From the NCBI GenBank assembly GCA_000182565.2, contig KQ257459.1: 64,000 nt of DNA; one strand, given 5' to 3'. The DNA comes from Spizellomyces punctatus DAOM BR117. Lineage: Eukaryota. Below the pieces are notes generated by a model. That model was not told where the DNA came from, searched no databases, and worked only from the letters and a program-made list of their open reading frames with translations. How positions within the stretch are numbered: the first letter of the stretch is position 1; each line of letters opens with the position of its first letter. The translations under genes and the position numbers were made by a program. Shown here in pieces: positions 1 through 64,000 of the stretch.

Positions 1-2163
1 TGTTCTCAGCACAGACTGTACTTGAGCGTAAGTCAGTTGATGATCCAAATACCTACCTTCCAAGTCGAATGTTACTTCTAACGGTGATATCAGTTTGGTG
101 AGTGGTAATAATTAGGTAAAAGTAAATGCCATGGCATGCGTTACCGTTCGAGAAGCAACCGTCAGCGCATATGTTGAGCATTTGGCCCTTCTGCCGTACT
201 TTGGGTTCGTCTTCGTTAGTGTGATCGAGGTTGACGTCAATATTTCAATAGTAGCGCATTCTACCTGTTGTTACTCGATCTGCAGCCATATCTAACATTA
301 TATCTCCACAATGGCTACAGTTTAAATCGACGTCATGTACCGTTGCGCTGCATTTTCGATGAAACCATCATTCACTGTGGGCACCGCTCTTGTTTATTGT
401 ACGTACAAACCTTGTCGTGGTATGCAAGCAGGTGCCGTCCTCCGCCCTTTTGACTACTCGATGCACTCGATTATTGATTGCAACATACCTTAAAAGCCCG
501 ATGGGTAGTTCATGCAGACTAGGTCGAGTTCAAGACTACAACAATAGCTCACATAGTATTCCGATTTCTGCATTTGGGGTTAAGGCATCCATACGTCTGA
601 CTGTATCTGGATAATCATTGAAGATGTTTGATGTTGTATCGGATCACGTCAAGCAACTTGTCGGACATACATGGTATGAAAGGGTAGGTGCAAGCATGAT
701 ACAATGCCACGAATAGCGACAAGGTTTTGCTTTGTGACTTTGCAGAGTTCTCCGCGGCTGTGATTGAAGACCTCCCGTAAGTTGTAAAAGTGCAGCCTGT
801 ATGGCAGCGTCAATGTAGCGAAACTGAAGATGAGAGCATAGTCCAGATGCATCTTACTCTGGAATCGCTGGCAAGTAGGCCAGACGGATGGCGGCTCGTA
901 CGTGCTCTGGAAAGAGGGTGGATTGAGCGCGTGTCGCTTTTTCAATGTGCCAAAAGCAGGCTGGAGCTGTCATCAATGCCTTTGCGTCCGAACCATAGAA
1001 GCAAAGCTAATCGCCTACCACTGGCAAAATCTTCTTTGAGGTTCTCAGCCAAACCCCGTATTAATTCATTTCCAATATTCTCTGTGCGGGTAGGTGGAGA
1101 ACATTATAAGCTGAATCTTCGTTCAGCAGGTAAAAAGCCATGTCATTACCGTCGTAGTCCAACAACACTGCAGGATCAATGTGGAGGATTACGCAGTATC
1201 TCTCCTTTGTCGATGTTCGCTAGAGATAGTAGTTCAGCAGTGGTCATTTTGTCAACAGCTGAAAAACTAGTATTACCTGCGCCTTGACGCGCTGTGCGTC
1301 AAAGATTGCCTTCATAATATCTTTGATGTGATAGAGCTGGATATCTAAGAAAGCGTTGTGGTCAAGATCGGGAAGGACGAGTTGGGAATTTTTGCGAAGG
1401 GCAGTTTGTATTCTTACATTCAATTATTCGTTCTCTTGTTGACCGATTAGCTGAATCGGGCATGTATTCCTCCGCATACCCGTAATGCCGAGACATTGTA
1501 TTGTCAGATATCTTGACAGGTTCGGTCTCTGGAGCTGACACAGATTCCAGATCATCCGGGCCACTGATAAAGTTTTCGTCCTCAGGACCTCGAATCGGTG
1601 GACTGAATAGCGACGTTGCCAATTGTAATGAAGGACTCTTAGCAGGGCACGGAGTAGAAGATCTGCTGTCACTGACGCGAGATCCTGTGGACGATACAGG
1701 TGTACTACAGGAAGAGTTGAGGAAAACAGCCGGCCGAAATACTGGTGTGGGTGGTGCCTGGAGCTGAGAAGAGGAAGACCTGTAGCTATTATGTTCGGTA
1801 CATTGCTGCTGGGGTAGTGTCGGCTGCCTTGAAGATCCAGAACCTGGTTGTACTGGAAGATTTGGATTCTGAGCGTCCAAAGGAGGTTGTCCAACCATAA
1901 CCTCTTCTGGTGACTGCCTATACGACGCTGGAATAGAATGCTTGGCTGTTATTTTCCTGAAATTGGCCTTTCAGGTAGTTAGGTGAGCTAGCGTCGCCAA
2001 AATCGCCAAAATTCCAGGAGCAGCATGCCTTTTTGGAGAATGCAAAGCGGTCCTTCAACGAATTCCTGATGCGCTGCTCATCAACGGTAGGAAACGCATT
2101 GGATATACGGTCCGCATTAGCAGGTGCATCTATTGTCAATGCCGGATCTTCGTCTTTTGCCAT
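1..2163 (-). pseudogene. Degenerate multi-exon gene, possibly a KDZ (Dileera/Zisupton-like) transposase remnant; runs off the window edge
   Basis: ATG at 2163 (MAKDEDPAL...), then a low-complexity S/P-rich ORF (1362-1898). Broken frames near 150-600 read YGCLNPKC and LNCSHCGDIMLDMAADRVTTG, resembling the CxxCG...DG(V)xxG motif of Zisupton/HMGXB3-type KDZ proteins. In-frame TGA stops and apparent frameshifts. Confidence 0.35.
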
Positions 2164-2191
2164 GGTCAGGATGAACAAGGAGCGTGGGAGT

Positions 2192-2271
2192 AAAGTGATC
2201 TTGCCTTAGTGTATTGGCAATAACAACATAATACACCAGGGAATGAACCGGCGACAACCGGTTCGGAAAAG
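2192..2271 (-). ncRNA. Fanzor omegaRNA-like RNA (SpuFz1-type scaffold 2271-2207 plus ~15-nt guide 2206-2192)
   Basis: Minus strand reads CTTTTCC-GAACCGG TTGTCG CCGGTTC-ATTCCC-TGGTGTATT ATGTTGTTATTGCC AATACACTA then AGGCAAGATCACTTT. Two stems are directly visible (7 bp perfect; 9 bp with one G-U). It closely matches the SpuFz1 scaffold as I recall it (GUUUUCCGAGCCGGUUGUCGCGCGGUUCAAUCCCUGGUG...CACUA). Confidence 0.8.
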
Positions 2272-2332
2272 CCAAGTTACTCCCCCTTACTAGTAGCCAA
2301 CTACGACTAGGCCCAATTACACATGCAATACA

Positions 2333-2595
2333 TTACGGTTGTTCTAACCGGGTAACTAAGCCCACCACCACGAGAGAAATCCTACTAGGCCTTTGATTCC
2401 GAAATTCTTGAGTCGGAGGATGTTCAGATACTAGTAAAATCAGAATAATTAGACTGGGAATACACCTGGGAAAATACAAAAACAATGCATACCTGCGATC
2501 ATTGCAGCATAGTAGTAGCAGTGTTTGCAAGGGGTTATGTTGTTGTCGTTGTCGGGCGGACGAGGCCCTCGGCACCACCACATCGGCGTTCTCAT
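2333..2595 (-). CDS. Putative spliced 66-aa micro-ORF upstream of the omegaRNA
   Basis: ATG 2595; intron 2492-2431 (GTATGC...CTAAT...TAG); stop 2335-2333. Product MRTPMWWCRGPRPPDNDNNITPCKHCYYYAAMIAVSEHPPTQEFRNQRPSRISLVVVGLVTRLEQP. Confidence 0.3.
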
Positions 2596-2674
2596 GATTG
2601 ACTTGAGAGTTGCTTGAGGATGCTTCGAGAGTCGAGGGAAAAGAAACAAGATGGGGGGAGAGCAAATGCCCCCC

Positions 2675-2765
2675 TTTTATAGACCTTCAGCATGCGCTCC
2701 ACCGCAGTTTGGAGAAAGAAAAAACATTGGCATGCCACACCGCAGTTTGGAGAACATTAGCATGC
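2675..2765 (-). promoter_or_regulatory. Putative Pol II promoter of the omegaRNA cassette
   Basis: TATAAAA at 2681-2675 (minus), with a duplicated upstream motif CACCGCAGTTTGGAGAA (~2700 and ~2738) and AACATTRGCATGC twice. Confidence 0.45.
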
Positions 2766-4511
2766 ACCTCACCGCTGTCAGCGATGGGGGTGCTGATTAT
2801 GTCACTAAATGTGGTTAATTCGCACTGATCTTGCCTTATGTAACGCATGCGCAACTCGGGTCATATTACCTCTTTTGTCTAAATGAACAATTATTGCCAA
2901 TATTGGTTATATTGCTTTAACTTTACGGGCGGGGAAATTCACTATATAACTTGTTGCAAGCTCAACCTCTGAGCCATGCTCCGACCCCTCCGGCACTTGA
3001 AATTTAACAGCGTCCATGGTTGCCGACCTCAGCGCCGCTACTTGCAACATAGGTCGTTCCAGCTTGGTAGGTTGCTGCCATCGTCGCAGCCGTTGGGGTG
3101 CAGCAGGCGTTGGGGATCATCCTAGTTTTCATTTTGTAGCTGTAGCCGAATTTGCAGTTAGAATGGTTTGCAACGGCATTTGTTGCTCTAAATCCGTCTA
3201 CGCTCACCACCGCTGCGGCATGTGGAGGGTGACAACATTCAACCCCACAACCCTTAGCACATGGCCGATACAGACACAACGTTTAAATTCATTGTCTTTA
3301 GCGCAATGCACGCTTTGAAACACTCTTAAAATTTCCAGATCATATGCTAAAATGCGACCCAATTTTGCTGTCACCGCTTTACAGCAGTTTTTGCAAGAAA
3401 TATGCACAGTGAAGATCCACAGAATAATTTCAGATTGATATGCGGAGGCAAATGTACAGAAATGATCCGATGAATGCCTCTAAGAGATATGAATCAAAAG
3501 CTCTCTACGTTAGCATGCATGGTATGTCGACAAGGCAGTCAACAATCGTAAAAGAAAAGGCGAAATACAGTGGTATGTCTTCAATCGGCACATTTCCAGA
3601 TTATGGAAATCATGGACAACAATTACGCCAGTTGCCGTTTGTAGATGTGCCATGCCATTGCATGTAAATACCGTCATCACCGTCAACATGCCCCCAACCA
3701 TACACCTAACAGGTCCTCGTAGGGGTAGCTGCTACAAGTACTTTTTATACACGTGATTTCAAACTTCGCCTGACTATTGTATTTCTTGGGCTTTTACTTA
3801 TTAATGATTTTGCGTACACAACGCTATGGATCCAAAGACATGCCGCAGTCCGCACGATCGAAATCTGTCAGCAGAATATTAGTTGGAGATATCCAAAGCC
3901 ATTTTCTCAGATCTGCGTTTGATCTGCATTTCTCGTACAATGGGGAGTTGGTAACGTTCGTTGGGATGAACGTATTGACCGCCATGGTCTGCCGCATGCC
4001 GCATACATTTTCGACCTTGCGAACTTACCATGTGGCAAGGTTTGGAGACATCGCGTTAACTTGGATTTCGGCCGCAAGCGGCACTGACAAATTCAGGTGC
4101 AGAGATCTCCTCGTCCTGTTCGCAGTGCATTCTTCTTTGGTAGAGTAAGTGATCAATGGTTGGATATGTCTGAACGGTTTGTTCATTGGAAAGGTGTTCA
4201 CTGTCCGATTGTGACAACTCAACATCATCGATGCTGTGGATCTGCGACTGTAATGACTCCTTCTGCACCGATTATTGGATAATACTCTGCAAAAATGCCG
4301 ATTTGAAAGGTCGGGGATCTGTTGGGCTTTTCTTGACATGCCGCATTCTGGAGGCGGGTGCTACTACCCTGAAGCAGAACGCAAATGACAGCAAGTTTTG
4401 CAATTCTGCTCACGGTGAATATAAAAGAACGCCGGGCGAGTCACCCTACTTGAATAAATCATCCTCCAACTGCAACGTCTACCACTCATCTTAAAGCCAA
4501 TAAGCTATCAA

Positions 4512-4916
4512 ATGACCGCTATGCACTTCATCAGCGACACGATCGCCTTCGCTCTCCTCACTCTATTCAGTCTCTGTGCCGTGAACGGACAGTGTATTGG
4601 GGACGGCAAACAATGCGACGTTGCAAAATACTGCAAATACACCTTCAACAATTTTAATTGTCAAATGCCGATTCCTGGAAAAGCCGCATCATTTAAGGAA
4701 TGCGTCTTAGATGCCGGCTGCCCTTCGGGCTCAAAGTGTATCAACCAACTTTGTTGCGATGTGTCAGCATTGAACGGCGATAGCTCTGCTTGTCCGACGG
4801 GCCCCGAACTCGCCAGGTGCTGTTTTGAGCGCAACCTTGGAGCTGACGTGGGGCAACCTGGTAGTTTTATCCTCGAGAAGCCCACAGCGCCCTGTGGATG
4901 CCCGTCCCTCCAATGA
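4512..4916 (+). CDS. Small secreted cysteine-rich protein (134 aa)
   Basis: Single-exon ORF with a hydrophobic signal peptide (…AFALLTLFSLCAVNG), about 14 Cys in the mature part including CPSGSKCINQLCC, and upstream TATAAAA at ~4420. Confidence 0.75.
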   Translation: MTAMHFISDTIAFALLTLFSLCAVNGQCIGDGKQCDVAKYCKYTFNNFNCQMPIPGKAASFKECVLDAGCPSGSKCINQLCCDVSALNGDSSACPTGPELARCCFERNLGADVGQPGSFILEKPTAPCGCPSLQ

Positions 4917-5199
4917 TAACAAGAAACCACATCGCCTTGTCGGCCATTTTCCGGTTCAATGCTCAAAATAGACTTTAGCTTGCTAGTATACCTTCGTCAC
5001 CCGTCATCGTTTTTGCAGTTAATGTCTGTGATAGAATCAAAAACTCAAGTTTAATGTAACTGTCGTTGAAAATGTCATGTGTATTACGATATCAGTCATT
5101 GCATTCCAACCCTTTCAAACCAACGGTCAGGAGCACTTCAGCCTGCCTGCTTACAGGAAAGCGCAAGTGAGCTCCGGTCTGCTGATTTCCGCACAAGAC

Positions 5200-8100
5200 A
5201 TGACAATTTCGGAAGGCCTGGACTCTAAATCGCCAACAGGTTCATCGCCCTCGAAATCAGCACCGAACAAGGTCGCCTTGGGGGATCTTCCCGCCTTTCT
5301 GACAGCTCGTACTGCGCCGGATGCACCTATACCAGCACCGCCAAGACGAGACTCTATTACCTCCCTTCCAAAGCCCGTTGTGGACTATTCCCAATTCATG
5401 GAGCAATTGAAAGCGAATCCACATGCACGAGTTGTCTCCTATGAGCATACAGCGTCGCTAGACACGTTAGGACCACCAGGACAGCTAGTGGAGGGCGGTA
5501 TGGTTGGACCTGGTAATGCGTCAGAACGATCTATGGCGTTGGCGAATACTGAAAATGATACCATTGGAGGAACACGATCGGTACGCTTTGCTTCGTCGGG
5601 AGACCCTAAAAGAACTGTTGCGGCAACTTTAGAGGAGTCTTTATCAGGGACGTTGGCACACGAAGTACAGATCTCCCACCCAGAACCACAATCAATTCTT
5701 AAAAGCGCCACGGTACCATCTCCAGTGGACTTACATGCTCTCACAAATTCATACTCATACAGTGACAGCGGGAGCGAGGGTCTGTCAGACTACGACGATG
5801 ACACCGAGGAGGGTTCTGTTTCAGACGAATATGGCAGTGAGCCTGAGTCAGATCGGGAAGGTCATTCATTGCAAGAGCGCACCAGCGGTGGGATTGCGAC
5901 ACGAGGAGGACGGTCGCAAGGTCGAGTTTCTAGACACAGGGGTGAAACGGTTGAATCAGAAGATGAGAGCGTCCTAATATCAGGAGGTGAATCGGCCGAT
6001 GATCAGTCGCCCGCTCAGTTGTCAGAACCGGTACTTCAAGAGAACGAATCAAAAGCACAACTAGAAGATGTTACAGTAGACGACTATGAGGACATGGACG
6101 GGCTCCTGGTGACGTTGGATCGCTTTATTCGAAAGAATCGATACTCGCGTAGCATGAATTCAGTGGCTTTGTCCCCCTCGTTGGCGGCGTTGCAAAGCAT
6201 CAAAACCAAAGGCGCGCCTTCATGGGCTGTTGAGGCGAACGAAAGAGAAGTTTCCAAAATCCAACCATTGAAGGGGCTGCAGAGAATCAAGAGCATCAAA
6301 GAGGAGACGATGTCAGAACAGGTCACTCTCCCTGTGACGGATGACAAGAGGAATATGATAATGGCGAAGCTCACCGAAGCGAATGTGAAAAAGATTACAA
6401 CTCGCATTTATATCGAGGACGCTCGATCCTTTAAAACGCTGCTCCTGACATCCCTGATGTCTGCCGATCAAATTGTTCATGATGTGGTTACAAAGTTTCA
6501 TCTGGAAAAGTCACCCAACTGGACGTTGTTTGAACTTTGTAATGACCTTGGCATTGAACGCCCGCTGCGAGATTGGGAAATCGTTACGGACGTTATATCT
6601 GCTTGGGATGCTGGGACATCAATCAACGCAATCGTCATGAAAAAGTACGGGTACAGGGACACTGTTTCTCCTAAAGCCGTAGCGGGAAAATATCCACGAG
6701 TTCAAGGGTGGATGCATATGGAAGTGAAGCCTGGCAAATGGCAACGCAAGTTCTTTGTACTACGCGAAGCCAGTATCTACTATTACAAAGATGCCAACCA
6801 GTCGGGTTCGGAATCCCTTTTTTGTGGACTTGGCAATTACGATGTATATACTCTATCGCAACGCCGAAAGAAGACGCCAACACAATTCTGTTTCGCCCTT
6901 CGATCAACTAACAGCATATCTTACTTTGAAAACAAAAAGGATTATGTCCGATATTTGTGTGTCGAAAAGCAGGAGCGACTGTATGATTGGGTTCTAGCCA
7001 TCCGATTGGCTAGGAGTGAGAAGACATTTGCTGACTTCCCGGAACTTTTCGAGGATTACGATGAAATTTCTGCCAAAGCGTGGCGGCGGAGACAGGGCGA
7101 TTCTCTAGGGAAAAGTGCACGGGAGAGGATAGATCCGAAGCAAGTAGAGGGTGCGGAAGGTGGCTCACAAGGGGACTTGGGCCAGGATCACACGCGGCTT
7201 GCTCGACGTGCAGCATCCCCTGAGCCACTACTACAATTTGGCACCGTGAACAATAATATTAGTCACCCGGAAGTTCGCAGGTCAGCCGAACCAGATGCTG
7301 GTCGGTCCTCAACCCGCCGCAAATCCCACCGCCGCAGAGCATCGTCGGAGAACGACGATGATGAACCTTTACTTGTTCGACAGATGCGTCAAAAGACCGC
7401 ATTAATAGCTGAGGATGGGGAGCGTGACGGTGGGCTCGTCTCACGACGGGCGACACGACCTAGTCGAAAGGTGACTGACAGGGAAGATGTTACCTCTCAG
7501 TCGGAGAGAGAAGTTGATGTGGCACGACGAAAAACTAGATCAACGCGACGAGTGCCAGATGACGTAAGTGACGCAGCCCGTTAGTCGGCATATGCTGCAT
7601 AATCTAATTTTCACATAGTCGCCCTCTGAGCGCGAGTCAGATGTTGGCCTCATGAGACGACCGACCACGACTCGATCAAGCAACTACCGTAGTACAGACG
7701 ATGTAGTTGCAAAGAGACGTTCACCCCCATCGCCGCCGAAACCTCTCCTGTCTTTCGCGGCAGACGACAAGGAACGTGATAAGGATCGGGATACAGATCG
7801 AGAAAGGGAGCGAGAACTTGAATGGAAACGGGAAAAGGTGCGTGATCGCGAACACAAGCGAGAGAGATCACGAAGAGGAGACAGACCGGGTGGAAGTGTC
7901 CGAGAGCGTAACCGCGAACGTGACAAGGACAGAGAAAAGGACAGGGAATTGGACCGAAATAAAGATGAACGAAACCCTGACCGAGATCACCGTGATCGCA
8001 ACGATGAAGGTAACCGATCGTCTGGACACCGGTCCAGATATGGGAGTGGAACGGCCATCGGAGGTGGATCCACCAGTACGTTGGTACAACAGATATCCGA

Positions 8101-8485
8101 TTCTCAACGATCAGAGGCTATCGCTTCTCCTCGTGATTCCGTAAGACGCCGTAGCGATCACAGGGATGATCGAGTTCAAAGGTCCTCAACCACGCGTCAT
8201 CGGCACCGAGAGAAGAGCAGCACGCATTCCTCTCGACGCGCCGACGAAGACGGCGTTTTGGTGACTCGTTCGAAAACCATGAAGAGCGCCAAGCCGCTCA
8301 TTGACATATCGGACAGTCCCAATTGTCGAAAGTGTGGTTGCAGCGAGTATAAACCTGGTGGAAGGGGTGGAGGGTGCACAAATTGGTAAGTAATTGGAAT
8401 GTCTGTATTCTAAATCATTTGGAGTTTAACCAAACTGATTGCGCTTTCTCGTTGCTTTAGCTATCATGTACACAACATTTTCTGA
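5200..8485 (+). CDS. Ras-association + PH domain adaptor protein (MRL/Grb7-like core) with charged tail and C-terminal Cys/His motif
   Basis: RA-like segment TTRIYIED…WTLFEL…ERPLRDWE and PH domain QGWMHMEVKPGKWQRKFFVLRE…WVLAIRLAR. Introns 7564-7618 and 8386-8460 join ORFs 5077-7584 and 7652-8389 in frame; stop TGA 8483-8485. Confidence 0.8.
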
Positions 8486-9013
8486 CATGAACAATTCGGG
8501 GCATTCAGCGGATATATGTACAAAGATATTCTTTTTAATTCAAATGAACAAGCGAGATAGCGGGCTGCGACTACGGTGAATTAATTTTAATAATAAAGTA
8601 ATTGAGCGAATTCCGCTTTCATTCATTGGGGAATCATTGTTAACAATTCATCAACGTATGTGGGTGTTCTATGTCGCAGTACGCCTGTCCGATGGTCTCG
8701 CATCACATTGGCAGGTGCAACTTTTAAAGATGCTTTGAGGGCATTGAATACGCATTCCTGTAAACAGCCCGTGAATTGGCACCCTGCTACTGGAATCTCC
8801 CTTTTGATCAAGTCCACATATCTGTAGTTGGGCATTTGGGTCGTCCATGTGTACTGTCAACCCCTTGACGATTGCAGCCCAATGAAATCATCCAACTTTA
8901 CCTCTACCAATTATAGATCCTAAGTAGAAATATTGTCGCATATAATGTATTTAAGATATTCATCATTTCACCAACTAGATACATATCACAACATGCTGAA
9001 AATCGGCACAATA

Positions 9014-10153
9014 TCAATACTTTTTGGTTTTGAACAGGACAAACGCCGTTGGAAACTTGTCTTTGATGATGGTCCACGCTTGGTGCGCAATATCCTCGGG
9101 TCCAGAAATTGAAAAAACACGAAGTAAATTCACACGTTCCAGGTCGGGCCGCGTACGAAGAAGGAGAGCGATCTCCGGTGCACATTCAAGAACGCACTCG
9201 GTTTTGGTATGCGGTTTGATAAACAGACGAAGGCTCACGCGCGGAAAACGTTGCGTTAAGGTAACTAGCTCAGGGTTTTGAGTCGGTATAAAATGGCTTG
9301 CAAGGTAGTTCGGAATATAGGTCAAGAATCTAGGAAGATACACAATGGTAAGGGAACAATTACACAAAGCACTACGCAAGTAAGATACTAACCTAACATT
9401 GGACACTTTCCGCAAAGGACTATCAACATCCATTGGCGACGGACCGTCGATGGCGGATCCCATACGAGATTCTGCTTCGTTAATCTGATGAAAGGCTTGC
9501 GTCATTTGCTGATAGATTTTGGGAACTTCCACTGAAATTGATTCCGTCAACGTGGCGAGTGTGCTCAATCGCTCAGACATGGTGTGCATATTGTTGTTCA
9601 ACTTGTTACCCGCGGCCTCGATGTTGGCGATCTTGCTAAACGTCGTTGTTTTGAACTTGTTGAAATCCCACAGCACCTGATTGTGTTGCCTCATAACCAG
9701 ATTTTCCAAATCAGACAACCTGTTTTCGATAACATTCATGAGCAGTACTGTATCGTTGGAATGAACTTGAGTATGCGTAGATTGGACACAAGATTCGATC
9801 CGAGCGGTCCGTTCAGTCAGAACTTGAAGTTTGTTGTCATTTTCCTTGATTTTGTCGTAGTTCTGTTGGATCTTACTCAAGATATCATCCAATGACGCAA
9901 GTTGGTCGTTGACAGGTTCGAGGCTGTTGATGATGCTGATCGGTTGTTTTCGTTTGAGTTTGCGGATTGGGGACTGGAGGTTTTGAGTTACATCATTTAA
10001 AACCGCCCTAAGGTTACCAGTTGGGGGCCTGGCCATCGGATTGTACCGTTTGGAAATGTCGATCAAAGCACTCTTGGTGTACAGTTTGAGGGTGCTTTCC
10101 AACGGGAGCAGGTCTTGGAGGTCATTAGGAGGAGTGTGGAACTTTTTAGGCAT
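9014..10153 (-). CDS. Hypothetical coiled-coil protein
   Basis: Long ORF with heptad-like middle region, ATG 10153, TATA-like element at ~10232, and a likely in-frame intron at ~9330-9392. The 3' end is uncertain and may splice on to 8623-8835. Confidence 0.5.
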   Translation of the reverse strand: MPKKFHTPPNDLQDLLPLESTLKLYTKSALIDISKRYNPMARPPTGNLRAVLNDVTQNLQSPIRKLKRKQPISIINSLEPVNDQLASLDDILSKIQQNYDKIKENDNKLQVLTERTARIESCVQSTHTQVHSNDTVLLMNVIENRLSDLENLVMRQHNQVLWDFNKFKTTTFSKIANIEAAGNKLNNNMHTMSERLSTLATLTESISVEVPKIYQQMTQAFHQINEAESRMGSAIDGPSPMDVDSPLRKVSNVRLVSYLRSALCNCSLTIVYLPRFLTYIPNYLASHFIPTQNPELVTLTQRFPRVSLRLFIKPHTKTECVLECAPEIALLLRTRPDLERVNLLRVFSISGPEDIAHQAWTIIKDKFPTAFVLFKTKKY

Positions 10154-10730
10154 TACTGGTAGAGAGGACGGTCGTATGAAGATTGAGAAAAGAGGTTTAT
10201 CGCTAATACGGAGGGACACCTCACCCGCCTGTTTATAACCCTGGGGAACTGCGCTTTTTTTTGCAATCCGGGAATTCTCGGCGGAAGATACCGTATCCTG
10301 CGTACGTCATTCTTTTGCACACGCCATGAAGGTCCAATCAATGTCGTCGTTTCCACCTCCTGGCATGCGTTCCCCTTGCGCAAGTTAAGATTATGTAAAC
10401 GCGTCCCATGGTCGAGTCATTTGTTTATCTTCATTTTCCCACGGTCGTAGACAAGCGAGATCGGGCAAAACATTGATTACTTTGGACGCATCCTCCATTT
10501 CACGACTTGACAGGCAATGATAGACATATCTCTCCCATACAAATAGAACAATATCCTGTTTGGGTGAACTCAAAATGCCATCAGCTTGGGATCGTTGCAA
10601 TGCTCAGAATGACATGCTGATGAGTCACTATAGTGACGTCTCATCACCTTCACACTTGGGGTTTAACCTCCTATCGGGGTACTCGTGCTCCTTGCACATT
10701 CTTTTCTTTTTGCTTTTGCAATTCTTATTC

Positions 10731-12603
10731 ATGCCCAAACCCAAGTACAGATACACAACGTGCAGCGACAGCAAGGAGGTTATCCACACGACACTTGGAG
10801 CTGATGAGATCCTCAACCATCCATTACTCAACAAAGGGACAGCCTTTCCACGCAATGAACGCATCCAGTTGGGATTGCAGCTCCTTCTCCCAGAATCCGT
10901 ATTTTCTTTGGACGGCAAAGTAAAGCGGGCGTATCGTCAGTTTCGCCAGGAAGATTCAATGCTATTACAAAATACATTCATGAACAGCATGTTGGATCAA
11001 AACATGGTCTTATATTATAGGCTCCTGAAGGATCACTTGGAGGAAATGCTCCCCATCGTATATACGCCCACAGAAGCCAAGGCCATTGAAAACTACAGCC
11101 GCCTCTTCCGTAGACCGCGTGGAGTGTTCTTGTCGTACCCAGACAGGGACAGAATCAGCGAGTGGATCCAAGAGGTTTTGCCCGAGTATGCACCCGATGG
11201 CGTTGACATGATTGTCGTCACGGACGGGGAAATGATTCTCGGCATTGGAGATCAGGGAGTCGGCGGCATATGGATTTCCATAGCAAAGCTGTCTCTGTAC
11301 ACTGCTTTTGGAGGAATTCACCCCGCGCGGGTTCTGCCTGTAGTTCTCGATGTCGGAACAAATAACGAAAAGCTACGCAACGATCCCTTGTACACTGGGT
11401 GGAATCATGAGCGCATACGCGGGAAGGACTATTACGACTTTGTGGACAGATTTGTCAAGGCGAAACAGGAATTCATGCCTAATGCCGTGCTCCATTGGGA
11501 AGATTTTGGAAAGGAGAATGCTCGTGTGTTGTTGAACACGTATCGCGATGCCTTTTGTACGTACAATGATGACATGCAAGGTGAGCCCCATCGAGATTGA
11601 TGAGATATGACAAGAGCCAGAATGGAGGTGGACAGGAAAGGGTGTCTATGGGATCTACAGGATGTCCAACAGTATTGACACATCCTGCACACCTTTGGGC
11701 GTCTAGGAACGGCTGTCATTGTTCTCGCAAGCCTTCTCGCCGCTCTGAAACAAACCCAAACGACCTTCTCTTCCCACCGCATCGTCATCTTCGGTGCCGG
11801 AACAGCTGGCACGGGCATCGCAGATCTTATCGCCGCCTATGACCGCCAAGCCCATGACCACATCTACCTGGTCGACAAGGACGGGCTTATCACCGTAAAC
11901 TCAAACCCTACACTCACCCAACGCCCATACGCCAAAAACACAGGTCCCAAAACCTTTGAAGAAACAATGCGCACTGTCCGTCCTACCATCCTCATTGGCG
12001 TATCAACTTCCACAGGGGCGTTCACAAAGGATTTGGTTCAACATATGCCCGGCCCACACCCCATCATCTTCCCCCTCTCAAACCCCACGTCCCTTGCCGA
12101 AGCCGACCCCGCGGACCTCTTTTCTTACACAAACGGCACATGCGTTGTCGCAACGGGCGGTCCATCCCCGCCTGTGTCCTACGACGAAAGAACCTACCGC
12201 ATCGCAGAAGCCAACAACGCCTTTGCGTACCCCGGCATTGGACTCGGTTGTATCGTCTCCGGTGCAACGCGGTTGTCCGATGCCATGCTCATTGCTGCTG
12301 CCAAGGCGATTGCAGAACATGCCCCTGAGCGTAGGGAGGATGGGTTACTACCTGGCATTGACGAGTCGCGGGCAGTGTCGATGAGGGTTGCGTGCGCTGT
12401 TGCAGAAGAGGCGAGACGGGACGGTGTTGCAAGGAAGCTGGATGAAAAGAATCATGTTGAAGAGATGGTACGGAAAGCCATGTGGGAACCAGAGTATGTG
12501 CCCATTGTGAAGGTATGCTTTCTTTTTGCACCTGTTTCGGGCAAGTATGTGTGTGCTGAGTGAGTTATACGATTCTTGTTAGGTGCCTGCCCTCGATGAT
12601 TAA
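10731..12603 (+). CDS. MAE1: NAD(P)-dependent malic enzyme
   Basis: Motifs LNKGTAF, PIVYTPT, VVTDGEMILGIGDQG, LPVVLDVGTNN, HWEDFG, NDDMQ|GT, GAGTAG, PLSNPT, NNAFAYPGIGLG. Introns 11581-11706 and 12513-12582. Confidence 0.93.
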
Positions 12604-12849
12604 GTGGAGGTTAAGAATGGTCAATTGCATTGACGCTTGATTACCGTTTTGCCGACTGGAACAAGAGATGAAAGCATGTGGCACAACCTTAGTATGGGTG
12701 TATCTAGTTTGGCCTTATGGGTATGGTCTATTGGCACAACCTTTTTTGAAGAAATAACACTTGTTCACTTGTAGCTGCCGTACTTGCCTCTGTTGCCTCT
12801 CCTCCTTGAACTAATTTTATCTGCTATCATATACTTCGGACTAATGCCC

Positions 12850-13153
12850 TCAGCCTAAAAATACGCGCGAGATGACATTTCTTTTATCCACCTCCACATT
12901 GACTCTTTCAGGTCTAAAATCCATTGTCCGCATTCCGCCCTGGGCAAGGACACGGTTGGGTTTTGGGAGGTCGTCCAATGTCACGACCTGAAATTGGTGT
13001 CAATGCGTAACAACACATGTGTGTTTCACAGAAGAGCACAGGGAAAACTACCTGTTGTTGTGGAATGCCTGAAGCGAGTACCGCTTCAACTGTATTGGGG
13101 GGTTGGACGAGGTGCTTTCCTACAAAGTGCTGATATTCGGCCGAGGCAGACAT
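12850..13153 (-). CDS. Peptidase inhibitor I78-family small protein (~79 aa)
   Basis: Exons 13153-13052 and 12987-12850. C-terminus LPKPNRVLAQGGMRTMDFRPERVNVEVDKRNVISRVFLG carries the I78/potato-inhibitor-like TMDFRPERxNV signature. Confidence 0.8.
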
Positions 13154-13837
13154 TGAGGTGTCAATCTGTGAAATGTCTAAAGGGCACGCTTGTATTGCCG
13201 CCCATTAAATTGAGGTCATTGGCTGATGACTCAGACGCATTGTGGCTTTTTGTCAGTGTTCAAATGCGCTGTCAAGTATCATGAAATATACGGCAATTGA
13301 AATCAAGGAATGGAAGATAAATCAGTGAGCATTGTGGGAGGGGGTTTGGTTGAGTTACATGCCAGAGATTGGCCTTTTCCTGGGTAATAGCTAAATTATT
13401 CACGAACTGATGCGATAAATTGCCTGTTTCTTTTCAATGGCCAACTAGTGTGAATGCTGCCCACTTGCTTCTATCACGTACAGTCATCTAATATATTAAA
13501 GAGATTGTCCTAAACTTGTTTCTTTGGAGATTGAGAGGACGGGCGCCTCTGATTGGGGAATATCAGTCTGCTGCGAAACGACTTAGACATGGCAAGACTG
13601 GTTAATAACCCGCAACTAGTCGCCCTGGGAATCTATGCGTTATTGGCTAAAAGTACAAGAATTTATGCATGATAAAACTGAATTTCAGCACTATAAAAGA
13701 TCCAAGAGTTTGTTCGATTTGACCCCAGTGAGGTACTTTTATATTATCAACAGTGCATAAATAAGGTTCATGGTTCCATCCACCCTATCCATCACATATC
13801 GAGCCCGTAGTGTCGCTTGTGTGTGATCTTCTGCCTC

Positions 13838-16800
13838 TTACCCTACCGCTTGTTGAACCTTCGCTGAAAGCTCTCTTCCAGTGTTTTCAATGTCATTTAC
13901 TGAAGGTGTCCCCGCGCCAGAGTCTTCGATTTCTTCGGTAGCAAGATCAAGTAGTTCATTGTCGGACATAATGGCTGATTCGTGATCCTTTCCGATATCA
14001 GATGTAACTCGCACACCATGGTCCGACGTATCATCCTCAGGTCGTAGGGTATCTGGATGCGCTGCTCCATCCTGCTGTTCATCGAGATTGGAGGTTTTAT
14101 TCTCTACTGGATGTGTCTTCTCGTCCAAACCCACATTTATCCACGCACGTAACCGACTATGACGCCGTTCAGTTGGTTTTGTGACCCGTTCTCTCGTGCG
14201 TGTCCGTCCATCCCGAGAATGTCCGGATGTGGCCGCATGCCGATCGTCCTGAGGTTGTTCCTTTTGCTGTCCTTCACTTTGCTTTACTCCGGCTTTCAAC
14301 ATCAAAGTATATGTGAAAATATCTGCCTTGGCCCCCGCCTTTTCCATTTCCTTCCAAACCGCAAAGGCAGCATCTCGGTCCCCTATCGTCACGTATCCAG
14401 ACATTAAGGCATTCCACAGTCGTGTATCGGGTTGGATGCCCACGTCGATGCACTTGTCAAACCATTGTCGTGCGCTTCCCACATCTCCCTTGTATCCAAA
14501 AGCACGTACCAACATGTCAAACGTTCGGATATCGGGTGTCATCTGCTTAACTTCTGTTGCGAATTCATACTCCTTTACGGCATCCGAGGCGCTCCCCTGT
14601 TTCCAATAAGCTTCGATGAAAGCATTATGCGATTGGAATGTGGGTGTGAGGTGACCAAGGGAGAGCAGATGACGCTGAATACTTCGGGCACGGTCGAAAT
14701 CGGAACGGCGCGCATGGAGATTGATCATTGGAATGTATGTGCGTTCATCAGGTTCCAGACCCGCAGAAAGCATTTCCCGGTATCGGTCGCTAGCTCCGAT
14801 AGCATCCAATCGATTCGACTCAAGTTTAATTAGGATATTAAACGTAATCCGATCTGGTTGTAGGCCGCGATCAATCATTTCCGCGTAAATCCTCATGGCA
14901 CCTTCTCGATCTTGGTTTCGGGCTAAAGCATTGATCATAATGTTGAACGTCTCCACAGAGATCTTAATCTTCTTACTAACGAATGATCGAAAGACTTCCT
15001 CAGCAGTTTCAATATTGCCTACATGACCGTATCCATTGATCAGGGTGTTGTATGTAATTTCCGTGGCTGGGAAACCAGATCGTTGCATTTCTTCAACGAT
15101 TTTATGAGCTCCACTCATATCGCGCGACTGGCAGTAAGCGTGTAGGAGGATGTGCCAAATATAATAATTAGGCTTCCATCCGGCATTCACCATATCCTCT
15201 AGATACGTGCGCACTTTGACGAGGTTTCCCTTCTGCGCATGCGCTGCCATAACGGTCCCATAAAGAATAATGTCGGGTTCTATCTCACTCTGACGTAAAT
15301 GGGCAAAAACTTCGTCTACTGCCGATATGTCGTTCGCCGCACTACACGCGGATATCGCAATAGTGTAAGTCGCCACATCGGGGTATAGGCCTCTCTTGAG
15401 CATTTCGTCAAATAATTGCTTGACACGAGGTAACTCTTTTCGATTGAGGTAAGCGGTCATGAAAATATTGTATAACATCACTCCTGGCTTGAAGCCTGCA
15501 GCAATCATATCCTCATACACCTCCATTGCCTCCCCCATCGCATTCTTTTCCTCGTCGCCTGCCTTTTGGTCTCCACTGACCGGGTATGTAGTACGCTCTC
15601 GTGAGTCTTGTTGCAGGAAATCCCTCTTAACTCGCCCACCTCCCAATAATGCGAATATTATGGTTTCGTATGTCACTCTTGAGGGACGTACATTTGCCGC
15701 AATCATGTTGCGAAAGGTTCTAATGACCGCAGATCGGTCGCCGCACTTGCTATACCCAAAGATTAGCATCGTCCAAGTTATAAAGTTCGGGGGTAACACT
15801 TTCTCCTCCATCTCCTTCACACACTGCAAGGCGCGGCGAATGTCGCCCGCCTGGATATAACCATGGATAATAGCATTGAAGGTGCTGACTGTAGCCGCAA
15901 AAGGAAAAGACTCTGACTCTTTCGTCGAACGCACTTGTGCTTTGCCTTCCACATGTTCCGCCAACCACGTCCTAGCAGCATCCACACCATATTCCACGAT
16001 CCGCGCACGAAGAAGGATATTATATGTTTCAGTCCGTGGAGTAATCCCATTTTCTATCGCTCCTTGCAAAATCTTCGTACAGATGTCTGAGGCACCAGCT
16101 TCACCAATATGTGCAGACATTAATGCCTCATAACCACGAAGAGATGCCGGACGTCCGCATTCTTGCAGTGTATTCATAACAAGCATAACTCGATTTACTC
16201 GTTCTTCACAAGGCACGCGCGACCGTTTCACTATTTCAAAGAGGACCGTGAAATCATGGTTTCGCAACGCCTTGAGCTCGTGTGGTATGGTTTCAGCCAG
16301 GTTCTTGAACGCTTTCCAAACACGAGAGGTCAAGTAGTGTGCGTCAGGCGTGATACATCCATCATCTGCTTTGATTTGTAGCTCCAGTTCAGACAAGAGT
16401 CGCAATAGTTCTGCCACAGTGGCCGGGGGGTTGCATTCCTTTTGAATCGGTTCGCCTGATGTGCCATCGTCCAACTGGTCAGACAACAGGATACGCTCTG
16501 CATCTACACCTTGTTCCAAAGCAGACTCAAGTTGCTCAATCGGATCAGCCGAAGATTTCATGGCTGAAGTGAAGTGGATGGCGCGGCCTTGGGCGGGTTG
16601 GTTAAGATGTCCCCGGCGGTGGTGATGAACGTGAAGACGATTGAGAACTTCCTTATAATGGGTGAGGGAGGTATTTACTGGGAATCTTCTAGATGGGATG
16701 TTTCCTCGAAGCCGTCTAGCTCCGCAATCTGCAATATCGCTTTCGGTCGTAGCTATCTGGTCACGAGTTCTTGGAGATCCTGTGAACTTGGCTGAAGGTT

Positions 16801-17071
16801 CCGGCATTGCAGCTCGCAAAGACGGATGTTCAAGTGGACGTAACGTCCACTGCCCTGTTCCTTTTCCTTGAAATTGCTTACCCGTTGAAGCGCAACGGCG
16901 TCTTGGTTGGTGCCTGTGGTGTGGTGCGGTAGACGACTCCATGAACCAATCCAGAAACGACTTCCATGGATCGCCAGAGTGGCCATTGGAAGCGGAAGCA
17001 AGGGTGCGAGATGTCTGCCGTCCTGCATGACAGCATGGTTTTGCACGAACTGGGGTGCGTCCCCAGAGCAT
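13838..17071 (-). CDS. Pentatricopeptide repeat (PPR) protein, probably mitochondrial
   Basis: Many 35-aa PPR repeats (e.g. TFNIMINALARNQDREGAMRIYAEMIDRGLQPDRI). First ATG 17071 is followed by an Arg/Ser-rich presequence-like N-terminus. Confidence 0.92.
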   Translation of the reverse strand: MLWGRTPVRAKPCCHAGRQTSRTLASASNGHSGDPWKSFLDWFMESSTAPHHRHQPRRRCASTGKQFQGKGTGQWTLRPLEHPSLRAAMPEPSAKFTGSPRTRDQIATTESDIADCGARRLRGNIPSRRFPVNTSLTHYKEVLNRLHVHHHRRGHLNQPAQGRAIHFTSAMKSSADPIEQLESALEQGVDAERILLSDQLDDGTSGEPIQKECNPPATVAELLRLLSELELQIKADDGCITPDAHYLTSRVWKAFKNLAETIPHELKALRNHDFTVLFEIVKRSRVPCEERVNRVMLVMNTLQECGRPASLRGYEALMSAHIGEAGASDICTKILQGAIENGITPRTETYNILLRARIVEYGVDAARTWLAEHVEGKAQVRSTKESESFPFAATVSTFNAIIHGYIQAGDIRRALQCVKEMEEKVLPPNFITWTMLIFGYSKCGDRSAVIRTFRNMIAANVRPSRVTYETIIFALLGGGRVKRDFLQQDSRERTTYPVSGDQKAGDEEKNAMGEAMEVYEDMIAAGFKPGVMLYNIFMTAYLNRKELPRVKQLFDEMLKRGLYPDVATYTIAISACSAANDISAVDEVFAHLRQSEIEPDIILYGTVMAAHAQKGNLVKVRTYLEDMVNAGWKPNYYIWHILLHAYCQSRDMSGAHKIVEEMQRSGFPATEITYNTLINGYGHVGNIETAEEVFRSFVSKKIKISVETFNIMINALARNQDREGAMRIYAEMIDRGLQPDRITFNILIKLESNRLDAIGASDRYREMLSAGLEPDERTYIPMINLHARRSDFDRARSIQRHLLSLGHLTPTFQSHNAFIEAYWKQGSASDAVKEYEFATEVKQMTPDIRTFDMLVRAFGYKGDVGSARQWFDKCIDVGIQPDTRLWNALMSGYVTIGDRDAAFAVWKEMEKAGAKADIFTYTLMLKAGVKQSEGQQKEQPQDDRHAATSGHSRDGRTRTRERVTKPTERRHSRLRAWINVGLDEKTHPVENKTSNLDEQQDGAAHPDTLRPEDDTSDHGVRVTSDIGKDHESAIMSDNELLDLATEEIEDSGAGTPSVNDIENTGRELSAKVQQAVG

Positions 17072-17445
17072 CGCTATACTGGCATCAAGTAACCCTTGTA
17101 GCAAAACCCTGATCTGGTCGCTGCTGCCCGACAATAAAACACGTGATATTAATCTGCGTCACAGCCAAGGCGTCGCTATGCGCGGTGTCCAAGTACCAGG
17201 CTTGATCGCCGAGCTTTCATTGCCCTCGATTCCGTCCTATTTTTAGATTTTTATGCTTATGTTTAGATTATGCTTTGCTGTCTCCCATTGTCTTGTAGCT
17301 CTGGTGTGTGATGAGATGTTTAGAGTTGTTTTGCTGTGGGGCAATGCCCCATAGATAATGCAGGAGACATTAAAAGGAGGAATCAGACAGTCGAGCGAGA
17401 ACTTCATAAGCACCTCCGTTTGCTACATTCTATTATACACTCATC

Positions 17446-18483
17446 ATGGCTGCCGAACTGCCCGACAATGTACCACCTCCGCCACGCAGTCTAGAGATTA
17501 TCATGGTGTGCATATCGGCGGTCGCGGTGCTGGTTGCAACCTGGAACCTCTTTCTGCCTTTGCAACCTTTCCTACGTCGAACGCAAACCACGAAAACCTA
17601 CTTTGATTATGTATATTTATTTTGTATTGTGGGAATATGGCTCTATTCCCTGTTCACCGTGGCTGTTTGTTTTATGATGGATGAGGAGGGAATGCGCACG
17701 CATTGGATTGTTATGGTGTTTTACGATTGGTCATGGTACCTTTCATCAGTGTTCTATATCTGGTTTATCCTACGAAGATTCCAACTGGTGTGGGCGGCAA
17801 TCCAGAGAGTGGAAACGTCCTTGACTGCACAGAAATGGTGGATCAGGAATATGGAATGGCTTCCTGTGGGTATATGGTTTTGCACAGGGTTCCTCGTTGC
17901 AACATCGAACACTATTGCGGCTTTCTTTGCCCCACACGTACCGAACTGGTTGGCAACCTACAGGGACTCTAAAGGCGTTGTCTTGTCCTTCAGTTGGCAT
18001 TCTTGTGCTCAGGCGATCGATTTGGGTGTGTCCATCTACTTGTTCCGAACACTGAACAAGGTAGCCGGAGGAATCAAGCAAGACATTCGGGGCAGAATTC
18101 CTAAGACGGATGCTGATCTTGAAATTAGTATGGGCACCTCCGCTAGCATGGGGCCATCTACAACACTAGACTCTACGAGAAAGCAGTTCAGTCAGACGCC
18201 TTCCAAGGAGCCATTGGCGCCCTCAAAGGGATCATCCCAAGAAGTGCTTGCCTTATTACGGACGACTGGCAAGGGCATGTTCATTGCGGCCTTTCTCAGT
18301 CTGGGCGGATCATTAGTACACATATTAACCGAATTTCTCCTTAACGACCCAAACAACATCTATTCGTATCCGTATCGAATTATAAGGCACTTTACGTGGA
18401 CAGTCCCCGTATATCACGCCACGTTCTCGTGGATGTACATTCGAGCAGTGCGCGAGTTGATGTCAAAGATACAACGACGATAG
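17446..18483 (+). CDS. Orphan seven-transmembrane (GPCR-like) protein
   Basis: Intronless 345-aa ORF with about 7 hydrophobic segments and a long S/T-rich loop between TM5 and TM6. Confidence 0.7.
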   Translation: MAAELPDNVPPPPRSLEIIMVCISAVAVLVATWNLFLPLQPFLRRTQTTKTYFDYVYLFCIVGIWLYSLFTVAVCFMMDEEGMRTHWIVMVFYDWSWYLSSVFYIWFILRRFQLVWAAIQRVETSLTAQKWWIRNMEWLPVGIWFCTGFLVATSNTIAAFFAPHVPNWLATYRDSKGVVLSFSWHSCAQAIDLGVSIYLFRTLNKVAGGIKQDIRGRIPKTDADLEISMGTSASMGPSTTLDSTRKQFSQTPSKEPLAPSKGSSQEVLALLRTTGKGMFIAAFLSLGGSLVHILTEFLLNDPNNIYSYPYRIIRHFTWTVPVYHATFSWMYIRAVRELMSKIQRR

Positions 18484-19237
18484 TTTTAAATAGTGAGGAA
18501 TAGAACGATAGATGTATGGGTCGCTTTCTGGATTTCTTAAGAAATTTTTCCCTCGTCGCCCCAGTTCTATCGCCAGCATTGTGAGTTTCAAGAGGCGGCA
18601 ATGGGTTGTGTATAGGCAATACAGCATACGCACGGAATCGTTAATAGGACCTGGCTGCATCAAATCCGCATTCGCATTAGCAAGAAGAATACATTAAATG
18701 TTTGGCTTGGTCTACACATGAGGCCCAAAACGAGTATCTATGACTGTGCATGTTAACAAGACGCCGGGTCAATGCTTCCTTAGTTCATTGCTTCAGATAA
18801 GTTCCCTCCTTTTACCGATTAGGCCTAACCCTACTCGCAGTCTAAACAATGCGAGCTGCTTATTGGAGAAATATTGGAATTCCTGCAAGATTATTGCGTG
18901 GAACATCCATGTCATTTTATGGGATGAAACTCTCAAGCAAAGGAAACTTAAACTCTGTTGAGGGAAGGGTTTTGAATTTCCTCACTTCAATTGAATGCAA
19001 CCGGATTTAGTGTTCAATTGAATTGCATGGAATTAATCAGGTGTGCGAAGCAATAACCGCAATAAGCGTGATTCGAATATCTCAACTGGTTAAATTCAAG
19101 TAATGAGGTCATCCTCGTGAAACAGATGAACAGATGATACACTTTGCCCTTCTACTAAAAAAAACCTAAATAACCATGTTAAAAGGATTTCATTCAAAGT
19201 GCTTCTTTATACGCCAAAATTCAAGGCAACGATCAAG

Positions 19238-19782
19238 ATGGGCTTGATGGATTGGATGCGAACTGCTGCAGGTGGATCCCGGGCCAGAGCCGTCAATGAC
19301 TGGAAAGCAAACGGTGGGTCAGGCTGGGTAAGTCAAAAGATTATTGAATTGTAGGAGAAGGCTAGCTCATAACCTGGTTCGTTATTCTACAGATAGTGGA
19401 TCATTCAGATCCTTCTTTCCTTTTCGAAACCTACTTGCCACCATTGGGAACGACGATATTGACGCCCGTCAGTCCCGTTCCGCCACGCTGTCAAAACTAC
19501 TTTACTCGACAGATCAGCAGCTGTATAACCCAGTATACCGAAGCTGAAGCAGAGGCTTTTGTTATTCGTAGTAACCTGCATGCGACATCTTTTCCCTTTC
19601 CACCTTCTCTTGACCAAGCACTGATCGCTGAGCGTAAAGTTGAGAATGCTCTGTATATCTTGGCGGTGGCTAGATCACTTGCCCGCGGAATTGTACCAGA
19701 GAATGTCGTAGTGGCGGTGAGAAGGACGGACTTTAAGAGCGGTTTCACGTCCATCCGATGGGAGATTGCCAGTCAGGGCTAG
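19238..19782 (+). CDS. Hypothetical protein (2 exons)
   Basis: ATG 19238 (MGLMDWMRTAAGG…GSGW); intron 19328-19392 (GTAAGT…CTACAG) joins in frame to ORF 19396-19782. Confidence 0.55.
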
Positions 19783-20391
19783 CATGTGAGTTGGCATCTG
19801 TAAATAGTCACATTGTAGATATAGCTTCCCTGTATATGCGAAGGCACTTGTATTTTGAGACCTGACAAAAGTAATAGGAATATACTGGTATTTTGAAATC
19901 TGACAAAACTCTTCTGGACCCACTACATGGTTCGTTTACGCTTTCTCAAATCGGCAGCACGACATCGTGTGTTCTCGTTTTGGTCGACGAGTGTCCACAG
20001 CAGCTTTGGTTGGGTTGGTTGGGCGGTCCCCCCTCAGTGGTGTTCACAGCCTTTGTTGCTGGTACTGAGACAAACGCTGAAAACACAATCAGCTGGATAT
20101 GCATGACTTTCCATTTGACGCTGTTCAGTCCGTCTCCAACGAGAAACATTTCCATGCGTATGGATTGCATTGCTTCCAGCTTCCTTCTACCCTTCAACCG
20201 CTGATCCTTTCTACTTGTCCCACATGCATCTGGCCAAATATCACACTTTGGAAGATTCCGATCAGATTACGTAATAAAGAACAATTTCAAATCCACGGTC
20301 GCCCACGGTCTTCAGATTTCGTTTATAACTTTCGGATGAATTCCAAGGACTCTCCTCCAAAACTCGTTTTATTTTGGAGGTTATTGTAGAC

Positions 20392-23300
20392 ATGGTGGAG
20401 GTGGAAAAGGACGGGCTCGTCGGTCGCATCTCCTACCATCAACTCTATCGGCATGCAGACTATAAGCCCTTGCTGCTTATGGCGTTGGGCTCCCTCTCAG
20501 CTGGAGTCGCTGGGTGCACACGACCATTAATGACGCTCATCTTTGCGGGTCTCGTAGATGCATTTACAGAGTATCAGAGAGGTGTCACCCAGAGAGACGT
20601 CTTTGAAGGAGTCTTGGAAACACATGTCTTGTACTTTGTCTACCTGGCTGTTGGCATGTTTATCACAAGTTATCTCCAAATGGTATGTATCTACTCTCCT
20701 AGCGCTAGCCAAAGATTGACAGAGAAAGGGTTCACAGAGCTCAGAGATAGAGATACAATGGACAAGGAATACCAATGGGTTTATGCGAGCTTGCATTATA
20801 TAATAGAATTAGAAGGGATAAACTACATATGCAAGGGTACACAGTGCCGACAGTGCGGCATCCAACATCATGACAAGTAATGTATATATTGAGCTATTGG
20901 CTTTTGCCAATACATACATGACTTGAATATCTATTTCTCGTTTGTGTCTATGGTAATACCTCTTGAGTGGAATGGATGGAACGTCCCTCAGTGAGGGACT
21001 GCATGGCTTTATGGATTGTACTCTTTACTCACCCGATTTTCGCACTTAGTTATGCTGGGATCTTTCTTCCAACCGCCAAACAAATCTCATCCGCACGCTA
21101 TACCTCACCGCCATCCTCCGCCAATCCCGCTCCTTTTTCGATACCCATAATGCAGGCGAACTCTCATCCCGCCTCACCTCTGATATGGACCTTATCCAGA
21201 ACGGGATCGGGGAAAAAGTCGGCATGTTTGTGCAGGCTTTCTGTACATTGATTGCGGCTCTCGTGATTGCTTTTGTGCAGAGTTGGAGGGTTACCTTGGT
21301 CCTGTGTGGATTGTTTCCCTTAATGGGGGCATGTAATGTTATATGTAATCGGATGGCTGCGAGGTATGGTATTGGAGCCCTGAAAGCGTATGCGGAGGTG
21401 AGTACACATAGCATAGTGCGTCTCGCAATCGTGAGACAAGAAAACTTTCGGAGGGATAGCGAGCGTTGTTAGTGTGGCGAGAGTTTTAGGTGGAGCGAAT
21501 GAGAGGGAGGGATGAGTGAGAGGGACATGCGGTATGGACACTGTCGCTCACCAACGCATCCATTCCAATAGGCAAATAACGTTGTGGAAGAAGCGTTATC
21601 ATCCATTCGCACTGTCATGTCCCTTGGCGCAGAACAGCGCGCCGTGGGCGACTTTACAGAACGTCTCGAAACGGCTGAGCACCTTGGCTCTCGCAAAGCA
21701 AAAGCACAAGGCCTAGGCACAGGAGGTGTCCAACTGTGCATGTACCTTGCCTACTCTATTGCCTTTTTTTACGGGAGTTTTTTGATTGTTGGTGGAGAGC
21801 TCACACCAGGTCGCCTTGTTGCGGTGTACTTTGCCTTGGTGATTGGAACTATGAGAATGAGTGCGTGTGGGGCCTAGCATAGTGGTCTTGTCAGCGCCCC
21901 TATACAGCGACTTACAGTGTTTATTTCAAACAGGCAGCATTGCACCCGAAATTGCGGCATTCGGCAATGCATGTTCTGCCGCATACGCCATCTTCCACTT
22001 GATTGATCGCGAACCCGATATTGCCAGACCGCGCGATCCGACAGCAGAGCCTCTCCGACCGGGTACCATCGTCGGGCGTCTGTCGTTTGAAGGTGTTCAG
22101 TTCAAGTATCCGTCGCGACCTGACGTGGTAGTGCTGGATGACGTCTCGTTTCAAGTAGAGCCGGGCAAGACGGTGGCCCTTGTTGGCCAGAGTGGTAAGT
22201 GAAGCTATGTATCCCATTTTTCCGAAATAACAGTACCGTAACATTCATGTATAGGAAGTGGAAAGTCGACCATTGTTGCGCTCCTCGAGCGATGGTATGA
22301 ACCTTTAGCCGGCAAAGTATCTGTCGACGGCCATGAGCTCCGAGACCTGGACATGACATGGTGGCGCCAACAGATCGGATTCGTCTCTCAAGAGCCTGTC
22401 CTTTTCGACCTTACCATCTCTGAAAACGTTGCCCTGGGGGCTCCAGCCGACACAACACCCAGCGAGGAGGATATTATCCAAGCATGCAAAATGGCCAACG
22501 CACACACATTCATCGAAAAGCTCCCGGATGGGTACAATACCCTTGTAGGCGAACGTGGGGCCCTCCTGAGCGGTGGGCAAAAACAGCGCATTGCAATAGC
22601 GCGGGCCTTGATCCGCAACCCAAAGATCCTCCTCCTAGATGAAGCCACAAGCGCTCTAGACAGTACAAGTGAAAAGCTCGTCCAAGACGCGCTCGAACGC
22701 GCCTCTATTGGGAGAACGACAGTGGTTGTCGCGCATCGGCTGAGTACCATTCGAAATGCCGATACCATTATCGTCATGAACAAGGGTCACATTATCGAGG
22801 AAGGCAATCATCGAATGCTCGTGGAGCGGAATGGGGTGTATAAGCGGTTGGTGGATATGCAGCAAGTAGCGATGGATGCGCAAGAGGACGACGACAAAAA
22901 AGTCCCGGTCGACTATCCTAACATTGAAAGTGACGATCAGGTCGAATCAGAACCCACCCGAAATGACGAACCCGACCTTGAAAAGGGTTCTATAGCCATT
23001 TCAGAAGTGTCACCCCACACCAAGGCTTTTTACAGCCGTATCCTCGCCCTACACCGTCCCGAGCTCTCACTGGTGACCGCCGGAGTCATTTGTGCCATTC
23101 TAGGAGGCGCCATCTTCCCGACATACGCCGTTCTCTACGGCTATATTTTACAAGTCTTTACCCTCACCGACTTGTCCGAAATGCGTCGACAAGCCAACCA
23201 CTGGGCAGCCGGGTTCTTGGTTATTGCCGTGGTAGCTGGCATCGCCAACTATGGCGTGCACGCACTCTTTGGATGTACTGGCGAACGTGTTACCTCTCGT

Positions 23301-24961
23301 CTACGCTCCATGACATTTGCTGCGATGCTCAAACAAGAGCCAGGATGGTTTGATCGAGAGGAAAATCGGACAGGAGTGCTTGTGAGTCGTATCGCATCTG
23401 ACACGGCCCGGGTTAATGTCCTTGTCGGCTCGGTCATGGGGACTTTGGTGCAGTTGTTTGTGAATATCTTTGGAGGGCTGGTTGTTGCTTTTGTGACAAG
23501 CTGGAAGGTCACAGTCGTGACGATGACCTGTATTCCGTTATTGATCTTTGCTGGTGTGTTACTTTTCTTTTGTGCTGAAAGTTCATTGTCACTCATATTT
23601 TTGTTATTCCATTAGGCATGATGCAAATGGCGTCTTTGAAAGGCTTTGGCACAAAGACCAAAAAAGCCCACCAAAAGGCCGCCCATGTCGCCATCCAAGC
23701 CATGCAACACCACGGCACGGTTCAATCCCTTGGTCGCGAAACCACATTTTTGGACAAATACAATGACGCTCTTGCGGAACCGATTGCTGCTGCCCATCGA
23801 CAGGCATATGTCACAGGGTTGGGGTATGCGGCTTCGAATGGGTTAGGGTTTTTGGCGAATGCTTTGGCATTTTGGTACGGGGGGACATTGTTTGCGAAGC
23901 GGGAGATTGATATGCGACAAATGTTTACAGTGATGATTGCTACCGTTTTTGGATCCATGGCGAGTGGACGGTAACTCTCTCCTTTCTCCGAGTGCACATC
24001 CCCCGGCTTGACACTCACTTTCCACTTTTTAGTGCGAGCGGCTTTGCACCTGATATTGCGAAAGCTAAACACTCTGCGCGAGACCTTTTCTCCGTCCTAG
24101 ACCGCCACCCGCGCATTGACGCTTCTCTCCCCGGCACATCCCCCACCTCGCTGCCATCTTATCACATCTCCTTGCGCAATGTTTGGTTCGCCTACCCAAC
24201 ACGCCCAACTCAAATGGTCCTGCGAGGCCTAGATCTGGACATTGAACCTGGAACGACGGTGGCGCTTGTAGGTGGGAGTGGGAGTGGAAAGAGTACAATT
24301 GTTGGACTACTTGAACGGTTCTACGATCCCCTTCACGGCGATATTTTGGTTGATGGGCACCCGCTTGCCTCTTTGGATCTCCCGTCCTGGCGCCAACAGG
24401 TGCGTAATGCCTTATCTCATTTTCCATTTTCCTCTCATCAGTTTGCTTATTCATGATACTGTTCAGATTGGCTATGTGGGACAAGAACCCATTCTCTTTG
24501 ACACGTCCATCCGCGACAATATCACGTACGGCTCCGGGCCCGTCTCCGACGAAGTCCTTCTTTCCGCCGCAGAGAAAGCCAACGTCCACGAATTCGTGTC
24601 TGCTCTCCCACTTGGGTATGACACGCGCGTTGGAAGCAAAGCAACTCAACTCTCTGGTGGACAGCGCCAACGTATCGCTATTGCGCGTGCATTGATCCGA
24701 AACCCCCGTATCCTCCTCTTGGATGAAGCGACCTCTGCTTTGGACTCGCATTCTGAGAAATTGGTTCAAGAAGCTCTGGATCGGGTCATGCATGGTCGGA
24801 CCGCAATTGTCGTTGCGCACCGTCTGAGTACGATTCAAAATGCTGACAAGATTGTGGTTATGGACTCTGGTGCGGTTGTTGAAGTTGGAACGCATTCGGA
24901 ATTGGTGGCGTTAGGGGGTGTTTATAAGGAGTTGGTTGGGATGCAGAGTCTGGATGTATAA
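20392..24961 (+). CDS. ABC transporter subfamily B (MDR/P-glycoprotein type), full TMD-NBD-TMD-NBD
   Basis: Two Walker A motifs ([18 protein letters not shown]), two [15 protein letters not shown] signatures, [11 protein letters not shown], two TMDs and multiple GT-AG introns. Confidence 0.95.
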
Positions 24962-25827
24962 TTTGGTTGGCTTTGTTTGAGTGGAGTGGACGATGATAAA
25001 TTAATTACGATGATGGACGTAGGTTTGAGAAAAGCTAAGCAATGCATATGCATTCAGGCGTAGAATAACGAGTGTATAGGTAAACGTGCGCTGGATGCGC
25101 TTGACATTTTTGAGGTAGGTAATTGGATACCTGGGCCGTTGAGAGACTACAAGTATATAGAATGTGTTTCCGATTTACTGATGAATGAAAGGATACTTGC
25201 TTGCAATTTGCTAAATGCACTTATTTCTGGTGCCCGGTATGTGACGCTAGCATCCAGCGCCAATGCAGGCGTAACATGGAAAATGGTGATCCCGATCCAC
25301 GCACCCGCGAAAGAAAGGAGGACGATGACCCACTGCAACTCATTCAGTCACTTGTGCACATCAATAGCAGCTTGTCTACATATGGCATGCAATGCCTCCT
25401 GCATGATGAAACAGACATCAATGTCTCCGAACAAACAAGACCAGCGCTATGTTCATACCCTCGAGTTTGGTAGCTATTAGCCATTACAGACTAGACCTTA
25501 TGGAAATACATGTTGCTAGTTGCCAACAGCACACATAACAAATGGTTAAAATTGTTAAAATGGGTAAATTGAGAATTTCGGGACAAAAAGATGTTTTGGG
25601 TATTCCTACTAAAGAAGATACAATGGAGGGTTCAGCATGCTAGTATAATTACTTGAACTAATTATTAAGTGACCACCTTGCTATGAACAATTATATTTAT
25701 TCCGTTTCTTTCCTTTATTTACCTTAGGCATCAATGCTGTTTCTTTATCTATTTATTCCTCGATTTTAGTTGCTCCATTTTAGAAATTTATCATTATTGT
25801 TTATAGATAAATGAGTGTGCTGGTGAT

Positions 25828-25868
25828 GTGGTAGCTGGTATCGCCAACTATGGCACTCTTTGGATGTA
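25828..25868 (+). repeat. Short copy of an exon fragment of the neighbouring ABC transporter
   Basis: GTGGTAGCTGGTATCGCCAACTATGGCACTCTTTGGATGTA versus 23229-23277 GTGGTAGCTGGCATCGCCAACTATGGCGTGCACGCACTCTTTGGATGTA. Confidence 0.7.
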
Positions 25869-25909
25869 TCTTATAATACAATAGAAAACCCGTGATCTGT
25901 TGCATGAAT

Positions 25910-26260
25910 AACTGTCACATGACCATGACCTTGCATCGCAAATCGCTGGCCCATTTTCTGTTGCTCTATCTGAATTCCAAAGTACTGTCCCCTTATGGCC
26001 ATTAACTGAATAGCAATTACCAAGGGCGGTGGTATTTATGCTCCAATCCTGGCTATTTATCAAAAGGATTCCCAGCCTTTCTCCCCATTATTTTTGTCCT
26101 GCTGTATTTCAAGATGCCCAATGTGCAAATGGTGATGTTTATTGGCTCTAAGTAGTTGAATCTTGCAGTAGCTTAAAATACAGAGTGAAAATAAAAGGCT
26201 TTATATCGGGATATATGCGTAATATAGTATTTATAAAAGTGCTCCCGTAGCCGTATTTGC
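25910..26260. repeat. AT-rich dispersed repeat, diverged second copy at ~28058-28380
   Basis: Shared blocks such as CTGTCACATGACCA, GTTGCTCTATCTG, ACTGTCCCCTTATGGCYATTAACTG, TCTTGCAGTAG and AAAATACAGAGTGAAAATAAA. Confidence 0.7.
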
Positions 26261-26286
26261 TCATTATTTCTTGAGTCGTCTATCAA

Positions 26287-26404
26287 GTGCAGATTAGTTG
26301 AGAGTATCACGTGAATCACGTGATGGTCTGCCAATCTATACCCAGTTGGGATGTCCATTCTAGACCACCACATGACTCACGTGATACTCTCTACTAATCT
26401 GCAC
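26287..26404. mobile_element. Small MITE-like foldback (~118 bp, ~43-bp imperfect TIRs)
   Basis: GTGCAGATTAGTTGAGAGTATCACGTGAATCACGTGATGGTCT … AGACCACCACATGACTCACGTGATACTCTCTACTAATCTGCAC. Absent from the paralogous site near 28410. Confidence 0.65.
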
Positions 26405-26420
26405 ATGTTGTACCTAAGGT

Positions 26421-26917
26421 ACTGTGCCACGTTCCTATTAGTGGGGAATGGATGGATTGTACAATTACCTAAGCGGGATGGGTTGTACAACTACCTTGTA
26501 CTGTGCCACGTTCCTATTGGTGGAGAGTGGGTGGATTGTACAATTACCTTGTACGGTGCCACGTTCCTATTGGTGGAGAGTGGGTGGGTTGTACAATTAC
26601 CTTTAACTGTGCCACGTTCCTATTGGTGGAGAGTGGGTGGATTGTACAATTACCTTGTACGGTGCCACGTTCCTATTGGTGGGTGGGTGGATTGTACAAG
26701 TACCTAATATAAGTACTGTGCCACGTTTCTATTGGTGGAGAGTAGACACCAATGACACGTCAGACCAGAAGTTCCGCCCATTATAAAAGAGCGCATCCCT
26801 CTCGCGTTTCCCCCTTCCTTTATCGCGTTCATTCCAGCTTTCGCTGTTGCCTCTTCACCTGCGCAACACCTGCTTTCGCAACACCTGCTTTCGCAACACC
26901 TGCTTTCGCATCACCTG
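26421..26917 (+). repeat. Repeat family X copy A (tandem GTGCCACGTTCCTATTGGTGGAGAG units, TGACACGTCA, TATAAAA, then 15-bp tandem array into the gap)
   Basis: Six upstream units; TATAAAA 26782-26788; array CACCTGCTTTCGCAA. Homologous to 28660-28955, 33178-34207 and 34850-35733. Confidence 0.85.
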
Positions 26918-27481
26918 NNNNNNNNNNNNNNNNNNNNNNNNNNNNNNNNNNNNNNNNNNNNNNNNNNNNNNNNNNNNNNNNNNNNNNNNNNNNNNNNNNN
27001 NNNNNNNNNNNNNNNNNNNNNNNNNNNNNNNNNNNNNNNNNNNNNNNNNNNNNNNNNNNNNNNNNNNNNNNNNNNNNNNNNNNNNNNNNNNNNNNNNNNN
27101 NNNNNNNNNNNNNNNNNNNNNNNNNNNNNNNNNNNNNNNNNNNNNNNNNNNNNNNNNNNNNNNNNNNNNNNNNNNNNNNNNNNNNNNNNNNNNNNNNNNN
27201 NNNNNNNNNNNNNNNNNNNNNNNNNNNNNNNNNNNNNNNNNNNNNNNNNNNNNNNNNNNNNNNNNNNNNNNNNNNNNNNNNNNNNNNNNNNNNNNNNNNN
27301 NNNNNNNNNNNNNNNNNNNNNNNNNNNNNNNNNNNNNNNNNNNNNNNNNNNNNNNNNNNNNNNNNNNNNNNNNNNNNNNNNNNNNNNNNNNNNNNNNNNN
27401 NNNNNNNNNNNNNNNNNNNNNNNNNNNNNNNNNNNNNNNNNNNNNNNNNNNNNNNNNNNNNNNNNNNNNNNNNNNNNNNNN
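26918..27481. other. Assembly gap (N run), likely a collapsed tandem array
   Basis: Run of Ns starting inside a tandem repeat. Confidence 0.95.
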
Positions 27482-27491
27482 TCGTAGTATA

Positions 27492-28470
27492 GGCGGGATC
27501 CCACATGGCTAAGTTTGTCGATAAATTTTAACATCATTCATGGTGTTTCCTCTACTTTAATACATATCAAAAACCAGTTTAACATGCATCGGATAATAAT
27601 TTCTGTATATGTACTTTGTCACATACCCGGCCATGTCCCATCTTATAATACAATAGAAAATGTTCCAGCCCCGTGACCGGGTGCTCCCCATTTTAGGGGA
27701 CCGTCGTAATCTCACATGAATAAATGCGTCGATAAATGATTTGACATCAGCCTTGACGCCGGCTTATCCACGCTGATCATCGACGCAGTTGTCCTCTACT
27801 TTTCTGTGCACTATAGACTAGTTTCACATGCTTTAAAAATACAAAAAGAAGTGGGGTATATTCTATCCATCGGATAATAATTCTGTATATTTACTCTGTA
27901 ACATACCCGACAATATTTGTTGTTCTAGCCTAAAGGAAATCGGTGCAATTGTGGGCCATGACCAATTGAGATTTTGGAGGTTATACTCGATTTATGGGAT
28001 GCGTCTGATCATGTGAGATCTTATTGGGGAGTACCCCCGTGACCCGTTGCTTGATTTGCTGTCACATGACCACATGCACAATGATGTGATATGCATCGCA
28101 AAACGTCTGGCCCACTTTCCGTTGCTCTATCTGCTTGATTTTTCTCATCAGGATTAAAGCATCTTTTTTGCCACAACATACTGAACGTCCATTCCAAATT
28201 ACTGTCCCCTTATGGCTATTAACTGTATAGCAATTACCCAGCCCAGTGATCTTCTTCTGCCGCCAGCAATTGAGCCCCAAGTTGTATCTTGCAGTAGTTT
28301 GAAAATACAGAGTGAAAATAAAGATCTTTACCGGGATATATACATCATATAGTATATAGCAAAGGCTTCCGTACTGTAGCGGCTTTCTGTCTTTTTTTTT
28401 GATATCTGTCAAGTGCGCTGCACCTACGAGCTCACACACTAGACGCGTCTGAGCATGTGGGATCACGCCA
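27492..28470. mobile_element. Nested/degenerate copies of the MITE family seen at 34217-34530
   Basis: Left end GGCGGGATCCCACATG (27492), right end CATGTGGGATCACGCCA (28470). Inner copy ~27703-28020 shares GTCGATAAATGATTT and AAAGGAAATCGG…GTTATACT…GCGTCTGATCA with 34300-34525. Confidence 0.65.
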
Positions 28471-28505
28471 CAACCCTACTGTAGCACTCCACCACTGTTT
28501 TATGA

Positions 28506-28620
28506 CACACTGCAACTGAGATTGCAACCAAGCCCTTAACGTGACTGCAAAAGCAGAGGACAGTGACTGCGCACACTTAATTGAGTAATGCATTAGAATT
28601 TCATATTAGGGTGCCCGGCG
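28506..28620 (+). repeat. ~110-bp dispersed repeat, second copy at ~30009-30130
   Basis: CACACTGCAASTGAGATTGCAACCA…TTAACGTGACT…CAGTGA…TAATGCATT…GTGCCCGG in both copies. Confidence 0.7.
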
Positions 28621-28659
28621 CTCTGCTACTACTACTACTACTAGTCAATTACCGAATTG

Positions 28660-28955
28660 ACTGTGCCACGCTCCTATTGGTGGAGAGTGGACACCAATGA
28701 CACGTCAGATCGGATTTCCCCCATTATAAAAGAGCGCATCCCTCTCGCGTCTCCCCCATTCCTTCACGTTCATTCCTGCTTTCGCTGTTGCTGAAAGTAG
28801 AGGTGCGAAAGCCGGTGATGCAAAAGCAAGTGCCGCAAAGCGAGTCATGCCATAGGCGAGAGACGTTTCGCATCACTTGCTTTTGCATCACTCGCCTTTG
28901 GCGCTCTATTGCTACTACGACTACCTCTCTGTCGCGCTGTACTACTACTACTTGC
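28660..28955 (+). repeat. Repeat family X copy B (single upstream unit; internal 18-bp inverted repeat)
   Basis: TATAAAA 28725-28731, GAGCGCATCCCTCTCGCG leader, inverted repeat GTGATGCAAAAGCAAGTG/CACTTGCTTTTGCATCAC, and a (CTA)n tail. Confidence 0.8.
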
Positions 28956-30394
28956 CTTTTAAAGTGATGGAGTAATTGCCCAGGTCCTATCCACCTCGAT
29001 TTGGTCCGTTTAATATGGAGGAGGTGATGCATGCAGACTATATAGATTTCCAAGCTTTGCTTCCGGTAATTTTGGTATTAACTGCCATCGTATCGTAAAG
29101 AACACAACGGGATTTTCCGCTAGCCACCTTCTCCTTTTCATGTGTATTTCGACACAGCTCACTTCCTGCGTTGGTTTGCGACTTTCGATTTGTGCAAACT
29201 TACTCTGGGTGCACCTTCGTCTGTATCTTTTGGTCTCCAGCTGTCGCTTCAAGGATTGCTTTATGGACCTCACATGCGGAGGCAGAGAACTAAACATAAA
29301 AAAAACAGAAAACGGAAATGACAAAAAGGACAAGCCCATAAACCCAATTTTTCTTCTCTCATCCACGTTTTCAGAAGTTTCCAGTGAACCGAATTAAAAC
29401 TTGCTATCCTCGCCCTCAACGCCCGTCCTTGCTCTCCCTCCCTGTCAGTCATCAGATATCCACAAATACCAACCTCGTCGCATGTCCTTCACTCCCATTG
29501 ACAGGAACGTGATACTTGCTGGAACGACCATTCTGATCGCGACCCTTGTCTCCTTGTCAGCACTGACGGGACCAGTTGTTGTGGTCTTGTCGGCCTCATC
29601 TGCCCAAAGACATTTACCTCCCATCGAGCCTCCAGTGCGTATGTTGATAATTCGGTGTCTGTTCTTCCCTCTCTGCACGCGGTCTTGAATGCGCGACGGA
29701 TTATGCATGCTACCAATCATCCCGTGACCCTTCCGATGAGATGGACGTCTACTTCCCAAAGATCACGGTCCCTGCTCCTCGCCAAGTAGGTAGAAATGCG
29801 CGGTTAGGATGCTATCAAAAGGACGGACATGGCGACAACAAGGATGCCTGCCCTCGTTACGATTTAAGCTATTCCTGTTCAATGATATTTATTCTAGAGA
29901 TTTTATACAATCATCGGTCAATAGTTTTGCATCACTGTTTAATACAGATTTGATTCAGTGATATGAAGGAGTTGGTTCACCAGACAACTCAACCATTTTC
30001 AATCAAGGCACACTGCAAGTGAGATTGCAACCATCCAGTTAACGTGACTCATGAGATGTGGGCAGTGATTGCGTGCATTTAGTCGCATTAATGCATTGCA
30101 ATCTACCTAATGTACTGTACTGTGCCCGGTGATTGGCAGTAAAAATAACCTTGATGTGCCAGTCGTGAAAGGTATCTGACGTCCCAGTGGGTCATGAAAC
30201 AAAACACTCCCATGCAAAGTGGGCAAGGCAATTATTATCCCGAGGGTTTCCAAGAACAGGTCTTGCCATCATGCAAACAAAGTTCTTGTTCAGATGATAC
30301 ACGAGATGAAATCCCGTCGTGTTATATTCCGAACAATGTGATGACATGAATCTGTAGAATAATAGGTGTGACTACATGCTACTACTACACAACA

Positions 30395-31595
30395 CTAACG
30401 GTTTAGAGACGTCATCGACTGTGCATCGTACCGCTGGCCTGCGACGCCAATCTCGTTGATGGCAGCGCGAATCGCAGCATCATCCTCGGATGTAATCTTG
30501 ATATTCTGAGATGCCCAATTCGCTTCCAAATTTTCGACACGGGTGGTGCCTGGTATAGCCAAGAATTCCTCTCCTTGGTGTAAGACCCACGCCAAAGTTA
30601 ACTGGCCCGCAGTAACACCCTTTGCCTTGGCAAGTTGTTCAATGCGTTCAACGAGTTTGAGGTTTTTGTAAAAGTTTTCGCCTTGGAACCGTGGATTGCC
30701 TTTCCTCCAGTCGTCCGCGTCGAGATCATCTGGAGACTTGTATCGCCCAGTGAGGAATCCACGACCGAGCGGTGAATAAGCGACAATCGAGACGCCGAGT
30801 TCGCGGGCCGTTGCGAGAAGGCCATTTGTTTCAATGTCGAGCGTCCAAGGGCTGTACTCAACTTGGACGGCTGCTATGGGGTGTACCGCGTGCGCTCGTC
30901 GCAAAGTCTCTGCACTGCACTCCGAAAGACCAATGTATCGGATTTTGCCTTCCTTGACCAGTTCGGCGAGGGCTTTGACGGTTTCTTCGATCGGACTAGC
31001 CCAAATGTCAACAACAAGTCGGATACGATAGAATAATGGAAATGCAACTTACGTTTTCGGGTCAATACGATGCTGGTAATACAAATCAATTGTCTCAACT
31101 CCCAAGCGTTGCAAACTCTTTTCGCAGGCCTGGCGCACGTATTCGGGACTTCCATTCACACCCACAATCTGTTCTTCGTTTCTTTGAATCCCAAACTTGG
31201 TGCATAGAAAAACGTCCTTGCGACGGGTTTTGAGAATCTTTGAGAGAAAGACTTCGTTGTCCAGGTAACTAAATGTGGTGAAAAACATGCGGTGTCAAGC
31301 AGGTATCTCAGGACATGATAACCAAGATAAAACTTACATATCCGCCGTGTCCCAGAACGTGCACCCGATATCCAATGCCTTTTCAAGCGTTTTCAATGAC
31401 CTCGCTTCATCTTTCTGCCCATAAAACGCGCTCCTAAATTACGAACAAACCACGGTCACAAAAGCACCCTTACAGACGCGGCTGTCAAAACCAAAGACCT
31501 TACATTCCCATACATCCCAATCCCAGGGCATTGACGGTGGGCCCATTGCGCCCGAGCTTGCGTTGAATGGGTTTGACATCGGCAGAAGAAGGCAT
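30395..31595 (-). CDS. Aldo-keto reductase (YakC/AKR13-like)
   Basis: [79 protein letters not shown]; three introns. Confidence 0.93.
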
Positions 31596-31886
31596 GGTCG
31601 CTGGTTGTCAGAGATACTATATTGAAAACAAAAAAGCGAACGATGATCGGGGACGTCGGCCGGTCCTGCCTGCCCTTTATATAACCATTGCATGCGGCGT
31701 CATTCCCGGTGTTCCGGCCACAAGTTCTCCGCCTCGGTCTTCCGGAGGCGGCTTCTCCGCACGCCCTCAAGGCTCACAAAGGGAACACGATCGCAATGTG
31801 TCATCGCTATTACTAATCCTCTGTTGTCATGGTGTGGTTGATCACGTAAGAGGCATTCCGCCCTTCCGGAAGCCCGAAGACAAAAA

Positions 31887-32932
31887 ATGTCAATCACTCT
31901 CCTCGTCTACCCAACCGCACCAGCATCACTCTCCACGCCGCATTTCACGCCAGAGGTCCTCGCATCTCCCACCTCTAACCTGGCATGCGATATTATTGTC
32001 CTCACGCTTGGAGGCACGCATGATGGCGCGCCTGACGAAAAGGAAGCATGCCAAGAGATTGCGGTTCGGATTCGCAAAGAACAGGGCAAAGGTGTTTTCA
32101 TTATATTGTGGAGTGAACAAGTCAGCCAAAGTGCCATAGAAAGAACACGATGGCAAAAGATTGGTATCAACATGATCACTTGCATCCCAACGCACCTCAC
32201 CAGTGTTCTCTCCACTCTCCACACCCTCCTTACTTTATCACCCACCAATACAATGTATCCATGTCCCCACTGTCCAGCATGTCTTCCCCTCGAAGCCCTC
32301 CAAATCCATTTACCCCTCTACCATACCCAAGAACCTAATCGCAAATCTTCTTGTCCCATCTGCGGAGCCCACCCACGGTTTTTGGCTGTACATGTTCATA
32401 CGCACAACACAGAGCCCGGACACCGCTTGCCGCTCTTTGCACTTGTGGTGTGTATAAAGGACAATAAAGTCCTTTTAGTGGATGAGGTAGCAGGGCAGGG
32501 ATGGTGGATTCCTGGTGGGGGCGTCGATCCAGGTGAGGATTTCTGTGAGGCGGCCACGCGGGAGGTGTGGGAAGAGACGGGGATGGAAGTCGAATTAAAA
32601 GGGGTGCTGAGGATCGAAGTGTCGCCAGGAGAGGGATACCCGAGAATGAGAGTGATCTTTTATGCAGAGGTGTGTGCTTGTGTTATTGGGTTCATTGCGA
32701 GCATTTTTTTTATGAAACGTGCCATTAGCCAATATCCACTAGCCCGCCACCCAAATCCATACCTGACTATGAAAGCGCTGGAGCTTGCTTTGTTTCTCCA
32801 ACAGAACTGGATTCCCTTCCCCTCCGAGGACGCGAGCCCGTCCTCTGGTGCACCTACCTCCAACAAGGCGGGATCATCCATTCGTTGAGTGTAATGGGTA
32901 AAGAGTGGGCGCGACCTGCTATCGGATCTTGA
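31887..32932 (+). CDS. Nudix hydrolase (NUDT18-like) with Zn-finger and N-terminal receiver-like domain
   Basis: Nudix box GGGVDPGEDFCEAATREVWEETG; CPHC…H…H and CPIC…H..H motifs. Intron 32670-32728, then PKSIPDYESAGACF; stop 32930-32932. Confidence 0.85.
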
Positions 32933-33177
32933 ATTATCATACTTGAAGCAATGATAATAGGACAGAGTTCAAGGGACTGGTCAAAGGGCAGGTTTTGGGA
33001 ACGTTTTAAAAGACTCTTTACATGTATTACATCCATCAATAGTACAAATGCAACTGATATATTGGGTCGGATTATCCCAAAGTCCCGCATCAATTATTTA
33101 CACTGATACAATATACATGAGTGGTGAACTTCTTCCAAAGTCCCACTTCAATTTATTACACTCTGCAGTATACATGA

Positions 33178-34207
33178 AGCAGTAGTAGTAGTAGTAGTAG
33201 TTTATTCGGGCGCGACAGCGAAGTAGTAGTAGTAGTAGTAGAAGTGATGCCAGAGGCGAGACGCAAAAGCGAGTGATGCAAAGCAAAAGTGATGCCAGAG
33301 GCGAGACGCAAAAGCGAGTGATGCAAAGCAAAAGTAATGCCAGAGGCGAGACGCAAAAGCGAGTGATGCAAAGCAAAAGTAATGCCAGAGGCGAGACGCA
33401 AAAGCGAGTGATGCAAAGCAAAAGTAATGCCAGAGGCGAGACGCACAGCGGAAGATGCCAGAGGCGAGACGCACAGCGGGAGATGCCAGAGGCGAGACGC
33501 AAAAGCGAGTGATGCAAAGCAAAAGTAATGCCAGAGGCGAGACGCAAAAGCGAGTGATGCAAAGCAAAAGTAATGCCAGAGGCGAGACGCAAAAGCGAGT
33601 GATGCAAAGCAAAAGTAATGCCAGAGGCGAGACGCAAAAGCGAGTGGGAGATGCCAGAGGCGAGACGCAACAGCGAGAGACGCAACAGCGGGAGATGCCA
33701 GAGGCGAGACGCAACAGCGAGAGACGCAACAGCGGGAGATGCCAGAGGCGAGACGCAAAAGCGAGAGACGCACAGCGGGAGATGCCAGAGGCGAGACGCA
33801 CAGCGAGAAATGCCAGAGGCGAGACGCAACAGCGGGAGATGCCAGAGGCGAGACGCAAAAGCGAGAGACGGAAAAGACGACGGCGGGTGCGCGATCTTCT
33901 TCGCTGTTGCCTCTCCTTTTGGCGAAGAAGAGGCAACAGCGAAAGCTGGAATGAACGCGATAAAGGATTGGGGGGAAACGCGAGAGGGATGCGCTCTTTT
34001 ATAGAGGAGGATTTTCTGGTCTGACGTGTCATTGTGTCTGCTCTCCACCAATAGGAACGTGGCACAGTACTGATATTAGGTAATTGGCAAATCCACCCAC
34101 TCTCCACCAATAGGAACGTGGCACAGTACAAGGTAATTGTACAACCCATCCACTTAGGTAATTGTACAATCCACCCACTCTCCACCAATAGGAACGTGGC
34201 ACAGCAC
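33178..34207 (-). repeat. Repeat family X copy C: upstream units, TATA, hairpin, 45-bp and shorter tandem arrays, AATAAA+(CTA)n
   Basis: TATAAAA 34003-33997; 15-bp perfect stem 33900-33914/33929-33943; 45-bp unit GTRATGCCAGAGGCGAGACGCAAAAGCGAGTGATGCAAAGCAAAA; AATAAA 33206-33201. Confidence 0.9.
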
Positions 34208-34216
34208 ATTAGGTAA

Positions 34217-34530
34217 TGGCGTGATCCCACATGATCAGATACATCCCATAAATCAAGTACAACGGGTACTCCCCAAAATAACGTACTGTCGCATGACCAG
34301 ACGCGTCGATAAATGATTTAACATCGGACTTGACGCGGAAAGTCTAAGATCAGCATTGACTCTGTTTTCCTCTACTTTTCTACATATTAAAAACTAGTTT
34401 AACATGCATACCCTGCAATATTTGTGAAAATTGTCAAAAGGAAATCGGTCTAAGTGTTGGCCGTGTCCAATTAAGGTTTGGGGGGTTATACTTGATTTAT
34501 GGACGCGTCTGATCAGGTGGGATCACGCCA
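34217..34530. mobile_element. MITE (~314 bp, ~46-bp imperfect TIRs, possible TA target duplication)
   Basis: TGGCGTGATCCCACATGATCAGATACATCCCATAAATCAAGTACAAC … GTTATACTTGATTTATGGACGCGTCTGATCAGGTGGGATCACGCCA; TA one base outside each end. Confidence 0.75.
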
Positions 34531-34849
34531 GTACAACGAGTATCGAATATATGATGGGACAGATCACAGCAGAAACAAATGCGTTAAACCAGGTTTGATG
34601 GCATGGCCATACCGCCTTAGCAATTGCTATGAAATAGTGCGTTGAATGAATGCAACCACAACGAACCCACAATGGAAGAAAGTACAAAATATTAAATTCA
34701 AACCGCTGTATTAACCGCTGTTTGGTGTCCCATCATACTCGACACAGTACTACGGAGTGGCGTTGAGAAACGACCCTCGTAACCCCCGTGACCCCACGTG
34801 ACCCAAATCCAGAACACTGTCACGTGTGGTGCGAAAGCAAGTGATGGAG

Positions 34850-34966
34850 TAGTAGTAGTAGTTTATTTGGGCGCGACAGCGAAGAAGTAGTAGTAGTAGT
34901 AGTAGAGCGCGACAGCGAAGAAGTACTAGTAGTAGTAGTAGTAGTAGTAGTAGAGCGCGACAGCGA

Positions 34967-34998
<32 letters not shown>

Positions 34999-35011
34999 AG
35001 CGCGACAGCGA

Positions 35012-35043
<32 letters not shown>

Positions 35044-35059
35044 GAGAGCGCGACAGCGA

Positions 35060-35124
<65 letters not shown>

Positions 35125-35137
35125 AGCGCGACAGCGA

Positions 35138-35181
<44 letters not shown>

Positions 35182-35733
35182 AGTAGTAGAAGTGATGCCA
35201 AAGGCGGTGATGCAAAGCAAGAAGTAGTAGTAGTAGTAGTAGAGTAGTAGAAGTGATGCCAAAGGCGGTGATGCAAAGCAGATGACGCAAAGCGAGTGAT
35301 GCCAAAGGCGGTGATGCAAAGCAAGAAGTAGTAGTAGTAGTAGTAGTAGTAGAAGAGATGCCAAAGGCGGTGATGCAAAGCAGATGACGCAAAGCGAGTG
35401 ATGCCAAAGGCGGTGATGCAAAGCAAGTAGTAGTAGTAGTGATGCCAGAGGCGAGACGCAAAAGCGAGTGATGCAAAGGAAAAGTGATGCCAGAGGCGAG
35501 ACGCAAAAGCGAGAGACGCAACAGCGAGAGACGGAAAAGACGACGGCGGGTGCGCGATCCTCTTTGCTGTTGCCTCTCCTTTTGGCGAAGAAGAGGCAAC
35601 AGCGAAAGCTGGAATGAACGCGATAAAGGATTGGGGGGAAACGCGAGAGGGATGCGCTCTTTTATAATGGGGCGATCTGGTCTGACGTGTCTTTGGGTGT
35701 CTACTCTCTCCACCAATAGGAACGTGGCACAGT
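34850..35733 (-). repeat. Repeat family X copy D with GCGCGACAGCGAAGAAG units separated by variable (TAG)n
   Basis: TATAAAA 35666-35660; hairpin ~35565-35605; six GCGCGACAGCGAAGAAG units at 34870-35142; AATAAA 34867-34862. Confidence 0.9.
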
Positions 35734-36187
35734 CAATTCGGTAATTGTACAACCCATGCAGCATTTGTACAACCGTGTGTGTGCACTGGATTGGTTCGAA
35801 CGTTGGAAACTAATGCTTTTGGTCTGAAGATACCACTTATATATTTACATTTGTACGGTATACACATGACAGACACATTATCAATATCTTCAACTTTAAA
35901 CATCACGAAGAAGATATCGTCAAGGTCCAGTGTGGAACTTCTCGTTTATGTATTGCGGGTTTTTTTGATATCTGGACCTGCATACTTGTACTTTAGTAGT
36001 AGTCCTTGCAGCCCATGTAAGGCACATGTGTATGGCTACATCTGCCACAACCCTTTTGACGAAATAATACTTGTTTATTGCTGATACTGTACTTGTTTTT
36101 TCTTGACTTCCCGCCTGGATCTTCCATCCTACCTAATTCCCTACTCAAAAAGTCTACGTACTCGATAAACTCTACATACTCAGATTC

Positions 36188-38551
36188 CTAAACTCCCCTC
36201 CTCCGTCCCACCGGCTTTGGTTTTGGATAAATAACATGTCGATCTCCCTGGACAGCTTCCTTCAAAGTTGAAGGGGGTTTCCCTTGGACGTAGGGTGGCC
36301 AGTACTCTGACCGACCTGTGATGGTCGTTGCAGACTGAATGTGCTATGGCGTAGTGTTAGCCCCCATCTGGGTATTGCTGCCTAGCATTCACTTTCTTTT
36401 TGTACCTGCATTCCAAGATGAGCGTCTTGTTCCTTTTGCTGCTTTTCAGCTCGCTTACGGTCGTCGACAAGGCGATCCAAGTCAGCATGGTAGGCTACCG
36501 CCGAACGATGGTCAATGTGTCGGCCCTGTGCACGTTGAATTAGAAGGACAAACATTCGATCAAGGGAGTTAGGGTTTGTACCGTGTCCATGATGTCCGAG
36601 TATCGATGACGGGGATTTGCACGGTGATATGTGTTGTCAGAACCCCATTTCCACGGATCTAGTCTGGCCTAATGTGATGATGAACGATGCAGGCCAAAGA
36701 GTAAGCAATCCATGGAAAAGCGCCAATGACCAAAAGTGTTATTTAACCTGTACCTGTTGCGCCGCCTCATACCCAAGCTGTGGTGCGTCTTGTCCTAAAG
36801 GGAACTTGCTCATCATGATGCCACTTCAAAAAAAAAAAAATCTGTAGGACCTTACCTGTCCATTCTGGTCGGTATCCTTGCCCATACAATGGCGCGCTCT
36901 GCGTCATGAGCGGACGGGTAGGGCTCGACTCGTCAATCAACTACAAAAAAGCATCACCGTAAGAAATAGATAAAAAGCGATATCCTCAACAAGCACAACA
37001 GTGTCCCTAAAATACTTGTATTACGACACAATACAAAAGTGCAGTAGCACACCCCTCACGCCCGACTATAAAAGAACCGAATATCATTGCACGCATTCGG
37101 AATAACAGCGCTTACTTTCAGATCCCTTCTCAATCCAGCGCGATGGGCGTCGAGTTGGTGGGTAACCGGGTGCAAAAGGGGCGCACCAGCCCCAGGACGG
37201 CCGAAATGAAAGTAAACATCCTATAAAACAATGTGAGTACAGTTTGGATGCCTAGTTGCATGCAACATACATACGTTGGTTTCATCACGGGGGTGTAGAT
37301 GCGATGCGATCCCACCGTGATCTGTAAAATCCTCTCGGGGTGTTGCTCCAATATCCGTTTTCACGCGACGGGTTTTAGATGTTGTCGATGTGATTGGGAG
37401 GCTGTTGAGAATGTTTGTTGGGTCTGCACGGAAGACTGTATAAATTAAATGCACAGAAAAACCTGGAGCGAGAAAACGCTACCTTGATGCATATTGGGTT
37501 TCTTGGCGTGGGATGCAGGGTAGGATGTCCGATCTCGCCATGAAATAGGGTCGACATTCGATCCTGCCTGTTCATGTATTGCAACGTGCGGTGGCGGCTA
37601 TTCACCCAATAGAATAAGAACTCGGTCCTCATAGCGAAATGCTTTGCGGCACACTTACCGGCTGAACCTGTCCCACATCCCTCTTATGCATTCGCGTCGC
37701 ATGCGTATGTGCCTCGCCCAACCCGGCAAACAACCCCTGCATTGGATCCTTAGCCTTTGAAAAATGGGTGACTGGGTCTACCAGTTTACCTTTTGATCTG
37801 CGACGGCTGCTTCGTACTGCTGACGGAGGCGCTCGGCGCGATGCTGGCTCGGTGCTGCGTCTGCTGCTTGTTAAAGTCTTTTCTAATGGGTCTTAGACAG
37901 TGTACTTACCAAATGTTTTTGAGTCTGCTATGACGCGACCATTCGGCTAGAAGTGACATGCATAATTGATGACCCAGAACATACAGGTATCCATCCCATG
38001 TAGAACCTACCTTGCTAATCTGCTCTTTGCTTTCCTCCTTTTTGTCCACAATAACTCTCTTGTGATCAAACGGCCATTCAAACCGTTTTGCTTCCTCTCT
38101 CCTCATTTCCTTTTCCATCTTTTTCCTTTCCTCCTTCTCCTTCAACTGCACCTCAGCCCAATGCGCTAGCTCCTTCTTCATCTCCTGTCGACGCTCTTGT
38201 ACGTCTTCTGGGATGCTGTAGATGGCATTCGCAATGCTGGGGCCTTTATGCGCATTGGGAAGAGGCTGGGTGGTGTGTCCTCCAAAATAGATGGGGATAT
38301 TGGAGGTGGATTGCTTGGGTTGAGCTGTGCATTGAATTAACATGCTGTCATGTGTTGGATGCAAAAGCTACCGCACCTGTATACTGCGGGCCCGTACGAA
38401 GGCTTCCATCCAAGTTTATAGATGTCCCAAGATGATCTTGGTGCCATCTGCCATGGTTCATACGTGGTACGTGTGGGCCTTGTACTTCCATGCTTGCTTC
38501 TCTAACTTGTATAGGTCGGCCAGTGGGCGCGGAGGACGTGGCCAACGACAT
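36188..38551 (-). CDS. Hypothetical multi-exon coiled-coil protein
   Basis: Chain of short minus-strand exons with GT-AG introns, e.g. RRQEMKKELAHWAEVQLKEKEERKKMEKEMRREEAKRFEWPF and …HVIYPKPKPVGRRRGV-TAG(36190-36188). Start uncertain. Confidence 0.55.
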
Positions 38552-38934
38552 TTTAAAAATGTTTTAAAAAAGAAAATCAAGATTGCATTAGGGAGTAATC
38601 ATTGCGAGGCGATCCTGCAGACATTTGCGGGTATGATGCACGAGCATATTGTCCTCGCCATTGTTATGACAGACATACGGTACATACTGTTGAATGTCAC
38701 CGTGAGGTAAAAAACTCAGGATCATCCGTCTATTATTAGTGCTTGCATCGGTTTTTAGCTTATGTGAACACGATCTGTGGCTTGGAGGTATTTCATAATC
38801 GGCGGTACTGCACTGTCACACTGTCACAGAAAACAGCAAAACGATTTTCCTCGGACACCAAAAGATATGGGACCTACACCCCACATGACTTTTGGCTGTA
38901 ATCATGGCCTGCAGCGTCGCTTCTGCCTTCCTTC

Positions 38935-40428
38935 ATGGCCCCCCAGGATCTATCCTCCCTACCGGCAGAGTTACTGTTGGCCGTGACAGAGTTCCTGGAT
39001 GCGGAAACCTACATCCGTCTGTCTCAAACCTGTAGTCTATTCCGGTACCTCCTCTTTAATTCTCCCCGAAGATGGGCATTCGGAGCGAATCCAGACGTTC
39101 TGCTGACACATTCAGGGCTTGACGTCACGTTTACGCAGAACCACGGTCCTGATGCATCGGACCTGCTGTACGATTCGGTGATTACCGTTTTGGAAGAGCG
39201 GAATGGAACAGTGAGGTACAATAGGGTGTATCGCGGCTTGCGATGCCGTGGGGACCGGTCTGTGGTCGGTGGGATGCCGCTGTGTGTCTTGCCAATTGGG
39301 TGGAAGCAACGTACGAATCCCTCCATGGCATACTACGAAATCAAAGTAACAAGTACACACGATGGGACATGGCGCATTGGGTTAGCGAGAGAGGGCTACT
39401 CGTCTGTTCACCCTGTTGGAATCTTGCCGTATAGTGTTGGATACTGCAGTGAAGACGGCTCTGTAGCTCTCGGTCATCGGGACGGGGAACGCTTTCAATT
39501 TGCGCCACCATGGAAGAGTGGAGATATTGTTGGGTGTGGGTATCTCGTTGATCAGGGCGACACACTCGCAACGGTATTTTTCACTCTGAATGGCTTCTGG
39601 GTAGGTGATGCACCGTATGTGATCACTAGCACGCCATATGACTATCGGGAGATATGGTTCCCAGTCGTGACGTCCTCAGTGGGCTGCCAAGTGCAAATAA
39701 ACCTTGGACAAGAGCCCTTTGCGTATAAGCTTGCGAACAGTATGTCGGGCGCCACACATTTGGCTACTAAGCGCTTGTGGCCGAGGCCAAGATGCGTGGA
39801 TGCCACTTCAGCTACGTCGGACCTTGTCATGGCACCTAATCCCCTTCCTCACCCCTCCGACCCATACATTTCAGCCGTCCTCCCATCACCCTACACACTC
39901 CACTTCCCAGATATTGGCTCCACAACAGCCCGCTCCTGCTTCTCAACAAAACCCATCCCGCCACAGTTTTACTACGAACTCGTCGTACTGGATCCTGGAC
40001 CCAACTTTAACAGTTTTCTCTCCTTTGGCCTGGCCACAAAACCTTACTCTTCCTTTCATCATATTGGATGGGATGCTCACAGTATCGGCTACCACACCGA
40101 TGACGGACGGGTCTACCACGGAGCGTTCGCAAAAGGCATCAAATACGATACAGATCTGGAACTTGCTGGCGTGCAGCGTGGTACGGTGCTGGGATGTGGG
40201 TATGATGCCGGGGTGGGGTCTGTGTATTTTACGAGGGATGGAAGGTTCCTGGGAACGGCTGGTGAGGGGATTTGGGGGGAGTTATATGTGGCTGTCGCAG
40301 CGATTAGAGCATGGAAGGTGGAAGTTAATTTTGGGAAACGGGCGTTTGTTTATCATCCGAAGGAGGAGGATGTGGGTTTGGGACAGTCATTTCCCCTCGT
40401 TCACCTTCAACACACGCCTCGAATATAA
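38935..40428 (+). CDS. F-box protein with two SPRY domains
   Basis: F-box LSSLPAELLLAVTEFLD…LSQTCSLFR. SPRY motifs YYEIKV…IGLA…SVGY…DG…GDIVGCG…VFFTLNG and YYELVV…SIGYHTDDG…LGCGYD…YFTRDG…VNFG. Confidence 0.88.
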   Translation: MAPQDLSSLPAELLLAVTEFLDAETYIRLSQTCSLFRYLLFNSPRRWAFGANPDVLLTHSGLDVTFTQNHGPDASDLLYDSVITVLEERNGTVRYNRVYRGLRCRGDRSVVGGMPLCVLPIGWKQRTNPSMAYYEIKVTSTHDGTWRIGLAREGYSSVHPVGILPYSVGYCSEDGSVALGHRDGERFQFAPPWKSGDIVGCGYLVDQGDTLATVFFTLNGFWVGDAPYVITSTPYDYREIWFPVVTSSVGCQVQINLGQEPFAYKLANSMSGATHLATKRLWPRPRCVDATSATSDLVMAPNPLPHPSDPYISAVLPSPYTLHFPDIGSTTARSCFSTKPIPPQFYYELVVLDPGPNFNSFLSFGLATKPYSSFHHIGWDAHSIGYHTDDGRVYHGAFAKGIKYDTDLELAGVQRGTVLGCGYDAGVGSVYFTRDGRFLGTAGEGIWGELYVAVAAIRAWKVEVNFGKRAFVYHPKEEDVGLGQSFPLVHLQHTPRI

Positions 40429-40585
40429 AGGTCCAGAGCACCCCGTACGTATGAATATCCAACCCAACCAGATTACTTTAATTTTATAAGATGCCTCATA
40501 TATAGACTGTTTACTTAAGAATGTCCAAGCAATGCTAATGATGCAGCCATATGTATAAAACGAAACCATTATAATTTCGGTTCTA

Positions 40586-42322
40586 TCACCAAGATGCAGA
40601 CGTACTTCTCGCCCTACTCAAAAACGTCCATCTCTCTCGATCGGCCTTTGATGGCTTTTTCCGCAGATTTCCTGCCACCCCCTTGGCGGGAACTTTTGTT
40701 GAAGGTGGTTTTGGTTTCAGCAGGTCCTGGCTACCGATATCTCCGTCAATTATATGTAGAGATGATAAGGAAGAGCTAATGGATTCTTCACTGGTCGAAG
40801 GAGAGAGAGATATCGATTGGGCGCGGACGGGTAGTCCAGTGGTGGGTTGAGGCGGTGCGGGGGCACCGAGATTGATATCGACATCCTCTGGTTTGCGAAG
40901 TCGGTAAATGGCACCTTCAGAAAGTGTTCGAGCCTGCCCCGACAAATGACTGAAATTAATGGCAAACTGGTCTCGTCCGCGCTTGCCCGTCTCATCTTCG
41001 GTCGTCTCCGCAGAAGGGGCATTGGGACTTCTGACGGGCGTCTCCCGTTCGCTACCTTTCAGCGCATGTAACTCAATCCAAAGCTTATTGAGCTTATCGT
41101 ACAGTTTCGACACCGTTCCGATGCCTTGAATCCGCGATCGGCAGTGACCCCACTCTAGATCCTCTTTGAATTCGTAGCGGAGTTGGTTTATGGCTGCGTC
41201 CAGATTTGGAACCTCGAAACCGAGACCCAAAAGTTTAGAACCCTTTCGATCGTAAAATCCACCTTGAGTTGTGCCTGACCCGAAATCGGCATGTTCGGTA
41301 AAGCAGACGGTGCAAGTTGCCGAGCGCAAGTCGTTTCCAAGCCAGTAATAAACCGACCGGGAGAGACCGACGATAAAGTCTTCCGTGTCCACAAGACGGA
41401 AACCTTGCCCTTGGCTAATAGCCTGTCGCACCGTTGCAGCGGCTCCAGGCTTTTTGCGTGAAATTGGACGATCGGGTGTACCGGGTATACCCAGTAATGT
41501 CCCTATATCTCCTCCCCCACTACCACCCGATCGAGGTGTCCGTTGTATAGCCAGGTCCAAAGTTGTGATTCTCTGTCCTTGCGCCGTTCTTGTTCGATGT
41601 GAAGCAAGAATGGTTTCATACCACCGAACAGATGCATCGGCTTGAAGTGTCGGTATTGCATAGTACCCCAAACGAGCATACCACTGCTTTTTTGTGGATG
41701 GGACATTCAGCTGGCTATCCGTCAACTCCATTAACCGCACCTCCAATCCATTCGGATCCCGTGTGATGCACATTTTGACTTCGGCAATGTCCAGTGGTGC
41801 TAGGACAATTTCAAAGCCTTTGATGGACAACCTTTTTGCCAGACGATGCACGAAATGGACGTAGATGACGAGGTACTCATAGTTGTGGGGAACACGCCCT
41901 GGCTTTCCGTGATTAGATGCTAAATGATCCATGGAACTCCGTTGCGACTCGTGTGGCGATTGTTCCTCTACCTGATCTCCCGACACGACCTTTTCGAAAA
42001 TGAGCTGGACATTGTGTGCGTTGGTGGTCTTGCCTGTTGGACGATACGACAATGCAACTACAGTTGCCTTTTCTGTGATCTTGACCTCAGGTGGCACTTC
42101 CTCTTTTCGCCTGTCCTTGTCCCGTGTCGGTCGGTCCTTGTCTGCAGCAGCAGGATAAGAGATTTGATCTGTCTGCCAGTCGACGGACATGCCCAGATTT
42201 TGATAGAAGTCGATAGTTTTCTGAACATCTTTGCATCGAAAACGTAGATACTTGAATGCAAAGCGCTCTTGCACGCCGTGTGATGTGCCTGGTGTTCTTC
42301 CTCGTCCGGTGCGGGATAGCAT
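40586..42322 (-). CDS. Glyoxalase/VOC-fold domain protein with low-complexity insertions
   Basis: YLRFRCKDVQKTIDFYQNLGM and ITRDPNGLEVRLME are VOC-type motifs; a second VOC-like half contains LGFEVPNLDAAINQL. 578-aa ORF. Confidence 0.65.
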   Translation of the reverse strand: MLSRTGRGRTPGTSHGVQERFAFKYLRFRCKDVQKTIDFYQNLGMSVDWQTDQISYPAAADKDRPTRDKDRRKEEVPPEVKITEKATVVALSYRPTGKTTNAHNVQLIFEKVVSGDQVEEQSPHESQRSSMDHLASNHGKPGRVPHNYEYLVIYVHFVHRLAKRLSIKGFEIVLAPLDIAEVKMCITRDPNGLEVRLMELTDSQLNVPSTKKQWYARLGYYAIPTLQADASVRWYETILASHRTRTAQGQRITTLDLAIQRTPRSGGSGGGDIGTLLGIPGTPDRPISRKKPGAAATVRQAISQGQGFRLVDTEDFIVGLSRSVYYWLGNDLRSATCTVCFTEHADFGSGTTQGGFYDRKGSKLLGLGFEVPNLDAAINQLRYEFKEDLEWGHCRSRIQGIGTVSKLYDKLNKLWIELHALKGSERETPVRSPNAPSAETTEDETGKRGRDQFAINFSHLSGQARTLSEGAIYRLRKPEDVDINLGAPAPPQPTTGLPVRAQSISLSPSTSEESISSSLSSLHIIDGDIGSQDLLKPKPPSTKVPAKGVAGNLRKKPSKADRERWTFLSRARSTSASW

Positions 42323-42951
42323 GGTTGGGGGACATGATGCTTATCCAATCCACCTTCAAGTCTCACCGGCGGTCCAAGCCACAGCTGAGCCACCTGATTG
42401 CCATCCAGAGATGTCGCCGTCCCTGTTCCAGAACGCTACATGGCAAGCTAGCCGATACCACCTTTACAAGCTCAAGACAAGTATGGCTAGCGATGTTTTG
42501 GTGTATTGAACGTCTCAAGTTTTGCACGTTGCTGTGCTGACCAGCTTGCAATCTGCACAATGGCTGTGCACATTTCAGCAGTCTCGGATGCCCTAGTTTA
42601 ATACTCAAGCTGGCGCGCAGGATGATGACAGATGTTGAACAGACAAAGATGTTAGAGATGGGCATCTCCTCCATTCCAAGAAGCCTTTCAGGCCAAAAGT
42701 GCGTGAAGTGCGAATGAACGTCAGGCTTAGTCGTACATGCCTGTGCCACCATTCAACTCCATGGCAACAGCTGCCTTGCTCTCCTTGGAAGGTCGATACA
42801 AAACGATCTGGCATTCCACTTTAGCAGTTCCTCGGATCCCTTGCCGCCTTCACTTGCACCTCGCCAGATCGTGCGCTGAGTATTTTACAATCCGGTTGAC
42901 TGAACCGTCTTCCTTCAACTCCACCATCCCGTTTCGACCCCCACAGCAGAC

Positions 42952-45900
42952 ATGTTTCTGTACAACGTCACTCTGCAGCAGACAACGGGGATCAACCAGG
43001 CGGTGATTGGGAACTTTGCGGGAACGAAGCAGCAGGAGATTCTGGTCGCTCGAAATTCTGTCTTGGAGTTATTACAACCAGATCCTTCGACGGGAAAGGT
43101 TCACTCCCTGCTGACTCACAATGTTTTTGGAATCATTCGGTCTGTAGTACCGTTTCGGTTAACTGGGAGCTCGAAAGGTGTGTGACATCTTCTGGCAACG
43201 ATACTGCCTTGATGAACATGGGATTTGCATGTTCCATGACATTATGAGCTCGTAGCTGACACACGTACAATTTGACTCTGCATCCTAACTGTTTTGCTTG
43301 TGGTTTAGATTACATCGTGGTGGGATCAGATTCCGGCAGAATCGTCATTCTAGAGTACAATCCGGCGAAAAACACGTTTGACCGCGTTCATGAGGAAACA
43401 TATGGAAAGAGTGGATGTCGTCGAATTGTCCCTGGACAATACCTTGCAGCCGATCCAAAAGGGAGAGCTGTGATGATTGGCGCCATCGAGAAGCAGAAGC
43501 TGGTGTATATTTTGAACCGAGATGCATCTACCCGATTGACCATCTCGTCACCGCTGGAAGCTCACAAGTCACATACTCTTGTACACGACCTTATTGGAGT
43601 TGATGTTGGATTTGAGAATCCTGTTTTTGCCTGCATCGAGGTGGATTATTCGGATGTGGATCAGGATCCTACTGGCGAAGCATTCCAAAACGCCGAAAAA
43701 GTGAGATCACACCTCCGTTGTTGACAAATGATTGGAATCATTTCTCATTACTTGTCATTTAGGTGCTTACCTACTACGAGCTGGATCTTGGCCTTAACCA
43801 CGTTGTCCGAAAATGGAGTGATCCAATAGATCCTCGTTCTAACAAGCTCATTCCTGTACCTGGTGGTGTGGACGGGCCGAGTGGAGTGTTGGTATGTTCG
43901 GAAAACTACATTACATGGAGGCACCAAGACTATCCGTCAGTTCGTGTCCCAATTCCTCGACGTCCCGACCCTCTATTATCTTCTCCTTCGGCAAATGGCG
44001 AAGACATGGAGATGGGCCGAGGGGTTATTATTGTATCCAGTGTCATGCACAAGTTGAAGAAAGGGTTCTTCATTTTGGCGCAAACTGAGGATGGGGACGT
44101 TTTCAAAATCACGATGGATTACACAGCGGGGGCCGATGGCGTCATTGGTGGGATTCAAAACTTGAAGATCAAATATTTCGACACTATTCCAGTAGCAACA
44201 AACATGTGCTTGCTGAAGACTGGTTTCTTGTTTGTTGCTAGCGAATTTGCGAATCAGTGAGTTCTCTTGAGCGATTGATGCATGACTCCCCAGCAACTTT
44301 TTGACACTTGTTCTTCAGTTACCTGTACCAGATTGAAAACCTAGGTGATGATGATGAAGCGCAGATGGAGTACCAAAGTGCTGAGCTTCCCCAGGGTGAT
44401 GATGCGGATGAAGTGATTGTATACTTCAATCCTCGCGGCTTGCGGAATCTTGCCATCGTGGATGAACTGGAATCGATATCACCACTAATAGATGCAAAGG
44501 TCTTGAACTTGGCCGAGGACGATAGCCCACAGATCTACGCACTTTGCGGTCGAGGGGCACGTTCTTCATTCCGTATCCTTCGCCATGGGTTAGAAGTATC
44601 TGAAATGGCGGTATCAGAGCTACCCGGCAATCCAAATGCGGTTTGGACAGTGAAAGCCAATGCACAAGGTGAGTGATGATGGAAGGACATGACACCGCAG
44701 TGATGCATTCTTGCGTAAATCTAATATCACTGTTTTTTCAGAGGAATTTGATTCATTTATCATTGTCTCCTTTGTCGACGCCACCCTTGTGTTGTCCATC
44801 GGAGAGACGGTTGAGGAAGTCACCGATACAGGTTTCCTGAATAGCACTCCAACCTTGACTGTTGCACAGCTTGGTGAGGATGCGTTGGTACAGGTATGTT
44901 TAAAGTGGTCAGATATGATCAGTTTCGTACAATCTTACAGTGAGTTGGTAGGTCTATCCTCGTGGTATCCGGCACATTCGCGCTGACAGGCGTGTGAGTG
45001 AGTGGAAGGCGCCAGGTAACAAGACCATCGTGAGAGCGGCATGTAATCGCAAGCAGGTATGTACGACTGCCGTCGCTGTCTTTTGACCCCTTGCTGATGG
45101 TTCTGTGCAGGTCGTTATTGCCCTGTCCGGCGGAGAGGTGGTGTACTTTGAGCTGGATTCACATGGGCAGCTTAACGAGTTCCAGGATCGAAAGGAAATG
45201 GCTGCTCCGATCACTGCCCTGAGTATTGGTCCTATTCCGGAAGGGCGACAGAGGTCCGGATTCTTGGTATGTACACGTGCATTATGCTATTCCAACAAAG
45301 CGTGGCTCTTCCCAACCGCTGCATTGTAGGCGGTCGGATGTGAGGATAACACCGTGCGAATCCTCTCATTGGATCCCGATAACTGTCTGCAATCACTGGG
45401 AATGCAGGTATGTAAAGTAGCCTCTCGTGACTTCTCTCAATGCAAAACTCTTATATATGTGGCAAGGCGGTCAGCTATATGCCAGTGTCACTTGCGTTGG
45501 TGGAAATGAGTGACACGGGAACGGCGACAGGCACATTGTACCTAAATATTGGATTGCAATCGGGATTACTTCTCCGAACTACGGTCGATAGTATCACGGG
45601 TGCATTGAGCGACACACGATTTCGGTTCTTGGGATCGCGTCCCGTCAAATTGTTCAAGGTTCAAATTCAAGGCTCACCTGCGGTCCTAGCATTGTCTAGC
45701 CGTCCCTGGTTATCATTCACCTATCAATCCAGGACCAAGCTGATACCCCTTTCGTAAGTTTGGTGCGATGCACATTGGTAAGGATGGAAATGGGCAACTA
45801 ACGTGCCATGCGGTTCAATTTTGCAAATTCAGTGCTCCTATGCTTGAGTATGGTTCAAGCTTTTGTTCCGAACAATGTCCTGAGGGCATTGTGGCGATCG

Positions 45901-47636
45901 AATCAAACAATCTACAGTGCGTATGAGTGTGAACTTGCAAGAGTATCTAGGATTGAGCTGATGTTTGTTGCTTTTGCTAGCATCTTTACGGTGGAAAAGC
46001 TCAGCACCGTCTTCAATCACAGTATTATCCCGTTGAAATATACTCCAAGACGATTCATTTATCACCAGCCCAGCGGTAATTTCGTCATCATTGAATCAGA
46101 GCACAACACCTGGTGTCCATCGGATAAGGTGAAACGAATCGCCGAAAAGGTTGAGTTTCATGGTTTCTTCTGCTTTTCTTAGATCAACAGTTAGAAGTTG
46201 ATGTTAAGGCTTGATGATTTTAGGCCGATCAAATGGACGAAGGAGAAGAGTATGAGGAATTGCCTCCAGAACAGTTTGGCTTGCCACGAGCCGAGGCCGG
46301 AAAGTGGGCCTCATGCATTCGGATACTCAACTCAATGACCAGCGAGACGGCGCATCTATTAGAATTAGATAACAATGAAGCTGCTTTCAGGTGAGTAATA
46401 GACGTGTTTTGGATGCATGCCGAGCTATGTCTCACCCTGTGCCTCGCAGTATCACCACTTGTATCTTCCATGGTCAAAAGGGCGAGGCGTTTTTGATTGT
46501 GGGGACGGCAGCGGATGTCACCCTTTCACCAAAGACGTGTTCCAGCGGGTTCCTTCATACATATCGATTTGTGGATGGTGGGAACGCATTGGAGCTTCTC
46601 CATAAGGTATATCTTGTATTTCTACATGGATGGATGGGAACACGAGACTGATCGTCAGTCCTTTGCAGACGCCGATCGACGATGTCCCTTACGCGCTATG
46701 TGCGTTCCAAGGAAGACTTTTGGTTGGAATGGGCAAAATACTTCGTATTTATGACTTGGGCAAGAAGAAGTTACTCCGCAAGTGTGAGAACAAGGTATGT
46801 TCCCAGAGCAGGTACCCGGTATTTTCCATTCGTAACCACTCACACTTTGTATGTAACAGCAATTCCCAAACAACATCTTAACGCTGCACACCCAAGGCGA
46901 CCGCATCGTTGTAGGAGACGTGCAAGAATCTGTACACTTTGCGTCCTACCGACACTTTGACAACCGAATAGTAATTTTCGCCGACGATACAACTCCGCGT
47001 TGGATTACGGCGACGACCATGGTGGATTATGATACCGTCGCCGGTGGAGACAAGTTTGGGAATATCTTTATTGACAGGTTACCTGCGGAAACATCTGAAG
47101 AGGTGGATGAGGACCCAACAGGAAATAAATTGGTATATGAGAAGGGTTACTTGCAAGGGGCACCACATAAGGTCTGTGCATTCGTGTGTCATGCTCTACA
47201 GTCAATGTATGGTACCGATACTGATGGGCTGAAATTACTATAACAGGTGGAGCACGCTGCAGATTTTTTCATTGGCGAAAGCCCTACCTCTGTTACCAAA
47301 ACTGTCATAGTACCTGGTGGCCGAGAAATCATCGTGTACACAACCCTTCTCGGTACAATTGGCTGCTTGATCCCATTCCAATCCAAGGAGGACGTTGAAT
47401 TCTTCCAGCAACTCGAAATGCACATGCGCAATAAGTTCCCACCACTTTGTGGACGGGACCACCTTGCCTACCGATCCTATTACATTCCCGTACGCAACGT
47501 CATTGATGGTGACCTGTGCGAGCAGTTTAACCTCCTTCCGAATGAAGTGAAGCGGCAGATTGCGGAGGATATGGATAGGACTGTTAGTGAATTGTCAAAG
47601 AAGGTTGAAGATGTGAGAAATCGGGCCGCTTTTTAG
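42952..47636 (+). CDS. RSE1: Pre-mRNA splicing factor SF3B3/Rse1
   Basis: MFLYNVTLQ…, [93 protein letters not shown]; many introns. Confidence 0.97.
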
Positions 47637-48428
47637 AAGGTTCTGCGTGGGGTTTGTGTATATATATAATGTTACGTCTGCAACGTTTTTGCCTTTGAAA
47701 AGATATAGCAGCTGTGCTTGACAGAAACGCCAGAGACACTTGTGACTGATTTAATGATAGCCGCTTAAAAGGACACTGCCGCTCCTTTATCCAATGGTAG
47801 GATATGCTTTCTACAAGTGGACACGGAAAGCTACAGGCGTGAAGAATAGCGGTTGGACTAGTCTCGCTCAGCTACGCCAGTTCAGTTGATAAAGGCTCTC
47901 AGTTTCTAGCGGGCGGTTGAGGTAGACGGCCATGTTCACACTATGGTCACAGCATCACCCGACCAAGCTGCTTCTTGTGGACAACTCGATGCATTAATGT
48001 CGTTTGCTATTCAATATTACAGAGAGGTGGGCCACACGAGAGTTAGCGAGTATTACCCCTTGTGAAGTATTAAATCTTTGGAGTGGAGGTAACTTTTTAA
48101 ACTGAGGAAGAGGGAGGAAAAGGAGGGCGGGCGGCACCTGGCAGACTTCAAGAGGAGGGGATAGTATTTTTGTTGAGCCAGAAATTATATAAGCATGGTT
48201 ACTGAAAAAAGTGGAGTTCAAGCTATTGGCTGTTTGACAGTTTGACAGTAGAAAGATTTGTGACGGCAATATCTATAGGCATTCATTTTCCTGGGACTGA
48301 TCAGAAGGTTCGGATAATGTAAAATTGTGAACTGCAGACGTTGCCTAATAAGATTCAAGACGGTGACGTTGGTATAAAATACTATTCGAAACCACACAAG
48401 TCATAAAGAATGCATCCAATCAAGAACC

Positions 48429-50817
48429 TCAGGCAGAGCAAGCAGCATCTCCAGGCGCCATGCAAAGCATGTATCTATCAAAAAATGCCTGGTAACTCTC
48501 GGTCATATTCAATTCCATCGTCCACTTGACGTCGTAGGCTTCTGTCCGTTCCGCCTTTGGCGAGACATCAGGTGCATGAGCATAGTACGTGCTTTGATCC
48601 GTGTTTACGGGTGCAAGGTTGGGGGACTTTAGATTAAACCGCATGCGCTGCATGAGGATATCCATATCGTGGGCAATACCATCAACGGCCTGGCGAGGGG
48701 TATACCCAACAGCGCGACCCTCTTCTGTGCCGTTGGCCCATACCATGGCTTTGGCCAAGTTCGGAGCCCATACTTGCGCCAGAGCGGGATAGTGAGGAAC
48801 ATTTGTGCCAGTGTCTGGACGTGATAGTGGCAGGTTAAATAACAGTAATGGTTTGAGGTTGCGTAGGCAGTGGTGACGTACCTGTCCATAAATGTCTCAA
48901 TGGACTACGATAGAACTCAACGAGGCCGCCCCAGAATTTGATACGGTCGCTCACGTAGTTGGCATTGATAGCTATAAAGTCAAACAACAGCAAAAGTAGT
49001 TTAAGAGTTTTATCACAAGTAGCCAAAGTGTGAAAATAATCAACGTACTCGACTTTCGGATGGGCGTTCCAGCAACGATGAACCTCTTCAAATCCACAGT
49101 CTTTGAAACGCAAAACTGTGCCCACAACCATGCAGCCTCCAACTGTTTTCCCTTTGTCGTTTTTGGAATACTCCATGCACCACTGTCTTGGTATCCAACT
49201 TTCATGCCGCGATCCCAGTATCGTCCCACAGGGGACGGGGCAACTCTCCACCTCAATTCGCCATTGGAGTTGACGACGGGGGAGGAAATGGATTTATAAT
49301 AGTCTTTGGCGAGGTCGGGAGTGTATTCAAAGATCATTTGGGCAATGTCCCCTCGTGCGGGCTTGGAGCCCGCTGTGAGAAAGTCCCAGTCCAAGGCAGC
49401 AGAAGGAGCGTAGTTGAACATCCATTCAATAGAGCGATTGAGACCGTATTCGGCTGCATATGAGTTCATTGCACCTATAAAAAAGACAAAGGAAAGGTGC
49501 ATTACGCTCCATATCTTCATTATGGGACAATGATGCAAACTAACTTACCACCGCGTTCGACAGAAGCACCGATGGGAACATGATTCACCACCTTGATACC
49601 CCAGTCATCGACACCGGTTCCGTTTACTCCACCATTTGGCAACCCTTTATCATCACTTCCGGCCATTGAAAACCAGGCATCCGTATACCTCCAGCTCATT
49701 GCAGCAGGGCCACCATAAAACGAGGTCAAGTATTTCCATCCGAGCTTTCCGTCCAGGATCTGGAGAGTAGACATGGCACCATAGTCGGCGTGTCCGTAGA
49801 CTGAACGAGCACCATCCCATCCAACCGGGGGCGTATCGCTTGGACGAATGCATTTAGGAATGAGATCGTCGCTATTCAGGAAGCGGCAGCGGTGGCGAAA
49901 CATTTCGGCAATGTCCTCGTAGCTTTTCCAGGTACGGGGGACACCAAGGGTATAGCCGTACGTATCGTTGAAGACGTTCTTGATATCTGGGAATGAAAGT
50001 TAGTTAGGATTACATCTTGCAGGTACGAAAGGGATCATTTCTTGCTCACCGGTATCCGTAAACCAATCATACCGATAAAAGTACAAGTTAACAAACTGCT
50101 GATCCGTCAATTGAATAATATTCCCGTCCAAATCCGAGCCAAAGTAAATGTTCATCCAATCGTTCAAATCAAGGTTGGTCATGTTGGTGACTGGGGCGAG
50201 GAGTGGGTTCATTTCGTAGATTGGGTCACCGTTGCCGTCCACTCCGATTTTGTTGGCGATCGTGTGCAGACGTTGTGAACGGAGATGAAAGCCGTTCGAG
50301 TCGGCATCATGAACTGGTTGAGTAAAAGAACATCGTAAGACTCTTGTATGGATGAAGGTTACTTGGGCAAACACTTACCATAAATGTCAAAGTATCGTTT
50401 TCCTGTACGGATTTGCTCTGTGATGGTGCTCACAAGATTCTACATAAAAGCGCGGTCAATCAAAGGATATCCACCAAGACCAAGCTACACGAAGCATAAA
50501 CTTACTCCTTCATCCATAATAACATGATTGACTTTGATGCCTGTTATATCGCTGAAAGCTCTTGCAAGAGTATCACTTTCATAACTGTGGATTGTGATAC
50601 TCTCGGCGGTTGATTGGACGGTGACACCCTGCAAACCGCGCTCTGCTGCGACGCGCTGAAACCATTCCAGTTCGCTGCGTTGTTGGTCAACGGAGAGGAC
50701 AGATGGACGGAATTCCTCGAGCCATTTTGAGATCACATCTTGGCCAGCAGCATGAGTTGAGGGTGTAGAAAGGAGAAGGGAGGTGGTGAAGAGGCCCAGG
50801 AGCGGTAGGGTATACAT
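48429..50817 (-). CDS. Secreted bacterial-type extracellular solute-binding protein (family 1, GlpV/glycerol-ABC-SBP-like), intron-containing
   Basis: Signal peptide MYTLPLLGLFTTSLLLSTPSTHA. EFRPSVLSVDQQRSELEWF, SYESDTLARAFSDITGIKVNH, DQQFVNLYFYRYDWF, WRYTDAWFSMAG, WRVAPSPVGRYW..GMKVGYQDSGAW and AAWLWAQF resemble proteobacterial carbohydrate ABC SBPs. About six GT-AG introns. Confidence 0.85.
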
Positions 50818-52291
50818 TGGATCAAACTTGTGCTTTTGTTGCCTTGGGTATAGTTTTTTCTACGGTGTTGCAATAAACACCTTGTCGTCAAACTCTACTG
50901 GAGAACTTGCGTTCCTTTTTATTCCACTTGGGGACACTACTTGTTTTGGTCTATCCCTGCTGGAGACGCTCGCTTGATTAGTGTTAGATCCAAATAAGTT
51001 TGCTTGCAGAATGCCACACACTCCGACAATGCTTGTGATGAGATCCCCAGCTGACTTTGACATCTTACTCAAGAATCATTGCAGATGTATTTGTTATGTT
51101 CCCCGTTTGAATGAAAGGAGAACAAAGCAAACTGCCTCCCAATAACGAAGCATCCAGAACATACACCCAAGTTTCCTTTCAAAAATGCATTCTCGTCGCC
51201 ACGCCTTTGTGTGCAAACAACTTCAAATGTCAGAAAATAGGGACCAAAGGGATTGTAGCTTCTTTTTTCCTTACATTCTGGATCATCTTTGTCGCCTCAA
51301 TGTTATTTGCATCTTGCCTCCCATATACCTGCCAACAAGTAATCCTGGGGGACATTAGGGACGCGCCAGAAACCTTCAAAACAAAACAAAACCTAGCTAA
51401 CAACAGGATGTCCGACAAACAAACAGCACCCTTCCATACCGAACTCAATGAAGTATACTAGGGTTATAACGGAGGGTGGCTAGCTACACCATGGGGGTTT
51501 CTGTTTGTGCAGCCAAGTTTATTAAACCGATGTTAATGGCGGACTTTCTTTTTGTAGACAGCACCTTGGTGTCTTTACAAAGAGCGCCAGACAATACAGC
51601 AAGAATACCAAGAGAACCAAGAGATCACTAACAAAAATGTTTTTATTTTTCGTTTGGGTTTTGGAGCGAAATTGGGGGACTTGCACTCAGCGGGCGTTTC
51701 GTCATCTGGAAGGCGCTTCATTTGAAAAGCTGGCGCCTGTTTGACAGGTTGCTTCTACCAAATACAAGACACTCCCAACAAATGTTCGGAGTAAGTGGTC
51801 CGACATATCTTGGTTGAAGGATTGACCAAACAGCACAGTAGGCCCCACTACTAGGTGATGAGCCACTGGATGATATAGGGACTTGTTTGCTTGTTCAATT
51901 CCAGAACAAGGGCCGCCTTCTCACATTTCTAAACCAGAAACCTTCAAGTCGTCCTCACATGACGATCGAAAGATGGAAACGAACAAGAGGCGCCAATTGA
52001 ACAATGAAAAAAACATCAGACCACTTTAGTTTATTTTTCAAGGTTGTCTCCCTGAGGCATCCATACAAAGAAAAACTGTCACCCACAAGCCTCACACAAC
52101 AAGATGCTCCAAGCTGTCCAGCGTATCAGATCTCGCCGAATGCGCCGAATGTAGGAATAGTGGGTGTTATTTAGCTTAATGCCTACACTCGTCTCCCTCC
52201 ATGTCACAAAATTAAAGATTGTTATACCTAAAGTTCAATCGCGTACAATTCAATATCCAATAAGTCAGCAAGAGAAAAAGTAGTCAGCGAG

Positions 52292-55200
52292 ATGTACGGT
52301 CGTATATATCTCGCGGCGGCATTATGGGCACTGGTGCTCCAAAGCGCCGTGGTGCAAATCACGGCTATTCAGCTCTCCTTTTCAGCGTTCAATGAGACTG
52401 CTGGCGATTGGGTCGCCCCGAGGGAGGGCCATGGAATGGTGACGTTGAATCACTCGGTCATTGCGCTGTTTGGTAGGTTCTTTGACCAGTTACGGATTTT
52501 TGGATTCTTGCAATGGCTTGGTTTATTCATCCACTTTTTCGTCTCGCTTCTTAGGGGGCCAGGAAGATAGGTAATGAATGCAGGAAGTTAACAGCCCACC
52601 GAATGCTAAACTAACAATCATCACTTTCAATAGATACATGATGAGCAATGATCTTTTCTTCTTCTACCCCAACTTGGGAACTCACGGAACATGGAAATCC
52701 ATTAACGCAGATCTAACTGGGCCTCTTCCTCCGCCACGATATCACCCAGCCCTAACCGCTGCGGGAAAATCCGACAGCATTCTTGTTCTTCACGGCGGCA
52801 TGAGCGAGGATCTCTCTGCATTGGACGATGTCTGGATTCTAGACACGAGTAAGAGGCCCATGGGATGGCAATCTGTCAATGGATCGGTCGGAGCCCGCTG
52901 GGGACATTCGCTGACAACCGTTTCAGAGGATCTGGTTGTGTTGTTTGGTAAGTGTTTGAAGATTGCCGGTCTCACCTTCGCTCACACATCTTTACGTACT
53001 AGGTGGGTACGACGGGACTTCCTTCTACAACGACATCCGAGCTTTCAACCTGACCACAAAGCAATGGCACACTCCCACAACTCTCAGCGCCAAGCCTTTT
53101 GCACGGGCTTGGCATACAGCCTCCTGGGTTGCCTCGCAAGGAGCACTGATCGTTGTGGGCGGACAAGGACAGGACTGGATGCGGATGGTGGATGTGAATC
53201 ATATTGTGCCAAAAACAAAGGAGTGGGTGGCAATGAACGTGGTCTTTCCGAACTTGGCCGGATCGGTAAGAACATATCCGGAAATGCGTGCGTAAAATTG
53301 GTTGTAAACAGTTTGTTTTTCTGCTTGAAGGAAACACCTGGACCACGGTGCGAACACTACGCGTTTCCGTACTTTGACAGTATCGTTCTTGGAGGAGGTG
53401 TCTCAAACGTTGATCCTGACCCTAGAAAATGTAAGTTACCGGCCACTCCCTTCCTATCGAATGTCTTCCTCACTCACAAAACGACCACCAGATCGCGTCT
53501 TCAAAACCGATCACTGGCTCTACAACGTCACCACCCAAACTTTCTCCCATCTGTCCATTGACAATGTCCAAGAAATTGACAGCAACGATATCGTTCCCGT
53601 CGCACGCCACAATGATCCCGTTACGACTCCTTCTATGGCTGCCAAGGCTAGTCGTGTTGGAACGTCGTTGTTCGTGGTGGGTGGAATGGATAAGTTCTGG
53701 TTGCAGATGGATACGGGTGAGTTATGTCTTTGGTGGTTTTCGTCAAGTAACATAGATAACTGATACGTGTATATTCCCTCTCATCAGTGGCACATCTTTC
53801 CCTTGGATCTGATAGCTGCGAGCCCGGGACAGTGTACGTAAACGCAACAAAAACCTGCGAAGCCTGCCCACCAGGGTCATTCAGTTTCACAGCTGGCGCA
53901 ACCCAGTGTCAACACGCGCCAGCAGGGTACGTTGTAAAACTCAACGGAGGATGGGAACCTGAGGCATGGTGTGTACCATTTGCTTGTGATCATGGATTTC
54001 TTGAACGTGCCTCATCCATGATATGTTGAACATTGTAGCCCAGCTGGAACATTTGCATCGGATACGGGGTCCGTCAGCTGTGTTCCCTGCGCAGCAGAAA
54101 CTTACTCTGATCCTGCAAGTTCCACCTGTAAAGCTTGCCCAACTGGGACAACCACCAACGGGCAGACCGGCGCTGCACAATGCACTTTCGTGAACATCGT
54201 GTACAATGAAAGGGAGGTGGACCAGACGGTTCGCTTGGCTATGACGGTCATTGCAGCGTTATTGGCAACTCTGTCTGCTGTAATTGGGGTCGTAGCCTTT
54301 GTTCAGAGGAAGTCAAAGGTGTTTATTGCCGCTTCTCCGACATTCTTGTACTTGATTGCTCTCGGGGCCGTATTATCGTACCTTGCGGTGCCGGTCAGAT
54401 TCTCGGTCTCGTCCCTGTCGTGCATGGCGTCCGAGTGGTTAAACCATATCGGATTTGGGCTCTTGTTTGGAAGTAAGTTTTTGGAGATAGATTCCGCCTT
54501 TTTGTTCTCCGCTAATGTCAACTCTGTAAACCTCAAGGTCTCTTATTCAAAGCCTACCGCGTCGGCCTCATCTTCAAATCAAAACCTCACAAGCTCATGT
54601 CCCGTTCGCCACTCACGGACCGTAAGCTCCTCATGTACCTCTCTATACTTGTTTCCGTCCTCGTTTGCTACCTCATCGTCTGGACCATCGTTTCTCCCGT
54701 TCGGGTGGACATCATCTCGCAAACTATCGACATCTCTCACGTGGACGAATATCTGGCATGCGAGCAGGGGAAAATTCAGCTGGGAATACTGGGAGTCGAG
54801 CTAGCAATTCTACTTTGGGGAGTTTATGTCGCCCTCCGTATGCGAGGAACTCCATCCGCGTATAACGAAGCACAGTATATCGGGCTTAGTATTTACAACT
54901 TTTTGTTTGTGTGCACTTCGCTAGAGGTTTTACAGAGAACGGTTGTCACAGGTGCCAGTAAGTATTCCTTCTCAGCCAAATAACTTGGACAGGATCTATT
55001 GACTGACTCCTCACCTTTGCACTAATAGATATAGGCTTCATACTCTACTCGGTCCGTATCTTTGTCTCTGTCACAGGAGTTATTGGCCTCATTTTCGGGC
55101 CCAAACTGGTCAAAGTCGGCTTCAACCTATCGGGAAGTAGCACCAAAGGAAGCGACAGTGACGACAATAGCGATTCGGAACCATCGGTTTCCAAAGCTTT

Positions 55201-55384
55201 TGGAGGCCCCAGTACGATTCTGCGATCGGGTGGCAATCCTGTTGGTTTGACCCGGTCAACGACAAGTGGCGGCGCAGCTCCAAACGAATCGTTGAACAGG
55301 CATGGGGGTTCCGCCAATGTTGGTTCCGTTCTTCCGGCTGGAGCGATGAAAAGTGCCGCGATATCCTCTCAAGAGGTTTCCTAG
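52292..55384 (+). CDS. Class C (GABA-B-like, 7tm_3) GPCR with N-terminal Kelch repeats and Cys-rich GCC2/GCC3-type stalk
   Basis: Signal peptide; Kelch-type motifs (PREGHGM, PPRYHPA…LHGG…DDVW, ARWGHS…LFG|GYDG, ARAWHTA…VGG); CEPGT…CEACPPGSFS repeats; 7tm_3 motifs AASPTFLYLI, IGFGLLFG|LLFKAYRV, LTDRKLL, PSAYNEAQYIGLSIYN, FGPK; stop 55382-55384. Confidence 0.85.
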
Positions 55385-56098
55385 ATAAGGATGCAATAAG
55401 TAAAAGTTACACGGCCGTTGCGCCTACTTTGTGGTAAACGTCAGAATATATACCCAGTTTTCTATCTATCCTGTTTTCTTGTTACAGAGGTCGACTTGTT
55501 ATCCTTAAATGCAGGCAAACCTGGCAAATGTCCAGATTCAAGCAAACCGGTATAAAAATACGCAAAGGACATGTGAGTCATTAGCAAAATTTATTGACTA
55601 ATTACTATAAAGTTAAAATAATGGTAAATCCAACGCGAGGCCGAGAGAAATAATGCAGGGACGAATAACGTCGGCGATGCCTCTGGGATGATATTATTGG
55701 GGCTGGTGATGGACGATATAAGGGAATTACAGTAAAGGGAAAACAACAATGTTACTGGGCTGACCACCAGGTTCGCTAACCTAACTTCAAAATGGATGAT
55801 ACTGAAAAACATTGAGTCTCGGAAGGCACTACAAAAAGAAACGTAACTGCAAGAGTGCTAGTCTTTAAGGCAACCGTTTGTGACTTTCAATTCCATTTCC
55901 CCGCCAAAGGTATGAAATTGTGTCAGAACGAACGCTTGCAAGAAAAGAGGAAACTCTCAAAATGCAACACCAAAATGGAATGATTTGCATCTACTTTATT
56001 CTTGTCAAATTAAAGATTTTGTCAAGCAATTTTCGAGCAACTAAATGAGCAATGACATTTTGTATAATTTCGAGATCATAACCTCTCTCCACATCGAT

Positions 56099-56548
56099 TT
56101 AGAAAACCTTGGGTCTTTCCAACTTGTCAAACTGCACAACGACAAACGCACGTCAGTTTCAATAAAGCAGAAATACTACATGAGAACAAGTTATCGTTAC
56201 CTTTTGGTTCACAGCATACAATTTGAGGTTCTTGTCAGGCGTAACGTGGAGCCAAGGGTATGGGTTGCCCTTCTTGTTCGTTAGGACAACAGTGGGGTCA
56301 TTTCGCAGAAAATGCTACGTCGAAAGCGTCAGCTACTACCTGCAGGCAACTCTGCGCAGGCAACACACTACTCACCGTTACCATAAAGGCCCCAGCGCCC
56401 AATCCTGCGCCGACTGCGCCGACAAGAAGGACCAATGGTGGGTTTGCCTTGAGGTGAGCACCGATTCTGCTCATAACAATTCAGCCCAGTCCTTTATGTG
56501 GCTGTCAAGCGGGCAAGCGGCAAAGCGTGTGACTAATACATACCTCAT
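56099..56548 (-). CDS. NDUFA4/B12D-like (MLRQ) small mitochondrial membrane protein
   Basis: Spliced product RIGAHLKANPPLVLLVGAVGAGLGAGAFM…HFLRNDPTVVLTNKKGNPYPWLHVTPDKNLKLYAVNQK|FDKLERPKVF; TATA at ~56684; alternative start 56474. Confidence 0.8.
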
Positions 56549-57527
56549 GTCAGCAAACTGTGATATTTGAAAGGAATTCAAAGGGAGATCGAAGCGAAAT
56601 CGATGAGGAAAAAGCGGATGAAAAAACTCAACAAGAGGACGACGTGGTTGACCTCTGCTGGGGGGGAAGCGAAGCCATCTCCTTTTTATAAGCGACAACA
56701 ACACACACACTCACAACACACTAGAAATGGGAGAAGGGGGGCTGCTGATGAAATGTGTACCTGTGATTTTAAGCCCAAAAGGAAGCAGTTTGGAACACTA
56801 ATAACATGACTGTGCCACTGTTCACTTGAAGTGGGATATTTGTGGGGGGGACGAAACCTACACAACGCGCCTCCTCAAGCAGTCAGGTGGTGGTTGGAGA
56901 ATGGGACTGGAGGAGAGATGGGGGGGCAACAGGGGGAAAAGGCTTTTGGGATGTTAGCGATTTGTTTTGTTATTTTGCCTTTGTTTTGTTAAAAAGTAAA
57001 GGGAAAGTTTGGTTGATGGGGCGAAGCGCCTAAATATTGACGAAATCGTGAGCATCAACGCAATTTCAGTTTGGAGATTGGGGAAACAAGGCGTATAATA
57101 CGCAGGCTTTTGACATTGATCGTTCGCCTGCTGTTTGTAGCTAATGAGATTTGGCATTTGCTTCCGAATGGCGCGCGCTCGAACAGTGCTGCGCTTCAGA
57201 TCACAAAATTGCCTAGAATATCAAATACCATACTGGAGCTCCAACACCAAAAATGTCTTTGTGGTTCAAAAACATTGCGACTGTAGCCTTGAATGCGCAT
57301 TTTGCGCATTTGGCCTCCAATAACAACCCTTAGAAACTAGCTTCTTATGTGGTATTTATGTATTGACCATTTGACATTGCAAGCTTAAGCATGGGCAACC
57401 CATATAGCAGTCATGTCCGATAATCTACAGTAGGGTAGCGAGAGCACAAATGTGCATATGTCAACCTCAGGACTGGACCATATCAATTTTGAATTTAACT
57501 AAACCCCTACATACAGAGTACACCCCT

Positions 57528-60500
57528 CTATCCAGTAATGTGACTACCCTCTTTGATACTCTCCATCCATCCTCGAATGCCTTCATTACTTCCACGTATA
57601 TAAACAATACATTCCCGATCGCGCACTCTTAGTACAGCCTCGTGTTTCACCTTATCTTTTGATGAACTGACTGAATGTCCTGCCGTAAGTTCAATCATTT
57701 CAATACTATCCTCATCCCCTGGCACAATATTGATGCCTCGTACTAGGTCATGTTCGCCGTCTGAGCCAGCCTTTGCTCTACACCAGCACAGCACATCGGT
57801 AAAGAGGAAGAACCGAAACTCTTTACCAGCTGTACGTGTAAGTCGGAGTGCCGTCAGACCATCCTCATCTTTCGCGGATGTAGTGGTATCAGGTCCGCCT
57901 CCCTTCACACCAAATCTCGTTTCAATCAAATGTCCCACCACGTTCTGCTTGAAACGGTCTTTCTTCCCCCCACACGCTTGTAAAGCATCGACACGCATAC
58001 TTCCAGTTGCTGCACCGACAAACTCTACGCATTTGAGGACCCTTAAAACGCCCTCTCTTACAAATCGTCTTCCAGGCGGTACGTGCTTTACAGCATCCGC
58101 ACCCGAAGACCACGGGCGAACTCGTACCCTCAGCAAAACACCCAGACCCCGTTCCCTGGCCTCCCACTCTCGCTTTTTCTCATTGCATTCCTCCACCCGT
58201 CGCCTAATTTCCTCCCTCGCGCGTTTCAATTCCGCATAATCAGGATGCTCAGTGGGAGTACACTCCAAGAGTTCGTCTACCAGAAGCTTGTACCTTGGCA
58301 GTCGCTGTACAGGCAAGATGAGGAATGATTGAAGGCTGTTTTGAGTGTGCCGTGGGTCCTTTTTGGCTTCTTGCATGAACTCTCGAAATTGTTTAGCTCG
58401 TGCTTTGCTCGCGGCCCGTTGTGCAACAATTTGCATGTTTGTGGATGCTGCGCTTGACGCGGGAAGCGGGAAGGGGTTTGCCGGGCTGTTTGATGCAACT
58501 TGAGCTTCAAGGTGACATACAAACGTGTTTGCTGCGTCAAAGTTGTTATAGTAGGCCTGACAGTGGGAAATTGAATCAGCCAACGACCTCCATATTCGGA
58601 GCTGCATCGTATTCTTACCGAATACATGCGCAAGAAAGGTGCGCCAGCGAGAAAGACCGGACCGAGCTGCTGCTCTGGACTACTGCATTTCTTTTCCAGA
58701 TCCGGGAGCAAATGCCTATCCAGGTAGTGTCATCCGTTGTCAACATTTTCGTTGAAACAGCATAACATCTAGAATACTTACTCCTGGTGAAACAGCAAAA
58801 TACTTTTGACATTTGCAAACAATGCATTGTTCTCCTGCGCATTGAGAATTCCCCTCTCCTCGATCGGACGAATGTAAACATCTAATAGTGCTTCCAACTG
58901 CTCCACATATGTGCGCTCAGTGGTTAATATCTCCATCACTACTTTACGCCTTCGCTCTGGGGTTTGCTTCTTTCTTAATCGTTCAGCTTGCTTGGCGTCA
59001 TGCACTTGGTCTCCACCGGGATCTGGAGCAGTAGATTCACGAGGCTGCGTGAGAACCTCCACACTAGCGCCGTTGGCGCGTGGATCTAGGTCGTGTGCAT
59101 CCCGGAGGTAGTTAAGAAGCCGATGAAGATAGATGCGTGATGGTGACTCTGGCGTAGCAGCAAAATAGCAACCGGCCGAATCGGAGATGGCCTTTGGCTG
59201 TGTCGATGATTTGGAGAAAAATGAGGAGATACGATGTCTGTTCGATGCAACTTTCTTTTCCGTAATGCTTGCCGAAGATGTGAGGGTGCTTGGTATGGTC
59301 GCCGTGGGGGACTCACATGGCTCCAACGAAGAGGTTCGCGGCCCAATCATCAATTGAGGGAGGCTAGCTGAAGTTTTGCGTGAAGTTGGGGAGGATTCGC
59401 TTACGGAGCTTTTACGATTAACCTGTCCCGGCTCTGGTGCCATTTGCTGCACGTTAGTAGAGATGAACAGTATACTGGTGTAATAATGCCAATACCTGAG
59501 GAAGAAATTCTTGGTTTTCGCTTTCCAATTCGACCAAACAGCTTGGATTTCCCAATAGTTCCCGTTTCTCCAGGATCCAGCCCAACGTCCAGCTTCTCTC
59601 CATCCATAACGGCAGTTGCATCATCTTTGCTGAACTCATCCTTACTTGTCCCATCCCCGCCATTCACCGACAGTGGAGAAGTGGCCAGAACGCCGAATGC
59701 ACCAACCATACCCAGACGACTCCGAACACTGCCACTCGGAGTACGAAAGTTCCCATTCGGTGTTGCTCGTCCAGACATTCCCGTCTCACCGAATATGGCG
59801 GAAACATCGCACACGGACGGTCGATAGCTGGGATAACTGCTTCGATGACTTGGCGTGCTCCTCCAACTACCTGAGGGTGTTTCTTTTGGTGGAGACTTGA
59901 CCGCAAACAGTCCTTCAAGTTTCGCAAACTGGTCAGGTGTCAGTCCTCCTGGTGGTAAACTACGAATCCGCTTTCCACTTCGTATTGACCCTGGCGTACC
60001 AGGCCCAGTACTCTCATCATCATTCCACGTAGTGCTTCCTTGTGACCACGCGCTGTCATTCCTCTCGGGATCTTCAGTGGAACCTTGCCTGGGAGGTGGT
60101 ACCGAAAGACTTGTTTCCCTCTCAAGTTGTATGGCGGCGATAAGAGGTGTCACAAGCTTCATAAAGGACGGGTCAAATGGGTTACTGTCCACTTGAAGCG
60201 AGGTTAGCGATCCTTTCAGGACACCAATGGATGAAGGTAAGATACGTAGATTGTTGTGGGAGATGTCAATTGTAGCAAGGGAGCACATGCGGGAAAAGAT
60301 CGTTGGACCTACATTGAGGTGATGCAACAGTAAGTATACCGCTGTCACAAGATCCTGCTAAATCATTTGGAATTCTTACTTAAAGTTGCTATCCGATTTC
60401 TACTAAAATCGCAAACTTCCAGTTTGATGCACTGCTCAAATTCTGTGGGTACCACCTCCAACCGATTCTCTCGTACGTAAATCTCCTTCAAACTTGTCAA

Positions 60501-61721
60501 TAATCCAATCTCGGGAGGCAGTTCTTTCAGCAAATTCTGACTCATATCCAAAACCTGTAAATTGACGAGCATCCCCAGACAAGCACCAGGTATGGCCGTA
60601 ATCCAGTTGTTAACCATATGAAGTTCAACCAAGCCACCAAATCGATCGGATAGCCGTGGGAAATGAGATAGATTGCGCGACGAAACATCCAGAAACGGCT
60701 TGGTGTCATCGAAAGCTAGAGCACTTATATCGAATGGGATGCTCCGGCACGACGCACTGTCATCAGAATCGCAAGCAGCTAGGTGATCGATATCAATCGG
60801 TGCGTTTTCAGCCACTGCCCCCGCATGACTTAGAGAGCGACGCTGCGAGTATACATGGGACCTTCTACGAACGCGGGGAAGACCCAAATTCACGTTCAAC
60901 GTCGACTGATCTATGATGGAACTATTCGTGCTCGCCGTTGTTTCAACAGACCTGATCGAGCTTTTCGAGGATGAAGTTGAGCGTGGCCTGAACAGTCGTC
61001 GAAGGGATTGTCGGCTCTTGGGTGTTGGCAATGGTGGAGACGGGGGAGTTACCAGAACAGGTAAATGTGATTGGGAGGTTTCAGCAGCAGCAGCAAATGC
61101 TTTGGACATTGCTTCGTCATGGTGCGTTGGGTATAAGAGTTCATCCAGGTTGGTGGTGGATACGGGTAAGGAACAGTTGTGTGTTTCCTCGCCGCCCGTA
61201 CTGCTTTCATATAAACCGTGATCGGATTCCTTATGATTTGAGGTAGCACGTTCATTAGACGCAGCCTTGGAACCAGTACGTACTGGAAGCAATTCAGATA
61301 GTAGTTCACTAGAATTAGTCGCCCCGGAAACATCTCTTGCGATGTCATGGCAGGCGGAGTGAAGTCCATTATCCGTGAAGAAATCAGTAATATCGATCGA
61401 TCCAACATCGCCGATGGACGAGGCTTCGTCACCACTATGATAATGAGGATCCAGAAGGCAGGAGTGGCCAGCATTGAGCATGGTGCCGCAGTAGAATTTC
61501 CCACACATCCTGTCGCCTTCCAGTACATTTCGGTCATCTGCTGCGTCCATCGTAACTTGCACGGCGGTTTTTTTCGATATGGTGACGGGTGATGGAGTCT
61601 GGGCAGCAGACAACAACGTATTTAACGCAGTAGTTTCATCAAATTTGCTATCTCTCTTATTTTCCCACTTGTCTCTTTTTGCTCGAGTACTACCAAATAA
61701 CATTGTTTGATCTTCAGTCAT
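57528..61721 (-). CDS. LRR + RhoGEF (DH) + PH domain protein
   Basis: LRRs (LQVLDMSQNLLKELPPEIGLL); DH domain (RRKVVMEILTTERTYVEQL, LQSFLILPVQRLPRYKLL); PH-like RRFVREG…FFLFTDVL; several introns. Confidence 0.9.
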
Positions 61722-62028
61722 TGCGTACTGCACCGTATCGAATGTGTGATGGAAGCATGAATCCACTACAGCGTAAAAGTGAACCAAAGCTATAATTATT
61801 CAGTGCATTATCTCCGCACTGCCCTCCCTTTTTACAGTCTGCTCGCTTGCAGGCATTGGAAATAGGCTGGGCAATGCTGGTCAACCGGAGTCAGACGTAA
61901 GCGATTATGTAAGCATCAGTCAGCAATCGTTGAACCTTCCCAAAACGGCATGATCGGCTGAGTGCGCGGACGCCTTTTGACGACGATTCGTTCGAGGCGA
62001 TGCGAGTTCACCTCGATTTCACCCACCA

Positions 62029-63269
62029 ATGTCCCTTTTCACGTCCTTCTCACCTGCCTCTCTCGTAGCCTTGAATGTTCTTTTCTTCTATGGGCTTACG
62101 TTTTTGACCTATTTTATTATCCATGCATTACCTGTGTCCGCCTTAAGATCTTGCATTCTCTTGTCCATATGCGCAAGCTATCTGGTGACAACGCCATTTA
62201 TCCTACCACACCCCGGGCAATATGCTCGTTTGTTCATGACGACAATTGCATGGGTATTTGGTAAGATTGATAAGTGTTTTTATGTAAGGATTCATAAAAT
62301 ATTGATTGTAGTCCACGTGTCAGCCCTTCGGACTTGGGAGATCCTCAATAATGCTGCTCTTGAATCATCAATAAAGGGCAACGTCAGGCACTTTTGTGGA
62401 TATCTACACGCCTTTGTCGACAGAAAGAACCCGCATCTTCGAGATCCAGGCGAGCGCCGGGAGCGGTTTTTGAGGAGAACGGGAAGGTATGCGCTCATCA
62501 CCTACACCACGTGATCAGACCTTGCTTATGTGAGGCTGGTAGGGGCATCCTCAAGCTTGTGGGCTTCCACTTTGCGTCCTGCACCGTTCCGTTCCTCAAT
62601 GGGTCTGAAGCTGCAGAATTCTGGGCGGGGACGACTTATTTATCACCTTCTCGATACATTGCAACCGTGCTAGCAGGCCTGATCATGTATTTATGGATGG
62701 GCGGTATCGCGGACGTGTTGTTTTCCATCATCGAGTTTCTATTACGAGTTCGTACACGGGACATGTTTGAGCGGCCCTACGCGGCTACATCTCTACGGGC
62801 CTTTTGGAGATGGAGATGGAATGGGCCTTTCCAAGAATGCCTGGCAAGGGCCATCATTGGTGGCGGCCCGAACGAAAGAGTGAGATATAATGAAAAAGAA
62901 AAGGTGGACGAGGAAAGGAATGACGCGAAACCTCCTTCGATGTCCGCAACCATGCTTGCTGCCTTCAACATATTCTTGCTATCGGGAGTCTTTCACGAGC
63001 ACGTGAACTTTGTTGCATTCAAGGAAGTCTCTGCTCAAAATTGCATGTTCTTCCTGATCCAGTTCGTGGGACTGGCTATGGAGCTGCAGTGGTCTCGAAC
63101 AAAGATGTACAAGTCCTTGCCCAATCCCCTAAGATGGTGTGCGGTGCTCCTCTTTGCTGCATTGTCAGGGTCCCTGTTCGTGGCACCTTACATGCACAAT
63201 GGAGGGTTGAAGGCTTTTCCTTTTCCAGATTTTGGATGCGTTTCATGGTGGCCGCAAATACACCTCTGA
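62029..63269 (+). CDS. MBOAT-family (wax synthase-like) acyltransferase
   Basis: MFERPYAATSLRAFWRWRWN and FLLSGVFHEH…FFLIQ motifs; multi-TM. Confidence 0.85.
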
Positions 63270-63327
63270 GCAGCGGGTATATAGAACGTATTTAATATAT
63301 AGCGAATACAATCTAAAGGTAGTTGCA

Positions 63328-64000
63328 CTATTCGACGAATCTGACGACAATCTGATCTGCTATGAACTCGGCAGCTTCGACCTCGGCTTGACTTACCCCC
63401 ATTCGGATCGCCCCTCTGAATAATTCATGTGCGTTAATGAACGGACAGGGCAAGCCTTAAAAAGAGCATACCTTCGATGACTCTCCACCTGCTTTGAAAC
63501 CGCGCCGCCCTGAACCTTCAAGGCTGCGACCATTACCAATTCAGTATCCTTTAAATCCAGAGCATCTCCATTAGATAACACTTTGCCATACGACTCAGAC
63601 AATATAAGTGGCAGAAGGTCTGGGTGGATACCAGATAGGATTGTTTTCAATCTCGTTGCTATACGCCAATGATGAATAACTCGCGATCCGAATGACCAAC
63701 TGGCCTTGTGCATCCCACCTGAACGATTGTATATCGTATCAAACATTTCCTCCCCACGTGCAGTCCAAGCTTGAACATCTGAAAATCCTTCAGGGATTCT
63801 AGAGGCTGCTGTTGTATCTTCCAATTCCTTCCATGCTTCAGGGCATTGTTCCATGGCGGCCGTTCGGAACTCTGTTAAACCATTGATGGCCTTTGACAAA
63901 ATCAACATTAATAGTCTTAACAGCACTGCACTAGGAAATCTCTGCTAACCTTTGGAGTACCCGCAACGGTATAAGCCTGCATCATTCCCAAAAATGCACA
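63328..64000 (-). CDS. AhpD/carboxymuconolactone-decarboxylase-like protein (3' part only)
   Basis: RGEEMFDTIY, HPDL…SESYGKVLS…LDLKDTELVMVAAL…QVESHRR|AIRMGVS; 5' end lies outside the window. Confidence 0.65.

Follow-up and report, generated by a model that had tools for sequence, protein, structure and literature searches.

On the minus strand of Spizellomyces punctatus DAOM BR117, two hairpins at positions 2192-2271 of a 64,000-nucleotide stretch of contig KQ257459.1 (the window, that is, all of the DNA analysed here) most probably make up the right end of a "ghost Spu-1" element, a non-autonomous Fanzor transposon some 600 nt long that lies roughly between 2807 and 2207. We put the probability of this reading at about 85%. 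The hairpins fold as two perfectly paired stems and belong to a many-copy repeat, the RNA of the repeat family is made from the minus strand and spliced, and the locus has no adjoining Fanzor gene. The span 2271-2192 divides into a 65-nt scaffold (2207..2271, minus strand) and a 15-nt putative guide (2206-2192). An earlier note, made from the letters of the sequence, had read this span as a stand-alone omegaRNA variant of the SpuFz1 type. The SpuFz1-type identity is supported by 15 of 18 published nucleotides, a 7-bp stem-loop 1, a 6-nt linker and a terminal TA. What the note took for a stand-alone variant is instead, judging by read depth, the end of a ghost element of ~600 nt.

The S. punctatus genome has been reported to contain 42 Fanzor loci and 134 "ghost Spu-1" loci (Saito 2023, PMC10432273). 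A ghost locus is described there as a conserved region of around 550 nt that lacks a Fanzor ORF and has 30-nt inverted repeats on either side, the left one preceded by CA; the protein-less loci that the earlier note mentioned are indeed published. According to the same source, the omegaRNA comprises a 75-nt scaffold over the right inverted repeat and 14-15 nt of variable flank that serve as the guide, folds without a pseudoknot, and directs SpuFz1 to targets with the TAM CATA, which are cut 16-21 nt from the TAM. Ghost scaffolds differ in stem 2, and four were functional in human cells; the distal part of stem 2, C40-G70, makes no protein contact and is non-essential, and trimming gave a 52-nt scaffold (PMC10432273). 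Stem-loop 1 consists of seven base pairs (Xu 2024, PMC11423790), and putative target-site duplications of TA have been described for SPu-1 (Bao & Jurka 2013, PMC3627910). A 2026 study set aside duplicates and sequences judged "incomplete", which left it with 126 unique ghost scaffolds, each 74-76 nt long; it tested representatives of each major clade in HEK293T cells and engineered a 75-nt scaffold (PMC13434818).

Numbering the RNA along the minus strand from C2271 as position 1, the scaffold opens with the leader C-U-U-U-U-C-C (positions 1-7; 2271-2265). Stem-loop 1 follows at 2264-2245, with G8-G14 facing C21-C27 in seven standard pairs out of seven and a loop of U15-G20. The 6-nt linker AUUCCC (positions 28-33; 2244-2239) then leads into stem 2 (2238-2207), in which U34-U42 and A57-A65 form nine standard pairs out of nine, one of them G-U. 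The next position above these nine pairs is an A43/C56 mismatch, and the stem is closed at its base by the terminal TA at 2208-2207. The order of leader, stem, linker and stem proposed earlier is therefore real, with all pairs present and a 66-nt fold whose stability no shuffle equalled. Folding energies were compared with those of 200 dinucleotide shuffles. The 66 nt from 2206 to 2271 fold at -20.8 kcal/mol (z -4.41, equalled in 0/200 shuffles) and the full 80 nt (2192-2271) at -22.9 kcal/mol (z -3.27, 1/200). A 75-nt fold gives z -3.70 (0/200) and a 90-nt fold z -2.41 (4/200). With 60 nt of upstream context included (149 nt), z weakens to -0.87 and 36 of the 200 shuffles do as well, so the fold signal is confined to the two hairpins. 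With up to 3 mismatches allowed, the 24-nt string of stem-loop 1 has a single occurrence in the window, and none of 100 shuffles contains it.

For the comparison with the canonical omegaRNA we used the 18 scaffold nucleotides that are named in the text of section 10 of Saito 2023 (PMC10432273). With position 1 at C2271, eight of these agree directly: U5, C6, C7, U16, G17, U18, C19 and G20. Allowing one extra canonical nucleotide after G20 brings five more into agreement (A29, C32, C34, U35 and G37), and allowing a further nine at the tip of stem 2 adds A72 and A75. In this register, +1/+9 in total, 15 of the 18 named nucleotides match, the mismatched ones being G22, C40 and G70; the canonical G22 is a C here in either register. 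Scanned freely, the 181-nt region around the hairpins again yields 2271 as position 1, with a preference for +1/+1 for the three 3' letters and 16/18 agreements, a count reached in one of 300 shuffles under the same free scan. Across the whole window, the 5' letters agree at 13/15 at 2271, the best of 127,910 registers, while 12 other registers reach 12/15. Taken alone this position test is weak; it gains weight because the best register falls on a 7-bp hairpin at the transcribed end of a repeat.

The +1/+9 register is preferred on four grounds. A linker running to C34, a stem starting at U35 and a scaffold ending at A75 together imply a U35-A75 pair in the canonical RNA, and its counterpart here, U34-A65, does pair. 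This register also lets the scaffold stop at a TA, as an SPu-1 terminus should. Exactly 9 extra letters are seen behind 2222 in 546 of the 830 family RNA reads that cross this position, and 65 + 9 gives 74 nt, a length inside the published range of 74-76 nt. The 65-nt length is explained by the loss, in this copy, of 9 nt from the stem-2 tip, and the earlier description of a 65-nt scaffold with a shortened stem 2 is correct in this light. At this length it falls outside the published range, and its 3' end abuts the flank directly.

A covariance-model search, whose failure the earlier note had named as a refutation, is uninformative: Rfam 15 gave no match at the gathering threshold over the window, and Rfam may hold no model of this RNA. 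Relaxing the threshold to E values up to 10 in 1700-2800 produced two chance-level matches, both on the plus strand and elsewhere. The 24-nt and 21-nt strings of stem-loop 1 had no exact occurrence in the literature text searched. A metagenome scan for the stem-loop-1 pattern returned at least 120 loci; among the matches listed all were chance ones, the best local score being 39 compared with 362 for the sequence against itself.

The repeat becomes visible when public reads are aligned to 1850-2950 at a likeness of at least 80%, a setting at which all paralogues are pooled. Genomic reads of 38 nt from a ChIP library (X19) have a depth per strand of 0-3 over 1850-2219, 114-755 over 2220-2626, about 8 over 2627-2663, 86-338 over 2664-2774 and 0-4 over 2775-2950; within the last stretch depth is 3.8/3.7 in 2775-2811, and 2812-2950 is single-copy. 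These reads are ~200-fold deeper over the repeat than over the flanks, a ratio that does not translate into copy number because X19 is a ChIP library. Contigs of X1 point the same way, with a summed depth of 24-164 over the repeat bins against 2.9 in the flank, and an X1 contig of 1,456 nt passes from unique sequence into the family at 2801. We would say that the repeat has tens to hundreds of copies. The deep DNA coverage of 2220-2774 therefore makes the hairpins the last part of a many-copy repeat of about 550-600 nt. The window itself holds no other copy: blastn of 2150-2950 against it finds matches of 12-18 nt at most.

The limits of the element are drawn from its ends. Its right end reads CAC-TA (2211-2207), mirrored by TA-GTG at 2807-2803, and the distance from TA to TA is about 601 nt. 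Between the two TA dinucleotides lies the body of the ghost Spu-1-like element (2209..2805, minus strand), which runs from GTG to CAC as an ORF-less high-copy repeat; its left limit is approximate. The TA at 2806..2807, followed by GTG (2805-2803) where the X1 contig joins the family, is the probable left end. It fits the TA duplications of SPu-1, but the assignment is weak because the 30-nt inverted repeat of published ghost loci is unrecognisable in this copy, in which solely the TAGTG...CACTA termini are visible. The sequence most like the reverse complement of the right end is a 12-mer at 2902-2891 (shuffle p 0.033); two inverted-repeat candidates, near 2835 and 2804, do less well than the average shuffle, the best near the left end scoring 16 against a mean of 17.4. 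The left junction reads TTTA instead of CATA, and a CATA is found 31 nt further out.

Family transcription was followed with first-mate RNA reads of up to 60 nt from a long-RNA library (X18), pooled over paralogues. Depth reaches 3,676-55,478 over 2220-2626, in a single orientation. It falls to 202.6 over 2183-2219, a value explicable by coverage of 2207-2219 alone, then to 0.08 over 2146-2182 and to 0 over 1850-2145. Within the transcribed part, RNA depth drops to 7 at 2442-2478 between neighbouring bins of 3,800 and 21,462. This dip reflects splicing and not alignment failure, because DNA depth in the intron bin is still 196/188. A joint 2430->2493 that skips 62 nt is carried by 119 reads with 14 different starts, and the skipped segment (2431..2492) is bounded by CT..AC on the plus strand, that is, by GT..AG on the minus strand. 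Loose read ends accumulate at 2432 (12,052 reads) and 2424 (11,972 reads), with continuations that read as the end of exon 1; at 2432 the first 16 continuing letters match exon 1 of the window at 15/16. The family RNA is thus a minus-strand, spliced transcript that terminates at the right end of the element.

Minus-sense RNA is confined to positions from 2626 down, which places it downstream of TATAAAAG (2674..2681, minus strand; 2681-2674 in the direction of transcription). Above this motif, in 2664-2737, weaker RNA of the opposite orientation is found (240 and 35 against 2.7 and 0). By its letters and its position, TATAAAAG is likely to be the promoter element, a TATA box, of the ghost transcript. 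The start site itself cannot be placed, as not even DNA reads align over 2627-2663. Contigs of a further run (X23) are uninformative, just 2 of them touching 2550-2602 with unlike sequence on either side. A coding role for the ghost transcript is unlikely: among the paralogues that are expressed, exon 2 varies by indels of 1 nt and 4 nt, and such indels are seen in 15,092 of 39,357 RNA reads at 2368, 12,017 of 32,848 at 2410 and 2,666 of 42,210 at 2393. As an observation in its own right, the ghost family is highly transcribed as an intron-containing, apparently TATA-driven precursor with the omegaRNA at its 3' end. The main texts of PMC10432273 and PMC13434818 carry no relevant mention of ghost splicing, of an intron or of a TATA box, although their supplements may bear on it, and a limited literature search met no spliced ghost Fanzor precursors among the papers listed. 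The TATA-driven, spliced ghost precursor may therefore be a new observation.

Differences between this copy and its paralogues bear on both function and expression; those given here are the best supported, with 96 more besides. At position 27 this copy has C where U prevails in the family (909 of 1,313 DNA reads and 33,898 of 44,480 RNA reads), a one-sided change that gives G-C in place of G-U. Position 43 (2229) is A here and G in the family (128 of 137 DNA reads, 12,934 of 13,345 RNA reads); the family G43 would pair with C56, a pair lost in this copy. The earlier note had seen covarying stems and had concluded from them that the RNA is under selection. This is unsupported, given that C27 is one-sided and A43 breaks a pair relative to the family majority. 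One pair looks compensatory, the canonical C40/G70 against U39-A60 here, a comparison that rests on the chosen register and two text-named nucleotides; that C40 and G70 pair in the canonical RNA is something we infer. The effect on pairing of the 9 extra stem-2 letters was judged by eye. No 38-nt DNA read could be placed across 2183-2219 (depth 0.41/0.16), which is expected if hardly any paralogue has the deletion, coverage being thin.

Whether RNA comes from this copy can be approached through reads that lack the family letter at diagnostic positions. Such reads number at most 411 of 13,345 in RNA and 9 of 137 in DNA at 2229, 48 of 3,702 and 1 of 207 at 2296, near error level, and 165 of 6,937 and 8 of 948 at 2566. 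These counts hint that this copy or near-twins of it are transcribed, and are not unique to this locus. Expression of this particular copy is unproven, because the reads are pooled from paralogues at a likeness of 80% or more, and RNA read support stops short of the putative guide at 2206-2192. X18 sampled long RNA, which leaves an ~80-nt species from this strand as a prediction.

The window is eukaryotic in its genes. Ten of the 57 window ORFs of at least 150 aa were scanned, and these carry PPR, RA/PH, F-box/SPRY, ABC, RhoGEF, LRR and NUDIX domains; no Fanzor or TnpB family was found among the ten. The longest ATG ORF on the minus strand between 2272 and 4400 is 104 aa, and with 2812-2950 being single-copy the absence of an adjoining Fanzor ORF, as noted earlier, holds. 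On the other side, the ATG of the next ORF (2161..2163; ORF 1918-2163, minus strand) lies 44 nt past the element and belongs to a neighbour outside it. ORF 1362-1970 has no Pfam family, and ARAGORN found no tRNA or tmRNA in the window. An apparent cluster of six open frames at 26746-27537 is an assembly gap of Ns.

The sequence that follows the terminal TA, AGGCAAGATCACTTT as DNA (2192..2206, minus strand), is single-copy flank and would be the 15-nt guide of this copy. A 13-nt exact direct repeat links it to the other side of the element: the right copy (2208-2196) consists of the terminal TA and the first 11 nt of the putative guide, and the left copy (2838-2826) is preceded by CA, which creates CATA followed by the 11-nt guide prefix. 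This arrangement (2826..2840, minus strand) is found 18 nt beyond the left end, where the DNA is single-copy, and 12 of the 15 guide positions match overall. The window has 403 CATA sites, and no other one has a prefix match longer than 5 nt, the length of the next best; the 11-nt match appears solely if 2206 is taken as the first guide position. The repeat may be a pre-existing local repeat of the target DNA, it may be a long duplication made at insertion, or it may be a scar of guided cutting and imprecise repair. On the last of these readings, CATA plus the 11-nt guide prefix would be the stub of an empty site that had been cut by Fanzor and then repaired by imprecise copying of the element. 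A broader proposal, in which ghost Spu-1 elements are self-contained guide-RNA genes with a TATA box, an intron and a 3' omegaRNA and in which this copy also keeps a scar of RNA-guided cutting, seems to us improbable as a whole.

Two alternatives would deny the hairpins their identity. They could be a 5'-UTR or promoter structure of the downstream gene whose ATG is at 2163, unrelated to guide RNAs, and they do lie 44-108 nt upstream of a same-strand ATG. Yet they sit in a repeat with roughly 200-fold read depth while the gene is single-copy, the RNA ends before the gene is reached (as the near-zero depths in 2146-2182 and 1850-2145 attest), and the downstream ORF 1362-1970 has no Pfam family; we give this explanation hardly any credence. 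They could also be the subterminal hairpin of an unrelated short DNA transposon with a coincidental likeness to the SpuFz1 omegaRNA. The 12 registers elsewhere in the window that reach 12/15 allow for this, as do the lack of an Rfam match and the fact that the resemblance is judged by nucleotides named in a text, with no direct alignment to the published sequence. Coincidence would nevertheless have to cover a register that no other in the window equals, a stem-loop 1 of 7 bp in which C6 and G20 stand where they can pair, agreement of five loop letters in a row (U16-G20), a 6-nt linker beginning with A and ending with C, a stem 2 that abuts the flank, and a terminal TA, all at the 3' end of an abundant transcript from an ORF-less high-copy element of ~550 nt. 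We regard such a coincidence as very unlikely.

A third alternative accepts the identity and questions the activity, and to that extent it overlaps with our preferred explanation. Here the locus would be a dead relic, an immobile and decayed copy whose RNA is either unmade or unusable and whose hairpins persist since the copy is young. The 9-nt deletion in stem 2 and the A43/C56 mismatch at a position where nearly all of the family has G speak for decay, as do the unrecognisable left inverted repeat, the low depth over 2775-2811, which implies that the left terminus has diverged from the family, and a TTTA junction where the TAM is strictly CATA; RNA proof specific to this copy is absent as well. 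Against this, the protein-contacting parts (leader, stem-loop 1, linker and stem-2 base) are intact, and the deletion falls within the tip that published structure and trimming work found dispensable (PMC10432273). The non-family letters at 2229, 2296 and 2566 in RNA suggest, weakly, that transcription per copy is at about the family level, and a guide RNA used in trans needs no mobile element. A relic is thus a possibility to be taken seriously, though not one that we favour.

If the hairpins are the right end of a ghost Spu-1 element, as we prefer, its RNA could arise and act as follows. The element would use its own TATA box for minus-strand transcription, and a 62-nt intron would then be removed, strand and splicing being shown by the family reads. 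The final 65 nt would fold as a SpuFz1-type scaffold of leader, 7-bp stem-loop 1, 6-nt linker and stem 2, and transcription would cross the terminal TA, the presumed boundary between scaffold and guide, into about 15 nt of flank that act as the guide. Once the transcript is processed to a small RNA, here of about 80 nt as against 88-90 nt for SpuFz1-type omegaRNAs, its scaffold might be bound by a Fanzor1 nuclease whose gene lies elsewhere in the genome, and the nuclease would then cut guide-matching DNA next to a CATA.

Among known systems, the published ghost Spu-1 loci (PMC10432273, PMC13434818) are the closest. Like them, this element is ORF-less, measures about 550 nt plus its ends and has a high copy number; its right end carries the omegaRNA scaffold, which continues into the flank, the locus contains no Fanzor gene, stem 2 is unlike the canonical one, and use in trans by SpuFz1 is presumed. 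It differs in having a 65-nt scaffold with a 9-nt deletion of the stem-2 tip, as against 74-76 nt, and in a left inverted repeat and CA/TAM junction that are unrecognisable. The canonical SpuFz1 omegaRNA, a 75-nt scaffold with a 15-nt guide (cryo-EM 8GKH; PMC10432273), shares the U5-C6-C7 leader with C6 opposite G20, the 7-bp stem-loop 1, the loop U16-G20, a 6-nt linker of the AUUCCC type, U and G at the base of stem 2 and an A..A 3' end of the scaffold, and neither RNA needs a pseudoknot. Unlike the RNA of this copy, the canonical one has, in the chosen register, one more nucleotide after G20, carries G22 where C is found here and C40/G70 where U39-A60 is found, and sits downstream of a 638-aa Fanzor ORF.

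The engineered short scaffolds (52 nt, Saito 2023; gst28.m2, 2026) resemble the present one in that the protein-distal tip of stem 2 is shortened while leader, stem-loop 1, linker and stem-2 base are kept. They are cut down to 52 nt or optimised at 75 nt, whereas the copy described here is natural and minus only 9 nt. A more distant parallel is the omegaRNA of IS200/IS605 TnpB elements such as ISDra2, which is likewise a guide RNA from the right end of a transposon that takes its guide from flanking DNA, with a TAM at the left flank and a presumed role in cutting empty sites. In contrast to these, an RNA of the SpuFz1 type lacks a pseudoknot, its element is marked by inverted repeats and TA duplications, and the family RNA here is spliced and probably TATA-driven, which are eukaryotic features.

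The element is of an already known kind, an ordinary right end of the published ghost Spu-1 class. Its value as a discovery is small: ghost omegaRNA loci have been known since 2023, a 2026 study has already drawn on their natural scaffolds for editing, and there are engineered ones that are shorter. The earlier suggestion that a natural compact scaffold would be worth testing for genome editing has accordingly been overtaken, by the 52-nt scaffold of 2023 (PMC10432273) and the 126 scaffolds of 2026 (PMC13434818). What the copy offers is a natural example in which the tip of stem 2 can lose 9 nt. At the level of the family, the architecture of a spliced precursor may have to do with the advantage reported for long 5' extensions. 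The duplication of a TAM and guide prefix at the left border is a possible trace of guided cutting and, if this were true, Fanzor-driven homing would have left a natural footprint in a eukaryotic genome.

The family of high-copy paralogues to which the element belongs, a ghost Spu-1-like Fanzor copy that carries no ORF, appears to form a small transcription unit of its own, which in the window lies on the minus strand at 2431-2681. This unit comprises a TATA box (TATAAAAG, 2681-2674, minus strand) and, on the same strand, a 62-nt GT-AG intron (2492-2431) that family RNA reads, pooled over paralogues at 80% likeness or more, reveal to be spliced out of nearly all ghost-family RNA. Read depth over exon 2 is 3-15x that over exon 1, and the omegaRNA is positioned at the 3′ end of the unit. 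We found no mention of this promoter-plus-intron unit of the family in the published accounts of ghost elements that were consulted.

Within the intron, at 2459-2472, lies a 14-nt near copy (13/14) of the omegaRNA linker and the 5′ arm of stem 2, which reads TTCCCWGGTGTATT on the minus strand and may be a relic of internal duplication. At 2664-2737, upstream of the TATA box, RNA is found in the opposite orientation, at depths of 240 and 35 versus 2.7 and 0, reflecting divergent or antisense transcription across the left part of the ghost family. Near 2710-2724 the paralogues carry an A-run, whereas the window copy has a short A-rich stretch.

A 13-nt exact direct repeat is present at 2826-2840 and 2196-2208. 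The left copy, which falls in single-copy sequence and is separated from the left end of the element by 18 nt, consists of CATA, the published SpuFz1 TAM (Saito et al. 2023), followed by the first 11 nt of the element's own putative guide, a combination found at only 1 of the 403 CATA sites in the window. Directly downstream of the element, gene-like ORFs occupy 1362-2163 on the minus strand (81 aa from an ATG at 2163, 44 nt from the element, then an open frame of 202 aa); they match no Pfam family and show no RNA in the long-RNA run X18.

Elsewhere in the window, the run of N at 26918-27481 is an assembly gap, and the apparent ORFs covering all six frames at 26746-27537 were rejected as an artefact of it. 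Inverted paralogous modules are present at 26400-28950 and 33100-35800, in each of which 53-nt tandem repeats with CCACGTTCCTATTGGTGG are followed by TATAAAAG and then by 15-nt, 45-nt and AGT-triplet tandem arrays. Together these modules look like a cluster of repeat-protein genes in opposite orientations with repeated promoter modules, and such a cluster may explain the gap.

Follow-up and report, generated by a model that had tools for sequence, protein, structure and literature searches.

Here, we describe an element of Spizellomyces punctatus DAOM BR117, located at positions 2209-2825 of the 64,000-base stretch of DNA analysed (the window), that appears from its sequence to correspond to the ghost Spu-1 elements already described by Saito et al. 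2023, and whose guide has a partial target at the other end of the element. The guide and its target form a pair that is specific to this locus. The reading that we favour, by a modest balance of probability and from one locus, is that the element is a ghost Spu-1 whose flanking 13-bp repeat is a locus-specific target duplication, arising from a non-canonical integration in which the left inverted repeat was either unused or lost. The self-target is best read as a by-product of that integration and not as a regulatory site.

The 13-mer TGATCTTGCCTTA (plus strand) is present at 2196-2208 and at 2826-2838, in copies that are 100% identical and separated by 617 bp (2209-2825). These two copies are the only matches with at most one mismatch in the 64,000 bases of the window, both strands included, and none of 100 dinucleotide shuffles had two or more matches of the 13-mer. 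On the minus strand CATA (2840-2837) is followed by AGGCAAGATCA at 2836-2826, such that CA precedes the left repeat copy and the TA of CATA forms the first two bases of the repeat. Because the uniform expectation for an exact CA plus 13-mer within 1 kb is 9e-7, the pair is not attributable to chance. The features of the two junctions are as follows.

2837-2840, minus strand: TAM, CATA (read from the sequence; TAM identity from PMC10432273)
2826-2838, minus strand: 13-bp direct repeat, left-hand copy (TA plus AGGCAAGATCA), in bins at the DNA depth of the flanks
2822-2836, minus strand: partial protospacer, positions 1-11 identical to the guide (direct reading of the sequence)
2787-2825, minus strand: left junction segment, with no detectable inverted repeat and low depth in its bin
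2196-2208, minus strand: 13-bp direct repeat, right-hand copy, with AC and not CA before it
2192-2206, minus strand: guide AGGCAAGAUCACUUU, in flanking host DNA and unique to the locus (the scaffold ends with A75 at 2207)

The 15 nt past the right end (2206-2192, minus strand) are AGGCAAGATCACTTT. Compared with the left site, guide positions 1-11 are identical and positions 12, 14 and 15 differ, so that 12 of 15 positions agree and 11 are contiguous; the agreement at position 13 (a T) is coincidental. The initial annotation had reported this repeat and 11-nt seed match, with the coordinates and letters found here, and its identification of CATA as the SpuFz1 TAM agrees with the published TAM (PMC10432273). 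It had placed the TAM about 150 bp upstream of the TATA box, and the measured distance is 156 nt. Because AC precedes the right repeat copy, the right junction reads ACTA and lacks a CATA TAM, and recognition is possible only at an empty site or at the left copy. Contigs from another run (X1, possibly from the same strain as the assembly) span both junctions, record 1 covering 1912-2252 and record 8 covering 2737-3100 with 0 other letters in each; since both junctions are bridged by another run, the structure is not an assembly artefact.

DNA depth separates the element from its flanks. In genomic ChIP reads (run X19) the summed depth per bin is 35-891 across 2217-2639 and 17-130 across 2640-2780, against a mean of about 3.5 in 16 flanking bins (1700-2169 and 2828-3100), giving ratios of 10-254x and 5-37x, respectively, with the proviso that ChIP depth reflects copy number only imperfectly and that ChIP enrichment could inflate the ratio. 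The lowest element bin (2781-2827) has a depth of 5.5, approximately 1.6x that of the flanks, compared with 130 in the next bin. The bins containing the repeat copies are at 0.4 (2170-2216, which also holds the guide and lacks high-copy depth) and 4.0 (2828-2874). Because the repeat copies lie in bins of single-copy depth and the DNA between them is high-copy, the guide/target pair derives from the target at this locus and not from the element. Non-reference letters form the majority at many sites of the element (e.g. 2245 G>A in 498 of 757 reads), and this mixture shows that the reads come from many non-identical copies. Homology to these other copies extends over at least 578 nt, covering at least 2209-2786, as judged from the loose ends of X1 contigs. 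The window itself contains no further copies detectable by blastn at word size 7.

The element has no evident coding capacity. No Fanzor open reading frame was found within it, its longest reading frame being 110 aa, and neither this nor its 48-aa ATG reading frame has a match in the PDB, which includes SpuFz1. One-base deletions at 2368 and 2410, each present in about one third of RNA reads, also argue against a conserved reading frame. A Pfam scan of 17 of the 19 listed reading frames (33098-34051 and 39704-40489 being those left out), all distinct and of at least 250 aa, found no TnpB or Fanzor domain in the window, nor was one found in three shorter frames near the element; genes split by introns could escape such a scan. 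An Rfam search of 1-6000 matched no family, and elsewhere gave a chance lncRNA match (E = 0.52). Exact-pattern scans of metagenome contigs for the stem-loop 1 region of the scaffold described below gave 0 matches, and a scan of viral contigs gave 0. The sole match in a scan of genome contigs is a bacterial coding region with an CGCCGGTT-type tandem repeat, and was set aside as unrelated.

What the element does have is a strongly transcribed unit, present in many copies, driven from a TATA box and interrupted by a single intron. Its features, together with the start of the neighbouring gene, are listed below.

2700-2754, minus strand: a 17-nt sequence repeated perfectly at 2700-2716 and 2738-2754, with a GCATGC-like motif next to each copy
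2674-2681, minus strand: TATA box TATAAAAG (from the sequence, with the onset of RNA coverage nearby)
2493-2639, minus strand: exon 1 (from the depth table and the 2430/2493 joint; 5' limit at bin resolution)
2431-2492, minus strand: intron of 62 nt, GT..AG (from the spliced-read joint)
2207-2430, minus strand: exon 2, where the repeat is most abundant and best conserved, its 3' end being the putative omegaRNA scaffold
2207-2281, minus strand: putative omegaRNA scaffold, 75 nt as in the papers (from the fit of named nucleotides and the fold)
2161-2175, minus strand: start of a neighbouring host gene, ATG at 2163-2161 (from the sequence and a cDNA-like contig)

RNA coverage starts in bin 2593-2639, with a value of 0.87 in bin 2640-2686, and the 17-nt repeats upstream of the TATA box are candidate upstream promoter elements. 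The intron joint (a 62-nt skip, CT..AC on the plus strand) is represented by 92 reads with 14 different starts in run X18, and by one contig in run X4. Exon 2 has a DNA depth of 231-891 per bin and an RNA depth of up to 36,689. The neighbouring gene is covered by a cDNA-like contig (X4 record 9) that skips 61 nt and ends at 2175, approximately 32 nt from the right end of the element, a contig end being no proof of a transcription start.

The 3' end of this transcript fits an omegaRNA scaffold of the SpuFz1 type that would end at 2207 and read 15 nt into the flank. Its structured part, from 2271, would consist of stem-loop 1 (2263-2246), the linker AUUCCC (2244-2239), and stem 2 (2238-2207), which holds the right-end inverted repeat together with the terminal TA. 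With position 1 placed at 2271, all eight of the published SpuFz1 nucleotides U5, C6, C7, U16, G17, U18, C19 and G20 fit; this eight-position motif alone occurs twice among 127,950 anchors in the window, equal to the chance expectation. Allowing one register shift and a 3' anchor that places A72 and A75 at 2210 and 2207, 15 of 18 named nucleotides fit, in a piecewise register that was picked post hoc and judged on the named nucleotides. The scaffold folds into two stems and a linker with a z-score of -2.73, and one of 200 shuffles folds equally well; the fold of a longer 229-nt stretch is undistinctive (z = -1.51). The earlier proposal that 2206-2192 is the guide of a SpuFz1-type omegaRNA gains support from the eight fitting nucleotides, the post hoc 15 of 18, and the two-stem fold.

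These properties place the element beside known ones. Ghost Spu-1 elements have a core of ~550 nt, a 75-nt scaffold, a guide of 14-15 nt and CA upstream, and are published in 134 loci alongside 42 Fz loci (PMC10432273), among which this locus may already be catalogued. A high-copy element with a SpuFz1-type omegaRNA end and without a Fanzor reading frame matches that description, and what the initial annotation had called a cassette is not new but corresponds to one of these. As in the ghost elements so far as PMC10432273 describes them, the present one is approximately 600 bp long and multi-copy, has CA/CATA on its 5' side, carries the scaffold at its 3' end followed by about 15 nt of variable flank, and has a right end that folds into stem 2 with the terminal TA. 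The two differ at the left end: ghost Spu-1 elements have CA directly before a conserved 30-nt left inverted repeat, and such repeats at both ends, whereas here only the right end is present, and after CA come TA and 11 nt copied from the target, with no inverted repeat detectable. With the left repeat undetectable and CA separated from the element by TA plus 11 nt, this is an atypical member of the group. A second difference is the spliced, TATA-driven precursor, of which the portions of PMC10432273 dealing with ghost Spu-1 make no mention; ghost elements as spliced transcription units would be an addition to the known picture. SPu-1 itself was described with 33-bp TIRs and putative 2-bp TA duplications, typical of cut-and-paste elements (Bao & Jurka 2013, PMC3627910). 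Here TA is found on both sides, inside the 13-bp duplication, and there is no left TIR.

The non-canonical character of the left junction, recognized in the initial annotation, is borne out by comparison with the published layout of CA plus inverted repeat with a TA duplication (PMC10432273, PMC3627910). In 2770-2836, global alignment with the element's own right end was matched in score by 564 of 2000 shuffles, and a gapped alignment was equalled by 511 of 3000 shuffles and by 208 of 1772 pieces of the window; the absence of a left inverted repeat is to be read as relative to the right end of this copy only. The best ungapped 30-mer match in 2600-3100 (2905-2876, 16 of 30 positions) contains a perfect 12-mer (2891-2902 versus 2212-2223) and was rejected as a left end because no CATA precedes it, its flanks are unmatched and its DNA depth is single-copy. 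The element, at 617 bp, is close to the published full length of ~610, which gives no sign of a simple 5' truncation; the left inverted repeat would have to have been replaced by filler of similar length or have diverged beyond recognition. Segment 2787-2825 consists of filler, or else it is a left end that has diverged or been truncated. No source of filler is apparent within 1-6000, where no k-mer of at least 9 from 2808-2825 recurs.

If the repeat is a duplicated target, the original site of insertion would have been CATA followed by AGGCAAGATCACTTT, and the empty site would read CATAAGGCAAGATCACTTT. The events could have begun with Fanzor, carrying the omegaRNA of this locus, cutting an empty copy of the site, after which the right-hand end would have invaded a filled copy and been extended leftward across the guide region, then the TA, then the element, restoring the perfect right junction. 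Copying would have ended at or near the left end, and end joining, with some filler, would have sealed the new strand to the left-hand side of the break, where CATA and the TAM-proximal 11 nt would have remained after a loss of 5-6 nt. SpuFz1 is reported to cut after positions 16-17 and 20-21, with 16-17 on the non-target strand (PMC10432273), and the 11-nt duplication past the TAM is shorter than that non-target-strand position. Imperfect homing would be expected to leave just such a trace, a duplication that begins exactly at the TAM, falls short of the cut distance and adjoins a damaged left end. A Fanzor cut, one-sided copying and end joining are the most likely break maker and repair route, in data that do not discriminate Fanzor from a transposase as the maker of the break. 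Four runs, all possibly of the reference strain, showed neither an empty allele nor an excision joint, which would skip ~630 nt. Only tentatively do we suggest that Fanzor was at work here in its native host, and that this cut, one-sided copy-back and end joining left a DNA-repair scar that the locus still preserves.

There is a precedent for such duplications. In Chlamydomonas reinhardtii, the 5'-truncated Fanzor1 elements CRe-1, CRe-2 and CRe-3 carry duplications of 7-19 bp immediately after the target tetranucleotide, in some cases accompanied by additional sequence; Bao & Jurka 2013 explained them by one-ended rolling-circle transposition (PMC3627910). The present locus resembles these in having a duplication within that size range (13 bp after CA, or 11 bp past the full TAM), a 5' copy adjoining the target, an intact 3' end, a 5' end that is non-consensus and without an inverted repeat, and possibly extra sequence after the 5' copy. 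The Chlamydomonas elements differ, as described in the same source, in being Helitron2-related, with hairpins, asymmetric TIRs and a TTTT target, whereas here there is CATA and a Spu-1 TIR at the right end. To judge by these features, this locus works like CRe-1/2/3 and is not a member of that family. The statement in the initial annotation that nothing of the kind was known for Fanzor was too strong, in that the CRe-1/2/3 duplications precede it (Bao & Jurka 2013, PMC3627910). PMC3627910 predates the discovery of RNA-guided cleavage by Fanzor, and a literature search found no paper linking the CRe-1/2/3 duplications to such cleavage.

Three other explanations of the repeat can be considered. 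It is unlikely, but the strongest of the three, that the repeat was made without Fanzor, by the transposase that moves Spu-1 elements in trans and normally produces a TA duplication; in this case its nicks would have fallen at the usual TA on one strand and 11 nt from it on the other, or the reaction would have been one-ended or half-site. The first bases of the duplication are the TA of CATA, which is the canonical target; the TIRs and putative TA duplications of SPu-1 are typical of cut-and-paste elements, and one-ended transposition is the explanation given for the Chlamydomonas cases (PMC3627910). However, Spu-1 has no known transposase as far as PMC10432273 describes it, and duplications made by DDE transposases are of 1 to 10 bp, or TA for IS630/Mariner (PMC13565253), a range that 13 bp falls outside. 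Moreover, a reaction without the left TIR would involve an abnormal substrate, and 11 nt is also within the cut distance of Fanzor (PMC10432273).

It is rather improbable that the element inserted canonically, with CATA and a left inverted repeat, and that a deletion, gene conversion or microhomology-mediated template switch at the left end later removed the repeat and copied 11 nt of the right flank leftwards. Up to 39 nt of unique sequence are present at the left end where the inverted repeat is expected, and they contain weak, scattered similarities to the right-end repeat that could be debris (TAGTG..ACATAAT at 2807-2791 and TAACCACAT at 2819-2811). These similarities, however, are no better than those of shuffles, and two events would need to coincide, with precise placement at both the TAM and the right junction.

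The initial annotation had raised, alongside a 13-bp duplication, the idea that the element's own omegaRNA guides Fanzor to the CATA plus 11-nt site 156 nt upstream of the TATA box, where it binds without cutting and tunes transcription in the manner of TldR. TldR proteins are nuclease-dead, TnpB-derived repressors, and the locus shares with them an omegaRNA-type guide aimed at a site near a promoter. The TAM is correct, 11 contiguous TAM-proximal positions match, and the element is a real and strongly expressed unit on the same strand, yet we regard such autoregulation as very improbable: target duplication fully accounts for the site, the pair is locus-specific and outside the conserved element and therefore could not provide family-wide control, the spacing of site and promoter is fixed by element length, and the idea concerns a single locus. 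Furthermore, in contrast to TldR, the partner here, SpuFz1, is an active nuclease (PMC10432273), and the site is a by-product of duplication. Published data give SpuFz1 minimal activity at a guide length of 10 nt and a plateau at about 13 nt, so that weak or non-productive engagement is conceivable, but 11 nt exceeds the 10-nt minimum for cleavage and an 11-nt match need not mean binding without cutting. The earlier interpretation thus holds for the omegaRNA, the TAM and the non-canonical junction, and of its two proposals the duplicated target is the better supported, with single-copy depth at both repeat copies around high-copy DNA at a single locus, whereas TldR-like autoregulation is unsupported.

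The favoured duplication reading shares its logic with the restorative homing of TnpB and IscB in IS200/IS605 and IS607 elements, in that the guide is the flank of the right end, the TAM lies to the left of the empty site (PMC13565253, PMC10432273), and the proposed course is to cut the empty site and then copy from a filled one. It differs from bacterial homing, which proceeds by homologous recombination and leaves no duplication; the one-sided copying and end joining proposed here would leave a scar. Homing has been demonstrated experimentally for TnpB and IscB and for no Fanzor according to the account in PMC13565253, and the biological role of RNA-guided cutting by Fanzor is stated to be unknown in PMC10432273.

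Should the scar prove to be a single case, what we have is simply an unusual copy of an element already known; whether it is or not, the notion that the self-target is regulatory stands corrected. If the proposed origin is true, the left copy would be a weak residual target that could trigger loss of the element or its re-homing. And if such scars recur at other ghost and Fanzor loci, and explain the 7-19-bp duplications of Chlamydomonas, they would constitute the first genomic evidence of Fanzor-driven transposon homing.

The element at 2209-2825 (minus strand) lies between two copies of a 13-mer, TGATCTTGCCTTA on the plus strand, at 2196-2208 and 2826-2838, which are its sole matches in the 64 kb at up to one mismatch. 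Two matches were reached in none of 100 dinucleotide shuffles, and the chance expectation for an exact CA plus 13-mer inside 1 kb is 9e-7. Read on the minus strand, positions 1-11 after the TAM on the left are identical, and contiguously so, to the first 11 nt of the right flank, where the omegaRNA guide lies; position 13 of the target is likewise identical, by coincidence. The match between the guide and a self-target at the element's upstream edge, proposed in the initial annotation, is thus borne out. At the left copy a proper TAM precedes the 11 matching positions; the right junction is ACTA instead of CATA, and therefore no target is present there. Contigs from the public run X1 (records 1 and 8) span both junctions with 0 differences. 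The features are:

2840-2822, minus strand: left side, CATA-AGGCAAGATCA-GTGC
2212-2192, minus strand: right side, ...ACAC-TA-AGGCAAGATCA-CTTT
2681-2674, minus strand: TATA box, TATAAAAG
2431-2492, minus strand: intron of 62 nt; joint CT..AC on the plus strand, i.e. GT..AG on the minus strand, in 92 reads with 14 starts
2163, minus strand: ATG of the neighbouring host gene, with a cDNA-like contig end within 2161-2175

The guide/target pair is a property of the locus, not of the element. The simplest reconstruction would be an ancestral site of CATA followed by AGGCAAGATCACTTT..., the first 13 bases of which (TA plus 11) now lie on either side. In substance this is the non-canonical integration that was one of two explanations first offered, and it is favoured by the DNA depth of the bins holding the repeat copies, which is 0.4 and 4.0 in the genomic ChIP run X19, at or below flank level.

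The 3′ end of the element is a predicted omegaRNA of the SpuFz1 type. In Saito et al. 2023 (PMC10432273) individual SpuFz1 scaffold nucleotides are given by their numbers, and with position 1 at 2271 (minus strand) eight of eight fit (U5, C6, C7, U16, G17, U18, C19 and G20). If one nucleotide is dropped after position 20 and the 3′ end is anchored, U35, G37, A72, A75 and the linker A29-C34 (AUUCCC) fit as well, for a total of 15 of 18, the register shifts having been picked after the sequence was seen. The eight-position motif by itself occurs at 2 of 127,950 anchors in the window, a chance rate, and the weight therefore rests on adjacency to the flank and on the other evidence. A75 falls on 2207, such that the guide starts at 2206, as initially annotated. 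For the 90 nt at 2281-2192 the computed fold has two stems with a linker (z -2.73), and 1 of 200 shuffles did as well. A 14-nt direct repeat (13 of 14) ties stem 2 (2230-2243; TTCCCTGGTGTATT on the minus strand) to TTCCCAGGTGTATT in the intron (2459-2472).

RNA reads from run X18 reach a depth of 36,689, in a single direction, between 2217 and 2639, with a depth of 0.87 in 2640-2686 and 0 across the neighbouring gene. The GT..AG ends of the splice joint place the RNA sense on the minus strand, and coverage begins ~35-40 nt downstream of the TATA box; together, onset and joint show the element to be a TATA-driven transcription unit with one 62-nt intron (2431-2492; 2593-2681, minus strand). One-base deletions in the RNA reads, at 2368 (9107 of 28663) and 2410 (6151 of 19291), speak against a conserved reading frame, and the 110-aa and 48-aa ORFs of the element have no relative among solved structures, SpuFz1 included. 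The very high RNA level applies in a poly-copy sense, and the host gene next to the element shows no expression in that run. Upstream of the TATA box are two perfect CACCGCAGTTTGGAGAA repeats (2700-2716 and 2738-2754) and a degenerate one (~2770-2786), each beside GCATGC, and similar units are present in other copies, seen as loose contig ends; they may serve the ghost family as enhancer or promoter elements.

X19 depth (both directions summed) averages ~3.5 in 16 flank bins (1700-2169 and 2828-3100), and per bin is 35-891 over 2217-2639, 17-130 over 2640-2780, and 5.5 in 2781-2827; X19 is a ChIP run in which enrichment may skew the ratio. At many element sites the majority letter differs from the window (e.g. 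2245 G>A in 498 of 757 reads), and the reads therefore derive from many non-identical copies. No further copy turned up in scanned collections of metagenome, viral or prokaryotic contigs. A bacterial MAG contig (L001, 6280-6345) matched a 23-nt omegaRNA pattern, due only to a short coding-region tandem repeat, CGCCGGTT(T/G)(A/T)T, and is unrelated.

The 134 ghost Spu-1 loci are described as lacking a Fanzor ORF: a core of ~550 nt is conserved, the inverted repeats are 30 nt long with CA preceding the 5′ one, and a 75-nt scaffold leads into a variable guide of 14-15 nt; their omegaRNAs are active together with SpuFz1 (PMC10432273). The account given of these loci characterises them just by the 75-nt omegaRNA, with spliced precursors not mentioned there (PMC10432273). 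The element matches the published description on all points except the left junction, and is an atypical copy of an already known element class. By the scaffold fit, the DNA would come from S. punctatus or a near relative.

The surrounding DNA is eukaryotic and fungus-like (47% G+C), with genes including those for PPR, RhoGEF, malic-enzyme and F-box/SPRY proteins; a masked or withheld run of 564 Ns breaks the window at 26918-27481. The right end of the element is ~32 nt upstream of the neighbouring gene's cDNA-like contig end, which places the insertion within that gene's core promoter. That contig skips 61 nt at 1966-2026, with ends fitting a GC..AG intron with a shift of 2. A Pfam search of this gene gave no match.

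Canonical elements are described as having, at the left end, CA, TA (a duplication that also serves as the second half of the TAM) and the left inverted repeat, and at the right end the right inverted repeat, then TA, which belongs to the scaffold, and the guide (PMC10432273, PMC3627910, PMC13565253). Here, in contrast, 11 nt of guide target come directly after CA-TA, and the sequence beyond them does not partner the right inverted repeat. Compared with this copy's own right end, no left inverted repeat emerged either from alignment of the expected partner with 2780-2825 (564 of 2000 shuffles as good) or from a search of 2770-2836 that allowed gaps (511 of 3000 shuffles did as well, as did 208 of 1772 pieces of the window). 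Loose contig ends from other copies are recognisably homologous to ~2786, leaving at most 39 nt (2787-2825), which are either filler of unique sequence or a left end too diverged to recognise. A perfect 12-nt inverted match to the right-end inverted-repeat core (TATTGGCAATAA, 2891-2902 versus 2212-2223) is found 53 bp beyond the left repeat copy, within a CCAAT/ATTGG palindrome (2892-2911), at single-copy DNA depth and without CATA or flank similarity; it may have arisen by chance, reflect a common motif of the CCAAT type, or be what is left of an earlier left end.

SpuFz1 is reported to cut after positions 16-17 of the non-target strand and 20-21 of the target strand (PMC10432273). From this one locus, we infer that the 13-bp duplication most likely arose by cutting and one-sided copying. 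An empty copy of the site would be cut, guided by the locus's own omegaRNA, and the right-hand break end would invade a filled copy (e.g. the sister chromatid) within the right flank; leftward copying via the guide region, TA and the element would give the perfect right junction observed. Copying would abort near the left end, and joining that needs no homology would link the nascent strand to the left-hand break end, which would keep CATA and at most 16-17 nt of target; loss of 5-6 nt, plus filler, would leave CATA, 11 nt, non-repeat sequence and the element. No empty allele was found in any run examined. The closest precedent is in Chlamydomonas, where most 5′-truncated copies of the Fanzor1 elements CRe-1/2/3 are reported to have ~7-19-bp duplications, the 5′ copy directly downstream of the target tetranucleotide and sometimes followed by extra sequence (Bao & Jurka 2013, PMC3627910). 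Their explanation, one-ended transposition, predates knowledge of Fanzor activity (PMC3627910). In the open-access literature and bioRxiv, 'Fanzor' occurs with 'one-ended transposition' in Bao & Jurka 2013 alone, and none of the matches listed attributes duplications of this kind to cleavage by Fanzor.

If a transposase had reacted aberrantly, with a 13-nt stagger, the duplication would likewise start at TA, but Spu-1 is described as having no known transposase (PMC10432273), and DDE duplications are given as 1 to 10 bp in general, and as TA for IS630 and Mariner (PMC13565253). A canonical copy may instead have been rearranged locally at a later time, but this requires two precisely placed events. 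Autoregulation, in which Fanzor at the self-target tunes the promoter – the other explanation first offered – has the existence of the site in its favour and nothing further, and is unsupported: the pair is not conserved along with the element, its spacing to the TATA box is set by element length, and SpuFz1 is an active nuclease with minimal activity at 10-nt guides and a plateau at 13 nt, such that the left copy may be weakly cleaved and not simply bound.

The most plausible reading of the self-target is a scar of integration or repair. If the scar proved to recur within limits set by the Fanzor cut site, it would be evidence from the genome that Fanzor drives homing in a eukaryote.

Follow-up and report, generated by a model that had tools for sequence, protein, structure and literature searches.

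In Spizellomyces punctatus DAOM BR117, a gene for a bacterial-type extracellular solute-binding protein (SBP) lies head-to-head with a gene for a class C G protein-coupled receptor (GPCR) that carries a Kelch propeller where a Venus flytrap would be usual. The SBP appears to be a horizontal acquisition from bacteria that is new here; the main text of a survey of gene transfer in early fungi does not mention it (PMC11291939). We consider it probable that these are two separate genes, one for a once-transferred, domesticated bacterial SBP and one for a class C GPCR that does its own sensing, and that the neighbour is only a candidate partner.

The exons at positions 48429 to 50817 of the window (the whole 64-kb stretch of DNA that was analysed) spell exactly the annotated protein P0124 of S. 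punctatus DAOM BR117 (658 aa; annotation name, 'ABC-type sugar transport system'), and those at 52292 to 55384 likewise spell the annotated P0125 (SPPG_05818; 829 aa). A preliminary description of this DNA had placed two genes here, diverging from a region of about 1.47 kb, and the exact exon matches and an ATG-to-ATG distance of 1474 bp bear this out. In both genes, exon ends possibly lie a few bases past the exact-match stretches given below wherever a codon is split. The features of the SBP gene and the spacer are as follows.

48429..50817, minus strand: SBP gene P0124, exact exon-chain match to P0124; seven exons separated by six short introns
50817 (ATG) and 48429-48431 (stop), minus strand: ends of the SBP gene
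50817-50506, 50439-50380, 50314-50051, 49987-49547, 49472-49050, 48969-48883, and 48815-48432, then stop, minus strand: exact-match exon stretches of the SBP gene
50749..50817, minus strand: putative SBP signal peptide (residues 1-23), read from the sequence
49706..49888, minus strand: two chytrid-specific SBP inserts, residues 246-265 and 286-306, from alignment A1
50818..52291, no strand: divergent intergenic region of 1474 bp, 43% G+C, between the SBP and receptor start codons

Both genes are transcribed, and the SBP gene is spliced. Spliced RNA contigs (100% identical) backed the SBP junctions 48814^48882, 48971^49049, and 49472^49547 and the receptor junction 52946^53002. One raw RNA run was used, which is 3'-biased and of which about 6% was examined. 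Sense-strand 3' tags were found for both genes, with a depth of 133 at the 3' end of the SBP gene and 39 to 68 at that of the receptor gene. RNA from both genes also occurs in one root metatranscriptome. The intergenic region had no Rfam match, only trivial repeats, and an RNA depth near zero, and a 116-aa open reading frame within it (51111-51458) had no Pfam match.

For a product of a fungal gene, the SBP has a very high identity to its bacterial counterparts, as would be seen with contaminating bacterial DNA, an assembly error, or a dead relic. The probability of such an artefact is negligible: the gene has six introns of 60 to 80 nt, three with spliced RNA contigs; it is flanked on the same contig by eukaryotic genes, one SF3B3/RSE1-like and the other the GPCR; orthologues are present in two further chytrid assemblies; and the reading frame is open and retains 115 of the 132 residues invariant in bacterial homologues. 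Splicing and synteny thus refute the artefact reading.

P0124 is 46 to 51% identical over its full length to bacterial 'glycerol transport' SBPs. More than 90% of the 62 bacterial homologues compared do not have the two chytrid inserts. Single SBP exons had no match in Pfam or NCBIfam, whole P0124 scored 19 bits on SBP_bac_8 in Pfam (below the 27-bit cut-off), and P0124 alone found no match as a PDB query. The assignment is therefore based on the full-length homology and an ESM Atlas model. That model (pTM, 0.85) resembles bacterial SBP_bac_1/8 clusters at TM 0.79 to 0.80 over ∼550 residues, which points to the two-lobed fold of periplasmic binding proteins. A homologue of P0124, P0003, clears SBP_bac_8 at 39.3 bits, and the profile of alignment A1 matches the solved sugar SBP 5iai_A (1.1e-11). 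On full-length homology, P0124 can be assigned to the bacterial extracellular SBPs (SBP_bac_1/SBP_bac_8), GlpV-like group. GlpV is a KEGG-style name carried by the JGI matches of the SBP; the GlpV-type SBP of the glycerol ABC transporter belongs to a Rhizobium system. That protein is of the same family, ∼40% identical, and of the same length class except for the chytrid inserts. The ligand may be a polyol or sugar, as this homology-derived name would have it.

Two fungal clusters, Spizellomyces (both species) and Borealophlyctis, appear among the 120 best matches listed for an SBP exon; the other source-named matches among those 120 are all bacterial, and most are unnamed metagenome proteins. 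The SBPs known from three chytrids form one clade (100/100 support) that nests in a 13-row clade (98/99), and, unlike the GlpV-type SBP, they are set apart from the classic transporter clade by a 100/100 split. The 10 bacterial members of the 13-row clade comprise eight that are sensor-linked, one that is ABC-linked, and one that is neither; eight of the 10 have no ABC permeases nearby, and seven are encoded directly upstream of a HAMP sensor. Permeases within 6 kb are a feature of 65 of 80 bacterial loci, often together with GlpD/GlpK-like genes; signalling genes occur without a permease in 11, and the other four have neither.

In six bacterial loci (L001, L002, L003, L005, L011, and L041), the gene directly downstream of the SBP encodes a transmembrane (TM) helix, a periplasmic part of ∼340 aa, and another TM helix. 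In five of them HAMP and kinase or GAF modules follow the second helix; in the exception, L011, the contig stops after 292 aa. Phmmer finds the periplasmic parts homologous to one another (1e-15 to 1e-103), and searches of them against Pfam with E values up to 1 returned noise only and no family.

The SBP has no ABC permease or ATPase partners within the 64-kb window. BPD_transp_1 had no match in 133 of the window's 152 open reading frames of at least 100 aa; 18 of the 152 fall inside the two genes, 13 stop-to-stop pieces of which were scanned separately with Pfam. Four bacterial permeases had no match in the window by tblastn, and searches with the permeases and the bacterial sensor periplasmic domains returned no match with E <0.2 beyond one ABC ATPase. 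This ATPase is the generic one of an exporter at 22 to 25 kb. The description of the SBP as a free protein with no ABC permease nearby holds for the window, and the protein is secreted-type and of the sugar/polyol family.

The receptor gene has the following features.

52292..55384, plus strand: class C GPCR gene P0125/SPPG_05818, exact exon chain, with about 10 exons, one of them a 16-nt micro-exon
52292-52474, micro-exon at about 52555-52570, 52632-52949, 53005-53265, and 53331-53429, plus strand: exact-match exon stretches of the receptor gene
53494-53715, 53787-53966, 54040-54474, 54540-54956, and 55031-55381, then stop, plus strand: exact-match exon stretches of the receptor gene, continued
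52427..53691, intron-interrupted, plus strand: Kelch beta-propeller ectodomain, residues 46-358 (Pfam; Atlas model)
53817..54171, plus strand: two Cys-rich Ephrin_rec_like/TNFR-like modules, residues 377-413 and 430-471 (Pfam)
54217..55105, plus strand: 7tm_3 transmembrane domain, residues 487-737 (Pfam)

The 7tm_3 match is strong (6.3e-45; 154 bits versus a cut-off of 33.5) and covers model positions 3 to 251 of 251. The closest solved chains to this 7TM domain are GPR158 (1.1e-18) and GABA-B2 (2.2e-17), and GPR158, GABA-B2, and mGlu chains match P0125 at 1e-18 to 1e-10. The propeller is recognized as Kelch_KLHDC2_KLHL20_DRC7 (3.6e-55, residues 46-281) and Beta-prop_ATRN-LZTR1 (residues 84-358) in Pfam, and the Atlas model of residues 26-370 resembles Kelch propellers at TM 0.82 to 0.83. 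A Cys-rich stalk precedes TM1 (Ephrin_rec_like, 38.2 bits with a cut-off of 23.1, twice), and NCD3G is subthreshold (29.2 versus 38.9 bits). Pfam found no ANF_receptor or other binding-protein domain in the whole receptor, so that the previously described replacement of the flytrap by a Kelch propeller stands. The signal peptides ascribed to both proteins are likewise plausible: residues 5-23 of P0125 are hydrophobic (1.88 on a Kyte-Doolittle window), and the N terminus of P0124, judged by eye, is hydrophobic with a shorter h-region, so both are regarded as putative signal peptides.

Class C receptors that have no flytrap are common and are presumed to be direct sensors. Among the 41 closest 7TM relatives that were scanned, ANF_receptor is missing from 30, and 28 have no binding-protein domain. 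The ectodomains of these 28 include GPR158-type (7), LamG/Pentaxin (4), Kelch (2), 5'-nucleotidase (2), RCC1 (1), and beta-helix (1). A word-based search for receptor relatives returned the congener and two weak matches only, and a literature search found no paper combining 7tm_3, Kelch, and GPCR.

Whether the gene pair is conserved in other chytrids had been proposed as a check, with a divided outcome: the genes are adjacent in S. 'palustris' and on different contigs in Borealophlyctis. The S. 'palustris' proteins (g01801/g01802) are 93 to 97% identical to the S. punctatus pair, so their synteny is little informative. In Borealophlyctis, as annotated, the SBP (HK104_006378) and the best Kelch-7TM homologue (HK104_008594) lie on separate contigs, of 25,449 and 82,113 bp, respectively; the receptor model (616 aa) has no N terminus, and adjacency across contig ends is therefore possible. 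A metagenome scan for further chytrid SBP loci found none among the seven loci returned, which are considered bacterial-like because they are uninterrupted and 37 to 41% identical. The SBP and receptor share the same narrow known distribution, and the head-to-head arrangement is seen within the genus Spizellomyces only. It is thus a genus-level fact that makes the neighbour a candidate partner.

The S. punctatus genome has about 9,000 genes. Fourteen Glutamate-family GPCRs have been counted in it (PMC3251606). These numbers give a gene roughly a 0.3% chance of having a class C GPCR as its immediate neighbour, a figure for a pair chosen after the fact, when any membrane protein neighbour would have looked suggestive.

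In the reading of two separate genes, the SBP gene would have been transferred once, into the ancestor of Spizellomycetales and Rhizophlyctidales, from a bacterial clade that is mostly outside ABC importers and whose SBP genes are directly upstream of a membrane sensor. Its putative signal peptide, six spliceosomal introns, N-glycosylation sequons, and two 20-aa inserts would then be additions made in the fungal lineage. We infer that the chytrid SBP is secreted into the wall space, still binds a small polar solute there, and reports this to some membrane partner, a role that we consider likelier than delivery of the solute. The position of the chytrid SBP in a mostly sensor-paired bacterial clade favours this general sensing idea. 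On the simplest view, as is assumed for other flytrap-less class C receptors, the Kelch propeller and Cys-rich stalk would be the receptor's own sensor, independent of the SBP.

A secreted SBP might instead concentrate glycerol, another polyol, or a sugar at the cell surface for ordinary eukaryotic permeases, with no signalling and no link to the GPCR. The wider family is that of the SBPs of glycerol ABC importers, with permeases at the 65 loci noted above, and family-invariant residues are highly conserved in the chytrid protein; the orphan SBPs of gut fungi have been suggested to act in this way (PMC5168858). However, the chytrid clade nests among sensor-linked rather than transporter-linked SBPs, and it is hard to see what a cell would gain from a binder that diffuses freely and has no dedicated acceptor. 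We regard this role as unlikely.

The closer coupling suggested in the preliminary description is a split class C receptor, in which the liganded SBP would dock on the Kelch/Cys-rich ectodomain and activate the GPCR, with co-regulation from the divergent promoter. Kelch propellers are typically protein-binding modules, and no case of an SBP docked on one is known to us. The shared narrow distribution, the expression of both genes in the same RNA run and in one root metatranscriptome, the low chance of a class C GPCR neighbour, the origin of the SBP in a sensor-coupled bacterial clade, and the pairing kept in S. 'palustris' would all fit such a receptor. In addition, SBP-7TM fusions in Allomyces and gut fungi provide a family-level 'Rosetta stone' for a functional link (PMC3251606, PMC5168858), and the statement that SBP-fused class C GPCRs occur in early-diverging fungi is documented in the same two papers. 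However, the genes are unlinked in Borealophlyctis as annotated, the S. 'palustris' proteins are too similar for informative synteny, the 1474-bp spacer has room for two separate promoters, no P0124-like domain is fused to a receptor among the 150 best relatives of P0125, and most of the nearest 7TM relatives scanned are flytrap-less as well. A split receptor is accordingly judged quite improbable, and docking of the SBP on the Kelch domain of its neighbour carries the same low probability. It is very doubtful that a bacterial sensor-type SBP was recruited as a detachable ligand-binding subunit of a Kelch class C GPCR, representing an 'unfused' stage in the union of binding protein and 7TM domain.

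Orphan bacterial-type SBPs in zoosporic fungi have already been published. Seppala et al. (2016) described orphan type II SBP homologues in anaerobic gut fungi, suspected a horizontal origin, speculated on sugar sequestering or zoospore guidance, and stated that eukaryotes lack SBP-dependent importers (PMC5168858). Like the chytrid protein, these are bacterial-type sugar SBPs of zoosporic fungi for which no ABC importer parts were found (here, within the window). Unlike it, they come from another phylum and SBP subfamily, many have a TM helix, and, as far as PMC5168858 describes them, neither a receptor neighbour nor a sensor-coupled bacterial clade is reported. Krishnan et al. (2012) described S. 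punctatus and Allomyces class C GPCRs to which binding-protein domains are fused, with type II SBP ectodomains of the SBP_bac_1, OpuAC, LysR_substrate, and PBP_like_2 families (PMC3251606). Those receptors and P0125 are of the same family and organism group; however, the chytrid SBP is a separate gene, the ectodomain of P0125 is a propeller, and the word 'Kelch' does not occur in the main text of that paper. GPR158 and GPR179 are also class C receptors that have no Venus flytrap, and GPR158 has the closest solved 7TM, but they are animal proteins and their ectodomain is Cache-like rather than Kelch (PMC8611064).

The chytrid SBP's bacterial relatives share their gene arrangement, a free binding protein with a membrane receptor encoded next door, with SBP-stimulated bacterial sensors. 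LuxP-LuxQ, TorT-TorS, ChvE-VirA, and MBP-Tar are such sensors. Sensors of this kind have been reviewed (PMC8050422). What differs in the chytrid is the candidate receptor, a 7TM protein of eukaryotic type whose ectodomain is Kelch.

If the split sensor were true, the SBP-dependent bacterial sensors would have a two-piece counterpart in a eukaryote. The origin of class C GPCRs is believed to lie in the joining of a 7TM core to a binding protein of bacterial type, and S. punctatus has been reported to be transformable. If the parts still work as separate proteins, the fusion step in the origin of class C would be open to experiment in a chytrid. Even if the two genes have no functional link, the bacterial relatives define a recurring pair of an SBP and a sensor with an unnamed ∼340-aa periplasmic domain, and a signalling-type bacterial SBP has been retained, with visible constraint, from a time before the divergence of two chytrid orders.

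The head-to-head pair named in the preliminary description, a solute-binding protein (SBP) gene and a class C GPCR gene, is real. P0124, the SBP ('ABC-type sugar transport system'), and P0125, the receptor (SPPG_05818), are the S. punctatus DAOM BR117 members of both genes' 90% clusters, and when mapped they were identical in every letter to the exons of the window, on opposite strands with start codons 1474 bp apart. One SBP exon was 99% identical to a Spizellomyces sp. 'palustris' protein in a protein search. The window is eukaryotic DNA; its introns are short, and it contains a single N run (26918-27481). No ABC permease gene was located near the SBP gene, as had been described from the sequence; the sole ABC gene found in the window was of the exporter type.

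Genes of the locus
50817 to 48429, minus strand: SBP gene (P0124, 658 aa), 7 exons, exact match to exons
52292 to 55384, plus strand: receptor gene (P0125, 829 aa), ~10 exons, exact match to exons
end near 47.6 kb: SF3B3/RSE1-like gene, flanking, ordinary eukaryotic
57.5-59.6 kb: RhoGEF gene, flanking, ordinary eukaryotic
21-25 kb: ABC_membrane + ABC_tran gene, exporter-type

Between the receptor and RhoGEF genes lies a small, very highly expressed minus-strand gene (55981-56700; RNA depth up to 2647). Its poly(A) site is at 55981, and three introns (56131^56201, 56314^56376, and 56466^56544) were confirmed. Its joined frame gives a protein of ~81 aa with a single hydrophobic helix, which, judged by eye, is similar to respiratory-chain subunits of the NDUFA4/B12D family.

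Both the SBP and receptor genes were transcribed. In a raw, 3'-biased RNA run with the same species label (~6% read), sense-strand depth at the 3' end was 133 for the SBP gene, 39-68 for the receptor gene, and 55 for the SF3B3-like gene. Two root metatranscriptomes contained spliced contigs with 100% identity; together they confirmed three introns of the SBP gene, and one of the two confirmed a single intron of the receptor gene. These RNA data are silent on co-regulation. In the raw run, low-level antisense reads (depth 1-6) also lay across the receptor gene's 5' portion (52010-53679, minus strand).

Pfam analysis of the whole of P0125 bore out its description as a class C GPCR with a Kelch propeller and without a Venus flytrap: a Kelch propeller (46-358), two Cys-rich Ephrin_rec_like/TNFR-like modules (377-471), and 7tm_3 (487-737) were detected, with no binding-protein domain. 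The Atlas model of residues 26-370 gave TM values of 0.82-0.83 on Kelch propellers, and the closest solved 7TM domains were GPR158, GABA-B2, and GPR179. In a full HMMER search with P0121, the 'palustris' receptor (93% identical to P0125), 46 of the best 150 matches had a 7TM domain. Ectodomains were scanned in 41 of these, excluding 5 fragments of <450 aa, and the resulting tally indicates that flytrap-less class C receptors are common among the kin of P0125.

Pfam ectodomains of 7TM relatives
ANF_receptor (flytrap): 11/41
OpuAC: 2/41
GPR158-type: 7/41
LamG/Pentaxin: 4/41
5'-nucleotidase: 2/41
Kelch: 2/41
RCC1: 1/41
beta-helix: 1/41
Cys-rich only: 4/41
without any recognised domain: 7/41

The two Kelch-7TM proteins among the 41 scanned were HK104_008594 (P0128) of Borealophlyctis nickersoniae and a transcriptome protein, P0186. 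Another transcriptome protein, P0123 (1310 aa), combines 7tm_3 with two Phosphonate-bd (type II SBP) domains in one class C GPCR; its stalk consists of Ephrin_rec_like/TNFR-like Cys-rich modules of the same type as those of the chytrid receptor, but joined to a fused SBP.

In the available text of Krishnan et al. 2012 (PMC3251606), Glutamate-family receptors of S. punctatus are listed with binding-protein ectodomains, and 'Kelch' has zero occurrences in the main text; no literature combining 7tm_3, Kelch, and GPCR was found. In the available text of Seppala et al. 2016 (PMC5168858), type II SBPs of bacterial type are reported from anaerobic gut fungi, where they stand alone with no importer parts; the authors speculated about sequestering and zoospore guidance. 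They also describe class C GPCRs, about 100 of them, whose ectodomains are non-canonical. This SBP is not mentioned in the available main text of an early-fungi gene-transfer survey (PMC11291939). Each alone, the SBP and receptor genes are new cases of already known families.

Among the 120 matches listed for that SBP exon, most of them metagenome proteins without a source name, there were two chytrid clusters, and all others with a source name were bacterial; many were named 'glycerol transport system substrate-binding protein'. Full-length identity of P0124 was 46-51% to 62 bacterial homologues and 54% to the Borealophlyctis protein. It kept 115 of 132 bacterial-invariant columns; two inserts of 20 aa each, six N-X-S/T sequons, and five cysteines occur in its mature part. 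The Atlas model of P0124 had an SBP fold, and the alignment profile matched 5iai_A, a solved sugar SBP. In bacterial P0016 and P0020 (833 and 838 aa), the large SBP is naturally fused to a C-terminal Phosphonate-bd-type binding domain, and in bacterial loci L004 and L006 small SBP_bac_3-like genes adjoin the large SBP gene.

The six introns of the SBP gene, its eukaryotic neighbours, and the presence of orthologues across three chytrid assemblies rule out bacterial contamination as its source. The gene was found in the chytrid orders Spizellomycetales and Rhizophlyctidales, and since the 3 chytrid sequences formed one clade in the tree (support 100/100), a single old transfer is the simplest account.

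The flanks of 80 bacterial loci with SBP homologues were scored by local searches. BPD_transp_1-type permeases were present in 65, in most cases alongside two ATPases and frequently alongside GlpD/GlpK-like genes; another 11 had signalling genes without a permease, and 4 had neither (2 on short contigs). At six loci, a sensor gene lay directly downstream of the SBP gene, the two overlapping by up to 13 bp or separated by up to 66 bp.

Sensor genes with the ~340-aa periplasmic domain
L001:6447-7646
L002:7668-8867
L003:5006-6205
L005:7703-8902
L041:7713-8852
L011:1785-2660

The layout was TM1, ~340 periplasmic residues, TM2, and HAMP in all except the L011 sensor, whose contig ends after 292 aa, before TM2. 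After HAMP came GAF modules or a histidine kinase, which in some cases also had receiver and Hpt domains. The six periplasmic parts were mutually homologous (phmmer, 1e-15 to 1e-103) and had no match in Pfam, even with the threshold relaxed to E = 1. This domain accompanies varied output (hybrid histidine kinase, plain kinase, GAF), and at each of the six loci its gene immediately follows an SBP gene of this subfamily. L007 was an exception, its downstream gene encoding a Cache-HAMP-SpoIIE protein. In Thalassospira and Pseudomonas loci of the classic glycerol-ABC kind (L045:7874-10177, L015:12512-13549), a methyl-accepting chemotaxis protein gene either immediately follows the SBP gene or is no more than 5 kb away.

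In a 29-row LG+C20+F+G4 tree, with 12 SBPs of the classic transporter-linked type as the root, the chytrid clade was nested in a 13-row clade (98/99). Of the 10 bacterial members of the latter, 8 were sensor-linked, one (L004, where two SBP paralogues occur at the locus) was ABC-linked, and one was neither. Because this 13-row clade is mostly sensor-linked and genes for SBP-activated sensor kinases often adjoin the sbp gene (available text of PMC11113362), we infer, solely from gene neighbourhood, that the SBP acquired by transfer served signalling rather than transport.

That the SBP works with the neighbouring class C GPCR as a unit would fit this sensor-type ancestry, the adjacency of the genes in two Spizellomyces species, and the rarity by chance of a class C neighbour (14 such receptors in S. 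punctatus). However, the congener is too close for adjacency there to be informative, and in Borealophlyctis the locus tags are 2216 apart, on contigs of 25,449 and 82,113 bp. The linkage looked for in other chytrids was present in the two Spizellomyces species but not between these separate contigs, although the Borealophlyctis receptor model lacks its N-terminus, so that adjacency across contig ends is conceivable. The 1474-bp spacer also has room for two promoters, and among the best 150 matches no receptor relative had this SBP as one of its domains. Fusions of type II SBPs to class C 7TM domains in early-diverging fungi, cited in the preliminary description, are indeed reported for Allomyces and gut fungi (available text of PMC3251606 and PMC5168858) and favour a joint function. 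On balance we consider docking of the SBP on this particular receptor, as originally proposed for the Kelch domain, improbable. The split receptor is a hypothesis that can be tested, and the analysis adds one argument in its favour and one against it.
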